Shown piece after piece: positions 1 through 64,000 of a DNA stretch of 64,000 nt; the first letter of the stretch is position 1, and every line of letters starts with the position of its first letter. Made by a program: the position numbers and the translations under genes. Origin of the DNA: Nitrosopumilus sp. GTDB lineage: Archaea > Thermoproteota > Nitrososphaeria > Nitrososphaerales > Nitrosopumilaceae. The stretch spans positions 896,001 through 960,000 of the forward strand of contig OZ250186.1 in assembly GCA_965238275.1 (NCBI GenBank). Direction: 5' to 3'. Under the pieces are notes generated by a model. The model was not told the DNA's origin and ran no database searches. It saw only the letters and a list, made by a program, of their open reading frames with translations.

Positions 1-586
1 TCTGCTGCATTTGTAGACAGGTAGAGCTGTGTAGGCAGTGCGTCCTCGTCCTGCAGCCTTTGAATCATCTCTGGCTCCTGGCCGTTGGTTACAAGAAAGA
101 CTGACTTTGTAGCCTCCTGAGATACCTGATACATGGTGTGGGCTCCCCTGAAAGCGAGATGGCATAGTGGCTGGGCAGGAGCGACTCGTCAAGCCTCTGT
201 TTGTCGTTTCTGGAATCCCCATAGTATCCGTTGATAAGCCTCTTCCTCTCGGCCATCAGTTTTGTCAGTATCTCCTCAGGCGGTGCCACCTGTTCGGGGT
301 TCATCTCCATGGAGTCATAAAACTCCATGGGCCTCCAGCAGTAGACACAGCGGTTCTCACAGTGCATCCCTGCAGGGGAAAACTCCATACACCTGTGCGT
401 GGAGATTCCATAGAACTTGTGCTTGTAGCAGTTGCCCTCGTGCTTGAATGACTTTTTTGTCCAGTGGCACAGCCCCACTGTGGAGTGGTCTGCCACGCCG
501 TACTTTGCCTTTTTTAGCTGCGCAGATATCGCAGGCCTGATCTGAATCAGCCCGTCTTCTGTAACAGTCTCTCCAGAGCAGCTCAT
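1..586 (-). CDS. taw1: 4-demethylwyosine synthase Taw1/TYW1 (radical SAM), runs off the window; frameshift near 110-140
   Basis: CHWTKKS...CYKHKFYGI, CxxxCxxC (CENRCVYCWR) and AISLSGEPT motifs. Homologous sequence (EATKSVFLVTNGQEPEMIQRL) continues in another frame below ~110. Start ATG at 586 (MSCSGE). Confidence 0.85.
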
Positions 587-855
587 CGTCCCCGTTCTCT
601 GTATCGGTTTACTTAAATTGATCGGGATCTTGCCTGCATGCATCTGCCTGCAAACTACATCCTGCCTGGAGGTGCCATGCATGACTACGCTGCATCTGAC
701 AGTGTCATGCCGGCTCCGGACTGGTGGAGCCCAACCGATCTGCTGCTGTTTATTCCTGCATGGCATGGATAATGACGTCTGATTTTGTGCCTGAATCCAA
801 TCCGGGATCGGTCTTACAGTGAGGTTTAATTACTGGATCCTAGAAACCTTTTGTA

Positions 856-3291
856 TTGGTAAAAATAAACAATGTTTCATTTCTACTATTACTTATTGCA
901 GTATTGACCAGCATGCCGTTCAGCCCGATCTTTGCCGATGATGATCTGGATAATGACGGAATACCTGACGTAGTGGATCTGTGTCCAAACCTGCAGGAGG
1001 ATTACGAGGGTGCAGAGGACGGCTGCCCGTCCAACTTTGTTCCATGGTATGATGAGGACTATGACGCAATAGAGGATCATAACGACGCGTGTCCCAGCGC
1101 CAGGGAGAACTATAACGGATATGAAGATGAGGACGGATGTCCTGACATTCCTCCAGTGACTACAGGCAGCAACATAGCCGATTCTGATAATGACGGCTTT
1201 GCAGACCTAAATGATCTGTGCCCAAACCAGCCTGAGACATTCAACGGGGTGGATGACCGGGACGGCTGTCCTGACTCGTTTAGCAGCGGTGATCGCGACC
1301 GGGACGGCGTTAACGATCTACTGGATCAGTGCCCGCTGAGTGCAGAAAACTACAACAGGTTCCAGGATGCAGACGGATGCCCTGACTCTACCACTGACAC
1401 CGCCTTTGCTGATACTGATAACGACGGAATCGAGGATCGCTTGGACCTGTGCCCTGAAGAACCGGAGGTGTATAACGGCTATCGCGATGTGGACGGATGT
1501 GCCGACGTGGTACGCGAAGTATCTGCTGCTGATGCTGACGGTGACGGCATTGCCGACCAGTTTGACGACTGTCCTTTAAACCCCGAGACTGTCAACAGGT
1601 TTGCCGACTATGACGGATGCCCCGACTCTGTTCCCCATTTCATAGGCTCCCCTGACGATGCAGACGGCGATCAGATACCTGATGATATAGACCAGTGCCT
1701 GAACGCACCTGAAAGATACAACCATTTCATGGATGATGACGGCTGTCCTGACATACCGCCATACTCCTCATCACAGGATTCTGACTTTGACGGAATCATC
1801 AACAGCCTTGACCAGTGTCCGGAGGATGCAGAAACCTACAACAGGTTCCAGGATGCAGACGGATGCCCTGACTCCCAATCAGACACCAGAGGAATTCCTG
1901 ACTCTGACGGGGACGGGATAAATGATTACGTGGATCTGTGTCCCAGCCAGCCTGAGACATTCAACGGCCTGTTTGATATAGACGGCTGCCCTGACTCGTT
2001 TAGAAGCGGTGATCGTGACCGGGACGGCGTTCCTGACGATCTGGATGCGTGTCCATTTGTCCAGGAGATATGGAACAGCTTTCAGGATACGGACGGATGC
2101 CCTGATAGCACATCCGGATTTTTGGCACTTGACTATGACGGGGACGGCATCGTAGACCTTAAGGACAGCTGTCCGCTGCAGTCAGAAGTATTCAACGGGT
2201 ATCAGGATGCCGACGGATGCCCTGATGAAGAGGTGCCAGACTCTGACGGCGACGGAGTCCGGGACTCGCAGGATCGGTGCCCTGACACAGCCGAGACATG
2301 GAACCGATACCTGGACAATGACGGCTGTCCGGATGACCCCGTAGTGTCTGACTCTGATTATGATGGAATCTTGGACGAGATAGATCAGTGCCCGCTGGCT
2401 AGGGAGAGATATAATGGATTTGAAGATGACGACGGCTGCCCCGACCAGATTGAGATCACCCTGGTAGCTGATCTGGACTTTGACGGAATCTCAGATGATG
2501 TGGACCAATGCCCACTGGTTCCAGAGATATACAACAGATTCAATGATGACGACGGCTGTCCAGACTACATAGCAGACTTTTCTCCAATACCAGACTCTGA
2601 CGGCGACGGACTCAACGACTACGTGGATCACTGTCCAAACCAGCCTGAGACGTTCAACGGCATCCTTGACAGGGACGGCTGTCCTGACGATCTCAACACG
2701 CTGATTGACCGGGACCATGATGGAATCTATGACGGAATCGACGCATGCCCAACCTCGCCTGAGACGTGGAACCGCTATCAGGATGCTGACGGCTGTCCAG
2801 ACTTTATAGTCGAGTCCATGACTGTCGACTCTGATAACGATGGAATTTATGATGCAGACGATGCCTGCCCACTGGTTGCAGAGAACTTCAACGGGTATGA
2901 GGACGCCGACGGCTGTCCTGACGTGGACGACACCCAGGTTGATACTGACGGCGACGGGGTTGCAGACGTGATGGATCGGTGTCCTGACACGGCAGAGATC
3001 TGGAATAGGTATCTAGACTATGACGGATGTCCTGATGCGCTGCCTGTATTCGAGCGCACTCTTGACAGCGACAACGACGGTCTTCCTGATGATGTAGACC
3101 TGTGTCCCGGCCTTGCAGAGAACTGGAACAAGTACAACGACGATGACGGGTGTCCTGACATCGTTCCCGAGCAGTCCCGCTACAAGCATGATCATGATCT
3201 AGACAACATTATAAACGAGCATGATGCGTGTCCTTTCGAACCTGAAGACTATGATGGTAATTTTGATAGCGACGGCTGTCCTGATGAATAG
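856..3291 (+). CDS. Secreted thrombospondin type-3 (Ca-binding) repeat protein 1
   Basis: Signal peptide followed by about 20 DxDxDGxxDxxDxCP...E.(F/Y)N...D.DGCPD repeats. Confidence 0.9.
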   Translation: MVKINNVSFLLLLIAVLTSMPFSPIFADDDLDNDGIPDVVDLCPNLQEDYEGAEDGCPSNFVPWYDEDYDAIEDHNDACPSARENYNGYEDEDGCPDIPPVTTGSNIADSDNDGFADLNDLCPNQPETFNGVDDRDGCPDSFSSGDRDRDGVNDLLDQCPLSAENYNRFQDADGCPDSTTDTAFADTDNDGIEDRLDLCPEEPEVYNGYRDVDGCADVVREVSAADADGDGIADQFDDCPLNPETVNRFADYDGCPDSVPHFIGSPDDADGDQIPDDIDQCLNAPERYNHFMDDDGCPDIPPYSSSQDSDFDGIINSLDQCPEDAETYNRFQDADGCPDSQSDTRGIPDSDGDGINDYVDLCPSQPETFNGLFDIDGCPDSFRSGDRDRDGVPDDLDACPFVQEIWNSFQDTDGCPDSTSGFLALDYDGDGIVDLKDSCPLQSEVFNGYQDADGCPDEEVPDSDGDGVRDSQDRCPDTAETWNRYLDNDGCPDDPVVSDSDYDGILDEIDQCPLARERYNGFEDDDGCPDQIEITLVADLDFDGISDDVDQCPLVPEIYNRFNDDDGCPDYIADFSPIPDSDGDGLNDYVDHCPNQPETFNGILDRDGCPDDLNTLIDRDHDGIYDGIDACPTSPETWNRYQDADGCPDFIVESMTVDSDNDGIYDADDACPLVAENFNGYEDADGCPDVDDTQVDTDGDGVADVMDRCPDTAEIWNRYLDYDGCPDALPVFERTLDSDNDGLPDDVDLCPGLAENWNKYNDDDGCPDIVPEQSRYKHDHDLDNIINEHDACPFEPEDYDGNFDSDGCPDE

Positions 3292-3303
3292 GAGCCTGTT
3301 GGC

Positions 3304-5475
3304 ATGAAAGGAATGCATCATCTAGGGTTTCTACTCTTGTTTGTATCCGCAGCTGGAATGCTTTCTGGTGCCCATGCAGTTGACAACGACTTTGATGATG
3401 ACGGCGTTCCCAACTCCGTTGACCTGTGTCCCAATCTCCAGGAGGACTATGATCCACAGTATGCCGAGAACATAGACGGCTGTCCTGCAGACTTTGTCCC
3501 ATGGTATGATGCTGACTTTGACGGGATACAGGATCACATTGATGACTGTCCCACTACAAAGGAGACTTACAACCGGGTTGCAGACGATGACGGGTGTCCT
3601 GATCTGATCGGCGTTACAGACGTCCCGATTCCGGACTCTGACGGCGACGGCTATCCGGACTATCTGGACCTGTGCCCAACATTGCCTGAGACCTTCAACG
3701 GTATTGATGACAGGGACGGATGCCCTGACGACGACACGTCCCTGGATGACACAGACTCTGACGGACTCTCTGACCTCGCAGACGGCTGTCCTACCGAGCC
3801 TGAGACTTACAACAGGTTCATGGATGCTGACGGCTGTCCTGATACAGTAGCAGCAGCAGATCCCCTTACAAGTTATGCATTCCCGGATTCTGACGGCGAC
3901 GGGATGGACGACAGGTGGGACTCCTGTGTAAACGAGCCTGAAAACTACAACGGCTATCTTGACTGGGACGGCTGCCCTGACTCCCCTGGTGCCGAATCCT
4001 TTGCGATACCTGATGCCGACTCTGACAGTATTCCTGATTACCTTGATGCCTGTCCTCTGGAGCGGGAGAACTTTAACAGGTTCCAAGATGAGGACGGCTG
4101 CCCCGACAAGCTGGTATTTACAGTTGTCGGCGATGCTGATGGTGACGGCATTCTGGATCCTGACGACTCCTGTCCGTTCCAGCCGGAGATATACAACAGG
4201 ATTGCAGACGAGGACGGCTGTCCTGATGCAGTTGCATACGACATGACTGCCAGCGACTCTGACGGCGACGGATTCATAGATCAGATCGACAGGTGTCCTT
4301 TGGACCCTGAGACCTTCAACGGCATTGATGATACTGACGGCTGCCCTGACGACGTATCGGATCATGCCGATACTGACAATGATGGAATTTCTGACGGGAC
4401 AGACGCATGTCCAATGGAACCTGAGGTATACAACAGGTTCCAGGATGCAGACGGATGTCCTGATTCAGTGGATGTCGTACTGTCCGTGTTTACCTTCCCG
4501 GATTCTGACGGCGACGGGATAGATGACAGGTGGGATTCCTGTGTAAACGAGCCTGAAAACTACAACGACTATCTTGACTGGGACGGCTGCCCTGACGTTC
4601 CAGGAACTGCATACATGATCACAACGGATGCTGACTCTGACGGGGTGCCGGATCTTATAGACGAGTGTCCTGATTTGGCCGAACGATACAACGGATTCCA
4701 AGATGATGACGGCTGTCCTGACAGCGTAGCGTACGTGACTGTAATCGACTCTGACAGCGACGGAATATATGATGATGTGGACCAATGCCCAGGCATCCCA
4801 GAGAACTACAACCGGTTCATGGATGAGGACGGCTGCCCCGACCACATAACCGACCACCGGGCTGCTGCTGACTCTGACGGCGACGGACTGATTGACACGC
4901 TGGACCTGTGCCCCACCCAGCCTGAGACATACAATGGCCTGGAAGACTGGGACGGCTGTCCTGACAGTACGCGGTCATTCTCTGATGTTGATCGGGACGG
5001 AATTTCTGATGATCTAGATGCCTGTCCTCTTATGCCCGAGACTTGGAACAGGTTCCAGGATGCAGACGGATGTCCTGATTCAGTGGATGTCGTACTGTCC
5101 GTGTTTACCTTCCCTGATTCTGACGGCGACGGGATGGACGACAGGTGGGATTCCTGTGTAAACGAGCCTGAAAACTACAACGACTATCTTGACTGGGACG
5201 GCTGCCCTGACGTTCCTGGTGCAGAATCAGTTGCAGTCACAGTACTTGATTCAGACTCTGACGGATACCCTGACAGTATTGACGGCTGTCCTACAAGTCC
5301 TGAGACCTGGAACAAGTACCTGGATTACGACGGCTGCCCTGACGCGGCTCCAGAACAGCAGAGGTTCGTCCATGACACTGATCTTGATGGCATCATAAAT
5401 GACGCGGACATATGCCCAATGGAGCGGGAGGATTATGATGGCTATATGGATGAAGACGGCTGTTATGACCCATAG
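3304..5475 (+). CDS. Secreted thrombospondin type-3 repeat protein 2
   Basis: Signal peptide and the same Asp/Cys-rich repeat throughout. Confidence 0.9.
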   Translation: MKGMHHLGFLLLFVSAAGMLSGAHAVDNDFDDDGVPNSVDLCPNLQEDYDPQYAENIDGCPADFVPWYDADFDGIQDHIDDCPTTKETYNRVADDDGCPDLIGVTDVPIPDSDGDGYPDYLDLCPTLPETFNGIDDRDGCPDDDTSLDDTDSDGLSDLADGCPTEPETYNRFMDADGCPDTVAAADPLTSYAFPDSDGDGMDDRWDSCVNEPENYNGYLDWDGCPDSPGAESFAIPDADSDSIPDYLDACPLERENFNRFQDEDGCPDKLVFTVVGDADGDGILDPDDSCPFQPEIYNRIADEDGCPDAVAYDMTASDSDGDGFIDQIDRCPLDPETFNGIDDTDGCPDDVSDHADTDNDGISDGTDACPMEPEVYNRFQDADGCPDSVDVVLSVFTFPDSDGDGIDDRWDSCVNEPENYNDYLDWDGCPDVPGTAYMITTDADSDGVPDLIDECPDLAERYNGFQDDDGCPDSVAYVTVIDSDSDGIYDDVDQCPGIPENYNRFMDEDGCPDHITDHRAAADSDGDGLIDTLDLCPTQPETYNGLEDWDGCPDSTRSFSDVDRDGISDDLDACPLMPETWNRFQDADGCPDSVDVVLSVFTFPDSDGDGMDDRWDSCVNEPENYNDYLDWDGCPDVPGAESVAVTVLDSDSDGYPDSIDGCPTSPETWNKYLDYDGCPDAAPEQQRFVHDTDLDGIINDADICPMEREDYDGYMDEDGCYDP

Positions 5476-5763
5476 TGCATCATCCCATCACACTGTCCAA
5501 TGATTCATTTTCCTGCATCAGTCTCTATGGTATGGCATACAGCCTCCTACAGAATCGCTCATGAATCCGGGAACCTCTTTTGCCGGTATGGCAGTCCCGT
5601 GTGTATGGCTCTTAACTTCATGGAATGCAGATATCCTGACAGCTACAAGCCCCTCCATTAGGTATGTGATGTGCCGCTTACCGTGATATTTTTGGCACGA
5701 TCACAAAATGGACTCCCATTAGTGAAACTTAATAGATACTAAAATCTATCTGAGATTGCAAAG

Positions 5764-7947
5764 ATGAACCGATATTGTATTATGGGATTCATGATCCTGC
5801 TTGTGTTGACTATAGGAATGCCTCTTGATGTGCATGCCGCAGATGCAGATTCTGACGGTGACGGCGTACCAAACCCCGTAGACCTGTGCCCAAATCTCCA
5901 GGAGGATTATGATCCGCAGTATGGTGAGAATATTGACGGATGTCCTGCTGACTTTGTCCCATGGTATGATGCTGACTTTGACGGGATACAGGATCACATT
6001 GATGACTGTCCCACTACAAAGGAGAATTACAACCGGGTTGCAGACGAGGACGGCTGTCCTGATCTGATTGGTATTGCCGGCATCTCGATTCCGGACTCTG
6101 ACGGTGACGGCTATCCAGATTATCGGGATCTGTGCCCCTCGCTGCCTGAGACATTCAACGGCCTTGATGATACTGACGGCTGTCCTGACGATGATGTAAA
6201 CCTGACTGATACTGACTCTGACGGACTTTCTGATAATTCAGACTCGTGTCCCACAGAACCTGAGACATACAACCGATTCCAGGATGACGACGGCTGTCCT
6301 GATACAGTAGCAGCAGCAGATCCCCTTGCAAGTTATGCATTCCCTGACGCTGATGCCGACGGGGTAGACGACCGGCGGGATGCATGCCTGAACGAGCCTG
6401 AAAACTACAACGACTATCTTGACTGGGACGGCTGCCACGATGTTCCGGGAATCTCCACCCCATTGCCTGCCGATTCTGATTCTGACCATATCTTAGACAC
6501 GGATGATGCATGCCCGCTGGAACGGGAGGTCTATAACGGATTCCAGGATGACGACGGCTGTCCCGATGCGGTTCTCCTGCATGTTGTTCGTGATCTTGAC
6601 CGTGACGGCGTCTCAGACATCTTTGACCAGTGCCCCCACCTCCCCGAGACCTACAACAGGATTGCAGACGAGGACGGCTGTCCTGACAGTGTAGTGGTGC
6701 ACCGGCTGGCGACAGACTCGGACGGGGACGGCATCATAGATCGCATGGACTATTGCCCAAACCAGCCTGAGACCTACAACGGCTTCTTGGACTCTGACGG
6801 CTGTCCTGACGAATTCAGTCCGACAGCCGACTTGGACCGTGACGGCGTCATAGACGGGCTTGACCAGTGTCCGCTGGAGCCTGAGACCTACAACCTGTTC
6901 CAGGACTCTGACGGCTGTCCTGATGCAGTAGTAGCAGCAGATCCCCTTGCAAGTTATGCATTCCCTGACGCTGATGCCGACGGGGTAGACGACCGGCGGG
7001 ATGCATGCCTGAACGAGCCTGAAAACTACAACAATTATCTGGATCACGACGGATGCCCTGATGTCTCCGGAATCTCAACCCCTCCGCCTTCCGACTCGGA
7101 CGGGGACGGCATTCCCGATGTCGATGATCTATGTCCAACAATAAGAGAACGATACAACGGATTAATGGATGAGGACGGATGCCCTGATGTATTGGCATAC
7201 AGTTCCACAGGTGATACTGATCGTGACGGGATAAACAACGATGTTGACCAGTGTCCAAACTCCAAAGAGACCTACAACAGGATTGCAGACGAGGACGGAT
7301 GTCCTGATGCCGTTGTAGCCGGTTTGGCGGTGGCCGATTCAGACGGGGACGGCATCATAGATCGCATGGACTATTGCCCAACCCAGCCTGAGACCTACAA
7401 CGGCTTCTTGGACTCTGACGGCTGTCCTGACGAATTCAGTCCGACAGCCGACTCGGACCGTGACGGCGTCCTAGACGGGCTTGACCAGTGTCCGCTGGAG
7501 CCTGAGACCTACAACCTGTTCCTGGACTCTGACGGCTGTCCCGATACGGTTGTAATCGATCCTGGTACCGGTTATGCATTCCCTGACACTGACGCTGACG
7601 GGATAGACGACCGGTGGGATGCATGTCCGAACATTCCTGAAAACTATAACGACTATCTTGATCACGACGGATGTCCTGACGTTCCCGGCGCAGAATCCAC
7701 CCCACCTACAAGCTTGGACTCTGATAATGACGGATATCATGACAGCGTAGATGCATGCCCGACAAACCCTGAAACTTGGAACAAGTACAACGATCACGAC
7801 GGATGTCCTGACACGGCTCCAGAACAGCAGAGGTTTGTCCATGATACTGATCTTGACGGCATCATAAACTCCGAGGATCTGTGTCCTCTGGATCCGGAGA
7901 ACTATAACGGCTTCGAGGATGACGACGGCTGTCCGGATTCTTCATGA
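5764..7947 (+). CDS. Secreted thrombospondin type-3 repeat protein 3
   Basis: Signal peptide and TSP3-like repeats; close paralog of 3304..5475. Confidence 0.9.
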   Translation: MNRYCIMGFMILLVLTIGMPLDVHAADADSDGDGVPNPVDLCPNLQEDYDPQYGENIDGCPADFVPWYDADFDGIQDHIDDCPTTKENYNRVADEDGCPDLIGIAGISIPDSDGDGYPDYRDLCPSLPETFNGLDDTDGCPDDDVNLTDTDSDGLSDNSDSCPTEPETYNRFQDDDGCPDTVAAADPLASYAFPDADADGVDDRRDACLNEPENYNDYLDWDGCHDVPGISTPLPADSDSDHILDTDDACPLEREVYNGFQDDDGCPDAVLLHVVRDLDRDGVSDIFDQCPHLPETYNRIADEDGCPDSVVVHRLATDSDGDGIIDRMDYCPNQPETYNGFLDSDGCPDEFSPTADLDRDGVIDGLDQCPLEPETYNLFQDSDGCPDAVVAADPLASYAFPDADADGVDDRRDACLNEPENYNNYLDHDGCPDVSGISTPPPSDSDGDGIPDVDDLCPTIRERYNGLMDEDGCPDVLAYSSTGDTDRDGINNDVDQCPNSKETYNRIADEDGCPDAVVAGLAVADSDGDGIIDRMDYCPTQPETYNGFLDSDGCPDEFSPTADSDRDGVLDGLDQCPLEPETYNLFLDSDGCPDTVVIDPGTGYAFPDTDADGIDDRWDACPNIPENYNDYLDHDGCPDVPGAESTPPTSLDSDNDGYHDSVDACPTNPETWNKYNDHDGCPDTAPEQQRFVHDTDLDGIINSEDLCPLDPENYNGFEDDDGCPDSS

Positions 7948-7999
7948 GAGCGTCACACTACCGGACATGATAGATATACCCGAACCATAAAACCATACA

Positions 8000-8965
8000 A
8001 TGCTTCCAAAATTTTCAAGCAGGGCATTCCTGGCCCCGATGGCAGGCGTGTCTGATCCGGCACTCAGGCTGCAGTGTAAGATGATGGGAGCCGGCCTTGT
8101 TGTGACTGAGTTTACCAACATTCACAGCATAGTGGCCAAGGCAGAGCAGCTCAGGGCACAGCTGAAGACGATTCAGGAGTTTATCCGGTTCTCCGAGGAG
8201 GAGAGGCCTCTCTCAGTCCAGCTGTTCGGATCCGATCTTGCAGTGCTGGAGAAGGCTGCCAAGATAGTAGAGCCATTCTTTGACATGATAGACTACAACA
8301 TGGGATGTCCTGCGCCGCACATTACAAGGCAGATGGCAGGCGGTGCCCTGCTGCAGCATGCGGATGTGACCCGGAAGATTCTTGCCACCCTTGTCGGTGC
8401 AGTAAGAAAGCCTGTCACCATCAAGATCCGTTCTGGAACCACCGATGCTGACCGGTACCTGTTCCGGGAGATTGCAGGTATCGCCGAAGATGAGGGGATT
8501 CAGATGATTACGCTTCATCCAAGAACGGTCAGTCAGGGCTACTCTGGAAGTGCAGACTGGAATATGATAAGGGATCTCAAGGAGACTGCCGGGGTTCCAA
8601 TCGTCGGTAATGGCGACATTGCGACCCCTGAGGACGCCCGGGCGATGCTTGATGATACCGGTTGCGACTATGTGATGATCGGCCGCGGCGCCATGGGAAA
8701 CCCATTCCTGTTTGAACAGATCAACGACTATCTGAAGACAGGCTCATACCACGAGTACCTGCTTGAAGACAGACTGGATGCATTCTTTGAGTATCTGCAC
8801 ATGACTGCCGGATATGGAATCCGATTTGCAAACATCAAGGGCCAGGCAATGCGGTTTACGCGGGGGATGCAGAGGGGCTCCAGACTGCGCCCCCGGATTA
8901 CCCTCTCTGAGGATATAGACCAGCTTGAAAGAGTCATGCATGATGCATATACATCCTGCAACTGA
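8000..8965 (+). CDS. dusB: tRNA-dihydrouridine synthase (DusB-like)
   Basis: LAPMAGVSD, QLFGS, NMGCP, HPRT, GNGDI and MIGRGA motifs. Confidence 0.9.
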   Translation: MLPKFSSRAFLAPMAGVSDPALRLQCKMMGAGLVVTEFTNIHSIVAKAEQLRAQLKTIQEFIRFSEEERPLSVQLFGSDLAVLEKAAKIVEPFFDMIDYNMGCPAPHITRQMAGGALLQHADVTRKILATLVGAVRKPVTIKIRSGTTDADRYLFREIAGIAEDEGIQMITLHPRTVSQGYSGSADWNMIRDLKETAGVPIVGNGDIATPEDARAMLDDTGCDYVMIGRGAMGNPFLFEQINDYLKTGSYHEYLLEDRLDAFFEYLHMTAGYGIRFANIKGQAMRFTRGMQRGSRLRPRITLSEDIDQLERVMHDAYTSCN

Positions 8966-9191
8966 CCGGCGGCATGCACAACGTACCCCTCTTGGCATGG
9001 TGCCTGTACGGCATTGCTCCAAACCAATTCCTTCCAGCCGGCTGCCAAAATTGCACTGTCCTGGCATGACTTAGGCCTGTCACAAGTCAGGCATGCCTGT
9101 CAGAAGGATCCGCCTTGGCAGGTTCCCGCTTTGATTATTCTTATATATCTGAAGCCGGTCTTTTATGTATGAGCATGGGAGTTGTGTCCTA

Positions 9192-9431
9192 ATGGCTACT
9201 GCGTATGTACTCATAAACTGTGAGCTGGGTTCGGAGGAGTCTGTAATATCAGAACTCAAGTCCATTGACGCCGTCATTGAGGTTCACGGTACATTCGGCG
9301 CATATGACATACTGGCCAAGGTGGCATCAGATCAGGTTGAGGCGCTACGTGAGACCATCACATGGAAGATTCGAAAGATACCAAAAATAAGATCGACTCT
9401 GACGTTGATGGGTATTGAGGGACAGCAATAG
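9192..9431 (+). CDS. Lrp/AsnC ligand-binding (RAM) domain protein
   Basis: MATAYVLINCELGSE...GAYDILAKV...IRSTLTL; no HTH. Confidence 0.9.
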   Translation: MATAYVLINCELGSEESVISELKSIDAVIEVHGTFGAYDILAKVASDQVEALRETITWKIRKIPKIRSTLTLMGIEGQQ

Positions 9432-9470
9432 GTCTCTCCACCCTTTTGTCTTCATGTGTTGAACTTTGGG

Positions 9471-9812
9471 TTAGAGCGCCTCAGAATTTTTCTTTTTGCT
9501 TGCAATATTGAACACGTCCTGTACATCTGAGACTGTGATGATGCCGTCACCTGACTTTCCGGTAAATACTGCATCCGAAATGGCCGTGGTAACCCTTTCC
9601 ACATCTTTCTCATCTACAATGGTTCTGATGGTTTCAACCTTGTTGAATTCTGCTATGAATGTGCCTGTGCCTCTGCCTGCCCTTATCGTCTGTCTCTCCG
9701 AGGATCCTCTTCCGCTTCCTTCCAGAATGGTAAATCCCCCCACAATGTCCTTGATGGCATCTGAGACGTGACCTGCCTTGTCGGCATTTACTGTAGCTTC
9801 TAATAGCTTCAT
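9471..9812 (-). CDS. P-II family nitrogen regulator
   Basis: GSGRG T-loop start and TGKSGDGII B-loop motif. Confidence 0.85.
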   Translation of the reverse strand: MKLLEATVNADKAGHVSDAIKDIVGGFTILEGSGRGSSERQTIRAGRGTGTFIAEFNKVETIRTIVDEKDVERVTTAISDAVFTGKSGDGIITVSDVQDVFNIASKKKNSEAL

Positions 9813-10049
9813 AGCCACAGATACCCAGGGATCATTTAAAAAACATTCCTGTAGGATTCTCCTGCAGAATCAGTCGATGGCCACAATGACTGACCCGGAC
9901 ATGTCTGCTACCTGAGAATCATGTTTTGGGCGGATTTGTCTGCAATCCTCTTGATGGATATGGATGGCGGACTGGAATTCTGTGACATGCCCGTGTCCCG
10001 ACATTTCATGCCCACCCCGTCAAGATATTCATAAATATTCATTTAACGA

Positions 10050-10790
10050 ATGGATCACATGGTTGATTCTCTTCTGCATGATGTGCAGAGACTAATGGAT
10101 ATAGGATTCGGGGATGACAGAATCCTGAGGCAGATCTACAGGGCGTGTAAGAACAACGAAGCCATCAGCAACTATGAAAGAAACTATGTCCGAACCCTGG
10201 TTGATGAACATCTTACCAAAAGTACCCAGATCCCCGAGCCCGAACCTGAAAAAGAGATACCGGCGCATCCTGGTGCCGTGGTTCCAAATCCGGCCCTGCC
10301 CCAACTGGTGGTGAAGACCAAGCCACAACGTGGTTTCAAAGGCATCATGTCCTGGTCGATGAGAAGAAAGCTCGTGCTTGGCATTGCAGCGTTACTTCTG
10401 ATAGGCACCATCACTGCTGCAGCATCATTTAACAGCACCACCGGTGGCGTTTTTCCACTCCCGCCTCCCCCCGTTGACCCTCCTCCTGATGTAATCCCCC
10501 CGCCGCCTCTAGAGATGCCGGCATTCTCTGTTGCAACCGATCTTGTGTCGTATGACAGGCTGGATCTTATCCTGATTAGCGGCGCATCCGTAGACTCTGA
10601 TGCCATTACACTCTCAATCGTAAGTCCGGACGGCCAGACTATCTGGGCTGAAACGGTATCCGTGCGGGACAACCGGTACTCGACTCTTACCATTGCAGGG
10701 GGTATGGGGTGGGATGATTCCGGGGTATATACACTAGAGGCATTCAACGGGGTCGACAGGGCATTTGGGGAGTTTACGTTTAATCCGTAG
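10050..10790 (+). CDS. Membrane-anchored hypothetical protein with Pro-rich linker and Ig-like C-terminus
   Basis: 246-aa ORF, one TM helix, TATA-like ATAAATA upstream. Confidence 0.7.
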   Translation: MDHMVDSLLHDVQRLMDIGFGDDRILRQIYRACKNNEAISNYERNYVRTLVDEHLTKSTQIPEPEPEKEIPAHPGAVVPNPALPQLVVKTKPQRGFKGIMSWSMRRKLVLGIAALLLIGTITAAASFNSTTGGVFPLPPPPVDPPPDVIPPPPLEMPAFSVATDLVSYDRLDLILISGASVDSDAITLSIVSPDGQTIWAETVSVRDNRYSTLTIAGGMGWDDSGVYTLEAFNGVDRAFGEFTFNP

Positions 10791-10970
10791 GGTCTGTCAT
10801 GACAGGCATCTGAAAGTGCCGCCTGTCTGATAATAATACCATGTTGGCAGTGTTCCAGTCGCGTGCCAGAACCTCCCCGTCTGCGTGTCATGGCAAATCG
10901 CGCCATCGGGTTTAAAGTGATGCTCTCTGAGGGGCCGGCGCAATTGCATAATGCGGCATCATCACCATCA

Positions 10971-11201
10971 TCATCTGTAGCAAAACTCCCCGTCTGTTCC
11001 CCTGTACAGTACCAGGTATTCGTCGGGATTCTTTCTGTCCTTCTTTGCCTTCAGTGCATCCTGATACATCTCAAAATGCTCGATCAGGTACAGCTGGCCT
11101 CTGGAATCCGAAAGATAATCTATCCCGACCAAGGCAAACCCCGATTCCGGGGTAAGGCCTTCCCTGCCTACACCGAATTTGTCTGCAGTCAATTTACTCA
11201 A
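10971..11201 (-). CDS. Small hypothetical protein downstream of tbp
   Basis: 76-aa ORF starting just downstream of the tbp stop, same strand. Confidence 0.6.
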   Translation of the reverse strand: MSKLTADKFGVGREGLTPESGFALVGIDYLSDSRGQLYLIEHFEMYQDALKAKKDRKNPDEYLVLYRGTDGEFCYR

Positions 11202-11207
11202 GTGAGA

Positions 11208-11768
11208 CTAGTCGTAGATCATCAGATCCTTCTCTTCTAAAAGCGAGTGCAGATTGTGAACCGAGCGGAATACGTCTGATTCCTTCTTGGCCCCCGTGCA
11301 TACCAGCTTGCCGGATGCAAACAGCAGTATTACCGTCTTTGGGTCAAGCATCCTGTGGATGAGCCCCGGGAACTGCTCGGGTTCGTACATGCTTCTTGGC
11401 AGGGTCCTTGCAGCCTTTTCAAGGTGGATTCTTCCACACAGATTGATTGCAGCCACTATGTTCTGGACGGTAACCACTGCGTCGTTTTTTATCCTGATTC
11501 TACCCTTTCTGAGCTTCTGTACCACTGTATTTACAGCCTTGACTGCCATCTCCTCTGACTTGGCCCCCGTGCACACCATCTTACCGGTTCGAAATATCAG
11601 TGTGGCAGTCCTTGGTTCGGCCAGCCTAAAAACCAGTCCTGGAAACTGCTCTGGATGATACTCTGTGTCGGGAAACTTTTCGGTAATCTTGATTAGATCT
11701 ATCTTCTGTTCCACCGATGCGGATGCAACAACATTCTCTACATTTACAATTGGCTTGGTCTGGGGCAT
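11208..11768 (-). CDS. tbp: TATA-box-binding protein
   Basis: Two TBP repeats (NVVASA...YHPEQFPGLVFR...LIFRTGKMVCTGAKS). Confidence 0.97.
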   Translation of the reverse strand: MPQTKPIVNVENVVASASVEQKIDLIKITEKFPDTEYHPEQFPGLVFRLAEPRTATLIFRTGKMVCTGAKSEEMAVKAVNTVVQKLRKGRIRIKNDAVVTVQNIVAAINLCGRIHLEKAARTLPRSMYEPEQFPGLIHRMLDPKTVILLFASGKLVCTGAKKESDVFRSVHNLHSLLEEKDLMIYD

Positions 11769-11969
11769 GACATCTCCTTTAAATATGCCCTTTATATATA
11801 CTAGTAAAATTTACCATTCAAGCCTCCCCATGGTCTGCAGATACGCACCATGAGCTGTTTGCTACTGCAGATGGGGATGGCACCTGTCATGCAGTTGCGC
11901 GACGCCGGGGGAATGCGGCCACTCCCAAAAGAGTCGCATGGGTGACTTGCCTTCCTGCAGGTGTTGCAC

Positions 11970-12374
11970 CTAGTACAGCTTGGTCTTCCTTGCAGCCATG
12001 TTGATCATGGCAAGCAGTGTGATGCTGGCTATGGTCTGGGATATGATCGAGGCGATGTACGGTTCTTGTCCAATGGTGAGCAGATAATACAGCCCGGCCC
12101 CTATCCCGAAGGAGAAGACGATCTTCTTCAGGTCGGTTCTGAGTCTTACCATGTCAGTCTTGCCGGACTCAAGCCGGTACTCCTTCCTGTTGTCGATATA
12201 GTATGATGTACTGAATACGGTGTAATAGACGACATATCCTAAAATCAGGGTATACGTGGAGTTCAGATAGTCCTCCTGTCCGCTTAGCGCCTCTGCGATC
12301 ACCGCCGAGAGCGAAATTGAGGCTATTAGGGATATGATGACATTCTTGTTGAGCATGAGATAACCTGTTACCAT
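11970..12374 (-). CDS. Multi-pass membrane hypothetical protein (GtrA-like)
   Basis: About four hydrophobic segments in 134 aa. Confidence 0.6.
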   Translation of the reverse strand: MVTGYLMLNKNVIISLIASISLSAVIAEALSGQEDYLNSTYTLILGYVVYYTVFSTSYYIDNRKEYRLESGKTDMVRLRTDLKKIVFSFGIGAGLYYLLTIGQEPYIASIISQTIASITLLAMINMAARKTKLY

Positions 12375-12691
12375 ATCCCGTCTGCGATGATCCCCGATTA
12401 AATTGTTACCTGCTCATTCTGGTATAATCTCGGGTGCGGTCCGGAGCCATTCACGCAATCCGGGCATGCTGCCATGCAACAACTGCATGGATGGCATCAT
12501 GCACTGATGGAACCGGTTCCCAGAAAGCAAAAACGACCCTTCCCCAACAACAAGACTGCCGCCGATCCCCCCTCCATGCATCAGACGTTTGCGACTGTGC
12601 CTGTGTGGTGGTGGCGTCCCATCCACTGACTCTGGTAGATTTTGGTGATCAGATCACAAATTTACGAGCCCATCCACTCGTATCTGTGCTA

Positions 12692-14203
12692 TAGACAAAA
12701 ACCAAAAGTTCATGCAATTTTTTGGGCACCTTTTTAAGAAAATAAATCCCAACTACAGGTATGATTGTCAGTAAAATCATCAAGATAACACAATCTCGGG
12801 AACTGTCACGCAAGATCGTGAAATGCTCCCGGGAAACAGACATCGTTTACGACATGACGATCATGATGAAACTTGCACACCCGGGGATCACACAGTTTGA
12901 TGTCAACAACCTGATAACAGGATGGCGCAGGGAATTCAACCTGACCAGCAGCGTCCGCATGCATGAGGCCGCCTCAAAGCAGGCTTTCCAGGCGGCAGTC
13001 AAATTCCGCAAGGCAAACCGGCTCAAGCACAACAAGCGCATCTGGCGCAAGACACAGATCAAGCTGGGGAAAAAGAAAACGTGCAAGCACAATCGGTGGA
13101 CCGAGCCGTCCAGCCTGATGAGGCGCGGCAGGAAAACAACCAGGCTGCGCTCGCTGAATTCACGCGCAAAGCCAAAACTGCGAGACAGTGGAGCCGTGTT
13201 TCTGCCCGGACTCGGGGAAGCAAGGCCACGCACGAAGGTTCCAGAAGGCAGGCTCGTGTCATTCCAGATGATTGACACCACAGGCAAGGTCACGCGTAAG
13301 ACCAAGGATGGTGATCGCGAATTCAAACTGCATTTGCAGATAGAAGTCCCAGACCCCGAACCCGCGACAGGCGGTGGCGGCGGCGGATGCAAGGCAGGGC
13401 TGGATCTTGGAGTCAGGCACCTTGCGGCAGTCGCAGACGAGCATGGGAACGAAAAACTGCACAATGTCCCCGGAGGCTGCAAGAGGCATGACGGCGACAG
13501 GATTGATCAGCTGAAATCACTTAGATCAAGATGCCATGCAGGTTCCAGAAGATGGAAAGAGATCGGCCGCAAGGTAACGCATGAATTGAAAAAGACATCA
13601 AACAGGCAAAAACACAACGAGGCCGACATTGCCAGGCGGATAACAAAAGGACTGTCCGTATTGTTCTTGGAAGATCTGGATTTGACCAAGATGAGGCGAT
13701 CCTGCGGGGCGGCTTCAAAGACGGGGTTGAACCGCGAGATGGCCTATTCCAGAATGGGCGAGTTCAGGATCCAGCTTGAATGGCAGATGAAAAAGAAAGG
13801 CGGAATTTCAAGACGCGTGGAACACGCACATACAAGCCAGAGATGCGCTGCCTGCGGGGTAGTGGACAAGAAATCCAGGAACGGCGAATCATTTGTCTGC
13901 GTCTCATGCGGATGGTGCCACCATGCCGACAAGAACGCGGCAAAAAACATTTTGGATAATGACTGTCTCCATACGGAGGAGACTGGCGGCCAAGCCCACG
14001 GGAATCGTGGAGGCACCATTGCAGGTGTCGAGGTCGTCACAAGGCGCGAGGATCACGGATCGGATAGTTCTGGAATGAACAATTCGACAGGTCGGCTTGG
14101 ATCCGGCAACGACGACAATATTGGAAGGTCTGACAGAGTGCCGGAAAGAGCATCAGGACATGCTACAGAGAGATCTGTTTGCACAAACTTTTGCTCGCCG
14201 CTA
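12692..14203 (+). mobile_element. Non-autonomous TnpB-carrying element with IS630-like TIRs and TA TSD (copy 1)
   Basis: Left end TA|TAGACAAAAACCAAAAGTTCATGCA, right end TGCACAAACTTTTGCTCGCCGCTA|TA. Only tnpB lies inside. Confidence 0.8.
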
Positions 14204-14374
14204 TACTCGTCAATAATCTGTCAGACACTACCATACTCATCAATGGCTGCCTTTGGCAGTTTGGCCTCAAAGAAGCCCAGCTGTCCTGCGTACGGAACGG
14301 GAGCCATGAATGTTCTGGGGTTTCTGAGCATGAACCCAAAGGCCCTTGCAGGATGGCCGTCTCCTGCATGGTGA
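12761..14374 (+). CDS. tnpB: TnpB RNA-guided endonuclease (ORF reads through the right end)
   Basis: RuvC-I GLDLG, RuvC-II LEDL, zinc finger CAAC...CVSC, RuvC-III HADKNAAKNI. Confidence 0.92.
   Translation: MIVSKIIKITQSRELSRKIVKCSRETDIVYDMTIMMKLAHPGITQFDVNNLITGWRREFNLTSSVRMHEAASKQAFQAAVKFRKANRLKHNKRIWRKTQIKLGKKKTCKHNRWTEPSSLMRRGRKTTRLRSLNSRAKPKLRDSGAVFLPGLGEARPRTKVPEGRLVSFQMIDTTGKVTRKTKDGDREFKLHLQIEVPDPEPATGGGGGGCKAGLDLGVRHLAAVADEHGNEKLHNVPGGCKRHDGDRIDQLKSLRSRCHAGSRRWKEIGRKVTHELKKTSNRQKHNEADIARRITKGLSVLFLEDLDLTKMRRSCGAASKTGLNREMAYSRMGEFRIQLEWQMKKKGGISRRVEHAHTSQRCAACGVVDKKSRNGESFVCVSCGWCHHADKNAAKNILDNDCLHTEETGGQAHGNRGGTIAGVEVVTRREDHGSDSSGMNNSTGRLGSGNDDNIGRSDRVPERASGHATERSVCTNFCSPLYSSIICQTLPYSSMAAFGSLASKKPSCPAYGTGAMNVLGFLSMNPKALAGWPSPAW
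13960..14203 (+). ncRNA. Putative omega/reRNA scaffold of TnpB copy 1
   Basis: About 240 nt between RuvC-III and the right end, near-identical in copy 2; this is the usual position of TnpB guide scaffolds. Boundaries are inferred. Confidence 0.5.
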
Positions 14375-14628
14375 AGACTGTCGTCTGCGCTGAGGGACTC
14401 TGCCGTGTCATACCTTTTCACATCATACAGCTCGGCCATTCCCACAATGGCGCCTGTGACCGGTCTTTTGTCAACGCCAAGCCTTGCACAGTCTGCCGTT
14501 CTTATCCTGAGGGGCGCATGCACAAGAAAATCGCCCCGGAACCTGGTGTTCCACACCCTCAGCTCAATGCTCTTTCTGCCTGATGTGATAAGATCTGCAA
14601 ACGGCTGGCATACTGAGAGACACTTCAA
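14221..14628 (-). CDS. ASCH domain protein
   Basis: MKCLSVCQPFADLITSGRKSIELR (GxKxxExR motif), GQLGFF. Confidence 0.88.
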   Translation of the reverse strand: MKCLSVCQPFADLITSGRKSIELRVWNTRFRGDFLVHAPLRIRTADCARLGVDKRPVTGAIVGMAELYDVKRYDTAESLSADDSLHHAGDGHPARAFGFMLRNPRTFMAPVPYAGQLGFFEAKLPKAAIDEYGSV

Positions 14629-14632
14629 GGCG

Positions 14633-16174
14633 CTACTCTGTGGCCACTCTTACAAGCCTGCCCGGATTTATGCCCATTCCATCCGGGAGGTTGGTTATTC
14701 CGCCGGTAAGGCTCTCTGCGGCCACGCCCTTGTTTGTAAGTATGTTGACTGCCATGAGTGACGTGTTTCCTGCCATGCATACCAGCAGGGACTTGCCGCC
14801 TGTACCAAGGGATCCGGCAAGGTCTTCGGGAATCTGCTGCGTCATGAGCAGCCTTCCTATGGTGCTTGCCTTGGGTACTGTAATCCTTGACTTGTCCACG
14901 CCAAGCGACCTTGCAATAAGCTCCAGCCCCTCCTCCTTTGGAGTGTACTGGGTGTGAACCCATATTATGTTGTCATATTCGGATATGCCTGATGCGGCAT
15001 CCTGCAGGGAGACCTGGGTGCGGCGATCTTTCTTTGCGGCCTGCTCCTCCATGCTCTTTTTGTACTTTTGTATGCCGTCTGCCATTATTACTACGAATCT
15101 TGTACCGTTTCCAGAGTGCGCCATCCCTATTGCAGCATAAAGTGCCAGTGCGCTGCTCTCGCCTATGTCGTGGCCCTTGTCTACAAGGAACTTCAAAAGA
15201 GGCCTTGCCTGCTCAAAGTCGACCTCGTGTTCTCCTGCATATGACTCTGGCCTGTACAGGCCAAGTCCTCTTGCCTTGTCCCGGGTTCTGATGCCTGCAA
15301 CATCCTGGCCTGCAGGTGGAAATACCAGGTGCACGGATTTTCCCCCGTACGTGTCTTGGATGTATCTGTCAATTCCTCCCGACGTGCCTCCCGTGCCAAA
15401 TGCACAAAATACCTTGTAGTCGCCCAGCGACTGGCCGTCTGTCTGCAGCTGCTGGTCTATCTCTGCTGCGGTGATTCTCCTGTGCACCTCTATGTTCATC
15501 TCATTGTCGTACTGCTCAGGACAGAACATCCCGTATATCCTTGCAAGCACCTTTGCCAGGTTTATGATGTCTTGTGATGCAAGAAGTGCCTCTATCTCCT
15601 GGTATGACTCGTCAAAGGTTGCAGGATCAAAGCCCATCTCTGTCAGCTGTGAGCGTATGTTGGCAGCTGCTGCGCGCGCTGCAAGCATGTTCTGGCTGCC
15701 CTCCATTCCGGGTGCAGGACATACGTCCATGTCAAGATCCATTATGCGAATACTTCCGTTTCGAAGCTCCTCAAAGACTCCCTCCTGCAGCCTCCTTGAG
15801 ACCAGCGAGACTACAGTCAGTCCCATCTTGGCTATCTCCCCAAGGGCTATCCCGAAGTTGCCTGAGGTTGCCTCGATTACAGTCTGCCCGCCCTTCAGCT
15901 TTCCTGTGCTGATGGCGTCATGGATGATGTAGACTGCGGGCCTGATCTTGATGGAGCCTGTAGGCAGATTGGAGTCAAACTTGCCAAACACCCTCAAGTC
16001 GTCTGGCAGGCCCGTCTTGTAGATCCGCCTTGCACACTCCCTGAGATCCTCTGTAAGGTCAGTCAGGGGGGTCGCATTGACAATTCCTGCCTGTCCCTCT
16101 CCGGGATGTGGCATCCTGCTCCATATCCCCTGCTCAAACCGCTCAAGCAGATCCCCGTCTACATCTTCGCCCAT
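14633..16174 (-). CDS. PLP-dependent cysteine synthase-family enzyme with C-terminal rhodanese-like domain
   Basis: PTGSIKIR, EATSGNFG and GTGGT motifs; C-terminal VCMAGNTS...SLTGGI. Confidence 0.8.
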   Translation of the reverse strand: MGEDVDGDLLERFEQGIWSRMPHPGEGQAGIVNATPLTDLTEDLRECARRIYKTGLPDDLRVFGKFDSNLPTGSIKIRPAVYIIHDAISTGKLKGGQTVIEATSGNFGIALGEIAKMGLTVVSLVSRRLQEGVFEELRNGSIRIMDLDMDVCPAPGMEGSQNMLAARAAAANIRSQLTEMGFDPATFDESYQEIEALLASQDIINLAKVLARIYGMFCPEQYDNEMNIEVHRRITAAEIDQQLQTDGQSLGDYKVFCAFGTGGTSGGIDRYIQDTYGGKSVHLVFPPAGQDVAGIRTRDKARGLGLYRPESYAGEHEVDFEQARPLLKFLVDKGHDIGESSALALYAAIGMAHSGNGTRFVVIMADGIQKYKKSMEEQAAKKDRRTQVSLQDAASGISEYDNIIWVHTQYTPKEEGLELIARSLGVDKSRITVPKASTIGRLLMTQQIPEDLAGSLGTGGKSLLVCMAGNTSLMAVNILTNKGVAAESLTGGITNLPDGMGINPGRLVRVATE

Positions 16175-16303
16175 GCCTCCAAGGCAGTCTGGGGCTCATA
16201 TAAAATATCTGCTGGCAGTGCGGTGGCAGGCGGCACACTCGCCGGCATCCTGCATGGCACCATGCCGCCTCCTCTCCTCCATTGTGCTGCTGCATGTGTG
16301 ATC

Positions 16304-17866
16304 TCACGCCTGCAGGATACTCATGACCTTGCCCGGTATGTCCCTTAGCCTGCTGACTGCCACGGTCTTCTCATAGCCCAGGTGCCTGAGGTTGCCTGCA
16401 ATCATGGTGGCCCTTACGGTGTTGGGGCCCAGGCCCAGCGCCACCATGCTGATTCCCAGACCCTTCAGCGTCTTTATCATGCCCCTTACGGCGTCCGGAT
16501 CAGACGGCTCCCCGTCAGTCAGGGTCAGGAGGATATCCGGGCTCCTTGTCTGCATGACTGGAAATATCCTGTCGTATATCTCTGCCAGCGGGGTGGAGCC
16601 GTTTGCAACTATCTGGGCCAGCCGCCTGGCAGCAGTCCTGTTCCACTTTGCGCCTTCCGGCTTTATCGACCAGCAGACGATTGACCTGCTCTGGGTGCTG
16701 AAGGCATACACGGCAAACCCCACCTTGAGAAAGGAGAGGACCTCGCAGAGGGCCAGTGTTGCCTTTTTGTACTCGAGGGCATCTGAGGATATGCTTGAGG
16801 AGTGGTCAAGCAGGATCACTATCCTTGTCCTGATGGACTTTCTTATGTCGGTAAGGAACGGGCTGCCCCCGTCGATGTAGCCCTCCTCGTCAAACTCGTC
16901 GCCGGCGCGCGCATGCTGTTCGGTCCATCCTGACTTCCACTCCCTCATCCTGGTCTTCAGGCCGCCTATGAGCCGCATGTCATACATTGCAGTCTCATCA
17001 ACATCCTTCCCCGAAGGCGTCTGGATTCCTACAGGCTCGGGGGCAAGCCCCTTGTTCTGATTCCTCTGCGTCTCGTCTAACAGTATCCTGTACTCGCCAT
17101 GCATGTCATCGCCCTTCATGACTGCATGCGGGTCTGCAGATCCAAAGTCGCCCTCCCTGTTGTCTGCGACGATCTTGATGATTCTTCTCAGCTCCTCCTC
17201 GGTGAGGGCCATGCCTGCCTTCATGAACGGCAGCGATACTGGAATGGTCATGAGCGAGTCAATCTCAAGTATCCTTATGATGCTGCCTACGTGGCCCTCG
17301 AGCCATTTGGTGTCGCGCTCCTCCCTGACTGCCTGGTCTGTGACCCTGCATGCATGGGATGCAGCCTCCCTGATCTTCTCAAGGCGGCTTGATTGAACCT
17401 CGCCTTTTATCGTGCCAAACATGAACTGCTGGTAAAACGCCTCTGCTATTCTTGCGCCTCCGTATACTGTGTGAAGCTGCGGCCTCTCTGCCAGCGTGCA
17501 TGCATAGTTGAAGATGATCTCCCCGTCCATTCCCCTCCACAGCCTTCTCCCAAGACCCTCCACCCTCCGGGTCTCCATGGCATTGAGGATGAACCCAAAG
17601 GCATGGTCATTGCTTAGAATCTTCTGGCAGTGTTTTGCCCTCATGGCCTCGTACCAGAGCGAGGCCCTGAACTGCCTGTACCTCTGAAAGTCATCACCGA
17701 TTCTCTTGTCCGGCGCCGTGATGATCACCCTGCTGTCTGCAAGGCTGGTTCTAGTCCCCACCCGATCCGATATCCGTACAGTCATGTCCTGCCTTCCGGA
17801 CCACCTTCGCACCAGAAACATCGCAATGTCCATCAGGGAGTCTCTCTGGAGCCGGATCGGCTGCAT
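16304..17866 (-). CDS. vWA domain protein (CbbO/NorD-like)
   Basis: MIDAS motif DHSSSI, GSTP, LTDGEP; adjacent to a CbbQ-like ATPase. Confidence 0.85.
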   Translation of the reverse strand: MQPIRLQRDSLMDIAMFLVRRWSGRQDMTVRISDRVGTRTSLADSRVIITAPDKRIGDDFQRYRQFRASLWYEAMRAKHCQKILSNDHAFGFILNAMETRRVEGLGRRLWRGMDGEIIFNYACTLAERPQLHTVYGGARIAEAFYQQFMFGTIKGEVQSSRLEKIREAASHACRVTDQAVREERDTKWLEGHVGSIIRILEIDSLMTIPVSLPFMKAGMALTEEELRRIIKIVADNREGDFGSADPHAVMKGDDMHGEYRILLDETQRNQNKGLAPEPVGIQTPSGKDVDETAMYDMRLIGGLKTRMREWKSGWTEQHARAGDEFDEEGYIDGGSPFLTDIRKSIRTRIVILLDHSSSISSDALEYKKATLALCEVLSFLKVGFAVYAFSTQSRSIVCWSIKPEGAKWNRTAARRLAQIVANGSTPLAEIYDRIFPVMQTRSPDILLTLTDGEPSDPDAVRGMIKTLKGLGISMVALGLGPNTVRATMIAGNLRHLGYEKTVAVSRLRDIPGKVMSILQA

Positions 17867-18658
17867 TCAACCACCGCCAAACATGGATGCTATGATGTCG
17901 CTTACCTTCTGGTGTTCTATGCCGCCCCACTGGGCGTATACGTTTCCAAATACAAATTCTGCAGCCTTTCTTGCAGGCATGCCGCCTTCAAGCAGCCGCC
18001 CAAATGCTATGGTCTCCCTCAGGCTTGGCGAGTAGAAGAGCTCCTCTACTGTCGCTGCCTCCCTGAGCGTGTTTGCAAGCCTGATGGCCTGGAGCAGTTC
18101 TTCATCGTGGCTGCCTGCTATGTGGCTCCTTGCAATCTCAAACTCCGTCTTCTCCGGGGGATACTCCAGCCTGATCCTTACTGGAAACCTGCTCAGAATC
18201 TGCGGCGGAAGCTCCTTTGTCCCGGTATGTGTCAGCGGGTTGATGGTTGCTGCCACAAACCAGTTGCTGTCTGCCCTGACGGTCTCCCCTGTGGACTCTT
18301 TTAGAACTATCTGCCTCCTGTCATCAAGTGCCTCGTCAAGCCTTAGCAGGACGTCTGCCTCTGCAGCATTAATCTCATCAAGATACAGCATGCCGCCCTC
18401 CCTCATCGATCTGGTCAGGAGCCCCTCCTCAAACGTGACGGTTCCGTCGTTGAGGGTCTTTGTTCCGATCAGATGGCTCTCCCTGGTTCGGAGGCTGAAG
18501 TTTATCGACTCGAGTTTCAGGTTCTTTCTGTCTGCAAACTCCCTGACCAAAGACGTCTTTCCGGTCCCCTTCGGGCCTATGATCAGCACGAACAGCCCGG
18601 CCTCGTAGGCCTTTTCAATAATACCAACAGAGTTGTTCCAGTCAAGATACTGCATCAC
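17867..18658 (-). CDS. CbbQ/NirQ/NorQ-family MoxR AAA+ ATPase
   Basis: GPKGTGKT, LYLDEIN, ATINP, SRF, PSLRE. Confidence 0.9.
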   Translation of the reverse strand: MMQYLDWNNSVGIIEKAYEAGLFVLIIGPKGTGKTSLVREFADRKNLKLESINFSLRTRESHLIGTKTLNDGTVTFEEGLLTRSMREGGMLYLDEINAAEADVLLRLDEALDDRRQIVLKESTGETVRADSNWFVAATINPLTHTGTKELPPQILSRFPVRIRLEYPPEKTEFEIARSHIAGSHDEELLQAIRLANTLREAATVEELFYSPSLRETIAFGRLLEGGMPARKAAEFVFGNVYAQWGGIEHQKVSDIIASMFGGG

Positions 18659-18832
18659 ACTGAGTCTGAGTGGGTTTGTTCGGTATTTAATGCTAGTTGG
18701 ACGGCATCACGCTCCTGCCAGGGATCACCGGGACTCTACCCGGATCCGTTCCGGCGCATGGCATCTCACTGGAATGTAAGACGGCATCCTGGCGCCTGCA
18801 GATGAAACGGGAACCGCCATAAGGTAGCCTGC

Positions 18833-20290
18833 CTAGTTGCCAAACGCTGCGACCCTTTCAAAGGCCGCATCCATCCTCTTGTGGAGTGCCTTGTTCCACT
18901 CCTCAAAGCCTTCGGGCCTTGTAGGATAGTTGTTGTAGTGTTCGACCAACCACTGGTTCTCCTTTGATGTGAACCTGAGGCCGTCTGCAACCGTCTTGTT
19001 CATTACACCCCTGATGATCATCCCGATCTTTCCCAGTCCGGAAAAGTCAGGATGCTCGCCCTTGCTTATAGACTCCACGTCAAGGTTTCCAAGAAAGTGC
19101 TTCATGCCGTAGCTTATCTGCTCGTTGGTCATCTGCTGGACAAGCCTTCTGAACAGTTCAAGGCCTGCCGTCTTGTATCCGTACTCCTCTATGAAGTCCA
19201 GATTGTACTTCCAGAGGCCGGCCTCCGAGACATCGCCTGCCTCGATGGCCTGTGTGATGCTGCTTCCGAGTATTGTTCCTGCAATCAGTGCAGGGCCTAT
19301 CCCGCCTGCGTCAATCGGTTTTGGCATCCACGCAGAATCCCCCACCATGACATACCCGCCTGACACCATGCAGTCGTTCTGCCTTCTGACTGACACCTGG
19401 AAGATTCCGGTGTTGTTGTTGATGTCAGCTTCATCCTCTGACAGCCTTGGGCTTGTAATTGCAGTATTCCTTACAAGGTACTCCTTCATGAGGGACTCGA
19501 CGTTGTCTCTTTTTCCAAGTCTCTTGTTCCGCCTTTCCAGTAATGACTTTTCCACGCCCAGCCCTATGTTGACCTTGTCGTCTCCCTTTGGAAACACCCA
19601 CCCGTAGCCGCCGGGTGCAATGTCCTGGTCAAGATGAATTATGCAGTAATCCGAATCAAACTCTGCCAGATTCTTCTGGCCGGGTTCAAAGTACATTATA
19701 TATCTGCCAGTCGACTCCAAATCCCTCCTGTCGATGCGCCTTTCAATCCGGGTGGTGTTTTTGATGCCGTTTCTGAGCATCGATGTGACTCCTGTCGCAT
19801 CCACCACGACTTTTGCAGTCTTGACAAAGGGCTGCTTGGTCTTGTTGTCGATCCCGCGCACTCCGGTCACCTGCCCGTCATCATATGTCATTCCCATGAG
19901 GTTGATCTCGTATTCAAACTCGATTCCGGCGCTTATGCACCTTGCATTCTGAATCTCAGGCAGCCTCTGGCGGTTCAGCATGAATCCGTCCCCGTCAAAG
20001 GGTATTGCAGTCTCCATGTCCGGCGAGTATGCCATGACCCCCTTGACGTCATGCTCGATCTCCGGCTTGGTCCATCTCACCCCGATCCTCTCTGACATAA
20101 AGTCCACTGCCTCCTTTGAGCACGCGTCACCGCACACCCATCCTGCAAGCGACTTTCTTCCCGGCATGAACTCCGGGTTCCTGTCCACCACCAGTATCCT
20201 GGCGTTCTGTTTGGAGTAGTGTGATACTGCCTGTGCCGTAACCGTTCCGGCAAGGCCGCCCCCTGCAATTATGACATCATAGTCTGTCAT
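18833..20290 (-). CDS. Geranylgeranyl reductase-family FAD oxidoreductase
   Basis: GGGLAG, CGDA, GYGWVFPKG, VGDSA...PIDAGGI. Confidence 0.85.
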   Translation of the reverse strand: MTDYDVIIAGGGLAGTVTAQAVSHYSKQNARILVVDRNPEFMPGRKSLAGWVCGDACSKEAVDFMSERIGVRWTKPEIEHDVKGVMAYSPDMETAIPFDGDGFMLNRQRLPEIQNARCISAGIEFEYEINLMGMTYDDGQVTGVRGIDNKTKQPFVKTAKVVVDATGVTSMLRNGIKNTTRIERRIDRRDLESTGRYIMYFEPGQKNLAEFDSDYCIIHLDQDIAPGGYGWVFPKGDDKVNIGLGVEKSLLERRNKRLGKRDNVESLMKEYLVRNTAITSPRLSEDEADINNNTGIFQVSVRRQNDCMVSGGYVMVGDSAWMPKPIDAGGIGPALIAGTILGSSITQAIEAGDVSEAGLWKYNLDFIEEYGYKTAGLELFRRLVQQMTNEQISYGMKHFLGNLDVESISKGEHPDFSGLGKIGMIIRGVMNKTVADGLRFTSKENQWLVEHYNNYPTRPEGFEEWNKALHKRMDAAFERVAAFGN

Positions 20291-20428
20291 GATGATCAAG
20301 TCTTGTTCATCTGTATTTAAAACAATACCATCAGCAGTACGGGTCGGTTCGTCGCGGGGTCATCATGGCTGCGGCTCAGACTGGAGCGGCTGTTATCTCC
20401 TCATTCCCAAGGAATGCTGTGCGGATTC

Positions 20429-20884
20429 CTATTTAACCTGCTTGGATGCCTCCGGCGCATGTCCCACCCTTAGGATCTCCAAAAACGCCCCTACCGTGTC
20501 ATCCTTGCAGTAGATGGGAGTCTGGATTCCTATCTTTATGGAGCCGTCGTCTGTTGCCGATGCGGTACCCCTGACCAGATCCTGCTTGTCCAGCCTCATG
20601 TGGAATCGGGAGTTTGCCGTCCTCTCCGGTATCTGATTAATCAGGGAGTCTACCTGCCCGTCAGGCAGCAGCCCTGTCATTCTTCTGACGAATTCTGTTG
20701 CCTGTCCCCTTGCAAGCCTGCAGCCCAGCATGGTTATTGGGTTGCCAAAATATCCTGTGGTGCGGCTCACTGCAAAGTCGTCTGCCTCCAGTCCCAGGAC
20801 GTCTTCAAATGCCTGCAGGATCTTTGAGACGTCCTCAGTAGAGTGCACTATTACGTCGACTGTAACCTCGATCTTCCGGCTCAA
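20429..20884 (-). CDS. Archaeal RNA-binding domain protein (DUF54-like)
   Basis: HSTED...TGYFGNPI...RLDKQ; start approximate. Confidence 0.75.
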   Translation of the reverse strand: MSRKIEVTVDVIVHSTEDVSKILQAFEDVLGLEADDFAVSRTTGYFGNPITMLGCRLARGQATEFVRRMTGLLPDGQVDSLINQIPERTANSRFHMRLDKQDLVRGTASATDDGSIKIGIQTPIYCKDDTVGAFLEILRVGHAPEASKQVK

Positions 20885-20888
20885 GCGG

Positions 20889-21500
20889 CTATGCCTTGAG
20901 CAGTATGGTCTCTTTTGCCGCGGTTCGGACAAGCTTTACCTTTTCAAGGCCCACGTGTCTTATCCTTATTACCTTCTTGAATGCGGCCATAATGTCCGAG
21001 TTGATCTTGCTGTAGCACGTGGCCTGGACAAACTGCGCAATCGTCATGTCCGGAATCGTGTTGTTAATGACGTCCTTTGCGATGAGCCTGAGGGCATGCT
21101 TTCTGGACGTGTTGAGCTGCCTGTGGGTGAGTGCGATTATCTTGATTCGAAATATGTAACCGTCCTTGGTCTTGATGTCGATTATAAAGTTGATCTTCGA
21201 CGATCCGCGCCTGACCAGGCTTCGCAGAAACTCCTTGGAATACTCGAACCTCTTGAAGATCGTCGTGGCACTGTCGCCGTCAACCTTGTCAATCTGGAAG
21301 TATATCTTGTACTGGTGCTGTGAGGAGTCCCCCTTGACGATGTCATAGAGGGTAACCTCGATGACCCGGCCCTCTGCATTCTTGTCGTCTGTAATTGGAA
21401 TGTACGCTATTGGCACGTTGTTAAACGAGTCAGGAGCATATGCTGTGATCCAACGCTTCTCTCTCCACTTGTCTTTTACCCTGCCCTTTCTGCGTGCCAA
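20889..21500 (-). CDS. rps3ae: 30S ribosomal protein S3ae (eS1)
   Basis: KDKWREKRW...GRVIEVTL...RSLVRRGSSKI. Confidence 0.95.
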   Translation of the reverse strand: MARRKGRVKDKWREKRWITAYAPDSFNNVPIAYIPITDDKNAEGRVIEVTLYDIVKGDSSQHQYKIYFQIDKVDGDSATTIFKRFEYSKEFLRSLVRRGSSKINFIIDIKTKDGYIFRIKIIALTHRQLNTSRKHALRLIAKDVINNTIPDMTIAQFVQATCYSKINSDIMAAFKKVIRIRHVGLEKVKLVRTAAKETILLKA

Positions 21501-21549
21501 TTAGTATTGACCTTCCAGCCCAAAATATAAGGGTATGTTGGATTGTCGG

Positions 21550-23198
21550 GTATGGACTCAGGTCCGTGCCTAGATTTTAATCGCTTGTGCATCAAATTAG
21601 ACCATGCCGATTTATTGATCTCGGAATCCGCGAACCCACGTGAGCAAATCAGAGATATCGCTCCTACGCAGGGAGCTGGCAAGGGTAGTGACGGAGTTCG
21701 AGAAGTTTAAGAAAACGATGTACAAGACAAATGCCGAACTCACCAAGAAGGTGACGCTGCTCGAGATTGAAAACGACCGCCTGACCCTGGAAAACGCGGG
21801 GTACCGCAGGAGGCTCCGCAAATACGAGAACCCCAACATGTCCTCGTCCACATATTCGTTGTACAACTCGGACCGCACGGCATTCAGGAAGCGGATGGAC
21901 ATGGAGGCCAAGATGGAGTCCGATGGCAGCGGGCCCAAGGAAGGAGAAAAGTCCGAATCGGAAGGCGGACCTGAATCAGAAGGCGAAGGCGCCGGAGACA
22001 AGACCCGCAAGGGACCGCCGGCAGGACACGCCGGCGCCTCGCACAAGAACAAGGCCGAGAGGACCGAGAGTCTGCCAGTGTGCAGGTGCGAAAAGTGCGG
22101 ACGCGGACACCTGGTCCGGATGCCGTCCATTGTCAAGATGGTGTATGATTTTCCCGACTACGGCGCCATGAGGATCGAGCGCGTCGCGTACCTGGTGGGA
22201 CAGGGGTTGTGCAAGAGGTGCAATCACGTCAGCTCTGCCGTGCCTCCCACGATCCCCGGCACGTCGCTTGGCCCCAAGGCCCTGGGGTTTGTGGAGGAGT
22301 ACTACGACAAGAGGAGCACGGACTACACCGTATCATACTATTTCAAGGCGCTGTACGGGTTTGGCATATCGCCAAACGCCATATGGAACGCGCGCAAGGC
22401 CCTCAAAAAGATCCTCAAGGGCGCGTACGAGGGCATACTGGCCCACATCGCCGAGGCCGCGTTCGTGCAGTTTGACGAGTCCCACATGAAGATGAACGGG
22501 AAGAAGGGGTACGTGTGGCTGGTCACCGCCGGGGACGCCACGTATCTGGTGGCCGCCCCGAGCAGGGCGGCCCTCGTGATAAACGCGCATTTTGCCCGGC
22601 TGCTTGGCAAGCCGGTGGTGGTGGATGGGTACACCGTCTACAACATGTTCCCAGTCAAGCAGAGGTGCTGGGTGCACCTGCTGCGCGCCGCAGAAGAGTA
22701 CGCCATCAAGAACGGCGGCAACGATCTTGCCTGCTACCGCAGGCTGCTTGCCCTGTACCGGTCAGTCAAGGACAGGGAGTCTGCCGGATCCGGCGAGTGC
22801 CTGGACCTGGAAAGGACGGTGCTCCAAATCGCCTCGGACTACGGGGAGTCCCACGACTTCCGCACGACGCTTGAGAACGCGGCCCCGTGCATGTTCACGT
22901 TCCTCAGGCATCCGGGCATGCCGCCGCATAACAACGCAGCAGAGCTTGAGATACGCGACACTGCGGTGCTGCACGGGAACGTGCGGCACCAGCTGTCCGA
23001 ACCCGAGGGGCGGGAGGTCTTCTCGGTGCTGATATCAGTGGCGCGCACCTGCCACAGGCAGGGCATCTTCCCGCGCCAAGCAGTCGAGAACATCATCATG
23101 GATCCTGGCTGGAGCATATTCAAGCCACCCGAACAATATCAGACGGTTTCTGTACCCGCAGTGGCAGCGTAGCGCAGTTTGGCGACCTGAGTCCATAC
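21550..23198 (+). mobile_element. IS66-family insertion sequence
   Basis: Perfect 15-bp TIR GTATGGACTCAGGTC/GACCTGAGTCCATAC; 8-bp TSD ATTGTCGG at 21542-21549 and 23199-23206. Confidence 0.93.
21640..23172 (+). CDS. IS66-family transposase
   Basis: Coiled coil, NMSSS, Zn ribbon, FDES, VVDGY, QRCWVHLLR, HNNAAE. Confidence 0.92.
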   Translation: MSKSEISLLRRELARVVTEFEKFKKTMYKTNAELTKKVTLLEIENDRLTLENAGYRRRLRKYENPNMSSSTYSLYNSDRTAFRKRMDMEAKMESDGSGPKEGEKSESEGGPESEGEGAGDKTRKGPPAGHAGASHKNKAERTESLPVCRCEKCGRGHLVRMPSIVKMVYDFPDYGAMRIERVAYLVGQGLCKRCNHVSSAVPPTIPGTSLGPKALGFVEEYYDKRSTDYTVSYYFKALYGFGISPNAIWNARKALKKILKGAYEGILAHIAEAAFVQFDESHMKMNGKKGYVWLVTAGDATYLVAAPSRAALVINAHFARLLGKPVVVDGYTVYNMFPVKQRCWVHLLRAAEEYAIKNGGNDLACYRRLLALYRSVKDRESAGSGECLDLERTVLQIASDYGESHDFRTTLENAAPCMFTFLRHPGMPPHNNAAELEIRDTAVLHGNVRHQLSEPEGREVFSVLISVARTCHRQGIFPRQAVENIIMDPGWSIFKPPEQYQTVSVPAVAA

Positions 23199-23254
23199 AT
23201 TGTCGGTCCCGGTACAAATAATGCATTTGTGCAAACCGCGAAACTGCACCATCA

Positions 23255-24529
23255 TCAGATCCGCACCATCTCCTTCTGGCCTCCCATGTATCCCTGCAGG
23301 GCATCTGGAATCCTGACATGCCCGTCCTTTGTCTGAAAGTCCTCGATGATGGCGACCATCACCCTGGTAGTTGCCACAAGGGTGCTGTTGAGCGTGTGCA
23401 GGTACTGCGTCTCTTCGTTTGTCTTGTCCCGGAACCTTATCTTCAGCCTCCTTGCCTGGTAGTCAAGGCAGTTGGAGCACGAGACTACCTCCCTGTAGGC
23501 GTTCTGCCCTGCCATCCACGCCTCTATGTCGTACGTCTTTGCCGAGACCTTTCCCAGATCCCCTGCGCAGAGCAGCATCACCCTGTACGGGATGCCCAGC
23601 ATCCGGTAGAACTCTTCTGCAGCCTCCAGCATCTGCTCGTGCTCCCTGCGCGAGTTCTCCGGCCTTGCAAACACAAACTGCTCGATCTTCTCAAACTGGT
23701 GTACCCTGAATATCCCCTTCTGATCCCTGCCGTGGGCCCCTGCCTCCTTCCTGAAGCACGGGCTGACGCCGGCATACCTGATGGGAAGGTCTGCCCCGTC
23801 AACAATCTCGCCTGAGTGCATTGCGGCCATGGCGTGCTCGGAGGTGCCTATCATGTAGAGGTCCTCGCCTTCTATCTTGTATATGACATCCTCAAAGTCT
23901 TCTGCAATCACTGCGCCCTCCATGGACTCCCGATTTATCATGTACGGCGGCTGTACCAGAGAGTACTGCCTCTTTGCAAGAAAGTCAAGTGCAAAGTGGA
24001 TTAGGGACTGGTTGAGCCTCACCAGATCATTTCTCAGGTAGTAGAATCTGGCGCCTGCCACCTTTGCCGCCCTCTTGAGATCCACCAGGTCCAAGGCCTC
24101 GGAGATGTCGATGTGGTCGCGCACCTCAAAGCCAAACGTCGGAATGCTGCCCCATTCCCTCACCTTCCTGTTGAAGCTCTCGTCGGTGCCCGGGGGGACA
24201 GTCTTGTCCACCAGGTTGGGAACTGTAAATGCAAGTCTGGCATACGTCTCCTCTGCCCTTTGCTGTTCTGACTCCAGTGCCGCAATCTCTGCTGAGACGC
24301 CCTTCATCTCTGCCAAGGCGGCTGCTGCATCCTCCCCTGCCTTCTTCTGTCTTGCAATGGCCTGTCCCGCCTCGTTTCTCTTCTGGCGCAGCTGGTCTGT
24401 ACCGATGATCAGCCTGCGCCTCTCCGTGTCTGATCTTACCAGGGCATCCAGATCAAAGTCCACTGATCTTGCCCTGAGCATCTCCTGTATCGCCTGCGGG
24501 CTCTCCCTGATCAGTCTGGGGTCAAGCAC
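23255..24529 (-). CDS. serS: Serine-tRNA ligase
   Basis: GTSE, FRKEAG, RVHQFEKIE, EVVSCSNC, HTLNST. Confidence 0.97.
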   Translation of the reverse strand: MLDPRLIRESPQAIQEMLRARSVDFDLDALVRSDTERRRLIIGTDQLRQKRNEAGQAIARQKKAGEDAAAALAEMKGVSAEIAALESEQQRAEETYARLAFTVPNLVDKTVPPGTDESFNRKVREWGSIPTFGFEVRDHIDISEALDLVDLKRAAKVAGARFYYLRNDLVRLNQSLIHFALDFLAKRQYSLVQPPYMINRESMEGAVIAEDFEDVIYKIEGEDLYMIGTSEHAMAAMHSGEIVDGADLPIRYAGVSPCFRKEAGAHGRDQKGIFRVHQFEKIEQFVFARPENSRREHEQMLEAAEEFYRMLGIPYRVMLLCAGDLGKVSAKTYDIEAWMAGQNAYREVVSCSNCLDYQARRLKIRFRDKTNEETQYLHTLNSTLVATTRVMVAIIEDFQTKDGHVRIPDALQGYMGGQKEMVRI

Positions 24530-24765
24530 TACTGGATCACCTTCAGCGCGACCCCGACGTGTCCAAGCATCTCGTCTACCGTACCTATCAGGTGTCCCAT
24601 GTCTCCTGCACTCTCAAAGTTGAATATCAGCTTGTCGCCGGCATCCTCCATTTTGATGCTCAGCCCCTCTGGAATATTCACATTGTCCGGTTCCAGGGCG
24701 CTTCTTACTGCCCTGGCCCTCTCTGCGGAGATCTCATTTATGACTATCTGCACCTGACACAGCAA
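24529..24765 (-). CDS. pcc1: KEOPS complex subunit Pcc1
   Basis: 78 aa with ALEPDN motif, in the conserved rps15-DHH-pcc1-serS order. Confidence 0.75.
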   Translation of the reverse strand: MLCQVQIVINEISAERARAVRSALEPDNVNIPEGLSIKMEDAGDKLIFNFESAGDMGHLIGTVDEMLGHVGVALKVIQ

Positions 24766-26152
24766 TGTTTTCCTCCAAGTAGTTTAGAAACTCGTCCAGC
24801 TTGTCCTTGGTTATCTTGGCCCCTGCTGCCATGCTGTGGCCTCCGCCGACGCCGCCAACACTCCGCGCCCCTGCGCCCATCAGGTGGCTCAGGTTTATCT
24901 CCGATCTGCATCCGATGGCCTTTCTTGAGGAGAACTTTACCGTGTTGCCGTCTCCGTCTGCCCTCAGAATGACCACCCTTCCCGTGTTTCTTGGGGATCC
25001 TGCAATCAGCGATGAGATGGTACCTGTCATCATCTCCGGCACCACTCCCTGGCCGTTGACCATGATGTAGTCGTCCTTCTCCAGAATCCTCCACCTCTCG
25101 TTTGATATTATGTTCATGTAATCCTTGATCCTGCTCCTGTATTCCTTGAGGATGGTCTCTGCCTCCCTCAGGGCCATGTTCCTGTCCCCCATGCACACTG
25201 AGATTCCGATGCTGGAGCGGCCTATCCTCCCGCATGAGTTGAGCATGGTAGAAAACTCCCTGCACTCCCTCAGAAAGCTCCTCCTGTCCTCCAATGGAAA
25301 CGTGTAGGTGTATCCTATCATCTCGGAGGCTATCTCGGTGGCGTTGCCTCCTGAGGCAAACCTGCAGATTGACTCTATTACCTGTTTCTTCTCCTCCTCT
25401 TCAAGTTCTGCCGGAACCCTCCACCTGCCGCCGTCCTTGAGCCGGATCCCTGAGGAGTTGAGAATGGAGAGGCATGCGGCCCTGTTCCATGTCAGCCCGT
25501 CGATGAATGGCTGCGAGGTAAATGCCAATGCGTCTGACAGCGGCCTGGTCTCCCTGCCGACCAGCAGAAGATCCAGATCCACCTCAAGCATGCCCAGACG
25601 CTTTGCAGTCTCTGCAATCTCAAAGTTTTTGCCAACAAGCGACTTTCTCTCCCCCTGGTCCTGCCTGTCTCCCAGCGCCGAGACTACTGCAGTTGCGGCA
25701 AGATCCTCGTTTCTCCGATCCAGGGAGACTGCTGCAAGATATGCCATTCCGCCTGCACAGATGTCCACCCCTCCGTCGATCCCGTATCTCCAGGCATTGA
25801 TGACATTGGGATTGTCCATCTCCGCGTCGGGAATCTGGTGGTGATCCAGAATGAACCAGTCCTCGCCCAGAACGCGGCCCAAATCATCTGCAAAACCGCC
25901 CCCAAGATCCGTTATGATGTGAAAATCCCTGGAGTCGTTTCCGAACGACTCTGCAGTGTCCTTGCTGAACTCCTTGGCGGTTCTGACTGTGCACTTGGCA
26001 CCGGCCCTGATAAGGGCCTTTGTGATGATTCCCCCCGATGTCAGCCCGTCGCAGTCAATGTGGGTTGTGACAAGGATCGGCCTTCCGGACTTTATGCATT
26101 CTGATATTCTGTCTTCAAAGAGTGAAAGTGATTCTTCAAGCGATCCTGCCAT
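24734..26152 (-). CDS. DHH-family phosphoesterase (RecJ-like)
   Basis: HIDCDG, DLG, DHH and GGGH motifs. Confidence 0.9.
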   Translation of the reverse strand: MAGSLEESLSLFEDRISECIKSGRPILVTTHIDCDGLTSGGIITKALIRAGAKCTVRTAKEFSKDTAESFGNDSRDFHIITDLGGGFADDLGRVLGEDWFILDHHQIPDAEMDNPNVINAWRYGIDGGVDICAGGMAYLAAVSLDRRNEDLAATAVVSALGDRQDQGERKSLVGKNFEIAETAKRLGMLEVDLDLLLVGRETRPLSDALAFTSQPFIDGLTWNRAACLSILNSSGIRLKDGGRWRVPAELEEEEKKQVIESICRFASGGNATEIASEMIGYTYTFPLEDRRSFLRECREFSTMLNSCGRIGRSSIGISVCMGDRNMALREAETILKEYRSRIKDYMNIISNERWRILEKDDYIMVNGQGVVPEMMTGTISSLIAGSPRNTGRVVILRADGDGNTVKFSSRKAIGCRSEINLSHLMGAGARSVGGVGGGHSMAAGAKITKDKLDEFLNYLEENIAVSGADSHK

Positions 26153-26601
26153 TATTCCAATTGGGCTACCACAGATTTATATTTCCAGGTCTTGGGAATT
26201 CGCCCGATTCTTTTGTAGTATACTGAGAGCCTGTGTACCTTGGCCTCGATGAGTTCCAGGGATCTGACGTTTCTCCTGTCTCCCTTGTTTGCCTTGAGGT
26301 GCTTTTGAAGGCCTACTGCCTTCTTGACGATGTTCTCAAGATCCTCAGGCATGTCCGGTCTTAGATCCTTCTCCTCCAGAATCTGACCCATGCTCTTTTT
26401 GGTGACTGCCTTGATTAGGGGTATGGAGTGCTGATCCCTGAGCTTTATTCCAATCTGGCTTGGCGTCATGCCGTCCTTGGAGTATTTGACTACCAGTGAC
26501 TCGATATCTGACGCACTCTGCGTGACCCATGACGGGGTGCTCAGCACGGTCGGCCTGATCGAGTGTGACTTTCCATGCCTGCGTGTATGCATTCTACCCA
26601 T
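26152..26601 (-). CDS. rps15: 30S ribosomal protein S15 (uS15)
   Basis: MGRMH...PSQIGIKLRD...PEDL...IEAKVHRL. Confidence 0.96.
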   Translation of the reverse strand: MGRMHTRRHGKSHSIRPTVLSTPSWVTQSASDIESLVVKYSKDGMTPSQIGIKLRDQHSIPLIKAVTKKSMGQILEEKDLRPDMPEDLENIVKKAVGLQKHLKANKGDRRNVRSLELIEAKVHRLSVYYKRIGRIPKTWKYKSVVAQLE

Positions 26602-26798
26602 GAACTGGTTGGCTTGCGTAGTGGAATTAAACGTTACTTGTCGGTATGGATTCAGTTGCCCTGTGTGCCTGACTCGGATGCCAGGACGTCAGTCCATGCC
26701 AGGCTGCATCCACACGGCACGTGCAGAACCGGACTGCATCATGCGGCCCCTGCCGCATTTCAAAAAATTCTATATTGGTACGACTGGTATCATCCGGT

Positions 26799-28469
26799 AT
26801 GGCAGTACAGGAGGACTGGATCGCGCGTCTCACCAGATCGATGATACAGGACTTGTGCCCTGCCCACGTGTACAAGAAGGGGCAGTCCTATTATACATCC
26901 GGAAGAGTGCGTTATGTGCGCCTCGTGGAAGATACGCTGCATGCAGTTGTGACCGGACGGAGTGATTACACCGTGGCAGTCCGCGGCGACCGGACCCTGG
27001 GAGTCAATGCAGGATGCACCTGCCCGTACAGCGAGTACTATTACGGCGCGTGCAAGCACATAGTCGCTGCCATGATACACCTGATTGAAAATCTTGAGGA
27101 GATTTTAAGCGATAATGAGACCCGGGTGTCCACCGTTAAGCACATGGTTACCCTTGTGCCGCCAGAGAAGGCGGTGGAGTTTCTGACCGATGTGATGATC
27201 ATGGATGAATCCGTACGGCAGAGATTTGTCGACACGTTCGGACTGGGACACGTGCGCCCGGTAACCAACTACAAATCCAGCATGGACCGGCTCTATTCCG
27301 GCGCGAAAGGATCCGATGGCAAGATCAGTCATCCCCTGAACTTTGATCGCTATTTTGACAATGCCCGGGCAAGCCAGTCCGGCGGCGAGTTTGCAGATGC
27401 AGCAAAGATATACCAGACGATCTCAGAGAAGATATCCGAAAATATGGGTGCCGTGGACGACTCGGGCAGATACTACACTGACTGCTTTATGGAGGCCTTG
27501 GACGGCATGGCCGAATCCATAATCCGGAATGAGATGCCGGCTGGCAAAAAACACGAACACGTCTCGTACCTGTTTGAAAAACTTATGGAAGGCAGGCCTG
27601 TCCGGTTCGTCCCGTACTACCGCAGCGCCCTTGAGACTGTCTGCACCACAGACGAGGACACTGTATTCCTGCACGACACAATCGATTCGCACCTGCATGC
27701 AGACGGTCCCGTGCCGGATGGCACGATGGCAGAGATGGTACACATGCAGGCAGATGCACTCGAGAGGCTGACCAGGACGGCTGAACTTGTCTCGCTTTTA
27801 GAGGAATTCTATTATCTGGACAGCAGACTGTGCGTCAGGTATCTTGGCATGCTACACAACGACGACGACGACGACGACGCCGCCGCAGCCGCAGCCGATC
27901 CGGACCAAGTCCTGCAGGCAATCCATGATGCCACGGATGCGTTTCCCGACAATCTGGGGGTGATGGAGGCAGTCCTTGAGCTCTATCCTGAAACCGCCCC
28001 GGGATATGTCTCCACACTCAGGGAGATGTTTGTGGCTACAGGGGACTGGAAGTACTTTTTCAGGATCAGGGATGCATCATGTGACTGGCATGCCGATGTG
28101 GAGGCCGTTGTCATGAGGTTTAGGGAAAAGCCAGATCCGGGCATGGCCGTCAATGCCTATCTGAAGGGGAGCATGACAGATGAGGCCATGAACCTGCTAG
28201 AGTCCATTGATGACGCGGATCTGTTTGCAGCATACCGCACAAAACTGGCACCGGCGTACCCTGGCAGGTATTTTGCCGCGTATGGCACGCTGATCAGACG
28301 GTTTGCCAAGAGTACGACCGGCAGGGATCACTACGCGCGTGTCTGCAGGCACCTTGCCAGCATAAAGGCGATTCCCGGCGGGGATCGCTCGTATGGGGAA
28401 CTGATACTGAATATCAGGCGTGAGAACTCTGGCAGGCGCGTCCTGCTGGAACTCATTAGAGGCATGTAA
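26799..28469 (+). CDS. SWIM zinc-finger protein with helical repeat C-terminus
   Basis: CTCP...CKHIVA SWIM motif. Confidence 0.85.
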   Translation: MAVQEDWIARLTRSMIQDLCPAHVYKKGQSYYTSGRVRYVRLVEDTLHAVVTGRSDYTVAVRGDRTLGVNAGCTCPYSEYYYGACKHIVAAMIHLIENLEEILSDNETRVSTVKHMVTLVPPEKAVEFLTDVMIMDESVRQRFVDTFGLGHVRPVTNYKSSMDRLYSGAKGSDGKISHPLNFDRYFDNARASQSGGEFADAAKIYQTISEKISENMGAVDDSGRYYTDCFMEALDGMAESIIRNEMPAGKKHEHVSYLFEKLMEGRPVRFVPYYRSALETVCTTDEDTVFLHDTIDSHLHADGPVPDGTMAEMVHMQADALERLTRTAELVSLLEEFYYLDSRLCVRYLGMLHNDDDDDDAAAAAADPDQVLQAIHDATDAFPDNLGVMEAVLELYPETAPGYVSTLREMFVATGDWKYFFRIRDASCDWHADVEAVVMRFREKPDPGMAVNAYLKGSMTDEAMNLLESIDDADLFAAYRTKLAPAYPGRYFAAYGTLIRRFAKSTTGRDHYARVCRHLASIKAIPGGDRSYGELILNIRRENSGRRVLLELIRGM

Positions 28470-28714
28470 CATCTGTCCGTAACAACTCCTGTAAAGACTG
28501 ACGGTTTTGCATCCGTGGTTGCACTGCATGATTCCGGGCGCGGTTCCGTACCAAACCATGCAGGATGCAACACGGGAAGACACCGGCAGGAATGCAGCCT
28601 GCTCCTCCTTGCCTGGTGGGGGAAGGCTGCCAGTGGTTGGCAGACATCCTGCAGATTCAGTGCAGTCCGGGGAATGCATCAAAAGGCTATGTGGCGCATC
28701 TGTGCTTGGACACC

Positions 28715-31700
28715 TTAGACTGCCGTGGGGAATCTGCCTGGACCCACCATGTCTGCCAGTGCCATTACCTGATCCTGATCGGCCTCGTATCCTGATGGAG
28801 TATCTGCCACTGCCAGCACGCCTGCCGGGTCTCTTAATACGTATGGCTTCTTCCTGCCGCCGCCCCCGTGCAGATACAGATAGCAGTTTTCCTGAAGCGT
28901 CTTTGTCCGGAGCCACTCGTTGGGAGTAAAGACTACGGATCCTGTCGTGCTTGCCGGCTTTGCCAGTATGTACCGGGTGGATCCGCTGGGGTCTATCGAT
29001 CTGACATCAAAACCGTAGCCCTCTCCTGATACGAGTTCGGGCTTTCTGCCGTGGCTACGCTCAAACTTGATCAGGGAATCAAGCGCCTGGTGTTTGAGGC
29101 GTGCGGCATCCTCAGAGCCCGGCAACACGCGGGCGATGCCTATCACCGATGTCCTGCCAATGCTCAGATTGCCATCCATCCTTGCCTGCGCGGCCATGTC
29201 CCTTCTGGCAGTCCTGTATCTTCTGCGGCTCTCCCTCTTGTTTCTGATGGCCAGATCCACCCTGGCGCCCCTTCGTTTCTTTGCAAGCAGTACCATGATG
29301 TCATCCCTTATCATGTCCATGTGGGTGTCTAGCGACTTCATTCCGTACCTTTGCACTAGCATTGCATGCCTGTCACGCTCTCCGGAGAGGGTGCCTGCGT
29401 AATCTGCCATCATCTCGGCGGATTTGGCAACTGCCATCTTCATGACCCTGTCATGATCTTCTCCGGGTTCGTAGGCTGCAGGGTGCATGTCAAGATCCAG
29501 CATTACTGACGGGGAGACGGATCGAATACTGCCTCCTGCCCTGTCCACAAAACAGGCAAGCATCTGCCTGCCTGCCAGCCTTCCGGATCCGTCAGTCACG
29601 CTGCCTTCACAAAACACCAGGTGGCCATCCATGATGCCTGCCGGGTCCACAAACACGGATCCGCCCAGCGCGGCATCTGCGTATTCCTGCTCCGCCCAGT
29701 CCAGCACCGCGTCAAACACGGGATGCCCAAAGGTGATCAGTTCGATGCCGGGTTCTGCCATCCGAACCTTCTTGTCAAACGTGACTGCCTCGTACGAGGG
29801 CAATATCTGCCTGCCGTGTTTTGTCCTTGCCGGTCCGAGTATGCCGCCTGGCAGTTGGATGGATGCCCGATCGTCGTTCCCGTCAATCCGGCCCCCGGCA
29901 GCCTCCAATATCTTCCCGAACAGATACCTGGTGTATTCGGGCACCATCTGCACCTCCAGTGCCTTCTCGCGTATCCCCTTTAGTTTGGTATGGTCGATGT
30001 ATTTGGTGGCCAGGCTGTCTTTCATGCAGTCGATTACGCGGTCATTGTCTGCTGCAACCGAGTCCTTCAGCTCCGAGATTATCTCTGACTGTTTTCTTGC
30101 ACGGACTGTCGCATCCAGCAGCATCTGCGAGAGACTCTTTCCCTGAACGACCTCGCTTATGACATCAAAGATCTTGTCGCTTCCCATGGCATTCTTTATC
30201 TCTTCGAGTTTTTCAAAGAGTACCTGCATTATCTCCCCCTCCCGTGTATCTGCTGCCACCAGATTGAATACCGACACTGGAAACCTCTGGCCGTACCTGT
30301 GTATCCTGCCCATTCTCTGCTCAAGCCTGTTGGGGTTCCAGGGAAGATCATAATTTATCATCAGATGGCAGAACTGGAGATTGATTCCCTCGCCTGCAGC
30401 CTCTGTTGCAACCATTACACGGGTCCTGTCACGGAAGACTGCCTCGGCGTCCTTTCTTTTACCGGCCGGCATGGCGCCGTGTATGGTGTTTACCGAGTAG
30501 CCCCATGACTGTATGTTCCTTACCAGATAGTTCAGCGTATCCCTGGACTCGGTAAATATCAGTATCTTCTTTTCTGGATGGTGCCTGTCCATCTCTTTCA
30601 TGGTTGACTTTAGCTGGTTCAGTTTTGCCTCGTACCCGTCGTCGATGATCTTTTCGGCCATCGTTATCAGATTGTCCAGAATATGAATCTCCATGCCAAG
30701 CTCCTTCTTGTTTTTGGCCATGCTGATCAACTCCCATCTTTTCTCCTCGTCCCACTGCTCCCTCTCTGTCATTCCTTCCGTATAGCCGTATGAGCCTGCC
30801 TGTGCCTGTCTTATGGCGTCTTTTCTCCCCGTCCCGCCCTCCATCTGCCTTAGTTTGTTCCTTCTTCTCCTGAGGGATTCCAGCAGGGCAAACGTGCTTG
30901 ATGCAAACCTGCGCTGGAGGATTATTAGTGCAAATGTGATGTTGTGACGCTTGACGGATCTGGTGGCCAGGTTGTACTGTTCTGTGATGTATCTCGACAT
31001 TGCATTGTACAGTTTCTTTTCAGGGGCCGAGAGTCTTACATCCGGCGTCATTACGCTGCGCGGTGCAAAGAGCGGCCTGCCATCAAAATCCACCATGTCC
31101 TCCTTGGCACGTCTCAGAAACAACGGATTGTCCTGGTTTTTTATCGACTCCTCCATCATGTCGTCTGTGGCAAAAAACCCCGGTTCAAGCAGATCCAAAA
31201 GCAGTCGGAAGTTCTGGGTGTCTCCCTTGTGCGGCGTTGCAGTCAGAAACATGATGTGCCTGCTCATTACAGAGAGTGTCTCCCCCAGCCTGTAGCGCCT
31301 GGTTTTGGCAGTGCTGCTGCCATGCAGGTACGCGCTCATCTTGTGTGCCTCGTCTACTATTATCAGGTCAAACCGGGCGCCGTTCATTGAGGATATCACG
31401 TCATCTTGTTTTGCAAAATCGATCGAGGTTATCAGGCTCTCGCCGGCCCAGATCTCCGCCCTGCTGTCGTCTGCGAAGCTGCTGCGATCCACTATCGTAA
31501 AATCCTCATCAAACTTGTCCTGAAGCTCCCATCTCCACTGTTCCTTGAGCTGGCCTGGAACCACTATCAGGACACGCCGTATGTCTCCCCTCATCTTCAG
31601 CTCCTTGATTATCAGTCCTGCCATGATCGTCTTTCCAGCACCGGGATCATGGGCCAGCATGAACCGTATCCTGGATTTTCCAAGTACGTATTTGTACACT

Positions 31701-31882
31701 GCCTCTATCTGGTGCGGCAGGGGATCCACCTTCGAGACACTCACTGCAAGGATTGGATCATACTCGAAGGCATACCTGAATCTTTTGGCCTCCAGCGCCA
31801 GAAACGCATGCCATGAGTTTGTTGACATGACTTTACGGTTGACAACATGAGCGTCTTCGGAGTCATCTTCTGTCTTGTTCAT
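28715..31882 (-). CDS. SNF2-family helicase with C-terminal DUF3883-like domain
   Basis: PLPHQ, DPGAGKT, DEAH, TATP, EGINLQ, LEQRMGRIHRYGQ; C-terminal GFDVRS...TPNEW. Start inferred (MNKTE). Confidence 0.88.
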   Translation of the reverse strand: MNKTEDDSEDAHVVNRKVMSTNSWHAFLALEAKRFRYAFEYDPILAVSVSKVDPLPHQIEAVYKYVLGKSRIRFMLAHDPGAGKTIMAGLIIKELKMRGDIRRVLIVVPGQLKEQWRWELQDKFDEDFTIVDRSSFADDSRAEIWAGESLITSIDFAKQDDVISSMNGARFDLIIVDEAHKMSAYLHGSSTAKTRRYRLGETLSVMSRHIMFLTATPHKGDTQNFRLLLDLLEPGFFATDDMMEESIKNQDNPLFLRRAKEDMVDFDGRPLFAPRSVMTPDVRLSAPEKKLYNAMSRYITEQYNLATRSVKRHNITFALIILQRRFASSTFALLESLRRRRNKLRQMEGGTGRKDAIRQAQAGSYGYTEGMTEREQWDEEKRWELISMAKNKKELGMEIHILDNLITMAEKIIDDGYEAKLNQLKSTMKEMDRHHPEKKILIFTESRDTLNYLVRNIQSWGYSVNTIHGAMPAGKRKDAEAVFRDRTRVMVATEAAGEGINLQFCHLMINYDLPWNPNRLEQRMGRIHRYGQRFPVSVFNLVAADTREGEIMQVLFEKLEEIKNAMGSDKIFDVISEVVQGKSLSQMLLDATVRARKQSEIISELKDSVAADNDRVIDCMKDSLATKYIDHTKLKGIREKALEVQMVPEYTRYLFGKILEAAGGRIDGNDDRASIQLPGGILGPARTKHGRQILPSYEAVTFDKKVRMAEPGIELITFGHPVFDAVLDWAEQEYADAALGGSVFVDPAGIMDGHLVFCEGSVTDGSGRLAGRQMLACFVDRAGGSIRSVSPSVMLDLDMHPAAYEPGEDHDRVMKMAVAKSAEMMADYAGTLSGERDRHAMLVQRYGMKSLDTHMDMIRDDIMVLLAKKRRGARVDLAIRNKRESRRRYRTARRDMAAQARMDGNLSIGRTSVIGIARVLPGSEDAARLKHQALDSLIKFERSHGRKPELVSGEGYGFDVRSIDPSGSTRYILAKPASTTGSVVFTPNEWLRTKTLQENCYLYLHGGGGRKKPYVLRDPAGVLAVADTPSGYEADQDQVMALADMVGPGRFPTAV

Positions 31883-32361
31883 TTCCGCATGGCCATGGTA
31901 TTTCTTACAGACGTTCACCGAATTGTCCATTAAAATATAACGTCTGTCGTGGTGTGGGCCGGAGACGCGGGACGCACGCACGCACGACGGCCGTTGCCAA
32001 ACAGATTCGTATGTAACTGCTGCATCCGGAGGATACACTCGGGAAGGGTGCCGGGTAATGCAGACAGGACCGTGTCCCAGTCGTTGTTTCCTCTCTCTAT
32101 GCCACTTTCCATTGGAATTCATCGGTTGTAGGATGGATCGGTGATCCGGGACACCTGGCACCTGACGATCTTTGGAATTTTGTTGCTTTTTTGACGAGGA
32201 TGCGGACAGTATCCCATGTGGCATGCATCCCCCGATCCGGCATCCGTTAGGCACGAATCACACAAGTAATCATACATGTTTTGGAGGTGACATGGGCACA
32301 CATCCGGCGGCTGTAAAAAGTTTTAAATAACTATTTGGTTCAAAACAGACAGGTAAACGCT

Positions 32362-32694
32362 ATGAATACAAAAGTACTTTTAACAGCAACAGTCCTTTCT
32401 GTGTTCTTCATCGGTACCATCGGTTCGACTACTGTGGCATTTGCACAGTATCTCGGCAACGTTGGAGGCCAAGGAGAGACAGGATCACTAACCTTGGAAG
32501 AAGCCCTTAAGGTTCAGGCAGACCGTATTGAGTCTGTAAAAAACAACCCTGGAGCCGGATCAGGAACACCATATCTTGATGCAAACGGCGTCGTTGGCGC
32601 ATCAGTCATAGCCGGTGCAGTATTTGGCGGTATTGCAGGAGCCTTCTTCATCAGAGGAAGATCCGGCAAGTATGCTGCCATGGGCAGAGGATAG
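32362..32694 (+). CDS. amo-cluster membrane protein with signal peptide (candidate accessory AMO subunit of AmoY/AmoZ type)
   Basis: Signal peptide plus C-terminal TM helix; oligo-T tract after the stop; lies near amoB. The Y versus Z assignment is not verified. Confidence 0.6.
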   Translation: MNTKVLLTATVLSVFFIGTIGSTTVAFAQYLGNVGGQGETGSLTLEEALKVQADRIESVKNNPGAGSGTPYLDANGVVGASVIAGAVFGGIAGAFFIRGRSGKYAAMGRG

Positions 32695-33009
32695 TCACGT
32701 ATCTTTTTTTCCCTTTTTTTGTTACAGTTGCCTAGACTCTATGCGTAATTTGACATTGGGCAAACATCGACTGGGCATTCATTTGCGCCGTATGGCCAGA
32801 GACTAGGCATTGCGATCCGCCGACGCGTTCCATTCTTGCAGTACATCATGCGATCTGGATCGGCTTCTGCATGGCCATGCCGCGATCGCACGTCCCACCA
32901 TAACCGTAAAGATCAAAAGCAAATCCAACCTGATGCTCTGTAGAATGCCGGTTCCGGGTCTCATACAGGCGGTAAACAACTTTTGGGACTACAATTAACC
33001 GTGTCAAGA

Positions 33010-34222
33010 GGGTGTGTCCTAGTAATAAAAAATGCCATCCCATGTGCCAAGATGTCAAAGACACGATTGGTGCCAGAACCCGTCGGCATCAACAGTGCAG
33101 CACCGTCGATCCCCCACAACCCATAAAATCCCCCAAATCCAAGACGCTGTGCGGAGGCTCCGCTAGGAGGCGCGTGTCAAGACGCGCCGGTTACGCTGCA
33201 AGTATCGCGATTTGATCCTGTGTGAGCCTACCGTCTTTTGCCTGCAATCTGGCCACGAGCTCGACGTTGTAGCACATGATGCGGATCGCAACCTCATTTG
33301 CCCGGTTCTCGTGTTTTCGGCATCTGGTGCCATCCCCGTACATCTTCTTGAGGGCGGCAAAGACTGCCTCGATGATGCTCCGCTGGTGGTACTGCGAATC
33401 AAATTTGTCCCGATCATCCATGTACAGGCTCACCATCTCGCGCCACGACTGGCTTCCCTTGGCGTTGCGTACGGTGTTGGACTTTGGCTTGATGCGGGGC
33501 ACCATTCCCATGGCAGATATCATGTTGCACATGAGCCTTGCCAGGTACGCAGAATCCAGGCAAAAGTCGCCGGTGCCCCGGCTTAGCCTGCAGAGCATCA
33601 CATACAACCCGTTTATGTCTGCCACCGCGCTGTCTGTCACCATGCAGTCGATTATCACCCTGGTGCGGATATCCACGATTGCGTGCAGTTTGACCCATCC
33701 CTTCCTGGTGCGAAAACTGTCGGTCCTGACGTCAAGCCACCTGACAAACCGCAGGTACGAGTATCCGGTGCTGTCTGCTGCCAGGGAGCCTGCCTCCACC
33801 TCCCTGATGGCAATCCGGTGTGCCTCTGCCAGATACCATTCCGGGATCAGGCCGTAGGCGCGCGCTATCGTGCTCTTGGAGGGAATCCGGTCCAGGCCCA
33901 TCTTACCTGCCATGGTGCCGTTATTCCGGAGAATGCCGACCATCTTACGGTAGGTCGTGCGCTGTGCCTCAAGCATGATGCAGACAGCTGCCATGGCGCC
34001 AGGCGGATATGCAGTCATGCCGCCCAGGCCGGGCCTGACGGCGTACGGATTCCCAAGCTCCTTGATTATTCCCAGCACGGTATTCAGCATGAGACCAGAC
34101 AGGTACTGCTGAACCAAATCGTATTGTCGTTGATCGCGTTTCTTTGTAGTCATTAGGCGATGCCGTGATCTGCCGATCCATATCTTTTGTCATCCGGGGG
34201 TATATGTCTCTAGGACACACCC
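33010..34222 (-). mobile_element. IS5-family insertion sequence A
   Basis: 13-bp TIR GGGTGTGTCCTAG/CTAGGACACACCC; 9-bp TSD GTGTCAAGA at 33001-33009 and 34223-34231. Confidence 0.92.
33191..34153 (-). CDS. IS5-family DDE transposase
   Basis: AADSTG, WVKLHAIVD, LDSAY, YHQRSIIEAVF. Confidence 0.9.
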   Translation of the reverse strand: MTTKKRDQRQYDLVQQYLSGLMLNTVLGIIKELGNPYAVRPGLGGMTAYPPGAMAAVCIMLEAQRTTYRKMVGILRNNGTMAGKMGLDRIPSKSTIARAYGLIPEWYLAEAHRIAIREVEAGSLAADSTGYSYLRFVRWLDVRTDSFRTRKGWVKLHAIVDIRTRVIIDCMVTDSAVADINGLYVMLCRLSRGTGDFCLDSAYLARLMCNMISAMGMVPRIKPKSNTVRNAKGSQSWREMVSLYMDDRDKFDSQYHQRSIIEAVFAALKKMYGDGTRCRKHENRANEVAIRIMCYNVELVARLQAKDGRLTQDQIAILAA

Positions 34223-34267
34223 GTGTCAAGAGAAATGTATATATCTCACAAATAGAGCTAAAAATAC

Positions 34268-34537
34268 ATGACTCCTATCATAGGTACCTTCCTAAGTATG
34301 CTGTCTTCATTGACAGGACAGCTGGGACCAAACTATGATCCATTGTTCTACGATGTAATGATTTACATCTTCGGAACCATGATGTTCACAATATTCCTTC
34401 TTGGAATCATATCATTCTGGTTGCGTGTACACGGCTGGGCCTACAAGGACAACCGAGAAAGATGGGTCGACGAACTGGACAGACACTTCGAACGAGAAGG
34501 CATTGGTCTTATTCCAGACAACGGTAAATACTGGTAG
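34268..34537 (+). CDS. amo-cluster single-TM protein (candidate accessory AMO subunit of AmoY/AmoZ type)
   Basis: 89 aa, one TM helix, TATA box upstream, oligo-T terminator, amo synteny. Confidence 0.6.
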   Translation: MTPIIGTFLSMLSSLTGQLGPNYDPLFYDVMIYIFGTMMFTIFLLGIISFWLRVHGWAYKDNRERWVDELDRHFEREGIGLIPDNGKYW

Positions 34538-34751
34538 AACCATTTTTCCCTTTTCATTATTTTAGAATCACCCGTACTGCGTGGTTTCGATACATGACAC
34601 GCTGATCTGGCCGATCTACATCATCATCATCTGTCAGTCTGAATCCGTGCCGGTCCTGGCCGTGCAGTGAGATGTGTTCAAAACATGGTCCTGCGTTAGT
34701 ACGTGTGCAGAACCTGAAAGCGCCTGCTGCTGCTGCCAGGCACCCGCCCTG

Positions 34752-35279
34752 CTAGCTCTCAGGCGGAAGAAAGTCCTTGCCCTCTGATGCTTCATGTTCC
34801 TTTGAGGTAAATTCTGCACGGTAGTGCTTTCCGTCCTGCAATGGGTGGTTGATAAAACTAGGCGACAGCGTGTCGTCTACATATACTGCAGACTCTTTCT
34901 GATTCATGTCTTTCAGTGGAAACTCCCACATCCACAAAAAGTGGCCTATCTCATACGGATACTCCTCTTCCCATTCTGCATAGATCGTTCCATCCCCTGC
35001 CAGCGTGTACATGCTTCTTTGACAGCTGTCATTGATTCCAACGTTGGCCGGAATGTCTGCCTTCTTGCCGTCAACGATCAGTTCCAGCGTAGCCCTGATC
35101 TTGTATGGCGTGTCCTTGTCATCAATGCATGCCTTGAGCGGGTCATTTGGATTGACCACATACTGGAAGGCAGAACTTGCAGCAGCCGCAGAGACGCCGA
35201 TGATTGCAGTGATTATCAGGAATTTGATCGTCTTCTTTCTCTTGTAGGGATCACTGGTTCCTGGCCAAATCAACATCAC
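34752..35279 (-). CDS. Membrane-anchored hypothetical protein
   Basis: N-terminal TM helix; IPANVGI...C motif. Confidence 0.7.
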   Translation of the reverse strand: MMLIWPGTSDPYKRKKTIKFLIITAIIGVSAAAASSAFQYVVNPNDPLKACIDDKDTPYKIRATLELIVDGKKADIPANVGINDSCQRSMYTLAGDGTIYAEWEEEYPYEIGHFLWMWEFPLKDMNQKESAVYVDDTLSPSFINHPLQDGKHYRAEFTSKEHEASEGKDFLPPES

Positions 35280-35526
35280 TGTTCCCCTTGAATCCTTTAA
35301 AGTTCTTTTCCTCGCCGTGTGGGCGTGTGTGGGAGTTATGTCAGATCGCCGTTTGTGCCCCCACCTTCCTTAGGGCAGATGCAGCAGTATGGGGTCGCAT
35401 GGGTTGGTCAAATACAAGTTAAGGTCAGGCGGTGCATGCTGCCGATGGGCCCTGTCAGGCCCAGTATTCCTGGCGCATCTTACGCAAACAGGCTTCCCCG
35501 TGGATTCGGGCATGCCTGCATGATTC

Positions 35527-35841
35527 TCATCCGTACATGATCTCAATCGTGTCCAGCCTGTCCTGGTGGTCTGCAAGAAAGTATGTAATTACATCCGAGT
35601 CGATCTCAAGCCACTCCGATCTTCCCCTGTATGGAATATAATCCTCGACATACAGATCCTTGGGTCCTGTCAGTCTGACTATCAAGCTGCCCCCGGTGGC
35701 TTCTATCTCAAATGGCAGTTTGAGTACCTTGCCTCTTCTCTGATTCTGAATGTTTACCTTGAACTTGTCAGAACGGAATGTTACATCGCCGAAGAAGTAG
35801 CTCTGGGATATGTCAAGCCTGTCTATCTTGAAGCTTAGCAT
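35527..35841 (-). CDS. Hypothetical protein downstream of amoB
   Basis: 104-aa ORF with own TATA-like element (CCTTAAAC on the minus strand). Confidence 0.7.
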   Translation of the reverse strand: MLSFKIDRLDISQSYFFGDVTFRSDKFKVNIQNQRRGKVLKLPFEIEATGGSLIVRLTGPKDLYVEDYIPYRGRSEWLEIDSDVITYFLADHQDRLDTIEIMYG

Positions 35842-35905
35842 GCCATTCCATGAAAGGTAAAACACGGTTTAAGGTTATTGGAAAATGAAAAGGAAAAGGG
35901 TGATT

Positions 35906-36475
35906 TTAGATTACTTGCCAGGGTCGTGTCGCAAACGTAATGACATATCCAACACCAATTATGATTGACTGGTATGCGATGTTGGTATATGGGATTGGTT
36001 TGATGATTGGTTCCCCTTCAACAACTACTGTCTGACCTGGACCAAGTCCGGGACCGACACTTGCTACGTTGAGCTGGGTGTGTACGTGATATACCCCTGC
36101 CTCTAGTGCCTTTGCAGAAAGGGAGTAGTTGATTTCACCGTTGCCTTCAATATCAAAGACGTTTCCGGGTGGATCTCTTGATAGCATCTCCCATCTGTTT
36201 CCTGCGTTAGTAGACTCTGAGAATATTGATATCCATCCTCTGAGATCTCTCTCCACTAGGCTGACCAGTTTTCCCTCAAGTACCAAGGTTTCACCAGTCT
36301 GCAGGGATTGTCTGTTGAAGGTCTCGTCTTCGATTCTAATGAAGCGACTCTGGAGTTGTGCCTGGACACCGTGTGCCTCTGCAGGTGGGAGTATGACTTC
36401 AACCCAGTTGAAGCCCAACGTTCCAAGTGCGAGTACCACAGCAAGTCCAACTGCGAACATTCTTTTTTCGACCAT
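35906..36475 (-). CDS. amoB: Ammonia monooxygenase subunit B
   Basis: AEAHGVQAQLQSRF, YHVHTQLNV, TFATRPWQVI. Confidence 0.97.
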   Translation of the reverse strand: MVEKRMFAVGLAVVLALGTLGFNWVEVILPPAEAHGVQAQLQSRFIRIEDETFNRQSLQTGETLVLEGKLVSLVERDLRGWISIFSESTNAGNRWEMLSRDPPGNVFDIEGNGEINYSLSAKALEAGVYHVHTQLNVASVGPGLGPGQTVVVEGEPIIKPIPYTNIAYQSIIIGVGYVITFATRPWQVI

Positions 36476-36727
36476 AGTTATCCCTAATAATCAGAAAATC
36501 ACATACGTCGTTATATGTTTTACTTTCATCCGGGGTAATTGTCTTATTGGTTGTTTATCATCAATGATTAGCAATGAAAGCCAGCAAAATGTAATAAAAT
36601 TTTTTTATAAAATGATATGTTATATGGAATTATTTACATTGAAACCTGAAATAATTATTAAAAAATTAGCCAAAATTTCCGTCAAAGGAGAGTCTTACTT
36701 TATATGTAGATCTTACAGAATAGATCT
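36476..36727. promoter_or_regulatory. Divergent amoB/amoC promoter region
   Basis: Very AT-rich intergenic region; TTTATATG about 25-30 bp upstream of amoC. Confidence 0.65.
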
Positions 36728-37291
36728 ATGGCACAAATGCCGGCATTAATCCCAAAGGAAGTTGAGATCCAGAGACTAAAGAAGATCTGGCTCATCGTCA
36801 TTGCTATGGGATCAACTGCTGCGTCAGTCGAAGTAGACAACTTCGTAGATGGTTCCCTACATCAGACCTCTATCAGAGACAGTGCATTCACCCCAGCACA
36901 CTGGTGGCTGTACTCACACTTTGTTGCATTACCACTTGGATGGGGTGCAGCAGCAATCTATGATAGAAAGGTTCCAATTCTCAGAGGTCCAAACAACTCA
37001 ATGAACACCGGATTGAAGATGACCATTCTTGGTTACCTTGCAACCATGTTTACAATTGGAATCAACGAGATGTGGCACTTTTGGTTTGTAGAGGAGATCT
37101 TTGCTGTTCCAAACCATTGGATGTTTAACATGGGTGTCGTAGTGGCATTCATGGGCGCACTTGCATACGTGGTCAGGGTATATGCCCGACTAGTAGAGCT
37201 TGGTGCAGAGACTCCAGGTGAGAACCCGTACGTTGCAGAAATGTACAAGATGGCCTTGGAAGGCAAGCTGTACAGCAGATCAATCCCATAA
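36728..37291 (+). CDS. amoC: Ammonia monooxygenase subunit C
   Basis: MAQMPALIPKEVEIQRLKKIW, DGSLHQTSIRDSAFTPAH, NEMWHFWFVEEIF. Confidence 0.98.
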   Translation: MAQMPALIPKEVEIQRLKKIWLIVIAMGSTAASVEVDNFVDGSLHQTSIRDSAFTPAHWWLYSHFVALPLGWGAAAIYDRKVPILRGPNNSMNTGLKMTILGYLATMFTIGINEMWHFWFVEEIFAVPNHWMFNMGVVVAFMGALAYVVRVYARLVELGAETPGENPYVAEMYKMALEGKLYSRSIP

Positions 37292-37696
37292 TCCTATGTG
37301 CAAATTAGCACATTTTTTATTGGTTCAAAGGCAGATGACTTGCCGCATCTGTGCCAGACAAACGGATCCGTCCATGCAGAATGAATCCATGTGACTAGGG
37401 CAAGGGAGTTCGGGTAAAACTGGGCACGTCAAACCGAGAACCATGAACGGGTAGGGATTTTTTGTTCCTTGCTCCGGATGGCCGCCATCGCATCATCAGA
37501 TCTGCTCCTGTGACGCGTTTTGACATGGTGTCTCCCAGGATATACAAATCCGTGTCTGAATGACGAAATGATCCGACTGGGATATGAGATCGCATGTACC
37601 GTGGTTCTGATCCGGAATCATGCGCCGAGACGGATCCGTGTACCTTTTCATGCCTGATGTGGCGTTGTTTGTGGACTGTCCTGGGCCATACAATTA

Positions 37697-39050
37697 AACT
37701 CTGTTTCCTAATTACGCTCGACACAGATACTCGTCTGTGCAATTCTGCCTACGTCGTCGTCTTGCCCCCTTCCCTTGCAGTCCTTGGGCCGGGCTTGTAG
37801 GCTTGCACGATCCTTGGCGTGCCGTACCCGTTGTCGATTGCAGTATCGATCATCTGGTTGTACAGCTGCACCTTTCCGTATATCTCGGCCTTGACGTTCT
37901 CCCACTTGCGCGCGCTTATGCACTCGCCCAACACCCGCTTGAACGTGGAAAATACAATCTCGACTGACCACCGGTCGTTGTACCCTGACTCCCTGCGCCA
38001 CGCCTTCTGGAATTCCCTCTTTTGTTCGCGCGTGAGGCCTGCAAACTTGCGTTCTGCCGTCTTGTCCATGCAGTCCAGGTCCCCCAGCTGCCTGAATCCT
38101 GCCTCCTTGCGGGGCATGCACCCGTTCGCCTTTCCGGCAAAGTCGATGCGGACGGGAATCAGCGGCTCGATTCCCTGCTCGTCGCAGTACCTGCGGATCT
38201 TCTGGGTGTCGTACGCGCCGTCGGCTGCCGCCTTGGTGCCTGCAGAAGTGTCTGAGTTTGGTGATTTTTTTGCATTTGCAAGGGCCTGCCCCACCAGTTC
38301 CTCAAACTGCGGAGAGTCCCCGCACTTGTCGTCGGTTATGGCCACGGCGTAGATCTTTTTGGTTTTGGCATCCACCCCGACGTGCAGCTTTATGAAGCCC
38401 CGCCTGGTCCCCCACTTTTCTGTCATCCAGTCGCCGCGGTTTGTGGGCTTGAGTCCAGTGGAGTCGAAGGCAAACAGCTTGATCTCGGCCCGGGTGCCGC
38501 CGTCTGAGAACCACGCAGAAGCCGTGCCGCTACCATCATCATTGTCTGCAACAGTGCAGCCAAGCTTGGTCATCCTCTTCTGGAACGCCGAGTACGTGGG
38601 CGCGTTTTCCTTGCCGACTATCGTCTCTGCCAGACCCTGGAGCTGCCTGTACCTTATGCCGGTGGCGTTTTTGAACAGGGATGCTGCTGCAAAGCACGCG
38701 TTTGAAAATACGTACGGGCGGCCTACCTTCCCGCAGTTTAGCTTCTCGACTCCCTGAGTCAGGATCTCCGGGCTTATCTGGAGCGTCCACAACTGGCCGC
38801 GGTCTATGTACCTGCGGTCATCGTACTGGAACCGGCGTTCTTTGGATTTGAAAGATTTTTTAGCCTCATGCGTGCCCGTTTTGTCTGGAGAGGATGTGTT
38901 TTCAGTCATGGCGATAACCTGACTGTCTGCACACCTCTCTGATCAATACGGTTTTCTATTGAAGATGTTTGATATTATGTTCAAATTCAACTGATCTGGC
39001 CTAATTCTGAACCTGCTGGGTGTGACTGGCGATAATTAGGAAACAGAGTT
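37697..39050 (-). mobile_element. IS5-family (IS903-like) insertion sequence B between amoC and amoX
   Basis: 18-bp TIR AACTCTGTTTCCTAATTA/TAATTAGGAAACAGAGTT; 8-bp TSD TACAATTA at 37689-37696 and 39051-39058. Confidence 0.92.
37749..38909 (-). CDS. IS5-family DDE transposase
   Basis: FDSTGLK, FIKLHVGVD, ADGAYD, GYNDRWSVEIVF. Confidence 0.92.
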   Translation of the reverse strand: MTENTSSPDKTGTHEAKKSFKSKERRFQYDDRRYIDRGQLWTLQISPEILTQGVEKLNCGKVGRPYVFSNACFAAASLFKNATGIRYRQLQGLAETIVGKENAPTYSAFQKRMTKLGCTVADNDDGSGTASAWFSDGGTRAEIKLFAFDSTGLKPTNRGDWMTEKWGTRRGFIKLHVGVDAKTKKIYAVAITDDKCGDSPQFEELVGQALANAKKSPNSDTSAGTKAAADGAYDTQKIRRYCDEQGIEPLIPVRIDFAGKANGCMPRKEAGFRQLGDLDCMDKTAERKFAGLTREQKREFQKAWRRESGYNDRWSVEIVFSTFKRVLGECISARKWENVKAEIYGKVQLYNQMIDTAIDNGYGTPRIVQAYKPGPRTAREGGKTTT

Positions 39051-39098
39051 TACAATTAAGAAAGATTTAAAAGGATTCTAAAACACCATAATCTCATA

Positions 39099-39461
39099 AT
39101 GACTCTTCCAAAGGGATTCGGATCTGGCAGTGCTGGTGGTTCATCAAGCGCTGATGTAGAACGAATGATTGGAAAACGCGTTGAAAATATGACCGGTGTG
39201 ATTACAGTCTCATACTGGGCAGCATTGTTGGCCACTTTTGGCGGTACTGCAGCTGGATACTTTTATTATCCTTGGGCATATCCCACACCAAGCGGTCACT
39301 ATGCATTCATCGTACTTGCAATCATCGAGGCAATAGGTTACATCTTCTGTGTCAAGGTCATGGAAGAAGGTTCCAACAAGAATAGTAATGGTATAGTTGG
39401 CGGAAGTATTGCTGCTTCAGTGGCATTCGTGCTGTTTGTATCATTGTTTGTTGGTAACTAA
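39099..39461 (+). CDS. amoX: Ammonia monooxygenase subunit X
   Basis: MTLPKGFG...YPWAYP...; directly upstream of amoA. Confidence 0.9.
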   Translation: MTLPKGFGSGSAGGSSSADVERMIGKRVENMTGVITVSYWAALLATFGGTAAGYFYYPWAYPTPSGHYAFIVLAIIEAIGYIFCVKVMEEGSNKNSNGIVGGSIAASVAFVLFVSLFVGN

Positions 39462-40072
39462 CTTCGTAGAAATCCTCAGCACACCTCTTTTTCATTTTAG
39501 GATAAAAGCAACGTCTGTACAAGCACGCAAAAACACATAGTCGATCAGTCGCGTTTCCTTGTCTTTTTCTGAGATCCTCCCCGGTTTCTTCCTGAATAGC
39601 GGAGCGACTTGGCGTAAGCCCTGTTTGGCTCACTGCATGCCCTGGCTGCATTCCATGCTGCTGTTCTGCAGGACATGTTTTGGGCGGTGTTGTTCCGCGT
39701 TCTCTCCTGGTCCGAACGCCATTCCGATTGTATCTGCGCGGGTTTTGTGCACGTGACTGCCGGCGCTTTTGATGGATTGCACCTCCGTACTTCAGGCAGG
39801 TTGTTCCATTTATGATAGTGGCGCATCTGCCATGCCGCCTCTTATGGAACGGCTTGGTCCATGCCGCCTGCGTCCATGTCTGGCCACGCCAGATGCCTTT
39901 CAGGTCCCTGGCAACAACCACGAGTACGCAAGATCGCAAAATGGGCACAGTCTGCCATTTCCGGCAAAATCTCCATACATGGGTCCTGAATGGGGGGTTT
40001 TGGGCATTTGGGCATGCAATTACCGTAAATGCACTCTAAAATTTTATATATTGACGATTTTCTAAACTGTTT

Positions 40073-40723
40073 ATGGTCTGGTTAAGACGATGTACCCACT
40101 ACTTGTTCATAGTAGTAGTTGCAGTTAACTCTACACTGTTAACGATTAATGCAGGTGACTACATCTTCTACACTGATTGGGCCTGGACTTCGTACACGGT
40201 ATTCTCAATATCGCAGACGTTGATGCTTGTTGTAGGTGCAACATACTACCTAACATTTACAGGCGTTCCAGGTACCGCGACGTACTACGCCCTGATTATG
40301 ACAGTCTATACATGGATAGCCAAAGGCGCATGGTTTTCCCTTGGATATCCATATGACTTCATTGTGACGCCAGTCTGGTTGCCATCCGCAATGCTATTGG
40401 ATTTGGTGTACTGGGCGACGAAGAAGAACAAACACTCGTTGATATTGTTCGGCGGCGTACTTGTAGGAATGTCATTGCCATTGTTCAACATGGTAAACCT
40501 GATAACAGTCGCAGACCCACTAGAAACGGCATTCAAATACCCAAGACCGACACTGCCACCATACATGACACCGATAGAACCGCAGGTAGGCAAGTTCTAT
40601 AACAGCCCAGTTGCTCTCGGTGCAGGTGCAGGTGCAGTCTTGGCATGTACGTTTGCAGCCCTAGGTTGTAAGCTCAATACATGGACTTACAGATGGATGG
40701 CCGCATGGTCCAAGTGGGATTAA
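40073..40723 (+). CDS. amoA: Ammonia monooxygenase subunit A
   Basis: MVWLRRCTHYLFIVVVAVNSTLLTINAGDYIFYTDW. Confidence 0.99.
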   Translation: MVWLRRCTHYLFIVVVAVNSTLLTINAGDYIFYTDWAWTSYTVFSISQTLMLVVGATYYLTFTGVPGTATYYALIMTVYTWIAKGAWFSLGYPYDFIVTPVWLPSAMLLDLVYWATKKNKHSLILFGGVLVGMSLPLFNMVNLITVADPLETAFKYPRPTLPPYMTPIEPQVGKFYNSPVALGAGAGAVLACTFAALGCKLNTWTYRWMAAWSKWD

Positions 40724-40922
40724 GCCCAACCTTCCTTTTCCTTTTCTAAGTATCTCCTAGGGTGTACCCTGCATGTCCGATAGGAACCAAGCATGCATTC
40801 GGTCAAACACTGCAATTTACGCCTGAATAAGGGATCATGTCTGACACATGTTCAAAAAAATTACATAGATTGTCACATCTTGTTCCCTATGTCTCGTAAA
40901 CATATTTTTCACGACGGTTGTT

Positions 40923-41777
40923 GTGGTTCAAAGGCAGATTCTTGCGACTTCTAAACCGTTTTTAAAATGGGCAGGTGGGAAGCGCCAGCTGATTCATGTG
41001 CTGAATGAGAACGTCCCTGACACGTTTGGAAGATATTTTGAGCCGTTCCTGGGAGGCGGGGCCCTGCTGTTTCATACGATGGCTACCAGACCCGGGCATG
41101 AGTACAGAGTATCTGATCTAAACCCGGATCTCGTCTGTTCGTATGTTACAATTCGGGACAGGGTGGATGATCTGATCTCCTCCCTTAGGGATCATGAAAT
41201 AAGGTATCATCGTGAACCCCAAGAGTACTATTATGAAGTACGCGCAAGCCGGCCTAATGGTAATGTGGAAAAGACATCCCGGACAATATTTCTGAACCGG
41301 ACCTGTTTTAACGGACTGTATCGGGTCAACAGCAAGGGACTCTTTAACGTGCCTTTTGGGAAATACTCCAACCCCAAAATCGTAAACGAGGACAACCTGC
41401 GCTCTGTGAGTTGGGCCCTGAGGGAAAACGGCGTATCGCTCATGTGTTGCGATTTTGAGTCGATTCTTGATGAGGCCTGTGAGGGTGACTTTGTCTACCT
41501 TGATCCTCCGTACCAGCCGGTGAGTCCTACTGCCAGATTTACCAGTTATACCAAGAAGGATTTTGTAGACGGCGGACTGGAAAGGCTTGCCAGGCTCTGC
41601 ACAAGGCTGGACTCGAAGGGATGCAGGGTTCTCCTCTCAAACTCCGACTCCGAGGAGGTCATTGATCTGTTCTCTTCTAGGCCGTGGAGTATTGACAGGA
41701 TTCGCGCAAACCGTGCGATCAACTCCAACTCCAAAAGAAGGACAGGCCACTTTGAACTTTTGATAAAAAACTACTAG
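40923..41777 (+). CDS. Orphan Dam-like DNA adenine methyltransferase
   Basis: KWAGGK, EPFLGGGA, FNGLYRVN, DPPY. Confidence 0.92.
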   Translation: MVQRQILATSKPFLKWAGGKRQLIHVLNENVPDTFGRYFEPFLGGGALLFHTMATRPGHEYRVSDLNPDLVCSYVTIRDRVDDLISSLRDHEIRYHREPQEYYYEVRASRPNGNVEKTSRTIFLNRTCFNGLYRVNSKGLFNVPFGKYSNPKIVNEDNLRSVSWALRENGVSLMCCDFESILDEACEGDFVYLDPPYQPVSPTARFTSYTKKDFVDGGLERLARLCTRLDSKGCRVLLSNSDSEEVIDLFSSRPWSIDRIRANRAINSNSKRRTGHFELLIKNY

Positions 41778-41898
41778 GGCCGGCGGCATGTTTTGATGCA
41801 GCAGCACCAATTGCATCCCGCGGACTCCTGTCAGGGTGGATTTTGGACGAACATGATTGCCCGTAGCATGATCTGCTACAGATGTTGATGATGAATGA

Positions 41899-41972
41899 AG
41901 CTTCGAGCGGGATCCGGACCCGCGACCTTTACCTTACCAAGGTAACGCTCTACCAGGCTGAGCTATCGAAGC
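41899..41972 (-). tRNA. tRNA-Thr(GGT)
   Basis: Cloverleaf GCTTCGATAGCTCAG...TTACC-TTGGTAA-GGTAA...TCGAAGC. Confidence 0.92.
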
Positions 41973-42072
41973 GATATCTTTCCAAGATGCAAAATCCTTA
42001 TAATTCTTCACGTATGGTGCAATCCTGCTTCTTCTCTAAACTGTTAAATCTTGTACTCATACTTACAATTCC

Positions 42073-42196
42073 GGAGGAGTAATCAAGCCTGGCCAAAGTA
42101 AGTACTTGTACTTTTGGACATGCAGGACTTAAGATCAAATAATGGGTGATCCTGTTCCTAAGGGGTTCGCGGGTTCAAATCCCGCCTCCTCCACCA
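42073..42196 (+). tRNA. tRNA-Leu(TAA) with two introns (42099-42119 in the D-arm; 42134-42148 at 37/38)
   Basis: Removing both segments gives a clean type II cloverleaf with encoded CCA; both junctions fold as bulge-helix-bulge-like motifs. Confidence 0.88.
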
Positions 42197-42583
42197 CTAC
42201 TCCGGATGTCTGACTCCTCTGGCGTTCAGGATCTCATAGACATCAGGCAGTGAGAATACAAATCCTACATGTACACAGTTCTTCTCCTCGCATAGGAAGC
42301 AGAACAGTTCTCCGTTCTGGATTGTGACCTCGACAATCCTGTTTTTGATGTTGTCCTTTAGTATTACGCGATCATCATCTATGCTGATCTTCTCGAGCTT
42401 TGGCGCGTACACTGCAAACGTCTTGTCCTTTTTCATTGCCTCCTCAAGCATGTATGTCACATAACCTGAAAAGCTGTTGACGCCCCTTGTCGCAAGGTCA
42501 TTTTTACTCTGCTCATAGACCTCTTGGAACCTGTCGTAGATGTTCTCCGAAACCGTTATTGATTTGAATCCTGCTTTTGGCAA
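42197..42583 (-). CDS. Hypothetical protein (N-terminal ribbon-helix-helix-like, C-terminal Cys/His zinc motif)
   Basis: KSITVSE N-terminus; CFLCEEKNCVH. Confidence 0.7.
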   Translation of the reverse strand: MPKAGFKSITVSENIYDRFQEVYEQSKNDLATRGVNSFSGYVTYMLEEAMKKDKTFAVYAPKLEKISIDDDRVILKDNIKNRIVEVTIQNGELFCFLCEEKNCVHVGFVFSLPDVYEILNARGVRHPE

Positions 42584-42985
42584 TTTACTTTCCTGTTACT
42601 GTACATTAAAGTACGTGTGTATATAACCTTTTATTGATGCGGGGTGCCGGATCCACCCGTCATGGCATGGGCAGGATCAGTACATGTTTGACACACTGCA
42701 CGTGTGGGAAATCCGGTTGTAGGTGTGTCCTGGCAATGTGCCCTTTGTATGCAGATCCGGGCTTGTTCAACAAGTATCATATAAGCCAGCAGTGCCATGT
42801 AGTGTCATGGGTGTTATCCAGATTGCAAAAGGCAGGATTGGTCTTGCGTGCGCGCCGGATTCGGCCGGCCGGCCGGAGATTCTTGCAGGGGCCCGCCTTC
42901 TGCCTGACGGGATTGAATCCGAGACGGGGCAGGCTGCAGACGGGTTCATGCCGGGGTTCATCGCACATCCGGGATCGTTGTGGAA

Positions 42986-43504
42986 ATGAACCTGCGAATC
43001 CCCGTCACCAAATTGGAACCGCTGCCCTTCAAGATAAAGACATTTGGCTACAACCGATACCGGATCGAACACCCAAAGGTCAGCGGCATCCTGAACCTTG
43101 GACACATTGTTACACGCGTCAGCAAGGTTCCGGACTCCATGATTCCAAATCAGCCCCTGCCTGACGGAATTGCCGTGGCAGTGGAATATCACCCGATTAT
43201 GTCATTTACCAACCAGGGTCACAAGAATGCCCCGTCGCAAAAGATGCCTACGCCGCAGGAACTTGGCACTTCAAAAAAGCAGGAACTTACAGGTTTTATC
43301 ATTGATGCAGAAAGCTACGAGCCCTGGAACGAATACGTGCTGGAGAAGCCGGTTCCAAGGCTGCTAAAGACGCGTACGGTGCTAGTCAAGATAGAATGGG
43401 TGGTTGACTGCTATGATCGCGTAGGGGATCCGGCACTCGTAGTCAAGCCAAACACAATCCATTCCATTTCAAACACGGACACGCCAGAATCCGGCATGCG
43501 CTAG
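42986..43504 (+). CDS. Hypothetical protein
   Basis: 172-aa ORF with EPWNEYVL motif. Confidence 0.6.
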   Translation: MNLRIPVTKLEPLPFKIKTFGYNRYRIEHPKVSGILNLGHIVTRVSKVPDSMIPNQPLPDGIAVAVEYHPIMSFTNQGHKNAPSQKMPTPQELGTSKKQELTGFIIDAESYEPWNEYVLEKPVPRLLKTRTVLVKIEWVVDCYDRVGDPALVVKPNTIHSISNTDTPESGMR

Positions 43505-43724
43505 ATCAGCCATTCTGGTGATCATCCCTGTCAGATATCATGCACAGTTTGCAGCGCCGATGCATGCGTGGTCCATGTGGCATGTCACGGCCGATGCAAC
43601 AGGCTGGCTGACTTGGAGGCGCACGGTACGAAAAATTGCAACAGGCACTGTGGTGGGGGATGGGATAATCCACAGCACAACCGTGTAAAACTACTCTTTA
43701 TATCGTCTGCAACGCAGATGTATC

Positions 43725-44618
43725 ATGGCCCGCGGGTATGGCATGGATGAGATGCGGCAGAATCTTATCCGTATCATGGGCGACTCCAAGACCGAGATGT
43801 CCGGGGTGGAACTCTCCCGGAGGCTGGGGATCAGCAGAATCACCATGGCCAAATACCTTGCCCTCTTTGAGATCGGGGGGCTGCTCCGCAAGAGGGGCAT
43901 CGGCAACGTTACCCTGTGGTCGCTGGAGCCGGAGCAGGAATCCTTTGACTTTCCTGACGATTACTTCAAGGTGGCCCAAATGTATCTCAGGTTTCTGACT
44001 GGGAATTCAGAGGATCAGGCGTTTTCACTACTCCGAAACTGTATGGATTCAGGTGGCCTCATCCGCAGGCTTATCCTTGAAGTGATTATGCCCGCAGTTG
44101 ACTCGGTCCGGGTAATGTATGACGACGGCAGGATTGGAACCGCCGAACGCAGCCTACTTGAGACTGCAATATCCCGCTCCCTGCACATGCTAAGTCATGC
44201 ACAGCCTGCCGTTCAGCCAGAAAAAAACGTGGTCGTGATAGCAGCTGACTCACAAAGCAGACTGGTATCTGAGATTGCCTCTGCTGCGTACCGCTCCGAT
44301 GGCTGGAGGGTGTCCCATCTGGGGGACATGTCCATGGCGATCAACGTCCTTTTTGATCTCGACTTTCAAAAGCTGATCCGAAAGGTGTGGAGACAGAAGC
44401 CAGGAATTCTGATCGTGGCGGTATTTTCGCACAGCATAGAGGGGTTCAGTTTTTTTGCAGACTCTGTAAAACAGATCCGGTCAAAGTCGGGAAGACGCAT
44501 AAAGCTGGTTCTCTGCGGCAGCCTCTCGGACAGATTCGGACATGAATCCGATCTGCTGACTGAAAGGGTGGAGGACGTACTGCAGTGGTCCGAAACTGTA
44601 TCTGGGAATCTCAAGTAG
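43725..44618 (+). CDS. HTH transcriptional regulator with cobalamin-binding-like domain
   Basis: N-terminal wHTH (SGVELSRRLGISRITMAKYL), helical cap and Rossmann-like C-terminus. Confidence 0.75.
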   Translation: MARGYGMDEMRQNLIRIMGDSKTEMSGVELSRRLGISRITMAKYLALFEIGGLLRKRGIGNVTLWSLEPEQESFDFPDDYFKVAQMYLRFLTGNSEDQAFSLLRNCMDSGGLIRRLILEVIMPAVDSVRVMYDDGRIGTAERSLLETAISRSLHMLSHAQPAVQPEKNVVVIAADSQSRLVSEIASAAYRSDGWRVSHLGDMSMAINVLFDLDFQKLIRKVWRQKPGILIVAVFSHSIEGFSFFADSVKQIRSKSGRRIKLVLCGSLSDRFGHESDLLTERVEDVLQWSETVSGNLK

Positions 44619-44622
44619 GGGA

Positions 44623-44697
44623 TGGGCCCGATGAGATTCGAACTCATGACCTTTCGATTATCAGTCGAACGCTCCAGCCAAGCTGAGCTACGAGCCC
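44623..44697 (-). tRNA. tRNA-Ile(GAT)
   Basis: GGGCTCGTAGCTCAG...TTCGA-CTGATAA-TCGAA...CGGGCCCA. Confidence 0.93.
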
Positions 44698-44798
44698 ACT
44701 AGAAATTTTTCTGGTTGGAGCCATTTAAGTTTAATTTATGGTTTGGATGTAGTGAATCCCGACATGGCGGGTCAGGACTTGTACGGCTTACCGGACGG

Positions 44799-45338
44799 CT
44801 ATTCCTTCCACTTGATCGAGCATCCGATTGACGGATCAAAATCCTTCTCAATACTCTTGCCCTCAAGCAGCCTCTTGATGTTGTTTATCATCGTCTTTTC
44901 AGTGGCCGCGTCCCCAGGGCTCATGGCATTGTCGATTCTTCCGTGAAAGACAAGCCTCTTTTGATCATCAAACAGGAACGGATCCGGCGTGCACATTGCA
45001 CCGTACCTTCTGGCAGTCTCCTGCGACTCGTCGATCAGGTAGTCAAATCCAAATCCCTTCTCTTTTGCAGTCTGTTTCATTGCCTCAAAGCTGTCTTCTG
45101 GATAATTGGCTGAATCGTTGCTGTTGATTCCCACTATCGCAACACTGTCTCCAAATTTTTCATACAGCTCGTTTAATGCGTCTGCCTTGGCCTTTACATA
45201 CGGACAGTGGTTGCACATGAAGATGACCAGTATTCCCCTGTATCTGCCATAGTCCCCAAGCGCATGCACCCTGTCGTCAATTCCGGGCAGTTCAAAGTCC
45301 GGCGCCGTATCGCCTGCCTTGAGCTTGATCTGTACCAG
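44799..45338 (-). CDS. Thioredoxin-fold AhpC/TSA-family protein
   Basis: APDFEL, CNHCPYV, CTPD, GCSIKW; start uncertain. Confidence 0.85.
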   Translation of the reverse strand: MVQIKLKAGDTAPDFELPGIDDRVHALGDYGRYRGILVIFMCNHCPYVKAKADALNELYEKFGDSVAIVGINSNDSANYPEDSFEAMKQTAKEKGFGFDYLIDESQETARRYGAMCTPDPFLFDDQKRLVFHGRIDNAMSPGDAATEKTMINNIKRLLEGKSIEKDFDPSIGCSIKWKE

Positions 45339-45525
45339 ATCGCCCGTGCGTGTTCTGCCGGCTACGTCAAGTCCTGCATCATCTGCGGCACCTGAATGAT
45401 CCTGCAGATGCGCGTCCTGGTGCACGGCAGGGATCCTGCACTGCCGCCTGTCAGCACACTCACGGTTCTCCAAGGGAGGCACGACACACAACAATTAAAA
45501 TCAGTGCCGGGACTACTTCTTGCGT

Positions 45526-45595
45526 GGGCCGGTAGTATACCTGGTAGTATACCCGCCTTGCACGCGGGGGGTCACGGATTCAAATTCCGTCCGGT
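45526..45595 (+). tRNA. tRNA-Ala(TGC), 3' end truncated or garbled in this assembly
   Basis: GGGCCGG acceptor 5' strand, CCCGC-CTTGCAC-GCGGG anticodon arm, T-arm; runs directly into IS-B TIR sequence. Confidence 0.8.
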
Positions 45596-46363
45596 GTTTC
45601 CTAATTCTGCCGATACTCGTCTACGCCAAGTCCTGCATGCACATCTGCGGCGACGGCCTGAAGCTGACCTTTCGTATATCTGCAGATGCGCGTCCTGGTG
45701 GCAACGGACCACCGGTCGGGACTCCTGCACTGCCGCCTGTCAGCACACTCACGGTTCTCGGGGCATGCACCCGTTCGGGAGGCACGAATCACACAACAAT
45801 TAAAATCAGTGCCGGGACTACTTCTTGCGTGTTATGGCCGGCGTAGATCTTTTTGGTTTTGGCAAATCAAAAAAATCCCAAACGTGCAGCTTTATGAAGC
45901 CCCGCCTGGTCCCCCACTTTTCTGTCATCCAGTCGCCGCGGTTTGTGGGCTTGAGTCCAGTGGAGTCGAAGGCAAACAGCTTGATCTCGGCCCGGGTGCC
46001 GCCGTCTGAGAACCACGCAGAAGCCGTGGCTACCATCATCATTGTCTGCAACAGTGCAGCCAAGCTTGGCCATCCTCTTCTGGAACGCCGAGTACGTGGG
46101 CGCGTTTTCCTTGCCGACTATCGTCTCTGCCAGACCCTGGAGCTGCCTGTACCACGGTGGCGTTTTTGGGGATGCTGTGCAAAGCACGCGTTTGAAAATA
46201 CGTACGGGCGGCCTACCTTCCCGCAATTCCGTCCTGGAGGTCACAACCATCATCGTACTCCAGCCTCACCTGGAGAGGATGTGGCAGGATTCAATCCTTT
46301 TGGATGGATTTAAATAGGCCTAATACCTGCTGGGTGTGACTGGCGTAATTAGGAAACAGAGTT
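45596..46363 (-). mobile_element. Scrambled or partial copy of IS5 element B
   Basis: 45830-46225 is near-identical to 38336-38735; TIR remnants GTTTCCTAATT and TAATTAGGAAACAGAGTT. Confidence 0.8.
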
Positions 46364-46407
46364 CTCCTTTTGGATGGATTTAAATAGGATAAGTTTCAGT
46401 TCTCTTC

Positions 46408-46509
46408 ATGGCAAGTGTAGCAGATGGATGGCCTGTATTCATTCCAATGATCGTAGGTTTGGCACCAGGACTGATTTACTGGCTGGCAATTACCGCAAGG
46501 AGAAAATAA
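46408..46509 (+). CDS. 33-aa single-TM small protein (MASVADGWPVFIPMIVGLAPGLIYWLAITARRK)
   Basis: TTTAAATA box about 25-30 bp upstream, hydrophobic helix with basic tail, oligo-T terminator; below the ORF-track cutoff. Confidence 0.7.
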   Translation: MASVADGWPVFIPMIVGLAPGLIYWLAITARRK

Positions 46510-46735
46510 TCTCTTTATTTTTAATCTCTTTTTAGTGCGCCCTTATCGGATAGATTGCCCCATTCCGGCACGTGCATGCATCGGATGCAGGAGATCGCAG
46601 GTATTCCCTCATGGCATGTCAGTTGTGGCATGTCGTCCTGGGGCATGATCCCTGTGTTTGGTTAAACGTTGTTACCTTTCTTGTTCATTATATCATACGC
46701 TGTACAACATTAATCACTATCTCCAACAACATTTG

Positions 46736-47788
46736 ATGCGTGGAGCTGTTCTTGGCATATCCCTAATCCTGATGCTGGTTCCATTCTCAGATGGATTCTC
46801 TCAGGACTCCTCTACGCAGCTTGGCCAATCCCTGAATGCCCCTGTTCCGTTTGTCTATCAGGACGCTGAAGGGTTTACCGTCGTAGTCGGAGTTGTTGAA
46901 AACATCAACCAGATGTCCGCCGTTGCCGACGTCTTCATTTACGTAACCTTTTATGGTGATGCCGGTCAGGAACCGCTGGAATATGCCTCTGGGGGAACCA
47001 CGCTTGATGTGATTCCGTCCGGGGGGAACTCTACGTTTGTCATACGTTCTGAAACCCCAAACCCTGAGATAACAGATGCGTCCGTACGTCTTTTGAGCTT
47101 TGATCTTGCAACAGAGAAACCAAACAGCCTGACCGTATACTCTACCAATGTCGTATTTGACAACACATTCCGGTTCTCCGGCGTTCTGCAAAACGGTGCT
47201 GCACCAACTTCTGAGAACCGGGTTCATTTTGCCTTTTACGATGCCTTTGAACCCTCACGGATACTTTCCGTCTCGACTGTGAACTTGGGTAATGTGGAAC
47301 CCAACGCCGAGGTGGCCGTTGAGTTTGAGGGTGTGATAGATTCCAAAGCGGTCGGTTTTTCACTGTTTGCCGAATCTGACACATTTCGTTCCGACATCGT
47401 TGATGTAAAGATCCCTCCACAACAGCTTTTGACAAAGCTTGCCACAATACGCGACATCTCGGCAACAAACGATTCAGGCGCAAGGGTCTCTGAGATTAAT
47501 GCCGGCTCCACTGTGACCATCAGCAGTTCAGTTGGGATTCAATATGTGGATGATCAGGACGTCCAGACGCCATACAAGTACTATGTCCAGGTAAAGGAAT
47601 CCGGAAGTTCTCCGGCCGTGGTATTTCTTGGGGTGCACGAGGGGGTGTTTGACGGCACGGCACAGTCCCCAAGCGTGGACTGGACTCCGGAAGAGCCGGG
47701 CCTGTTCCTCATTGAGACGTTTTTGTGGGATGAAAACAACGTACCGATCACCGACAATGGGCCGATCGCCCTGTTTGTTGTAATCTAA
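46736..47788 (+). CDS. Secreted beta-sandwich protein (FxLYD-like domains)
   Basis: Signal peptide; VVGVVEN...VTFYG; WTPEEPGLF C-terminal domain. Confidence 0.7.
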   Translation: MRGAVLGISLILMLVPFSDGFSQDSSTQLGQSLNAPVPFVYQDAEGFTVVVGVVENINQMSAVADVFIYVTFYGDAGQEPLEYASGGTTLDVIPSGGNSTFVIRSETPNPEITDASVRLLSFDLATEKPNSLTVYSTNVVFDNTFRFSGVLQNGAAPTSENRVHFAFYDAFEPSRILSVSTVNLGNVEPNAEVAVEFEGVIDSKAVGFSLFAESDTFRSDIVDVKIPPQQLLTKLATIRDISATNDSGARVSEINAGSTVTISSSVGIQYVDDQDVQTPYKYYVQVKESGSSPAVVFLGVHEGVFDGTAQSPSVDWTPEEPGLFLIETFLWDENNVPITDNGPIALFVVI

Positions 47789-47940
47789 CACTACTTCATG
47801 ATGCTCAAAACTTGCTGCATATCCTGAATTATATGCAGCCTTTCTGAACGCAGGCATGCAGCTGTCCCATCATGCCGGAATGAACAGGAGGCAGCCCTAC
47901 AAAGTGGTATGTTTATCTTCTGATGGCATGATGTTTCTGT

Positions 47941-48405
47941 ATGCTCAGGTTTTCCCTTGTTGCCACAGGCGGCACGTTTGATATAATCCACAGGGGACAT
48001 CTTGTCCTGCTTGGAACCGCGTTTGACATATCTGAAAAGGTGCTCATAGGACTGACAAGTGACGAGTTTGCAGCCAGGCTGGGAAAGACGACTGCCAACA
48101 AGTATGGCCAGAGGCTTGACAACCTGCGTGCTGCCATCTCAAGGGAGTTTCCAGACAGATCCTATACCATCGCAAGGCTGGATAATGATTTTGGACCTGC
48201 AGTTTTGGAGGAGACGGTCAAGGCTCTGGTGGTCAGCGAGGAGACTTGCAGGCAGGGCAGCGTACTTAATCATCTGAGATCCAAAAGGGGGGTACCGCCT
48301 GTCCAGATCATAACGGTTCCCATGTATCCGGCAAAAGATGGCACACGGATATCCACTACCAGAATCAAAAACTCCGAGATTGATGCTGATGGGGACTTTG
48401 TTTGA
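47941..48405 (+). CDS. coaD: Archaeal phosphopantetheine adenylyltransferase
   Basis: GGTFDIIHRGH, GLTSD, VVSEET, ISTTRI. Confidence 0.88.
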   Translation: MLRFSLVATGGTFDIIHRGHLVLLGTAFDISEKVLIGLTSDEFAARLGKTTANKYGQRLDNLRAAISREFPDRSYTIARLDNDFGPAVLEETVKALVVSEETCRQGSVLNHLRSKRGVPPVQIITVPMYPAKDGTRISTTRIKNSEIDADGDFV

Positions 48406-48464
48406 CAAGCAGCTTGCCGAACTTTGAGCATTCCTGATAAAAGGCAACTACAGGATCCTACAGG

Positions 48465-48794
48465 GTGGCAATCATCAAGCACATGGTAAGGCAGATCAAC
48501 TCTGACATATCCTGTCTCAAACAGGGACTGCACCCGGAGAGCCTGTCGTTCTGGTATGACCGGATAATCCAGGAGACCATTGAGATGGCACCTCCATGGC
48601 TTCAGGACAAGATCAAGGTTCATCAGGATCCAATCCTTACGCTGAAGTTCAATCTGGACATATCAAAGCGTGCTGTCAGATATTTCATGATTGCAGTGGA
48701 CAACAACCTTGACGACATGCCGTATTCTACCAGGCTGTATTTTCTCAAGGTACAGGAGATACTGGCAACTGAGATGGACAAATCGTTTGTATGA
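48465..48794 (+). CDS. Hypothetical protein
   Basis: 109-aa ORF co-oriented with coaD. Confidence 0.6.
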   Translation: MAIIKHMVRQINSDISCLKQGLHPESLSFWYDRIIQETIEMAPPWLQDKIKVHQDPILTLKFNLDISKRAVRYFMIAVDNNLDDMPYSTRLYFLKVQEILATEMDKSFV

Positions 48795-48856
48795 TGTCAT
48801 GTGCAAGAACATGCCCAACCTCTAACTATCTATATCCGGTTGCAATTCAATAGGGC

Positions 48857-50017
48857 ATGGATCTCTACAGACCTGCGCGCTCAAAAAAGAGATCAGATGG
48901 TCGCAGGCGATCCGACGACGCATCCCGTTCCTTTAGAAACTCCAGAGAACATCCCGCGCCTGCAAGGGCAGACGTAAGGTGTGCCGACTGCAACACCATG
49001 TTTGAGCCTCCGTTTGTTCCAAGGGACGGCAGACCGGTCTACTGTAGCAGGTGCTTCAGGAATCACAGGCAGGATGATGGTATCCATTCCACAGGAGACA
49101 GACGACCCGGACGCTACGAAGGTGACCGTCGCCCCACAGGAGACAGACGACCCGGACGCTACGAAGGTGACCGTCGCCCCACAGGAGACAGACGACCCGG
49201 ACGCTACGAAGGCGATAGGCGATCCGACGGCGCATCCCGTTCCTTTAGAAACTCCAGCGAACGTCCCGCGCCTGCAAGGGCAGACGTAAGGTGTGCCGAC
49301 TGCAACACCATGTTTGAGCCTCCGTTTGTTCCAAGGGACGGCAGACCGGTCTACTGTAGCAGGTGCTTCAGGAATCACAGGCAGGATGATGGTATCCATT
49401 CCACAGGAGACAGACGACCCGGACGCTACGAAGGTGACCGTCGCCCCACAGGAGACAGACGACCCGGACGCTACGAAGGTGACCGTCGCCCCACAGGAGA
49501 CAGACGACCCGGACGCTACGAAGGTGACCGTCGCCCCACAGGAGACAGACGACCCGGACGCTACGAAGGTGACCGTCGCCCCACAGGAGACAGACGACCC
49601 GGACGCTACGAAGGTGACCGTCGCCCCACAGGAGACCGAAAACAGGAACGTTATGAGACTGGTGACTCCCGGGAATCAAGACCAGAACAGGCCTCACACA
49701 CTGACGAGCCTGCCGGATTCTATGATTCGCTAAGGGAGAAATTATTTACAATTCTGGGCGGGAAAGTATGTTCCGGCTGCGGATACAAGGATGAGAGGGC
49801 TCTGGGATTCAGTCATGTGCATGGCGAAATATCGTTTGATAAAATCAGACGTGGCGGTACTGCATCCTCGTGGGAAAAATACGTCACGGATCCTGATGCT
49901 GCCCAGAAGGAGTTGAAGGTCCTGTGTCTAAACTGCAATGAGATTAGGCAGCCTATAGCACGGTCAAAAAACGACAGACCAAACACTGACCAAAAGATCA
50001 GGCGATTTCCCAGGTGA
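48857..50017 (+). CDS. CxxC-x17-CxxC zinc-ribbon protein with Arg/Gly-rich repeats
   Basis: Two CADC...PFVP.DGRPVYCSRC domains; C-terminal CSGCG...LCLNCN. Confidence 0.85.
   Translation: MDLYRPARSKKRSDGRRRSDDASRSFRNSREHPAPARADVRCADCNTMFEPPFVPRDGRPVYCSRCFRNHRQDDGIHSTGDRRPGRYEGDRRPTGDRRPGRYEGDRRPTGDRRPGRYEGDRRSDGASRSFRNSSERPAPARADVRCADCNTMFEPPFVPRDGRPVYCSRCFRNHRQDDGIHSTGDRRPGRYEGDRRPTGDRRPGRYEGDRRPTGDRRPGRYEGDRRPTGDRRPGRYEGDRRPTGDRRPGRYEGDRRPTGDRKQERYETGDSRESRPEQASHTDEPAGFYDSLREKLFTILGGKVCSGCGYKDERALGFSHVHGEISFDKIRRGGTASSWEKYVTDPDAAQKELKVLCLNCNEIRQPIARSKNDRPNTDQKIRRFPR
49091..49637 (+). repeat. In-frame 45-bp tandem repeats in two arrays, associated with a 312-bp duplication
   Basis: Unit ACAGGAGACAGACGACCCGGACGCTACGAAGGTGACCGTCGCCCC at 49091, 49136, 49181 (partial) and 49403-49628. 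Confidence 0.95.
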
Positions 50018-50250
50018 CACACCGGATCAGGTTAACCGGTACAGTATGATATTTCAATCTGGTATGATCTACAGGGTTCATCCTCTTTCACAATCAGTCT
50101 GGCTCACAATACGCGAGCAAGGGGCTTCCATTAACACTTTAATTATAATGATCATCAAATCAAAACATGAACCAAGACTTTTCGGCCCTGGGTTTTTCTC
50201 TGGTTGCCATGGTGGTAGTCACAGGCATCTATGCACTGTTCTTCCGATAG

Positions 50251-50532
50251 TCACTCCTTGGTGATCTCTACGCAGTTCCCTAGGACCTTGGCCGAGATCA
50301 GTCTGTGTTCCCCGTCCATCACTGACTGCATAAAGTCTGCAAACCTCTCCACATCTGTGGCAGAATCAAGCAGTATGCTGTGGGCCGACTTGTCCTTGAG
50401 GGATATGACCAGCTCGTTGTCTATAACGTTGAGAATTCCTGCAATGTATGTCTCCCCTACATCCCTGATGAAGATCAGACTTGCCAGTTTCTGGGCCTCG
50501 TATTTGTCACTACACGGGATGCTGATTCTCAT
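50251..50532 (-). CDS. Hypothetical protein
   Basis: 93-aa ORF overlapping the trpS stop. Confidence 0.65.
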   Translation of the reverse strand: MRISIPCSDKYEAQKLASLIFIRDVGETYIAGILNVIDNELVISLKDKSAHSILLDSATDVERFADFMQSVMDGEHRLISAKVLGNCVEITKE

Positions 50533-51641
50533 TTGTTACTCAGAAGGAATCCTTCTATCTGATCCCTTGCCCTCTCCCTCTTTTTTTGGTGTTCTGACAG
50601 AAACCTGTTGATCTTTTCGATGAGCATCCCCTTCAACTCTCCTGAGAGCAGGCTTCCTGACTTGTAATCATCATACACTGCCTTGAGTTTTTTGTCGTCA
50701 GGCTCAAAGAACATTCTCAGGTACTGGTATGATACGTCAATATCCGGATTACCCCCCATCTCCCTATGCTCTTTGATGTCGGATCTGCCTCCGGAAAATG
50801 CATGCCCATTGATCTTTTTTTCGACTGCTCCCGGGGTGTCGGTGGTGTAGATGGTGTTGTTCTGGTCTGAGGCTGACATCTTTCCACCGGGACCCTCCAG
50901 TGCCGGCATCATTATGTTGTGGATGAGTGCAGGCTTTGGCATGCCGATCTTGGGTGCAACGTCTCTTGTGAGTCTGAAGTGGGGATCCTGGTCCACTCCC
51001 AGCGGAATCAGGACCTGCCCGTCCTCTATAAAGCACGGTGCAGACTGTAGCGAGGTGTAAAATATCATGCCGATGTTAGTCTCGCCGGTAAACCCAAACG
51101 TCGCCTTTGTGTTTGAAAAGTTGATCCTCTTTGCCACCCTGGCCGCAATCGGGTACAGGGTCTGGATGTTTCGCGTATTGATGATAATCTTGGTGTTTTC
51201 CGGCTTGAAGCCAAGTGCGATGAAGTCCAGCGCGTTCTCGTAGGCAAAGTCGCCGGTCTCCTCAAGCGTGATGTCCGGCTTTGAGTAGAACTTCTCATCG
51301 TCTGTCAGCTGAAAGTACATGTTGACATCAAACTTTTCCTGCAGCCACCTTGCAAAGACCCACGGGACCAGATGCCCTATGTGGGTGTGGCCGGACGGGC
51401 CCCTTCCGGTATACAGAAAGAATTTTCGTCCTGCGTCATACTCGTCAAGCACCCTGGACATGTCCCTGTGCGAAAAAAAGACGCCCCTTCTGAGCATAAA
51501 GTGATCATCGCCGGCCCTTTCCCTGATCCTTTCAAGAATCCGGGGGGAGATTCTCTCTGTTCCAAACCGTTTTATCAGTTTCTCATAGTCTATCTCGCCT
51601 TCTACATGCCATGGTGTAACAGTAAAGTCGTCAGTCGGCAT
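50529..51641 (-). CDS. trpS: Tryptophan-tRNA ligase
   Basis: TGRGPS, HIGH, DQDPHFR, KMSAS. Confidence 0.96.
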   Translation of the reverse strand: MPTDDFTVTPWHVEGEIDYEKLIKRFGTERISPRILERIRERAGDDHFMLRRGVFFSHRDMSRVLDEYDAGRKFFLYTGRGPSGHTHIGHLVPWVFARWLQEKFDVNMYFQLTDDEKFYSKPDITLEETGDFAYENALDFIALGFKPENTKIIINTRNIQTLYPIAARVAKRINFSNTKATFGFTGETNIGMIFYTSLQSAPCFIEDGQVLIPLGVDQDPHFRLTRDVAPKIGMPKPALIHNIMMPALEGPGGKMSASDQNNTIYTTDTPGAVEKKINGHAFSGGRSDIKEHREMGGNPDIDVSYQYLRMFFEPDDKKLKAVYDDYKSGSLLSGELKGMLIEKINRFLSEHQKKRERARDQIEGFLLSNK

Positions 51642-51695
51642 TTCGTTTGATGTGGCTTCTTAAGATTTAAAAAGTCTTTTTCAGATTTTGAGCTG

Positions 51696-53174
51696 TTGAC
51701 AAAGGTACTGCACGACATTGAAAAAAGAATCATCAAGGCCATCAAGGATGATGAAAGTGTAGGCCGGCCACCATACCCGAAGAATTCCCTGAAAGATACC
51801 ACCACTCTCTATACCACGCTTGGAACCATGACCGGACTCTCACTGGATCAGGTTAGAAGGGGAATTGAATGGCTTAGACTCAAGCGCCTCATACGTGTGG
51901 ATTTGGAATCTACAAATGCATTCTGTATGGCCCGAAACGGTCAGGAGTCCCTTGAGAATAAACTGCCTGAGAGGAGGCTGATGAATCTTCTCAATTCCAA
52001 GAGTCCTAGGAACCTCCCTGATCTGCAAAGGGATCTTGGACCATTACTTGGACCTGCGATGGGAATTGCAAAAAAGAACGGCTGGATAACCGTATCGGGC
52101 GGATCAGTATCACTCCGGGAATATCCTGGGGAACTGCTTGCTGAAAAGGCACTCGAACGGTTTAGAGATCCCGCCGCTCAAGCCACTGAAAATGATGCAA
52201 GGCAAGGTCGGATCGGCTTGTCCGAAGACAAGTTCAAACCTGGAGAATTGGCCTCGTTGGATCGTCCAGGGTTTCTTGACGTGACAAAGGTAGTGAAGAG
52301 ATCCGTGTCCCTTTTGGATTCTGTACAATCAATTGATCTGTCCGACTCTGACGGGATAGACGTGGCGGCTGGTGTCCCAAACCTTGTTGTGGCAAGGAGA
52401 CACCCACTCAAGGACGTGATTGATGAAATTCGTGAGATCTTCGTCACACTGGGATTCACCGAGATAAGCGGGAATATGACCCAGTCAAGCTTTTGGAACT
52501 TTGATGCACTCTTTACACCGCAGGATCATCCTGCCAGAGAGATGCAGGATACGTTCTATCTTGATTCTGCCGTTGCTGCTACTAGAGATGTCGCATCTGA
52601 CTTGCAGATGAGAAGGGTTTCTGAGTCGCACCGGAGAAACTGGCGATACCGGTGGGATGCAGAACAGGCACGCAGGATGGTTCTGCGAACCCACACCACA
52701 TGCGTTACCATCCGGCATCTGGCAGAACACAGGCCCGAGGAGGCCAGGTTCTTTTCGCTTGGCCGTGTCTTTCGGAACGAAAAGGTAAGCTACAAGCACC
52801 TTGTGGAGTTCAACCAGATCGAAGGGGTGGTAACCGGAAGGAATGCAACCCTGCGCGATCTGATGGGAATCCAGAAGGAATTCTACAGGCGGATTGGAAT
52901 TACCAAGGTCAAGTTCTGGCCTACGTTCTTCCCGTATACGGAGCCGTCGCTTCAGACGATGGTGTACAACGAAAAGCTTGGAAAATGGGTGGAGCTGTTC
53001 GGGATGGGCATCTTTAGAAGGGAGGTCACAAAGCCGCTTGGAATCGACAGACCCGTACTGGCCTGGGGAGGAGGAATAGAGAGGATTGCAATGCTCAGAT
53101 ATGATCTGGACGACGTCCGGGAGTTTTACAACAACAATCTGGACTGGTTGAGGAATGCTGTAAAATGCCAGTAG
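51696..53174 (+). CDS. pheS: Phenylalanine-tRNA ligase alpha subunit
   Basis: WNFDAL, HPAREMQDTF, RTHTT, FPYTEPS. Confidence 0.96.
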   Translation: MTKVLHDIEKRIIKAIKDDESVGRPPYPKNSLKDTTTLYTTLGTMTGLSLDQVRRGIEWLRLKRLIRVDLESTNAFCMARNGQESLENKLPERRLMNLLNSKSPRNLPDLQRDLGPLLGPAMGIAKKNGWITVSGGSVSLREYPGELLAEKALERFRDPAAQATENDARQGRIGLSEDKFKPGELASLDRPGFLDVTKVVKRSVSLLDSVQSIDLSDSDGIDVAAGVPNLVVARRHPLKDVIDEIREIFVTLGFTEISGNMTQSSFWNFDALFTPQDHPAREMQDTFYLDSAVAATRDVASDLQMRRVSESHRRNWRYRWDAEQARRMVLRTHTTCVTIRHLAEHRPEEARFFSLGRVFRNEKVSYKHLVEFNQIEGVVTGRNATLRDLMGIQKEFYRRIGITKVKFWPTFFPYTEPSLQTMVYNEKLGKWVELFGMGIFRREVTKPLGIDRPVLAWGGGIERIAMLRYDLDDVREFYNNNLDWLRNAVKCQ

Positions 53175-54814
53175 TGGAGATTTCACATTCGCGCCTTCGA
53201 AGGCTGGTGGGCGGCTCCGCCAGAAAACAGATCTCAGAGACTCTGCCGTTTCTGGGGCTTGACATAGAATCCGAACACGGGGACGCAGTGCGCGTGGAGT
53301 ACAGCCCGAACAGGCCTGACTACTCTACTGATTTTGGGATCGCGCTGGGCCTGCAGGGGCTGCTTGGGCTCAAAACGGGGGCAGTCAGACTCATGGTAAA
53401 GGAATCTGACAGATACCAAATCTCAGTCAGCCCCGGCGTCTCCAAGATTCGACCGTTTGTGACCGGAATAGCCGCCATGGGTGGCCGAATCAATGACCAC
53501 ACCATCAGACAGCTGATGGCGATGCAGGAGGATCTCCATATGGGGCCGGGCAGAAGAAGGAAAAAGTCCTCCGTTGGGATTCATGACATGGACAGGATCA
53601 AGTTCCCCCTGGAATATACTGCAACATCGCGTGATCACCGGTTTGTCCCGCTAAACTCAAAGGACGATCTCTCCATCTCTGAGATTCTCAGTACCACGGA
53701 CGTGGGCCGGAACTATGGCAGCGTCCTTGAAGGACACACCATGGTTCCGATAATCCTTGATGCCGCCCAGGACGTCATCTCGTTTCCGCCCATCATAAAC
53801 TCCGCCCTTACCACCGTGACTACAAAGACCAGAAACCTGTTGGTGGAGATAACCGGAACCGGCAAGGCCGATGCAGAAGACATGCTTGCCGTGGTGGCAA
53901 CCGTCCTGCAGAGTGCCGGATTCTCCCTGGAGACGCTTGGCGTGTCGGGCCCGAAAAACTCCACCCCGTCCCTCAAGACCAGGCACATGACACTGGATCC
54001 ATCACTTGCAAACCAGACCCTTGGACTGAACCTTGGCCGGTCAGCCGTGGCATCTGCCCTCAAAAGATCAAGGCTTGATGCGTCCGTCCGGAAGGGAATG
54101 ATCGAATGCACCATTCCTGCATACCGCTTTGACATACTCGGACCAATGGATCTTGTGGAGGAGGTTGCACTTGGATACGGAATACAGAATCTTGATCCCG
54201 TCCTGTCCCCGTCCCAGACGCTTGGACAGGCAAGCCCTGTCTCATCGGCACTGAGCCTGCTTGACCAAACCATGATCGGGCTGGGATTCCTTGAGGCGCT
54301 AAACTCCAGCCTCACCAGCATGGACACACTCTACACCCTGACAAACAGGAAACCCCAAAACCCGTTTTCGGTACTTGACTCAAAGAGTCGCGAGCACACC
54401 GTCCTGCGCGACTCCATACTGCCAGAACTACTTGAGAACCTTTCAAGAAACATACACGTGGCATACCCGCAGAAAATCTTTGAGACCGGCACCATATTCC
54501 TTGAGGGCGACCCGGTATCTGAGGTTACGAGTCTTGCCGCAGTCAGCGCCCATGATGATGCAAGCTTTACTGAGATAAAGTCCGTACTCCAGTCGTGCCT
54601 TGGAACGGGGTTTGGAATCAAGATACAGACTCCCCCCTCCGCCCATCCGACATTCCAAAAGGGCAGGTGCGCTGACATTGTGATAAATGATCAAAGGGCG
54701 GGGACAATCGGGGAGATCGACTCTGAGGTAGTCCGGAACCACAAGATCCGCAATCCGGTTGCAGGCTTTGAGATGTTCCTGTCCGGAACCGTCCTAAAGC
54801 CCTCTCAGCCATGA
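53165..54814 (+). CDS. pheT: Phenylalanine-tRNA ligase beta subunit
   Basis: PNRPD, SFPPIINS, RFDILGPMDLVEEVA. Confidence 0.95.
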   Translation: MPVVEISHSRLRRLVGGSARKQISETLPFLGLDIESEHGDAVRVEYSPNRPDYSTDFGIALGLQGLLGLKTGAVRLMVKESDRYQISVSPGVSKIRPFVTGIAAMGGRINDHTIRQLMAMQEDLHMGPGRRRKKSSVGIHDMDRIKFPLEYTATSRDHRFVPLNSKDDLSISEILSTTDVGRNYGSVLEGHTMVPIILDAAQDVISFPPIINSALTTVTTKTRNLLVEITGTGKADAEDMLAVVATVLQSAGFSLETLGVSGPKNSTPSLKTRHMTLDPSLANQTLGLNLGRSAVASALKRSRLDASVRKGMIECTIPAYRFDILGPMDLVEEVALGYGIQNLDPVLSPSQTLGQASPVSSALSLLDQTMIGLGFLEALNSSLTSMDTLYTLTNRKPQNPFSVLDSKSREHTVLRDSILPELLENLSRNIHVAYPQKIFETGTIFLEGDPVSEVTSLAAVSAHDDASFTEIKSVLQSCLGTGFGIKIQTPPSAHPTFQKGRCADIVINDQRAGTIGEIDSEVVRNHKIRNPVAGFEMFLSGTVLKPSQP

Positions 54815-54964
54815 CGCTGCAGACAGTATTGCCCCTGCCGAAAGAATTCCAGCCCCTATGACTGACTCTACCACCAGCCTCTGATGGATTGCCCTCTCCT
54901 CTGAGCCAGGCAGCATGCGGGATTCTGAACCAAGCCCCTCCTCAAGATACTGAATCTGGGGATA

Positions 54965-56543
54965 TAGCGACGCGCATAAATTCGTGCAGTCTAACCTGCG
55001 ACTGCAAACTCTGCGCTTTCCGGCGCTCTGTCAGACCTTCTATAGCGGCGAGCGAAAGTTCGTGCAAACAGATCTCTCTGTAGCATGTCCTGATGCTCTT
55101 TCCGGCGCTCTGTCAGACCTTCCAATATTGTCGTCGTTGCCGGGTCCAAGCCGACCTGTCGAATTGTTCATTCCAGAACTATCCGATCCGTGATCCTCGC
55201 GCCTTGTGACGACCTCGACACCTGCAATGGTGCCTCCACGATTCCCGTGGGCTTGGCCGCCAGTCTCCTCCGTATGGAGACAGTCATTATCCAAAATGTT
55301 TTTTGCCACGTTCTTGTCGGCATGGTGGCACCATCCGCATGAGACGCAGACAAATGATTCGCCGTTCCTGGATTTCTTGTCCACTACCCCGCAGGCAGCG
55401 CACCTCTGGCTTGTATGTGCGTGTTCCACGCGTCTTGAAATTCCGCCTTTCTTTTTCATCTGCCATTCGACTTGCGTCCTGAACTCTCCCAGACGGGAGT
55501 AGGCCATCTCGCGGTTGAGTCCGGTCTTTGATGCCTTTCCGTTGGATCTTCTCATTCTGGTCAGATCCAGGTCTTCCAAAAACAACGCTGACAACCCCCT
55601 TGTTATCCGCCTGGCGATGCCTGTCTCGTTGTGTCTTTGCCTGTCAGATGTCTTTTTCAATTCCTTTTTTATCACGCGGCCTGTTTTCCCCCACTCCCTT
55701 GATCCACGTTTGTATTTGGATCGCCGTGCACGCAGCCTGTCAATTTTGTCGCCGCCATGCCTTCTGCATCCGCCAGGAACATTGTACAGTCTCTCGTTTC
55801 CGTGACTGTCTGCCACTGCGGCAAGGTGCCTGACTCCCAGGTCAAGTCCTGCAATTTTGCCGCCGACGTCTGCAGGCTCCGGATCCGGAATTTCTGTTTG
55901 CAGGCACAGTCTGAACTTGCGCTGGAAATCAGCCGTCTTGCGCGTGACCTTGTCGGTAACGTCGATCATTTGAAATGACACCAGCCTGCCTTCAGGCATT
56001 GTCGTGCGCGGTTTTACTTCCCCGAGTCCCGGCAGGAACACGCACCCGTTATCACGCAGTTTTGGCCTTCCGCGGGAATTTAACGAACGCAGCCTGGTGA
56101 TCTTTTTGTCCCACCGCCTCATCAGGCTTGACGGCTCTGTCCACCTGTTGTGCTTGTACGTTTGACATTTGCCAAGCCTTGCCTGTTTTTTGCGCCAGAC
56201 GCGCTTGTGGTGCTTGAGCCGGTTTGCCTTGCGGAATTTGGCCACGGCCTGGAATGCCTGTTTGGATGCTGCCTCGTGCATGTGGCATGTGCCAGTCAAG
56301 TCAAATTTCTTGCGCCACATCGTTATCATATTGTTTAGGTCAAATTGGGTAATCCTAGGATGTGCAAGCTTCATCATGATTGTCATGTCGTAAACAATGT
56401 CGGTTTCCCGGGAGTATTTCACGATCTTGCGTGAGAGTTCCCTGGATTGTTTTATCTTGATGTTTTTGCTGACAATCATGCATGCAAATAGAATTGGTTT
56501 CTTAAAAGGAGTGTAAAAGTGCACGAACTTATGCTTTTAGCTA
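54965..56543 (-). mobile_element. Non-autonomous TnpB-carrying element with IS630-like TIRs and TA TSD (copy 2; chimeric, two right ends)
   Basis: Left end TAGCTAAAAGCATAAGTTCGTGCA; outer right end TAGCGACGCGCATAAATTCGTGCA (54965); inner right end TAGCGGCGAGCGAAAGTTCGTGCA (55043); TA at 54963-64 and 56544-45. Confidence 0.87.
55040..56479 (-). CDS. tnpB: TnpB RNA-guided endonuclease (copy 2)
   Basis: GLDLG, LEDL, zinc finger, HADKN; ATG start aligned to copy 1. Confidence 0.92.
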   Translation of the reverse strand: MIVSKNIKIKQSRELSRKIVKYSRETDIVYDMTIMMKLAHPRITQFDLNNMITMWRKKFDLTGTCHMHEAASKQAFQAVAKFRKANRLKHHKRVWRKKQARLGKCQTYKHNRWTEPSSLMRRWDKKITRLRSLNSRGRPKLRDNGCVFLPGLGEVKPRTTMPEGRLVSFQMIDVTDKVTRKTADFQRKFRLCLQTEIPDPEPADVGGKIAGLDLGVRHLAAVADSHGNERLYNVPGGCRRHGGDKIDRLRARRSKYKRGSREWGKTGRVIKKELKKTSDRQRHNETGIARRITRGLSALFLEDLDLTRMRRSNGKASKTGLNREMAYSRLGEFRTQVEWQMKKKGGISRRVEHAHTSQRCAACGVVDKKSRNGESFVCVSCGWCHHADKNVAKNILDNDCLHTEETGGQAHGNRGGTIAGVEVVTRREDHGSDSSGMNNSTGRLGPGNDDNIGRSDRAPERASGHATERSVCTNFRSPL

Positions 56544-56720
56544 TAGTCAAAGATTACGACCATGGAGCCAAGAACCACCATTACAATCCCCACCAGAAAG
56601 AGCATCGTACGGTTCATCTGATTCCAGTCATAAACTGCATCATTTAACCCTGGTCTAATCCGGTATTCCTTCCTGGGCCAAATTCGTGCAGGTCCTGCCC
56701 GATACAAATGTGGCTTTTTT

Positions 56721-56864
56721 CATATACTCTAAGTTTTTAGCCTGATGCCCCTGTTAGGAGATCATGATCAAAAATAGTTTTAAAAAATTAGACAGACGCG
56801 GATTTTCTGATTGTAGATATGGAGTTCAACTCCAGATACATATACTCTAAGTTTTTAGCCTGAT
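56721..56864 (+). repeat. 26-bp perfect direct repeat CATATACTCTAAGTTTTTAGCCTGAT
   Basis: Copies at 56721-56746 and 56839-56864. Confidence 0.9.
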
Positions 56865-57049
56865 TGCCCAAGAGCAGGCACGCAGACGGATCAGGATGAT
56901 GTCGATCGTAACGATACCTGTGATTTCTGATTCACCCAGGTGTGCTACATTATGGGCAACCCCGGTTACAGAGCCAAGGGAGGTTTTTGGCTAAATGCCG
57001 ATGAACCTGTGCGAGTCAGAGCCGGGGAACATCCAAAAACCATAAAACA
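56864..57049 (+). ncRNA. Putative structured sRNA, H/ACA-like with two hairpins
   Basis: GGCACGC/GTGTGCT stem followed by ACA; GGATCAGGA/TTCTGATTC upper stem with TGA motifs; GGTTTTTGG/CCAAAAACC stem followed by ATAAAACA. Confidence 0.5.
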
Positions 57050-57072
57050 GCCCTCACACCCACACCAGACGT

Positions 57073-57510
57073 ATGACCAACTACTGGCTTGCAAAACAGG
57101 AGCCTGGCGGCCCGAGGGGATACAGCTTTGGACAGCTTGAAAGGGACAAGGAGACTGTCTGGGACGGCGTCCATAACAACCTTGCACTAAAACACATGAG
57201 AAGCATGATGCCCGGAGACCTGGTACTGTTCTATCACACCGGCGGCGAGAGGCAGGCAGTCGGCATCATGGAGGTAACATCAAAGCCATACCCCAATCCC
57301 GCAGAGGCCTTTGAGCGCTTTATCGTGGTGGATGTAAGGTACAAAAAGGCGCTAAAGCGCCCCGTGACCCTTGAGGAGATAAAGGCAGATGAAAGATTCC
57401 AAAACTGGGAGCTTGTCCGGATATCCAGGCTCTCTGTAATGCCCGTACCGCCGCCCGTATGGGACGCCATATTGGCAATATCTGAGACCCAGGCACGATC
57501 GATTTATTGA
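57073..57510 (+). CDS. EVE domain protein
   Basis: YWLAKQEP, WDGVHN, GDLVLFYH, RLSVMPV. Confidence 0.92.
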   Translation: MTNYWLAKQEPGGPRGYSFGQLERDKETVWDGVHNNLALKHMRSMMPGDLVLFYHTGGERQAVGIMEVTSKPYPNPAEAFERFIVVDVRYKKALKRPVTLEEIKADERFQNWELVRISRLSVMPVPPPVWDAILAISETQARSIY

Positions 57511-57535
57511 TATAACCGTCCCATGCAGGAAATTT

Positions 57536-57775
57536 ATGGCAACAGCTTATGTTTTAATAAACTGTGAACTTGGCTCAGAAGAGGCAATCATCCAGCAGTT
57601 GAAAGGTCTGGATGGCGTCAAGGAGGTTCATGGAACCTTTGGTGCCTATGACATCCTTGCCAAGATTGAGTCTGACACCGTTGAAAAACTCAGAGAGACC
57701 ATTACTTGGAAGATTCGAAAGATTGAGAAGATTCGTTCGACTCTTACCCTGATGGGAATCGAGGGGCAAACCTAA
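57536..57775 (+). CDS. Lrp/AsnC ligand-binding domain protein
   Basis: Close paralog of 9192..9431. Confidence 0.9.
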   Translation: MATAYVLINCELGSEEAIIQQLKGLDGVKEVHGTFGAYDILAKIESDTVEKLRETITWKIRKIEKIRSTLTLMGIEGQT

Positions 57776-57795
57776 CCCTATCCCTTTTTCTTATC

Positions 57796-58389
57796 ATGCT
57801 ACTCCACTTCATCTTCCTTGTAAGGGAGCAGGATCTCCAGAGGCGCAAGCCAGAGTTTGAGTACATACAGAAGATGGCCCGGTTCTATAACGCGTGGATA
57901 TGGGAAAAATTCAGACTCCGCTACGATGTCTGCTGCGACGAGATGGTCATAAGGCCCAGAAGCATACTTCAGAGGATTGACACGCACACGCTTGTAAATG
58001 ATCACAGGCAGAGGGGGGATGACACATACCACTTCTATCTGGCACATTTCAGACCCACGTGGACTGACTGCACATGCGAGGGATACCATGCAGAAAATTT
58101 TGGCATGATCTTCTGGAAGCCTCCGGGGGAGGAGGCCGACGGCGAGCTGTTCCTTGCAGAAAAGAACTGCACTGCCGTATCACATGAGATTCTTCACGAG
58201 ATGCTCCGGTTATCCGGACGCAAGAGATTCATTCGGGACGTTCATGACGTATGGACCAAGCATCTCTTTGAGAATCTGGAGTTTGAGCAGTACGGGGATG
58301 ACTTTGCAAGGACTGACGGGATGCCGGTCTTTCTTACAATGAACACTGCACAGCTTGGCCTGGAAGACGGCCTAGTATCTGGTGACTGA
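57796..58389 (+). CDS. Hypothetical protein with HExxH zincin motif
   Basis: SHEILHEML. Confidence 0.7.
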   Translation: MLLHFIFLVREQDLQRRKPEFEYIQKMARFYNAWIWEKFRLRYDVCCDEMVIRPRSILQRIDTHTLVNDHRQRGDDTYHFYLAHFRPTWTDCTCEGYHAENFGMIFWKPPGEEADGELFLAEKNCTAVSHEILHEMLRLSGRKRFIRDVHDVWTKHLFENLEFEQYGDDFARTDGMPVFLTMNTAQLGLEDGLVSGD

Positions 58390-59004
58390 GTAGATGTTGT
58401 TTTCAAAGTTTGCAGTCTTGAAGTCCAGCGTGTCTTCTTGCTCGTTGGACCTTGACTTGTTCAGGTTGTCAAGCTCGACTAGCGCATCGCCCCTGAAACC
58501 CACCGAGGATCCATAGATTGCATCTGTAAGCATCGTTCCGTGATCACCCCTCTTGATGTCGTCTACCATGTCATAAAATCTGGTAGTCTCCCTTTTGTTG
58601 ACCGGATTTCCAGTTGCCTTGTTGTATGCCACTGAAATGTACATTCCGTTGCTCTTTACTGCAACCTGAATCTTGTGATTCTTTCCTGATGCTCCGGGAA
58701 TCATCTCGTTTACCAGAACCTCGCACTTGTGGTACATGCTTGAGACGTACGCGTAGAACCTGTACTGTGCAAACTTTCCTGCATGGTCCTCCTGGCATTC
58801 GACAAATATCCTGTGCAGCATCTCCAGTGCGTCATCATTCATGCTCTGAAGCCTGTCATCAATCCTGCCTCTCTCAAGAAGGGTCGACTTGGTCTCTTTT
58901 GCGATCAGCACCAGGATAAAGTCCGGCAGGTTGTAGTTTTTGAGGGCCGCCACAAACGAGCCTGACTGTGACATGCCAAACTTTGGAAATCCCTTGTTGA
59001 CCAT
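58372..59004 (-). CDS. Hypothetical protein with restriction-endonuclease-like C-terminal fold
   Basis: IPGASGKNHKIQVAV resembles an Mrr-like GxSGxxH motif; start MVNKGFP inferred. Confidence 0.6.
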   Translation of the reverse strand: MVNKGFPKFGMSQSGSFVAALKNYNLPDFILVLIAKETKSTLLERGRIDDRLQSMNDDALEMLHRIFVECQEDHAGKFAQYRFYAYVSSMYHKCEVLVNEMIPGASGKNHKIQVAVKSNGMYISVAYNKATGNPVNKRETTRFYDMVDDIKRGDHGTMLTDAIYGSSVGFRGDALVELDNLNKSRSNEQEDTLDFKTANFENNIYSVTRY

Positions 59005-59179
59005 GCCCCTAGACCATTCCCCTAGATCATTCCCCGAGGATCGGCATACACAAACATCATAATATAAAGCCCCCATTGGCTTATAATTGTTAAGAAATTC
59101 GGATGGATTCCGGGGCGTGTTTCTGACCATTCCTGGAATGTTGCCCCGAATCGGCCCTGTCCGGTTGGTTGGTTGGAAC

Positions 59180-62053
59180 ATGCAGTATGCAATTCTTAAA
59201 TTGATGTGCCGTGTCATACTACCATTGAGAATACACTTGTTCATGATTCTTGGAATGCTTGCAGCATGCATGATGGCATTTGATGCGCACGCACAGGAAT
59301 CCGATGCGGGGCTGCTGTCCGGGGAGGTTCGGATCGGCTCCCTCATGCCGATTACAGGCGAGCTTGAGGCACTCGGACTGGAGTTTCAGGCAGCAGAAGT
59401 CCTTGCAGTACGCGACTTTAACCAGTATCTGACTGACAAGAATGCAGACTGGTCACTCAAACTGATCCATGAGGACACGCAGTCGCTTCCCGCAGTTACC
59501 CTGGAGAAACTGGAGCTGCTGCACGCCCAGGGAATAACATCTGTCCTGGGGCCGCTGGACAGTGCCAGCCTGCAGCATTCACGCGGATACATCGACTCCA
59601 ACCAGATACTGGCCGTCAGCTGCTGCTCCACGTCTCCTCTCCTTGCAATTCCCAACGACACCATCTTTAGGATGTCTGCAGACGACTCCGGCGGGAGCGT
59701 CGTGATGGCCAATCTTCTTGGCTACGCCGGAATCGATGTCATGATCCCAGTATGGAGGACTGACACGTGGGGAATAGCATACGAGGACAGCATGCGGCAG
59801 CTGTTTGTAGCAGGAGGCGGTATTGTTGATGAAGGAATAATGTATGATCCCGGCGGGACTGATTTTTCGGATTCCACATCACTCCTGACACAAAGGGTGC
59901 AGACGTATGTGGACGAGTACGGATCACACAATGTGGCCATATTCTACATGGGATTCGGTGAAATTGTTCCGTTTATTCAGCATGCATCAGAGCATGACAT
60001 CCTTGATGATATCCGGTGGTTTGCAGCTGATCCCAATGTCCAAAACCCCGAACTCGTCTCGGACGCCGGAATACTCCGGTTTGTGACTGATACCGATTTT
60101 ACAACACTTCAGGCCACGTCAGGCAAAAACGAGGTCAGCCGGCATGTGCATGACACGCTGCTTGCAGAACTTGGCATGGAACCAATCATATTTTCAAGTG
60201 CTGCATACGACTCGGTCTGGATTACAGGCCTTGCGATGGAGATGACACAGAGTACTGATGTCGCACTGCTGCGTGATGCAATTCCAGTGGTTGCACAAAA
60301 GCATGTGGGCGCACTGGGATCCATACGCCTCAATGATGCAGGAGATCTGGCACATGCAAACTACGACATCTGGACCATAACAGACGGCCAGTGGGCCATG
60401 TCCGGTTCCTATTACCCGTTAAATAGCGAGTTTGTGTTTTCTGATGCCACGGCCGGATCACCTGCAGATGACCGGATCACGATAGGGGGAATACTTCCAA
60501 TTACAGGCGATGCATCAATCAGCGGCGAACAGCTGGACGTGGCAGTGGAATACGCAGAGGCCCGATTCAACGAATACCTGCAGGAAAACGGCATTGACTG
60601 GACCCTGCATGTGGTGATATCTGACAGTACGACTGATCCTGGAACCGCGCTGGAGAGGCTTGCCACGTATCATCAAAACGGCATCGATATAGTGGTGGGG
60701 CCGTATTCCAGTGCGGAACTTGCAGCAATGAAGGATTATGCAGACTCTAACGGGATGATACTGGTAAGCCCGGGCTCTACTGCCCCGTCCCTTGCGATTC
60801 CAGGCGATAACATCTTCCGCCTTGTTCCAGACGATACGCAAAACGGGGACGTGCTTGCAAATCTCTTTGAGGCAGGAGGGATCACAAGCGTGGTTCCAAT
60901 ATGGAGGGGAGACACCTGGGGCGACGGGCTGGTACGGATTGCCGGGGAGTCCTTTGCCGAAATCGGGGGAAGCATGGATGACGGGGTGAGGTATTCTACG
61001 GACACGGCTGACTTTTCAGAAGACGTATCGGCACTTTCTGAAATTGTCCGGCGCCACACGGATGCCGGGGACGGAGGCAAGACTGCAGTCCTTGCCTTGG
61101 GTTTCCAGGAGATAGTGCCGCTGATCCAGGCAGCATTACTCCATGACAATCTTGATGACGTGGCCTGGTTTGTCCATTCCGGAACACTGCCTGCCAATGA
61201 ACTGCTTGGAAATCCCGATACTGCAGGTTTCATGCAGGCAGTCATGATGACCGGTTCGCAGTTTGAACCCGTGCCAAACCAAATACTTGATCAGGTAAAT
61301 GCCGTCGTGTCCGATGCGACCGGCCGTACCCCAATCGTGTACGTGGCAGGCGCATATGACGCAGTATGGATACTGGGACTTTCAATAATTGCATCCGGCT
61401 CTGCTGCTGCTGATACTGCCGCGATCCTTGAGGCAATGCCTGGCGTACTGGAAGGGTACGACGGGGCACTCGGGCAGGTATCTGTCAACGGGGCAGGCGA
61501 CCTTGAGAGAACCAACTACGGCATATACAGCATTCAGGATTCTGCATGGGAACGGTCGGGTGGATATGACGGTGCCACAGGCGAGATTACCTTCGTTGAC
61601 GACACACCGCCGGAGACCGGTCAGGATCCGGAGACCGGTCAGGATCCGGAGACCGGTCCGGGCGGTGGTGGATGCCTGATCGCAACTGCCGCATACGGCA
61701 GCGAGCTTGCACCACAGGTTCAGTTCCTGCGTGAAATCAGGGATGGCACGCTGCTCTCCACTGCATCCGGAACATCGTTCATGACAGGATTCAACCAGGT
61801 GTATTATTCCTTCTCGCCTGCAGTTGCAGATATTGAACGGGAGAACCCGGTATTCAGGGATACCGTACTGACATTAATCACGCCCGGTCTGTACGCCATG
61901 AACATCATGACGCTTGCAGACCCCGGTTCTGAGATGTCAGTCCTGGTATTTGGAATGCTTTCAATTGGGGCAGTAGCCGGAATCTATGTGGTGGGGCCGG
62001 CAGCGGCAATACGCACCGTTCAGAGAAGAATAAGGGTATCTGCCAGGGGATAG
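59180..62053 (+). CDS. Tandem LivJ-type substrate-binding protein with CFI-box-CTERM anchor
   Basis: Two type-I periplasmic binding domains (IG..P.TG, YDAVW); GGGCLIATAAYGSELAPQVQFLREIRD; C-terminal TM helix. Start uncertain. Confidence 0.85.
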   Translation: MQYAILKLMCRVILPLRIHLFMILGMLAACMMAFDAHAQESDAGLLSGEVRIGSLMPITGELEALGLEFQAAEVLAVRDFNQYLTDKNADWSLKLIHEDTQSLPAVTLEKLELLHAQGITSVLGPLDSASLQHSRGYIDSNQILAVSCCSTSPLLAIPNDTIFRMSADDSGGSVVMANLLGYAGIDVMIPVWRTDTWGIAYEDSMRQLFVAGGGIVDEGIMYDPGGTDFSDSTSLLTQRVQTYVDEYGSHNVAIFYMGFGEIVPFIQHASEHDILDDIRWFAADPNVQNPELVSDAGILRFVTDTDFTTLQATSGKNEVSRHVHDTLLAELGMEPIIFSSAAYDSVWITGLAMEMTQSTDVALLRDAIPVVAQKHVGALGSIRLNDAGDLAHANYDIWTITDGQWAMSGSYYPLNSEFVFSDATAGSPADDRITIGGILPITGDASISGEQLDVAVEYAEARFNEYLQENGIDWTLHVVISDSTTDPGTALERLATYHQNGIDIVVGPYSSAELAAMKDYADSNGMILVSPGSTAPSLAIPGDNIFRLVPDDTQNGDVLANLFEAGGITSVVPIWRGDTWGDGLVRIAGESFAEIGGSMDDGVRYSTDTADFSEDVSALSEIVRRHTDAGDGGKTAVLALGFQEIVPLIQAALLHDNLDDVAWFVHSGTLPANELLGNPDTAGFMQAVMMTGSQFEPVPNQILDQVNAVVSDATGRTPIVYVAGAYDAVWILGLSIIASGSAAADTAAILEAMPGVLEGYDGALGQVSVNGAGDLERTNYGIYSIQDSAWERSGGYDGATGEITFVDDTPPETGQDPETGQDPETGPGGGGCLIATAAYGSELAPQVQFLREIRDGTLLSTASGTSFMTGFNQVYYSFSPAVADIERENPVFRDTVLTLITPGLYAMNIMTLADPGSEMSVLVFGMLSIGAVAGIYVVGPAAAIRTVQRRIRVSARG
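61609..61660 (+). repeat. 18-bp tandem repeat (PETGQD linker), about three copies
   Basis: CCGGAGACCGGTCAGGAT units. Confidence 0.85.
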
Positions 62054-62610
62054 TTTCAGGCATTGCCCTGTACGAGATGCCGGGACACATTCACTTGGTT
62101 TGCCTGCCGGTGATCTGTATGGCCACCTTAAATTCCACAACTTTCAATCACGGTGCAGTTCTTCAAGCAACTCCTTGAGAGTTCCAGTCTTGTGTTCTTT
62201 TGGATTGCTGTAGAAATTCTTAACGTCCTTTATCTCCTCGGATGACAGTGGGATGGAATCTACCTGTACCTTGTCTGACATCTGTTTTTATTCGCACTGT
62301 CCATAAAAAAACACTTTGGAAGGACAGTACGTCCTCAGATCCGTGCCTGAAAACTGATCAGAATATCCATCAATTTAGGCTGTCATTGTTTGGATCATGG
62401 GAATGCCGTCATGTGATGCGGGAATCGCCCATCAGGGATCCGGACTGGAGGATATTCGGACAGCCTTTGCGTGAGGAGCGGATACCTGTGGCTGCTACGG
62501 CCCAGACTGCCTAGAACTGTGTATTTGGTACAAATGGATGATTTGGGGATCTGAGGATGTATACCCTCCCGAATGCAACTATTAAATTCAGGATGCGTAC
62601 TGCCGATCCT

Positions 62611-64000
62611 GTGGAGATTGACACTACGCCGGAGCTTGTCTCTGGCGTTTATCAAAGATTGAAAGAAAACGTTGCTCGGTATCGCGATGTGGTCAAAAGG
62701 CCGCTCACGCTTGCAGAGAAGATACTGGCGGGTCACCTTGACGTGATGGGTAAGGATACCCCCGTGGGAGGACGAGACTATGTCCTTCTCAGGCCGGATC
62801 GCGTCGCACTGCAGGACGTGACAGGCCAGATGGTCATGCTTCAGTTCATGCAGGCAGGACTGGACACGGCGGCCCTGCCGACCACTGTGCACTGTGATCA
62901 TCTAATCCGGGCAGAGGTTCGGGGGGATGTGGACATGAAGGTATCACTTGACGAGAACAGCGAGGTCTTTGGATTTTTACAGTCGGCTGCTGCAAGATAC
63001 GGATGCGGATTCTGGAGGCCGGGGGCAGGAATCATACACCAGGTGGTTTTGGAAAATTATGCATTTCCTGGAGGACTGATGATTGGAACCGACTCGCACA
63101 CACCCAATGCCGGGGGCCTTGGCATGGTTGCAATCGGAGTCGGCGGCCTTGATGCAGCCGAGACCATGGCTGGCATGCCATGGGAGCTGCTGTACCCAAA
63201 AATAATCGGAGTCAGACTGACTGGCAGGCTCAACGGCTGGACCTCACCCAAGGACGTAATCCTAAAGGTCGCAGAAGAGCTTACAGTATCCGGAGGCACC
63301 AATGCGATAGTGGAGTATTTTGGCCCCGGAACAGAATCCATCAGCTGCACAGGCAAGGCCACCATTACAAACATGGGAGCCGAGATAGGCGCGACCTGCT
63401 CCGTGTTCCCATACGATGACAGGATGAGGACGTATCTGAACCATACCGGCAGGGCCGGAATATCAAAACTTGCAGACTCGTACAGGGATCTGCTTGTGGC
63501 AGATCCCGAGGTGGAGCAGACACCTGAAAAATTCTTTGATCGCATAATTGAGATTAACCTGTCGACTCTGGAGCCGCACATAGTAGGGCCGCACACGCCT
63601 GATCTGGCACGTCCAATCTCGGATCTGGCACGCGACGTCCGGTCCGAGGATTACGTGGATTCGATATCAGTTGCCCTGATTGGAAGCTGCACCAACTCAT
63701 CCTACGAGGACATGTCAAGGGCCGCAAGCCTGGCAGAACAGGCAAGGGCCATGGGAGTCAGATCCAAGATCCCGCTGCTAGTCACGCCAGGCTCCGAACA
63801 GATTCGGGGCACAATAGAGCGGGACGGGCAGATGGAGTCCCTCAAGGGGATTGGCGCCACGGTTCTTGCAAACGCATGCGGCCCGTGCATAGGCCAGTGG
63901 AACCGGCCGGAGATTGTAGAGGATCAGAGAAACACCATAGTCACGACATTTAACCGGAACTTTCCTGGCAGAAACGACGGACGCAGGAGCACGCTGAACT
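62611..64000 (+). CDS. acnA: Aconitate hydratase (runs off the window)
   Basis: [57 protein letters not shown]. Confidence 0.93.

Follow-up and report, generated by a model that had tools for sequence, protein, structure and literature searches.

We found that tnpB is the sole gene of a non-autonomous insertion sequence of ~1.5 kb, two copies of which lie in the window (i.e. the whole stretch of 64 kb that was analysed). The element carries a 3' omegaRNA-like scaffold that extends to its right end, is bounded by 24-bp terminal inverted repeats (TIRs) of the IS630-D type and duplicates a TA dinucleotide. Its host, an ammonia-oxidising archaeon, holds ~22 copies together with intact IS630-D elements that have matching TIRs, and its complete genome gave no match to Y1 or serine transposases. 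In our view this account, extended with mobilisation in trans by IS630-D and with a guide and a TAM that would act through the flanks of the element, is probably correct.

The two copies in the window

The core pattern of the TIRs was matched six times in the window, against 0.73 matches expected, and none of 100 shuffled sequences reached six. Five of these matches represent true ends and are adjoined by TA (Table 1), in agreement with the inverted repeats of ~24 bp and the five TA-flanked ends of the preliminary description; the sixth (at 62838, with two mismatches) lies outside a TA-TAG context and was rejected as a chance match. In nearly all copies the left end consists of TA followed by TAGTGAAAAGCGAAAGTTCGTGCA and the right end of TGCACGAACTTTCGCTCGCCGCTA followed by TA. 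The tips of the left and right TIRs are near-identical and a 6-bp inner block differs between them. That both copies in the window are bounded by TIRs and TA thus stands, with two corrections to the earlier outline, namely that copy 1 has a degenerate left TIR and that copy 2 is chimeric, an additional, orphan right end being attached to it.

Table 1. Features of the two tnpB copies, in coordinates of the window
Feature	Position	Strand	Basis or remark
TA target-site duplication, left side of copy 1	12690..12691	.	sequence; homologous site in G017 has one dinucleotide (TC)
Left-end TIR, copy 1	12692..12716	+	degenerate: ~5 mismatches and 1 additional base relative to the family consensus
tnpB ORF, copy 1 (MIVSKIIKITQS...)	12761..14374	+	Pfam/NCBIfam matches
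omegaRNA-like structured region, copy 1	13938..14203	+	consensus fold of 10 sequences
Right-end TIR, copy 1	14180..14203	-	sequence
TA target-site duplication, right side of copy 1	14204..14205	.	sequence and empty site in G017
TA bounding composite copy 2, right-end side	54963..54964	.	empty site in G017 has a single TA
Orphan right-end fragment, 76 bp (TIR 54965-54988)	54965..55040	-	sequence
Internal TA, between main-family right end and orphan fragment	55041..55042	.	
Right-end TIR, copy 2	55043..55066	+	equals the main-family consensus exactly; given as reverse complement on the + strand
tnpB ORF, copy 2	55040..56479	-	479 aa from ATG; longer ORF bound 56524
Copy 2 element	55043..56543	-	chimera, from sliding identity profile
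Left-end TIR, copy 2	56520..56543	-	sequence
TA target-site duplication, left-end side of copy 2	56544..56545	.	follows TTTGAC in the orientation of the element
Host membrane-protein gene split by copy 2, N-terminal part	56537..56707	-	remainder resumes below 54964

Judged by profile and by catalytic and zinc-finger residues, the encoded protein is a TnpB. The Pfam profiles OrfB_IS605 and Cas12f1-like_TNB match both ORFs above their cut-offs, and copy 1 scores 112.9 bits against the NCBIfam profile NF040570 (guided_TnpB; cut-off 100). The RuvC D (GLDLGV), E (FLEDLD) and D (HADKN), as well as the CxxC...CxxC motif, line up with solved TnpB/Cas12f chains, so that the D/E/D residues and the zinc finger previously reported for both genes are recovered. 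Within a family alignment of 18 sequences D210, C357, C360, C375, C378 and D385 are invariant. The core of ~400 aa is compact, has canonical RuvC residue positions and finds its best structural-sequence matches among TnpB and Cas12f. A scan of genome contigs for relatives with a single protein retrieved two loci only. The nearest outgroup TnpBs, which come from G249 and G056 of this archaeal family and are 33-39% identical, have no IS630-type ends, and the association with IS630 cannot be extended to them.

The tnpB frame of copy 1 has no stop within the element and runs past the right end into the flank; in copy 2 the stop, TAG, is formed by the TA duplication and the base that follows. Over its terminal ~265 nt the element has a covarying, omegaRNA-like fold of 67 predicted pairs, 12 of which show compensatory changes among 10 sequences. 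None of 500 shuffles reached the observed covariation score, which is based on about three independent lineages and on a region inside an open reading frame. In copy 1 this region shares its DNA with the tail of the ORF and terminates at the right end. No Rfam family matched the 3' region or the element, either at the gathering threshold or at E-values up to 1. Contigs from RNA libraries span the element and extend beyond its right end; as DNA carry-over is possible in such libraries and the contigs do not reveal where transcripts end, we take them as no more than a weak hint.

The composite nature of copy 2 follows from a sliding identity profile, in which identity to the main family is 51-93% over the 5' ~1.1 kb and 98-100% over the final ~420 alignment columns. 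Judging from its sequence, the orphan fragment of 76 bp represents the 3' terminus that the divergent copy-2 element originally had, and it has the GCATAA variant of the TIR in common with the left end of copy 2. An older, divergent copy would have received a main-family element at a TA within its 3' region, after which recombination between the two tnpB genes would have produced the present arrangement. The preliminary description held that removal of copy 2 restores the frame of the interrupted host gene, and the genome of a relative (G017) indeed contains an intact orthologue of 94 aa (...VVIFDYPQIRY...) with one TA at the site.

Copies, empty sites and transposases in the host genome

The complete genome to which the window belongs (G000; 2.2 Mb) yielded 34 DNA matches to the element. 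Its ~22 copies comprise 19 that are near-full-length and three that are split by insertions; several are interrupted by other elements, one nested insertion being a member of IS630 family A. An ORF of at least 442 aa is kept in 16 of the 22 and broken in the remaining six. Many copies are 96-100% identical, their flanks are unrelated, and each has its own TA duplication; contigs from public runs join the ends of the element to different flanks. Elements with the same layout of TIRs and TA occur in G017 (1479-1481 bp, 64-70% identical) and at locus L061, and within the genus the family was present in one of the 30 genomes sampled other than G000.

TA is found at 20 of 21 left ends and at 24 of 25 right ends. 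Four empty sites, i.e. two in G017 and two paralogous sites in G000 that correspond to two further copies, hold one dinucleotide each, compared to two at the occupied sites; the G017 dinucleotide is TA at the copy-2 site and TC at the copy-1 site. For the copy-1 site, contigs from two RNA-library runs and two other runs did not include an empty allele. The four empty sites bear out the duplication proposed earlier: the element duplicates TA upon insertion.

The earlier remark that no Y1 or serine transposase lies beside tnpB holds for both copies in the window and for the genome at large, as searches of G000 gave no match to Y1_Tnp or to Resolvase (serine recombinase) and 34 matches to DDE_3. 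The corresponding numbers for G017 are zero, zero and 16, and control genomes did give matches in the Y1_Tnp and Resolvase searches. Intact transposases of IS630-D include D1b (337 aa) and D2 (354 aa), which reach 172 and 175 bits against NF033545 (cut-off 100). The TIRs of the tnpB element agree with those of IS630-D at 15-22 of 26 positions, compared to 5-15 for the families A, B and C. The likeness between the tnpB element and IS630-D is restricted to the TIRs and is partial rather than identical, and D elements of both the TAC- and the TAG-type occur in both genomes; the cognate transposase can therefore not be pinned to one candidate. Apart from the nested family A insertion, no transposase is encoded in cis in any of the 22 copies. 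A search for TIRs with exact seeds failed for most of the 32 IS630 loci (two sub-threshold DDE_3 matches excluded) because these repeats are imperfect; the boundaries of the IS630 elements were set by multi-copy BLAST. Given the empty sites, the numbers of DDE_3, Y1 and serine matches, the intact IS630-D elements with matching TIRs, the amoA gene carried by the host and the C-TA rule at the left ends (see below), the proposal of the preliminary description, namely that a non-autonomous tnpB element would be served in trans by an IS630 helper in an ammonia-oxidising archaeon, is well supported.

The left-flank motif and competing readings

The flank of the left end conforms to T-N-C-TA: all 21 left ends have C at position -3 (background 0.168) and 17 have T at -5, so that the C-TA rule drawn earlier from the two copies in the window applies throughout. 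On the right side the base following TA is unconstrained (G 10, C 9, A 4, T 2; n=25), and the difference between the left C (21/21) and the right G (10/25) is significant (Fisher P = 1.2e-5). The elements of G017 have C in the left flank in five out of five cases and three out of five on the right side; among D-type ends without tnpB, C precedes TA in 8 of 14. The constrained flank is the side required for a TAM when the guide comes from the flank of the right end. Because of the asymmetry between the flanks, we read the one-sided T-N-C-TA motif as a likely TAM footprint of TnpB.

Other origins of the element were considered. Prokaryotic TnpBs are described as belonging mostly to IS200/IS605 or IS607 (PMC13565253), and an element of the former (IS1341-group) or the latter type, with its TnpA encoded elsewhere, would use TA as a target or crossover dinucleotide that is not duplicated; recombination at a TA core by a serine recombinase would likewise leave TA on both sides, and IS607_TnpB is the top named subfamily in NCBIfam. 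The score for that subfamily (91 bits; cut-off 350) is nevertheless far too low, as is that for IS200_TnpB (57 bits; cut-off 425), the ends are 24-bp TIRs common to IS630 elements, and the 2-bp duplication is visible at the four empty sites. Membership of IS200/IS605, including IS1341, is contradicted by the TIRs, the TA duplication and the lack of Y1_Tnp matches in G000 and G017, and membership of IS607 by the lack of Resolvase matches in these genomes and by its profile score. We consider this reading largely refuted, with a probability that is close to negligible. Decay or domestication, in which the copies are relics, or TnpBs with a host role (e.g. as a regulator), that arose by segmental duplication and did not transpose recently, would account for the six broken ORFs, the degenerate left TIR of copy 1 and the copies interrupted by other elements. 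It is already unlikely, and in fact very much so, in view of the unrelated flanks with a TA duplication for each copy, the high identity of many copies, the long ORFs with catalytic residues in 16 of 22, the patchy occurrence within the genus and the other flanks to which ends are linked in public-run contigs.

A more serious objection concerns the motif rather than the mobility. The element may be mobilised by IS630 while the T-N-C-TA bias stems from a target preference of the transposase or from the context of the insertion sites, in which case there would be no TAM and TnpB would perhaps be idle in retention. IS630 itself favours CTAG. Some enrichment of C before TA at D-type ends without tnpB and the G or C that follows TA at 19 of 25 right ends fit such a preference, which could also act through the 6-bp inner block that distinguishes the left from the right TIR. 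However, a transposase dimer bound to near-identical TIR tips would be expected to show a symmetrical preference, whereas the bias is absolute on the left side only and includes the T at -5, the one-sidedness recurs in the divergent family of G017, and the constrained side is precisely where a TAM has to be situated for a guide taken from the right flank. We therefore regard a transposase or context effect as unlikely, albeit a good deal less so than an IS200/IS605, IS607 or relic origin.

Under the preferred reading, the IS630-D transposase would bind the TIRs of the element and move it in trans by cut-and-paste. From each copy an omegaRNA would be transcribed that includes the scaffold and continues past the right end, the flanking sequence on that side acting as the guide. 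The guided TnpB would cut the uninterrupted allele, where the left flank provides T-N-C-TA, and would spare the occupied site, at which ...CTA-TA would stand ahead of the same flank; repair off the occupied copy would restore or spread the insertion. Excision by a DDE transposase by itself leaves a double-strand break, as described in the 2026 review (PMC13565253), so that the benefit of homing by TnpB is, by the same account, less obvious here than for IS200/IS605.

Relation to known systems and significance

TnpBs linked to IS630 and with symmetrical ends were reported by Altae-Tran et al. 2023 (PNAS, PMC10691335) as the large 'DDE-6' branch, which was judged to be mobile, and they are described again in the 2026 review (PMC13565253). 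The preliminary description, by implying that a Fanzor-like arrangement in a prokaryote was new, had thus been anticipated by a publication of 2023, the first for prokaryotes, and the element is a further case of a known arrangement, archaeal and high in copy number. Set beside that branch by its published description, it likewise has TnpB enclosed by symmetrical IS630-family terminal inverted repeats and the 3' end of tnpB near a transposon end; the same article notes solo TnpBs that share their ends with transposase-bearing elements, for which mobilisation in trans was proposed, as it is here. As published there, TnpB of DDE-6 is encoded alongside an IS630 DDE transposase and a distinct HTH protein, and giant viruses account for several cases. 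One supplement PDF provides an IS630 profile accession and phylum counts only, and neither it nor the text of PMC10691335 names the present archaeal lineage. Unlike the loci described for DDE-6, our element lacks a transposase in cis in all 22 copies and resides in an ammonia-oxidising archaeon.

Bao and Jurka (2013) and Saito et al. (2023) are reported to have placed Fanzor1 within DNA transposons of the Tc1/mariner type, from eukaryotes as well as from giant viruses. With Fanzor1, as outlined in section 6.2 of PMC13565253, the element has in common a TnpB-family nuclease between the TIRs of a TA-duplicating DDE transposon, a guide RNA that terminates at the right end (here predicted from the fold) and a 5' duplication at the place where the TAM is read (here suggested by the flanks). 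It differs in that its TnpB is compact and prokaryotic, keeps the RuvC residues at canonical positions and finds its best matches among solved TnpB/Cas12f structures, and it is not a Fanzor1: the host is an archaeon with amoA, and a core of ~400 aa is found instead of a divergent, enlarged protein. A feature-based search for look-alikes ranked a TnpB-like cluster of Nucleocytoviricota (giant viruses) first, which we treat as a lead only. When viral contigs were scanned with a pattern from the 18-sequence alignment, none of the 31 candidate stretches proved to be a relative, and a link to giant viruses is not claimed.

MITEs derived from IS630, such as RUP of pneumococcus, are short, non-coding elements with borrowed IS630 TIRs; they duplicate TA and are more numerous than the autonomous partner. 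Our element is similarly non-autonomous with IS630-type TIRs and a TA duplication, but it carries a full nuclease gene and a predicted structured RNA. Like members of the IS1341 group (IS200/IS605) it contains only tnpB, is non-autonomous, has many copies and has a 3' omegaRNA (here an omegaRNA-like fold); that group is described as having neither TIRs nor target duplication and as requiring a Y1 TnpA (PMC13565253), whereas here TIRs and a TA duplication are found in a genome without Y1 transposase.

T-N-C-TA could be a natural TAM footprint with the 5' copy of TA inside the TAM, the nuclease deciding which TA insertions of the cut-and-paste element are kept, in that it would home into empty T-N-C-TA alleles or restore them, and an archaeal lineage could have captured IS630 ends independently of the published IS630-linked branch, as a prokaryotic parallel to Fanzor1 and mariner. 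We put this forward tentatively, as a possibility that falls somewhat short of an even chance; if true, the TAM filter would explain why the hitch-hiker (~22 copies) exceeds its autonomous helper (3-4 copies).

The combination of TnpB with IS630 ends as such is not new, yet the association of an OMEGA nuclease with a DDE cut-and-paste transposon in prokaryotes is regarded in reviews as uncommon and little understood (PMC13565253, section 6.2). The present genome offers a clean natural example, as it is complete, is without a competing TnpA, and has many recent copies and readable empty sites. It also contains candidate helper transposases with matching ends, and the one-sided motif amounts to a concrete TAM prediction (T-N-C-TA). 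The compact archaeal TnpB (~400-aa core) and its predicted RNA scaffold join the pool of candidate editors. The system is suited to the direct study of how a guide-RNA nuclease and a TA-duplicating transposase cooperate, which is the same problem as that posed by Fanzor1 in eukaryotes.

A multi-copy tnpB element bounded by inverted repeats

The host genome (G000; a single contig of 2,216,668 bp, 52.7% G+C, 99.9% complete) carries archaeal amoA and the host is therefore an ammonia-oxidising archaeon. Both tnpB elements in the window (copies 1 and 2) contain one long ORF, the product of which matches the Pfam profiles OrfB_IS605 and Cas12f1-like_TNB, and no second gene was found within either copy. 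The protein of copy 1 passes the NCBIfam model guided_TnpB (112.9 bits, cut-off 100) and remains well under the cut-offs of IS607_TnpB (91 vs 350) and IS200_TnpB (57 vs 425). A search of solved structures recovered TnpB and Cas12f chains, which align at the RuvC residues (aspartate in GLDLGV, glutamate in FLEDLD, final aspartate in HADKN) and at the CxxC...CxxC zinc finger. In a protein atlas based on language-model features the nearest cluster is TnpB-like and 95% viral (Nucleocytoviricota); when viral contigs were scanned with a pattern, no relative was confirmed.

Genome-wide, 34 DNA matches to the element were recovered, including 19 near-full-length places, three copies interrupted by later insertions, and a number of fragments. 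One tnpB copy immediately upstream of the window is interrupted by ~5.9 kb of inserted DNA, part of which is an IS630 element of family A, and three copies outside the window have in common an extra ~90-bp insertion (ends GAGACGTAATCCGTAATTAG...) that looks like a separate MITE family landed within tnpB elements. In 16 of 22 copies the ORF is still 442 aa or longer and starts with MIVSK; 14 of these 16 have no stop codon within the element: in eight the frame ends as CCG-CTA/TA-N (the slash marking the element end), so that the stop consists of the duplicated TA and a purine, the ORF of copy 1838553 stops 5 nt beyond the right end, and in five, copy 1 among them, it runs on into the flank. Ahead of the start codon (~25-35 nt) lies CCTTTTTAAGAAAATAAAT, which by eye resembles an archaeal TATA box that would give a leaderless transcript.

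Positions of features in the window and elsewhere on the host contig (G000:C1)
Feature	Sequence	Position	Strand	Remark
TATA-binding-protein-like ORF	window	11208-11768		translation, judged by eye
tnpB element, copy 1	window	12692-14203
Candidate TATA box region, 5' of tnpB ATG	window	12717-12760
tnpB ORF through right TIR	window	14174-14203
Archaeal amoA	window	40118-40666	+
tRNA gene	window	41899-41972
tRNA gene	window	44623-44697
tRNA gene	window	45526-45598
tnpB element, copy 2	window	55043-56543	minus
tnpB copy with ~90-bp insertion	G000:C1	614931-616532		outside window
tnpB copy with ~90-bp insertion	G000:C1	642579-645958		outside window
tnpB copy split by inserted DNA	G000:C1	883621-891002		just upstream of window
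IS630 family A element in that insertion	G000:C1	888673-890104
tnpB copy with ~90-bp insertion	G000:C1	1821561-1823161		outside window
Fragment with D1-type 3' TIR	G000:C1	1872989
IS630-D2	G000:C1	1873253-1874348

The family has the consensus TA/TAGTGAAAAGCGAAAGTTCGTGCA at its left end and TGCACGAACTTTCGCTCGCCGCTA/TA at its right end; its terminal inverted repeats (TIRs) agree at 3 + 15 positions and differ in the 6-bp block in between. The TIR core pattern matches the window six times (0.73 expected; 0 of 100 shuffles reach six), and five of the matches are element ends with an adjoining TA, the left TIR of copy 1 being a degenerate form of the consensus. The remaining match (62838), with two mismatches and outside a TA-TAG context, was discarded as chance.

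Copy 2 is a chimera: its identity to the main family is 51-93% along the first ~1.1 kb and 98-100% along the last ~420 alignment columns. Past its main-family right end follow a TA and an orphan right end of 76 bp; the orphan's TIR has a GCATAA variant in common with the copy 2 left end. In the simplest history, a main-family element would have entered an older copy at a TA within its 3' region, and the two tnpB genes would then have recombined, which would explain the five ends in the window.

Target duplication and a candidate transposase

Four independent empty sites were found. In the related genome G017 the sequence at the copy 2 site is ...GGA-TA-GTCAAAG, with a single TA in place of the TA, element, TA of the window; the intact 94-aa protein encoded there (...VVIFDYPQIRY...) is the one split by copy 2, which confirms the proposal in the preliminary description that removal of this copy restores the host frame. 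The copy 1 site reads ...CCTGTAC-TC-CTCGTCGATAAT in G017 and ...TCTGTGC-TA-(element)-TA-CTCGTCAATAAT in the window, and two more copies sit in repeated DNA of which the uninterrupted paralogues have a single dinucleotide (TG and AA). Given the single dinucleotide at all four sites, the duplication is 2 bp, and the comparison with empty alleles bears out the duplication claimed beforehand. The duplicated dinucleotide is TA at 20/21 left and 24/25 right ends.

Profiles of Y1_Tnp and Resolvase have no match in the complete host genome, and they do match in control genomes; the same holds for G017 (one contig, 99% complete; Y1_Tnp 0, Resolvase 0), which has 16 DDE_3 matches. The host genome contains 34 DDE_3 matches per 2.2 Mb, representing at least four IS630 families (A to D, sorted by multi-copy BLAST). 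Family D consists of TA-flanked elements of ~1.1 kb, two of which (D1b and D2) are intact and encode transposases of 337 and 354 aa with DDE_3 and HTH domains that pass the NCBIfam IS630 model (172 and 175 bits, cut-off 100). The tnpB-element TIRs have 15-22 of 26 positions in common with those of IS630-D (at best 22/26, for the host-genome right end against the 3' end of D2), as compared to only 5-15 positions in the case of families A, B and C; the likeness to IS630-D is limited to the TIR. Because the ends match family D above the others, we infer that an IS630-D transposase moves the tnpB element in trans.

The transposase ORFs of D1b (L063), D2 (L064) and a G017 member (L065) end within their own 3' TIR (...C(K/T)NF-stop), and the tnpB ORF uses that frame, too, where it passes through its right TIR (...VCTNF(C/R)SPL), a hint that the tnpB right end originated as an IS630-D 3' end. 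D2 itself sits in a (GTA)n microsatellite and adjoins a fragment with a D1-type 3' TIR.

One-sided flank motif and the 3' region

The preliminary description had noted C-TA at the left flanks of two copies and predicted a TAM near CTA. In element orientation C-TA precedes all 21 recognisable left ends (background frequency of C before TA 0.168; binomial P = 5.6e-17), with a T two bases outward of that C at 17/21 (P = 3e-7). The base following the right-end TA is G in 10, C in 9, A in 4 and T in 2 of 25 cases (left C vs right G, Fisher P = 1.2e-5). In the G017 family C is found at 5/5 left ends and the equivalent base at 3/5 right ends, and at D-type ends outside tnpB elements TA is preceded by C in 8/14 cases. 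A mild preference for G/C at both ends therefore fits the transposase, and the absolute, one-sided T-N-C sits exactly where the TAM must be for a guide taken from the flank of the right end. Where the element is present, the sequence ahead of this same flank is ...CTA-TA, unlike T-N-C-TA. Both observations support the predicted TAM, short of proof.

The 3'-terminal ~265 nt of the element, which overlap the ORF tail, have a consensus fold of 67 pairs. In an alignment of ten sequences (three host subfamilies and G017, with only about three independent lineages) compensatory changes occur at 12/67 pairs and pairing holds in 99.1% of cells; the covariation score is reached by 0 of 500 shuffles and collapses in slid controls. 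The region fits an omegaRNA scaffold with its end at the right end, with the caveat that Rfam has no family matching it. Contigs of two metatranscriptomic libraries cover the element, one crossing the right end by 230 nt into a different flank; since such libraries can contain DNA, they are only a weak hint.

Distribution and published relatives

The G017 family (elements of 1479-1481 bp) has 64-70% DNA identity to the host family and D-type-like TIRs (TA/TACTGACGCGCAAAAGTTCCTGCA and TA/TACCGACGCGCAAAAGTTTTTGCA); a locus in a third genome (L061) encodes a 70% identical TnpB in the same architecture, with TTC-TA as left flank. Matches at E <= 1e-10 occur in 25 of 301 genomes sampled across the order and, besides the host, in only 1 of 30 sampled from the genus. 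The next relatives (33-39% identity) are L073 and L098 in G249 and L074 and L099 in G056, two genomes of the same archaeal family, within elements of ~1.44-1.6 kb. A 13-bp repeat (GGGAATTATATAC) is present at both ends in G249, with flanks resembling AT-rich 6-8-bp duplications, and was seen at one end only in G056; with these elements, TnpB of these archaea may have a second TIR/TSD association that differs from the first. Because they bear this different TIR, the IS630 association is limited, among the genomes searched, to the small clade to which the host family belongs.

As described by Altae-Tran et al. 2023 (PMC10691335), the large TnpB branch DDE-6 is linked to IS630 DDE transposases and symmetrical ends, and inverted terminal repeats are present in all DDE-associated TnpBs; the ends around some solo TnpBs are almost the same as in systems with a transposase, suggesting mobilisation in trans, and IS630-linked TnpBs may connect prokaryotic TnpBs with Fanzors. 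A 2026 review (PMC13565253) restates these findings and, for Fanzors, discusses the TA duplication as a component of the TAM. Meers et al. (preprint) use IS630 as a negative control in the passages that mention it, and Yoon et al. 2023 (PMC10711439) treat TIR/TSD elements for eukaryotic Fanzors only. A full-text literature search found no paper joining TnpB to Nitrosopumil*, and none of the papers found in a search on TnpB with DDE transposases, terminal inverted repeats and TAM concerns this archaeal lineage. A Fanzor-like arrangement is thus not new in a prokaryote: the preliminary description was right in observing TnpB on an IS630-type element, and movement in trans is largely supported by sequence, but it overstated the novelty. 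The kind is already in print, and the present element is an archaeal, purely non-autonomous and high-copy case of it, which may belong to the published branch or be an independent capture. What makes it worth an experiment is the one-sided T-N-C-TA motif together with the clean genomic setting.
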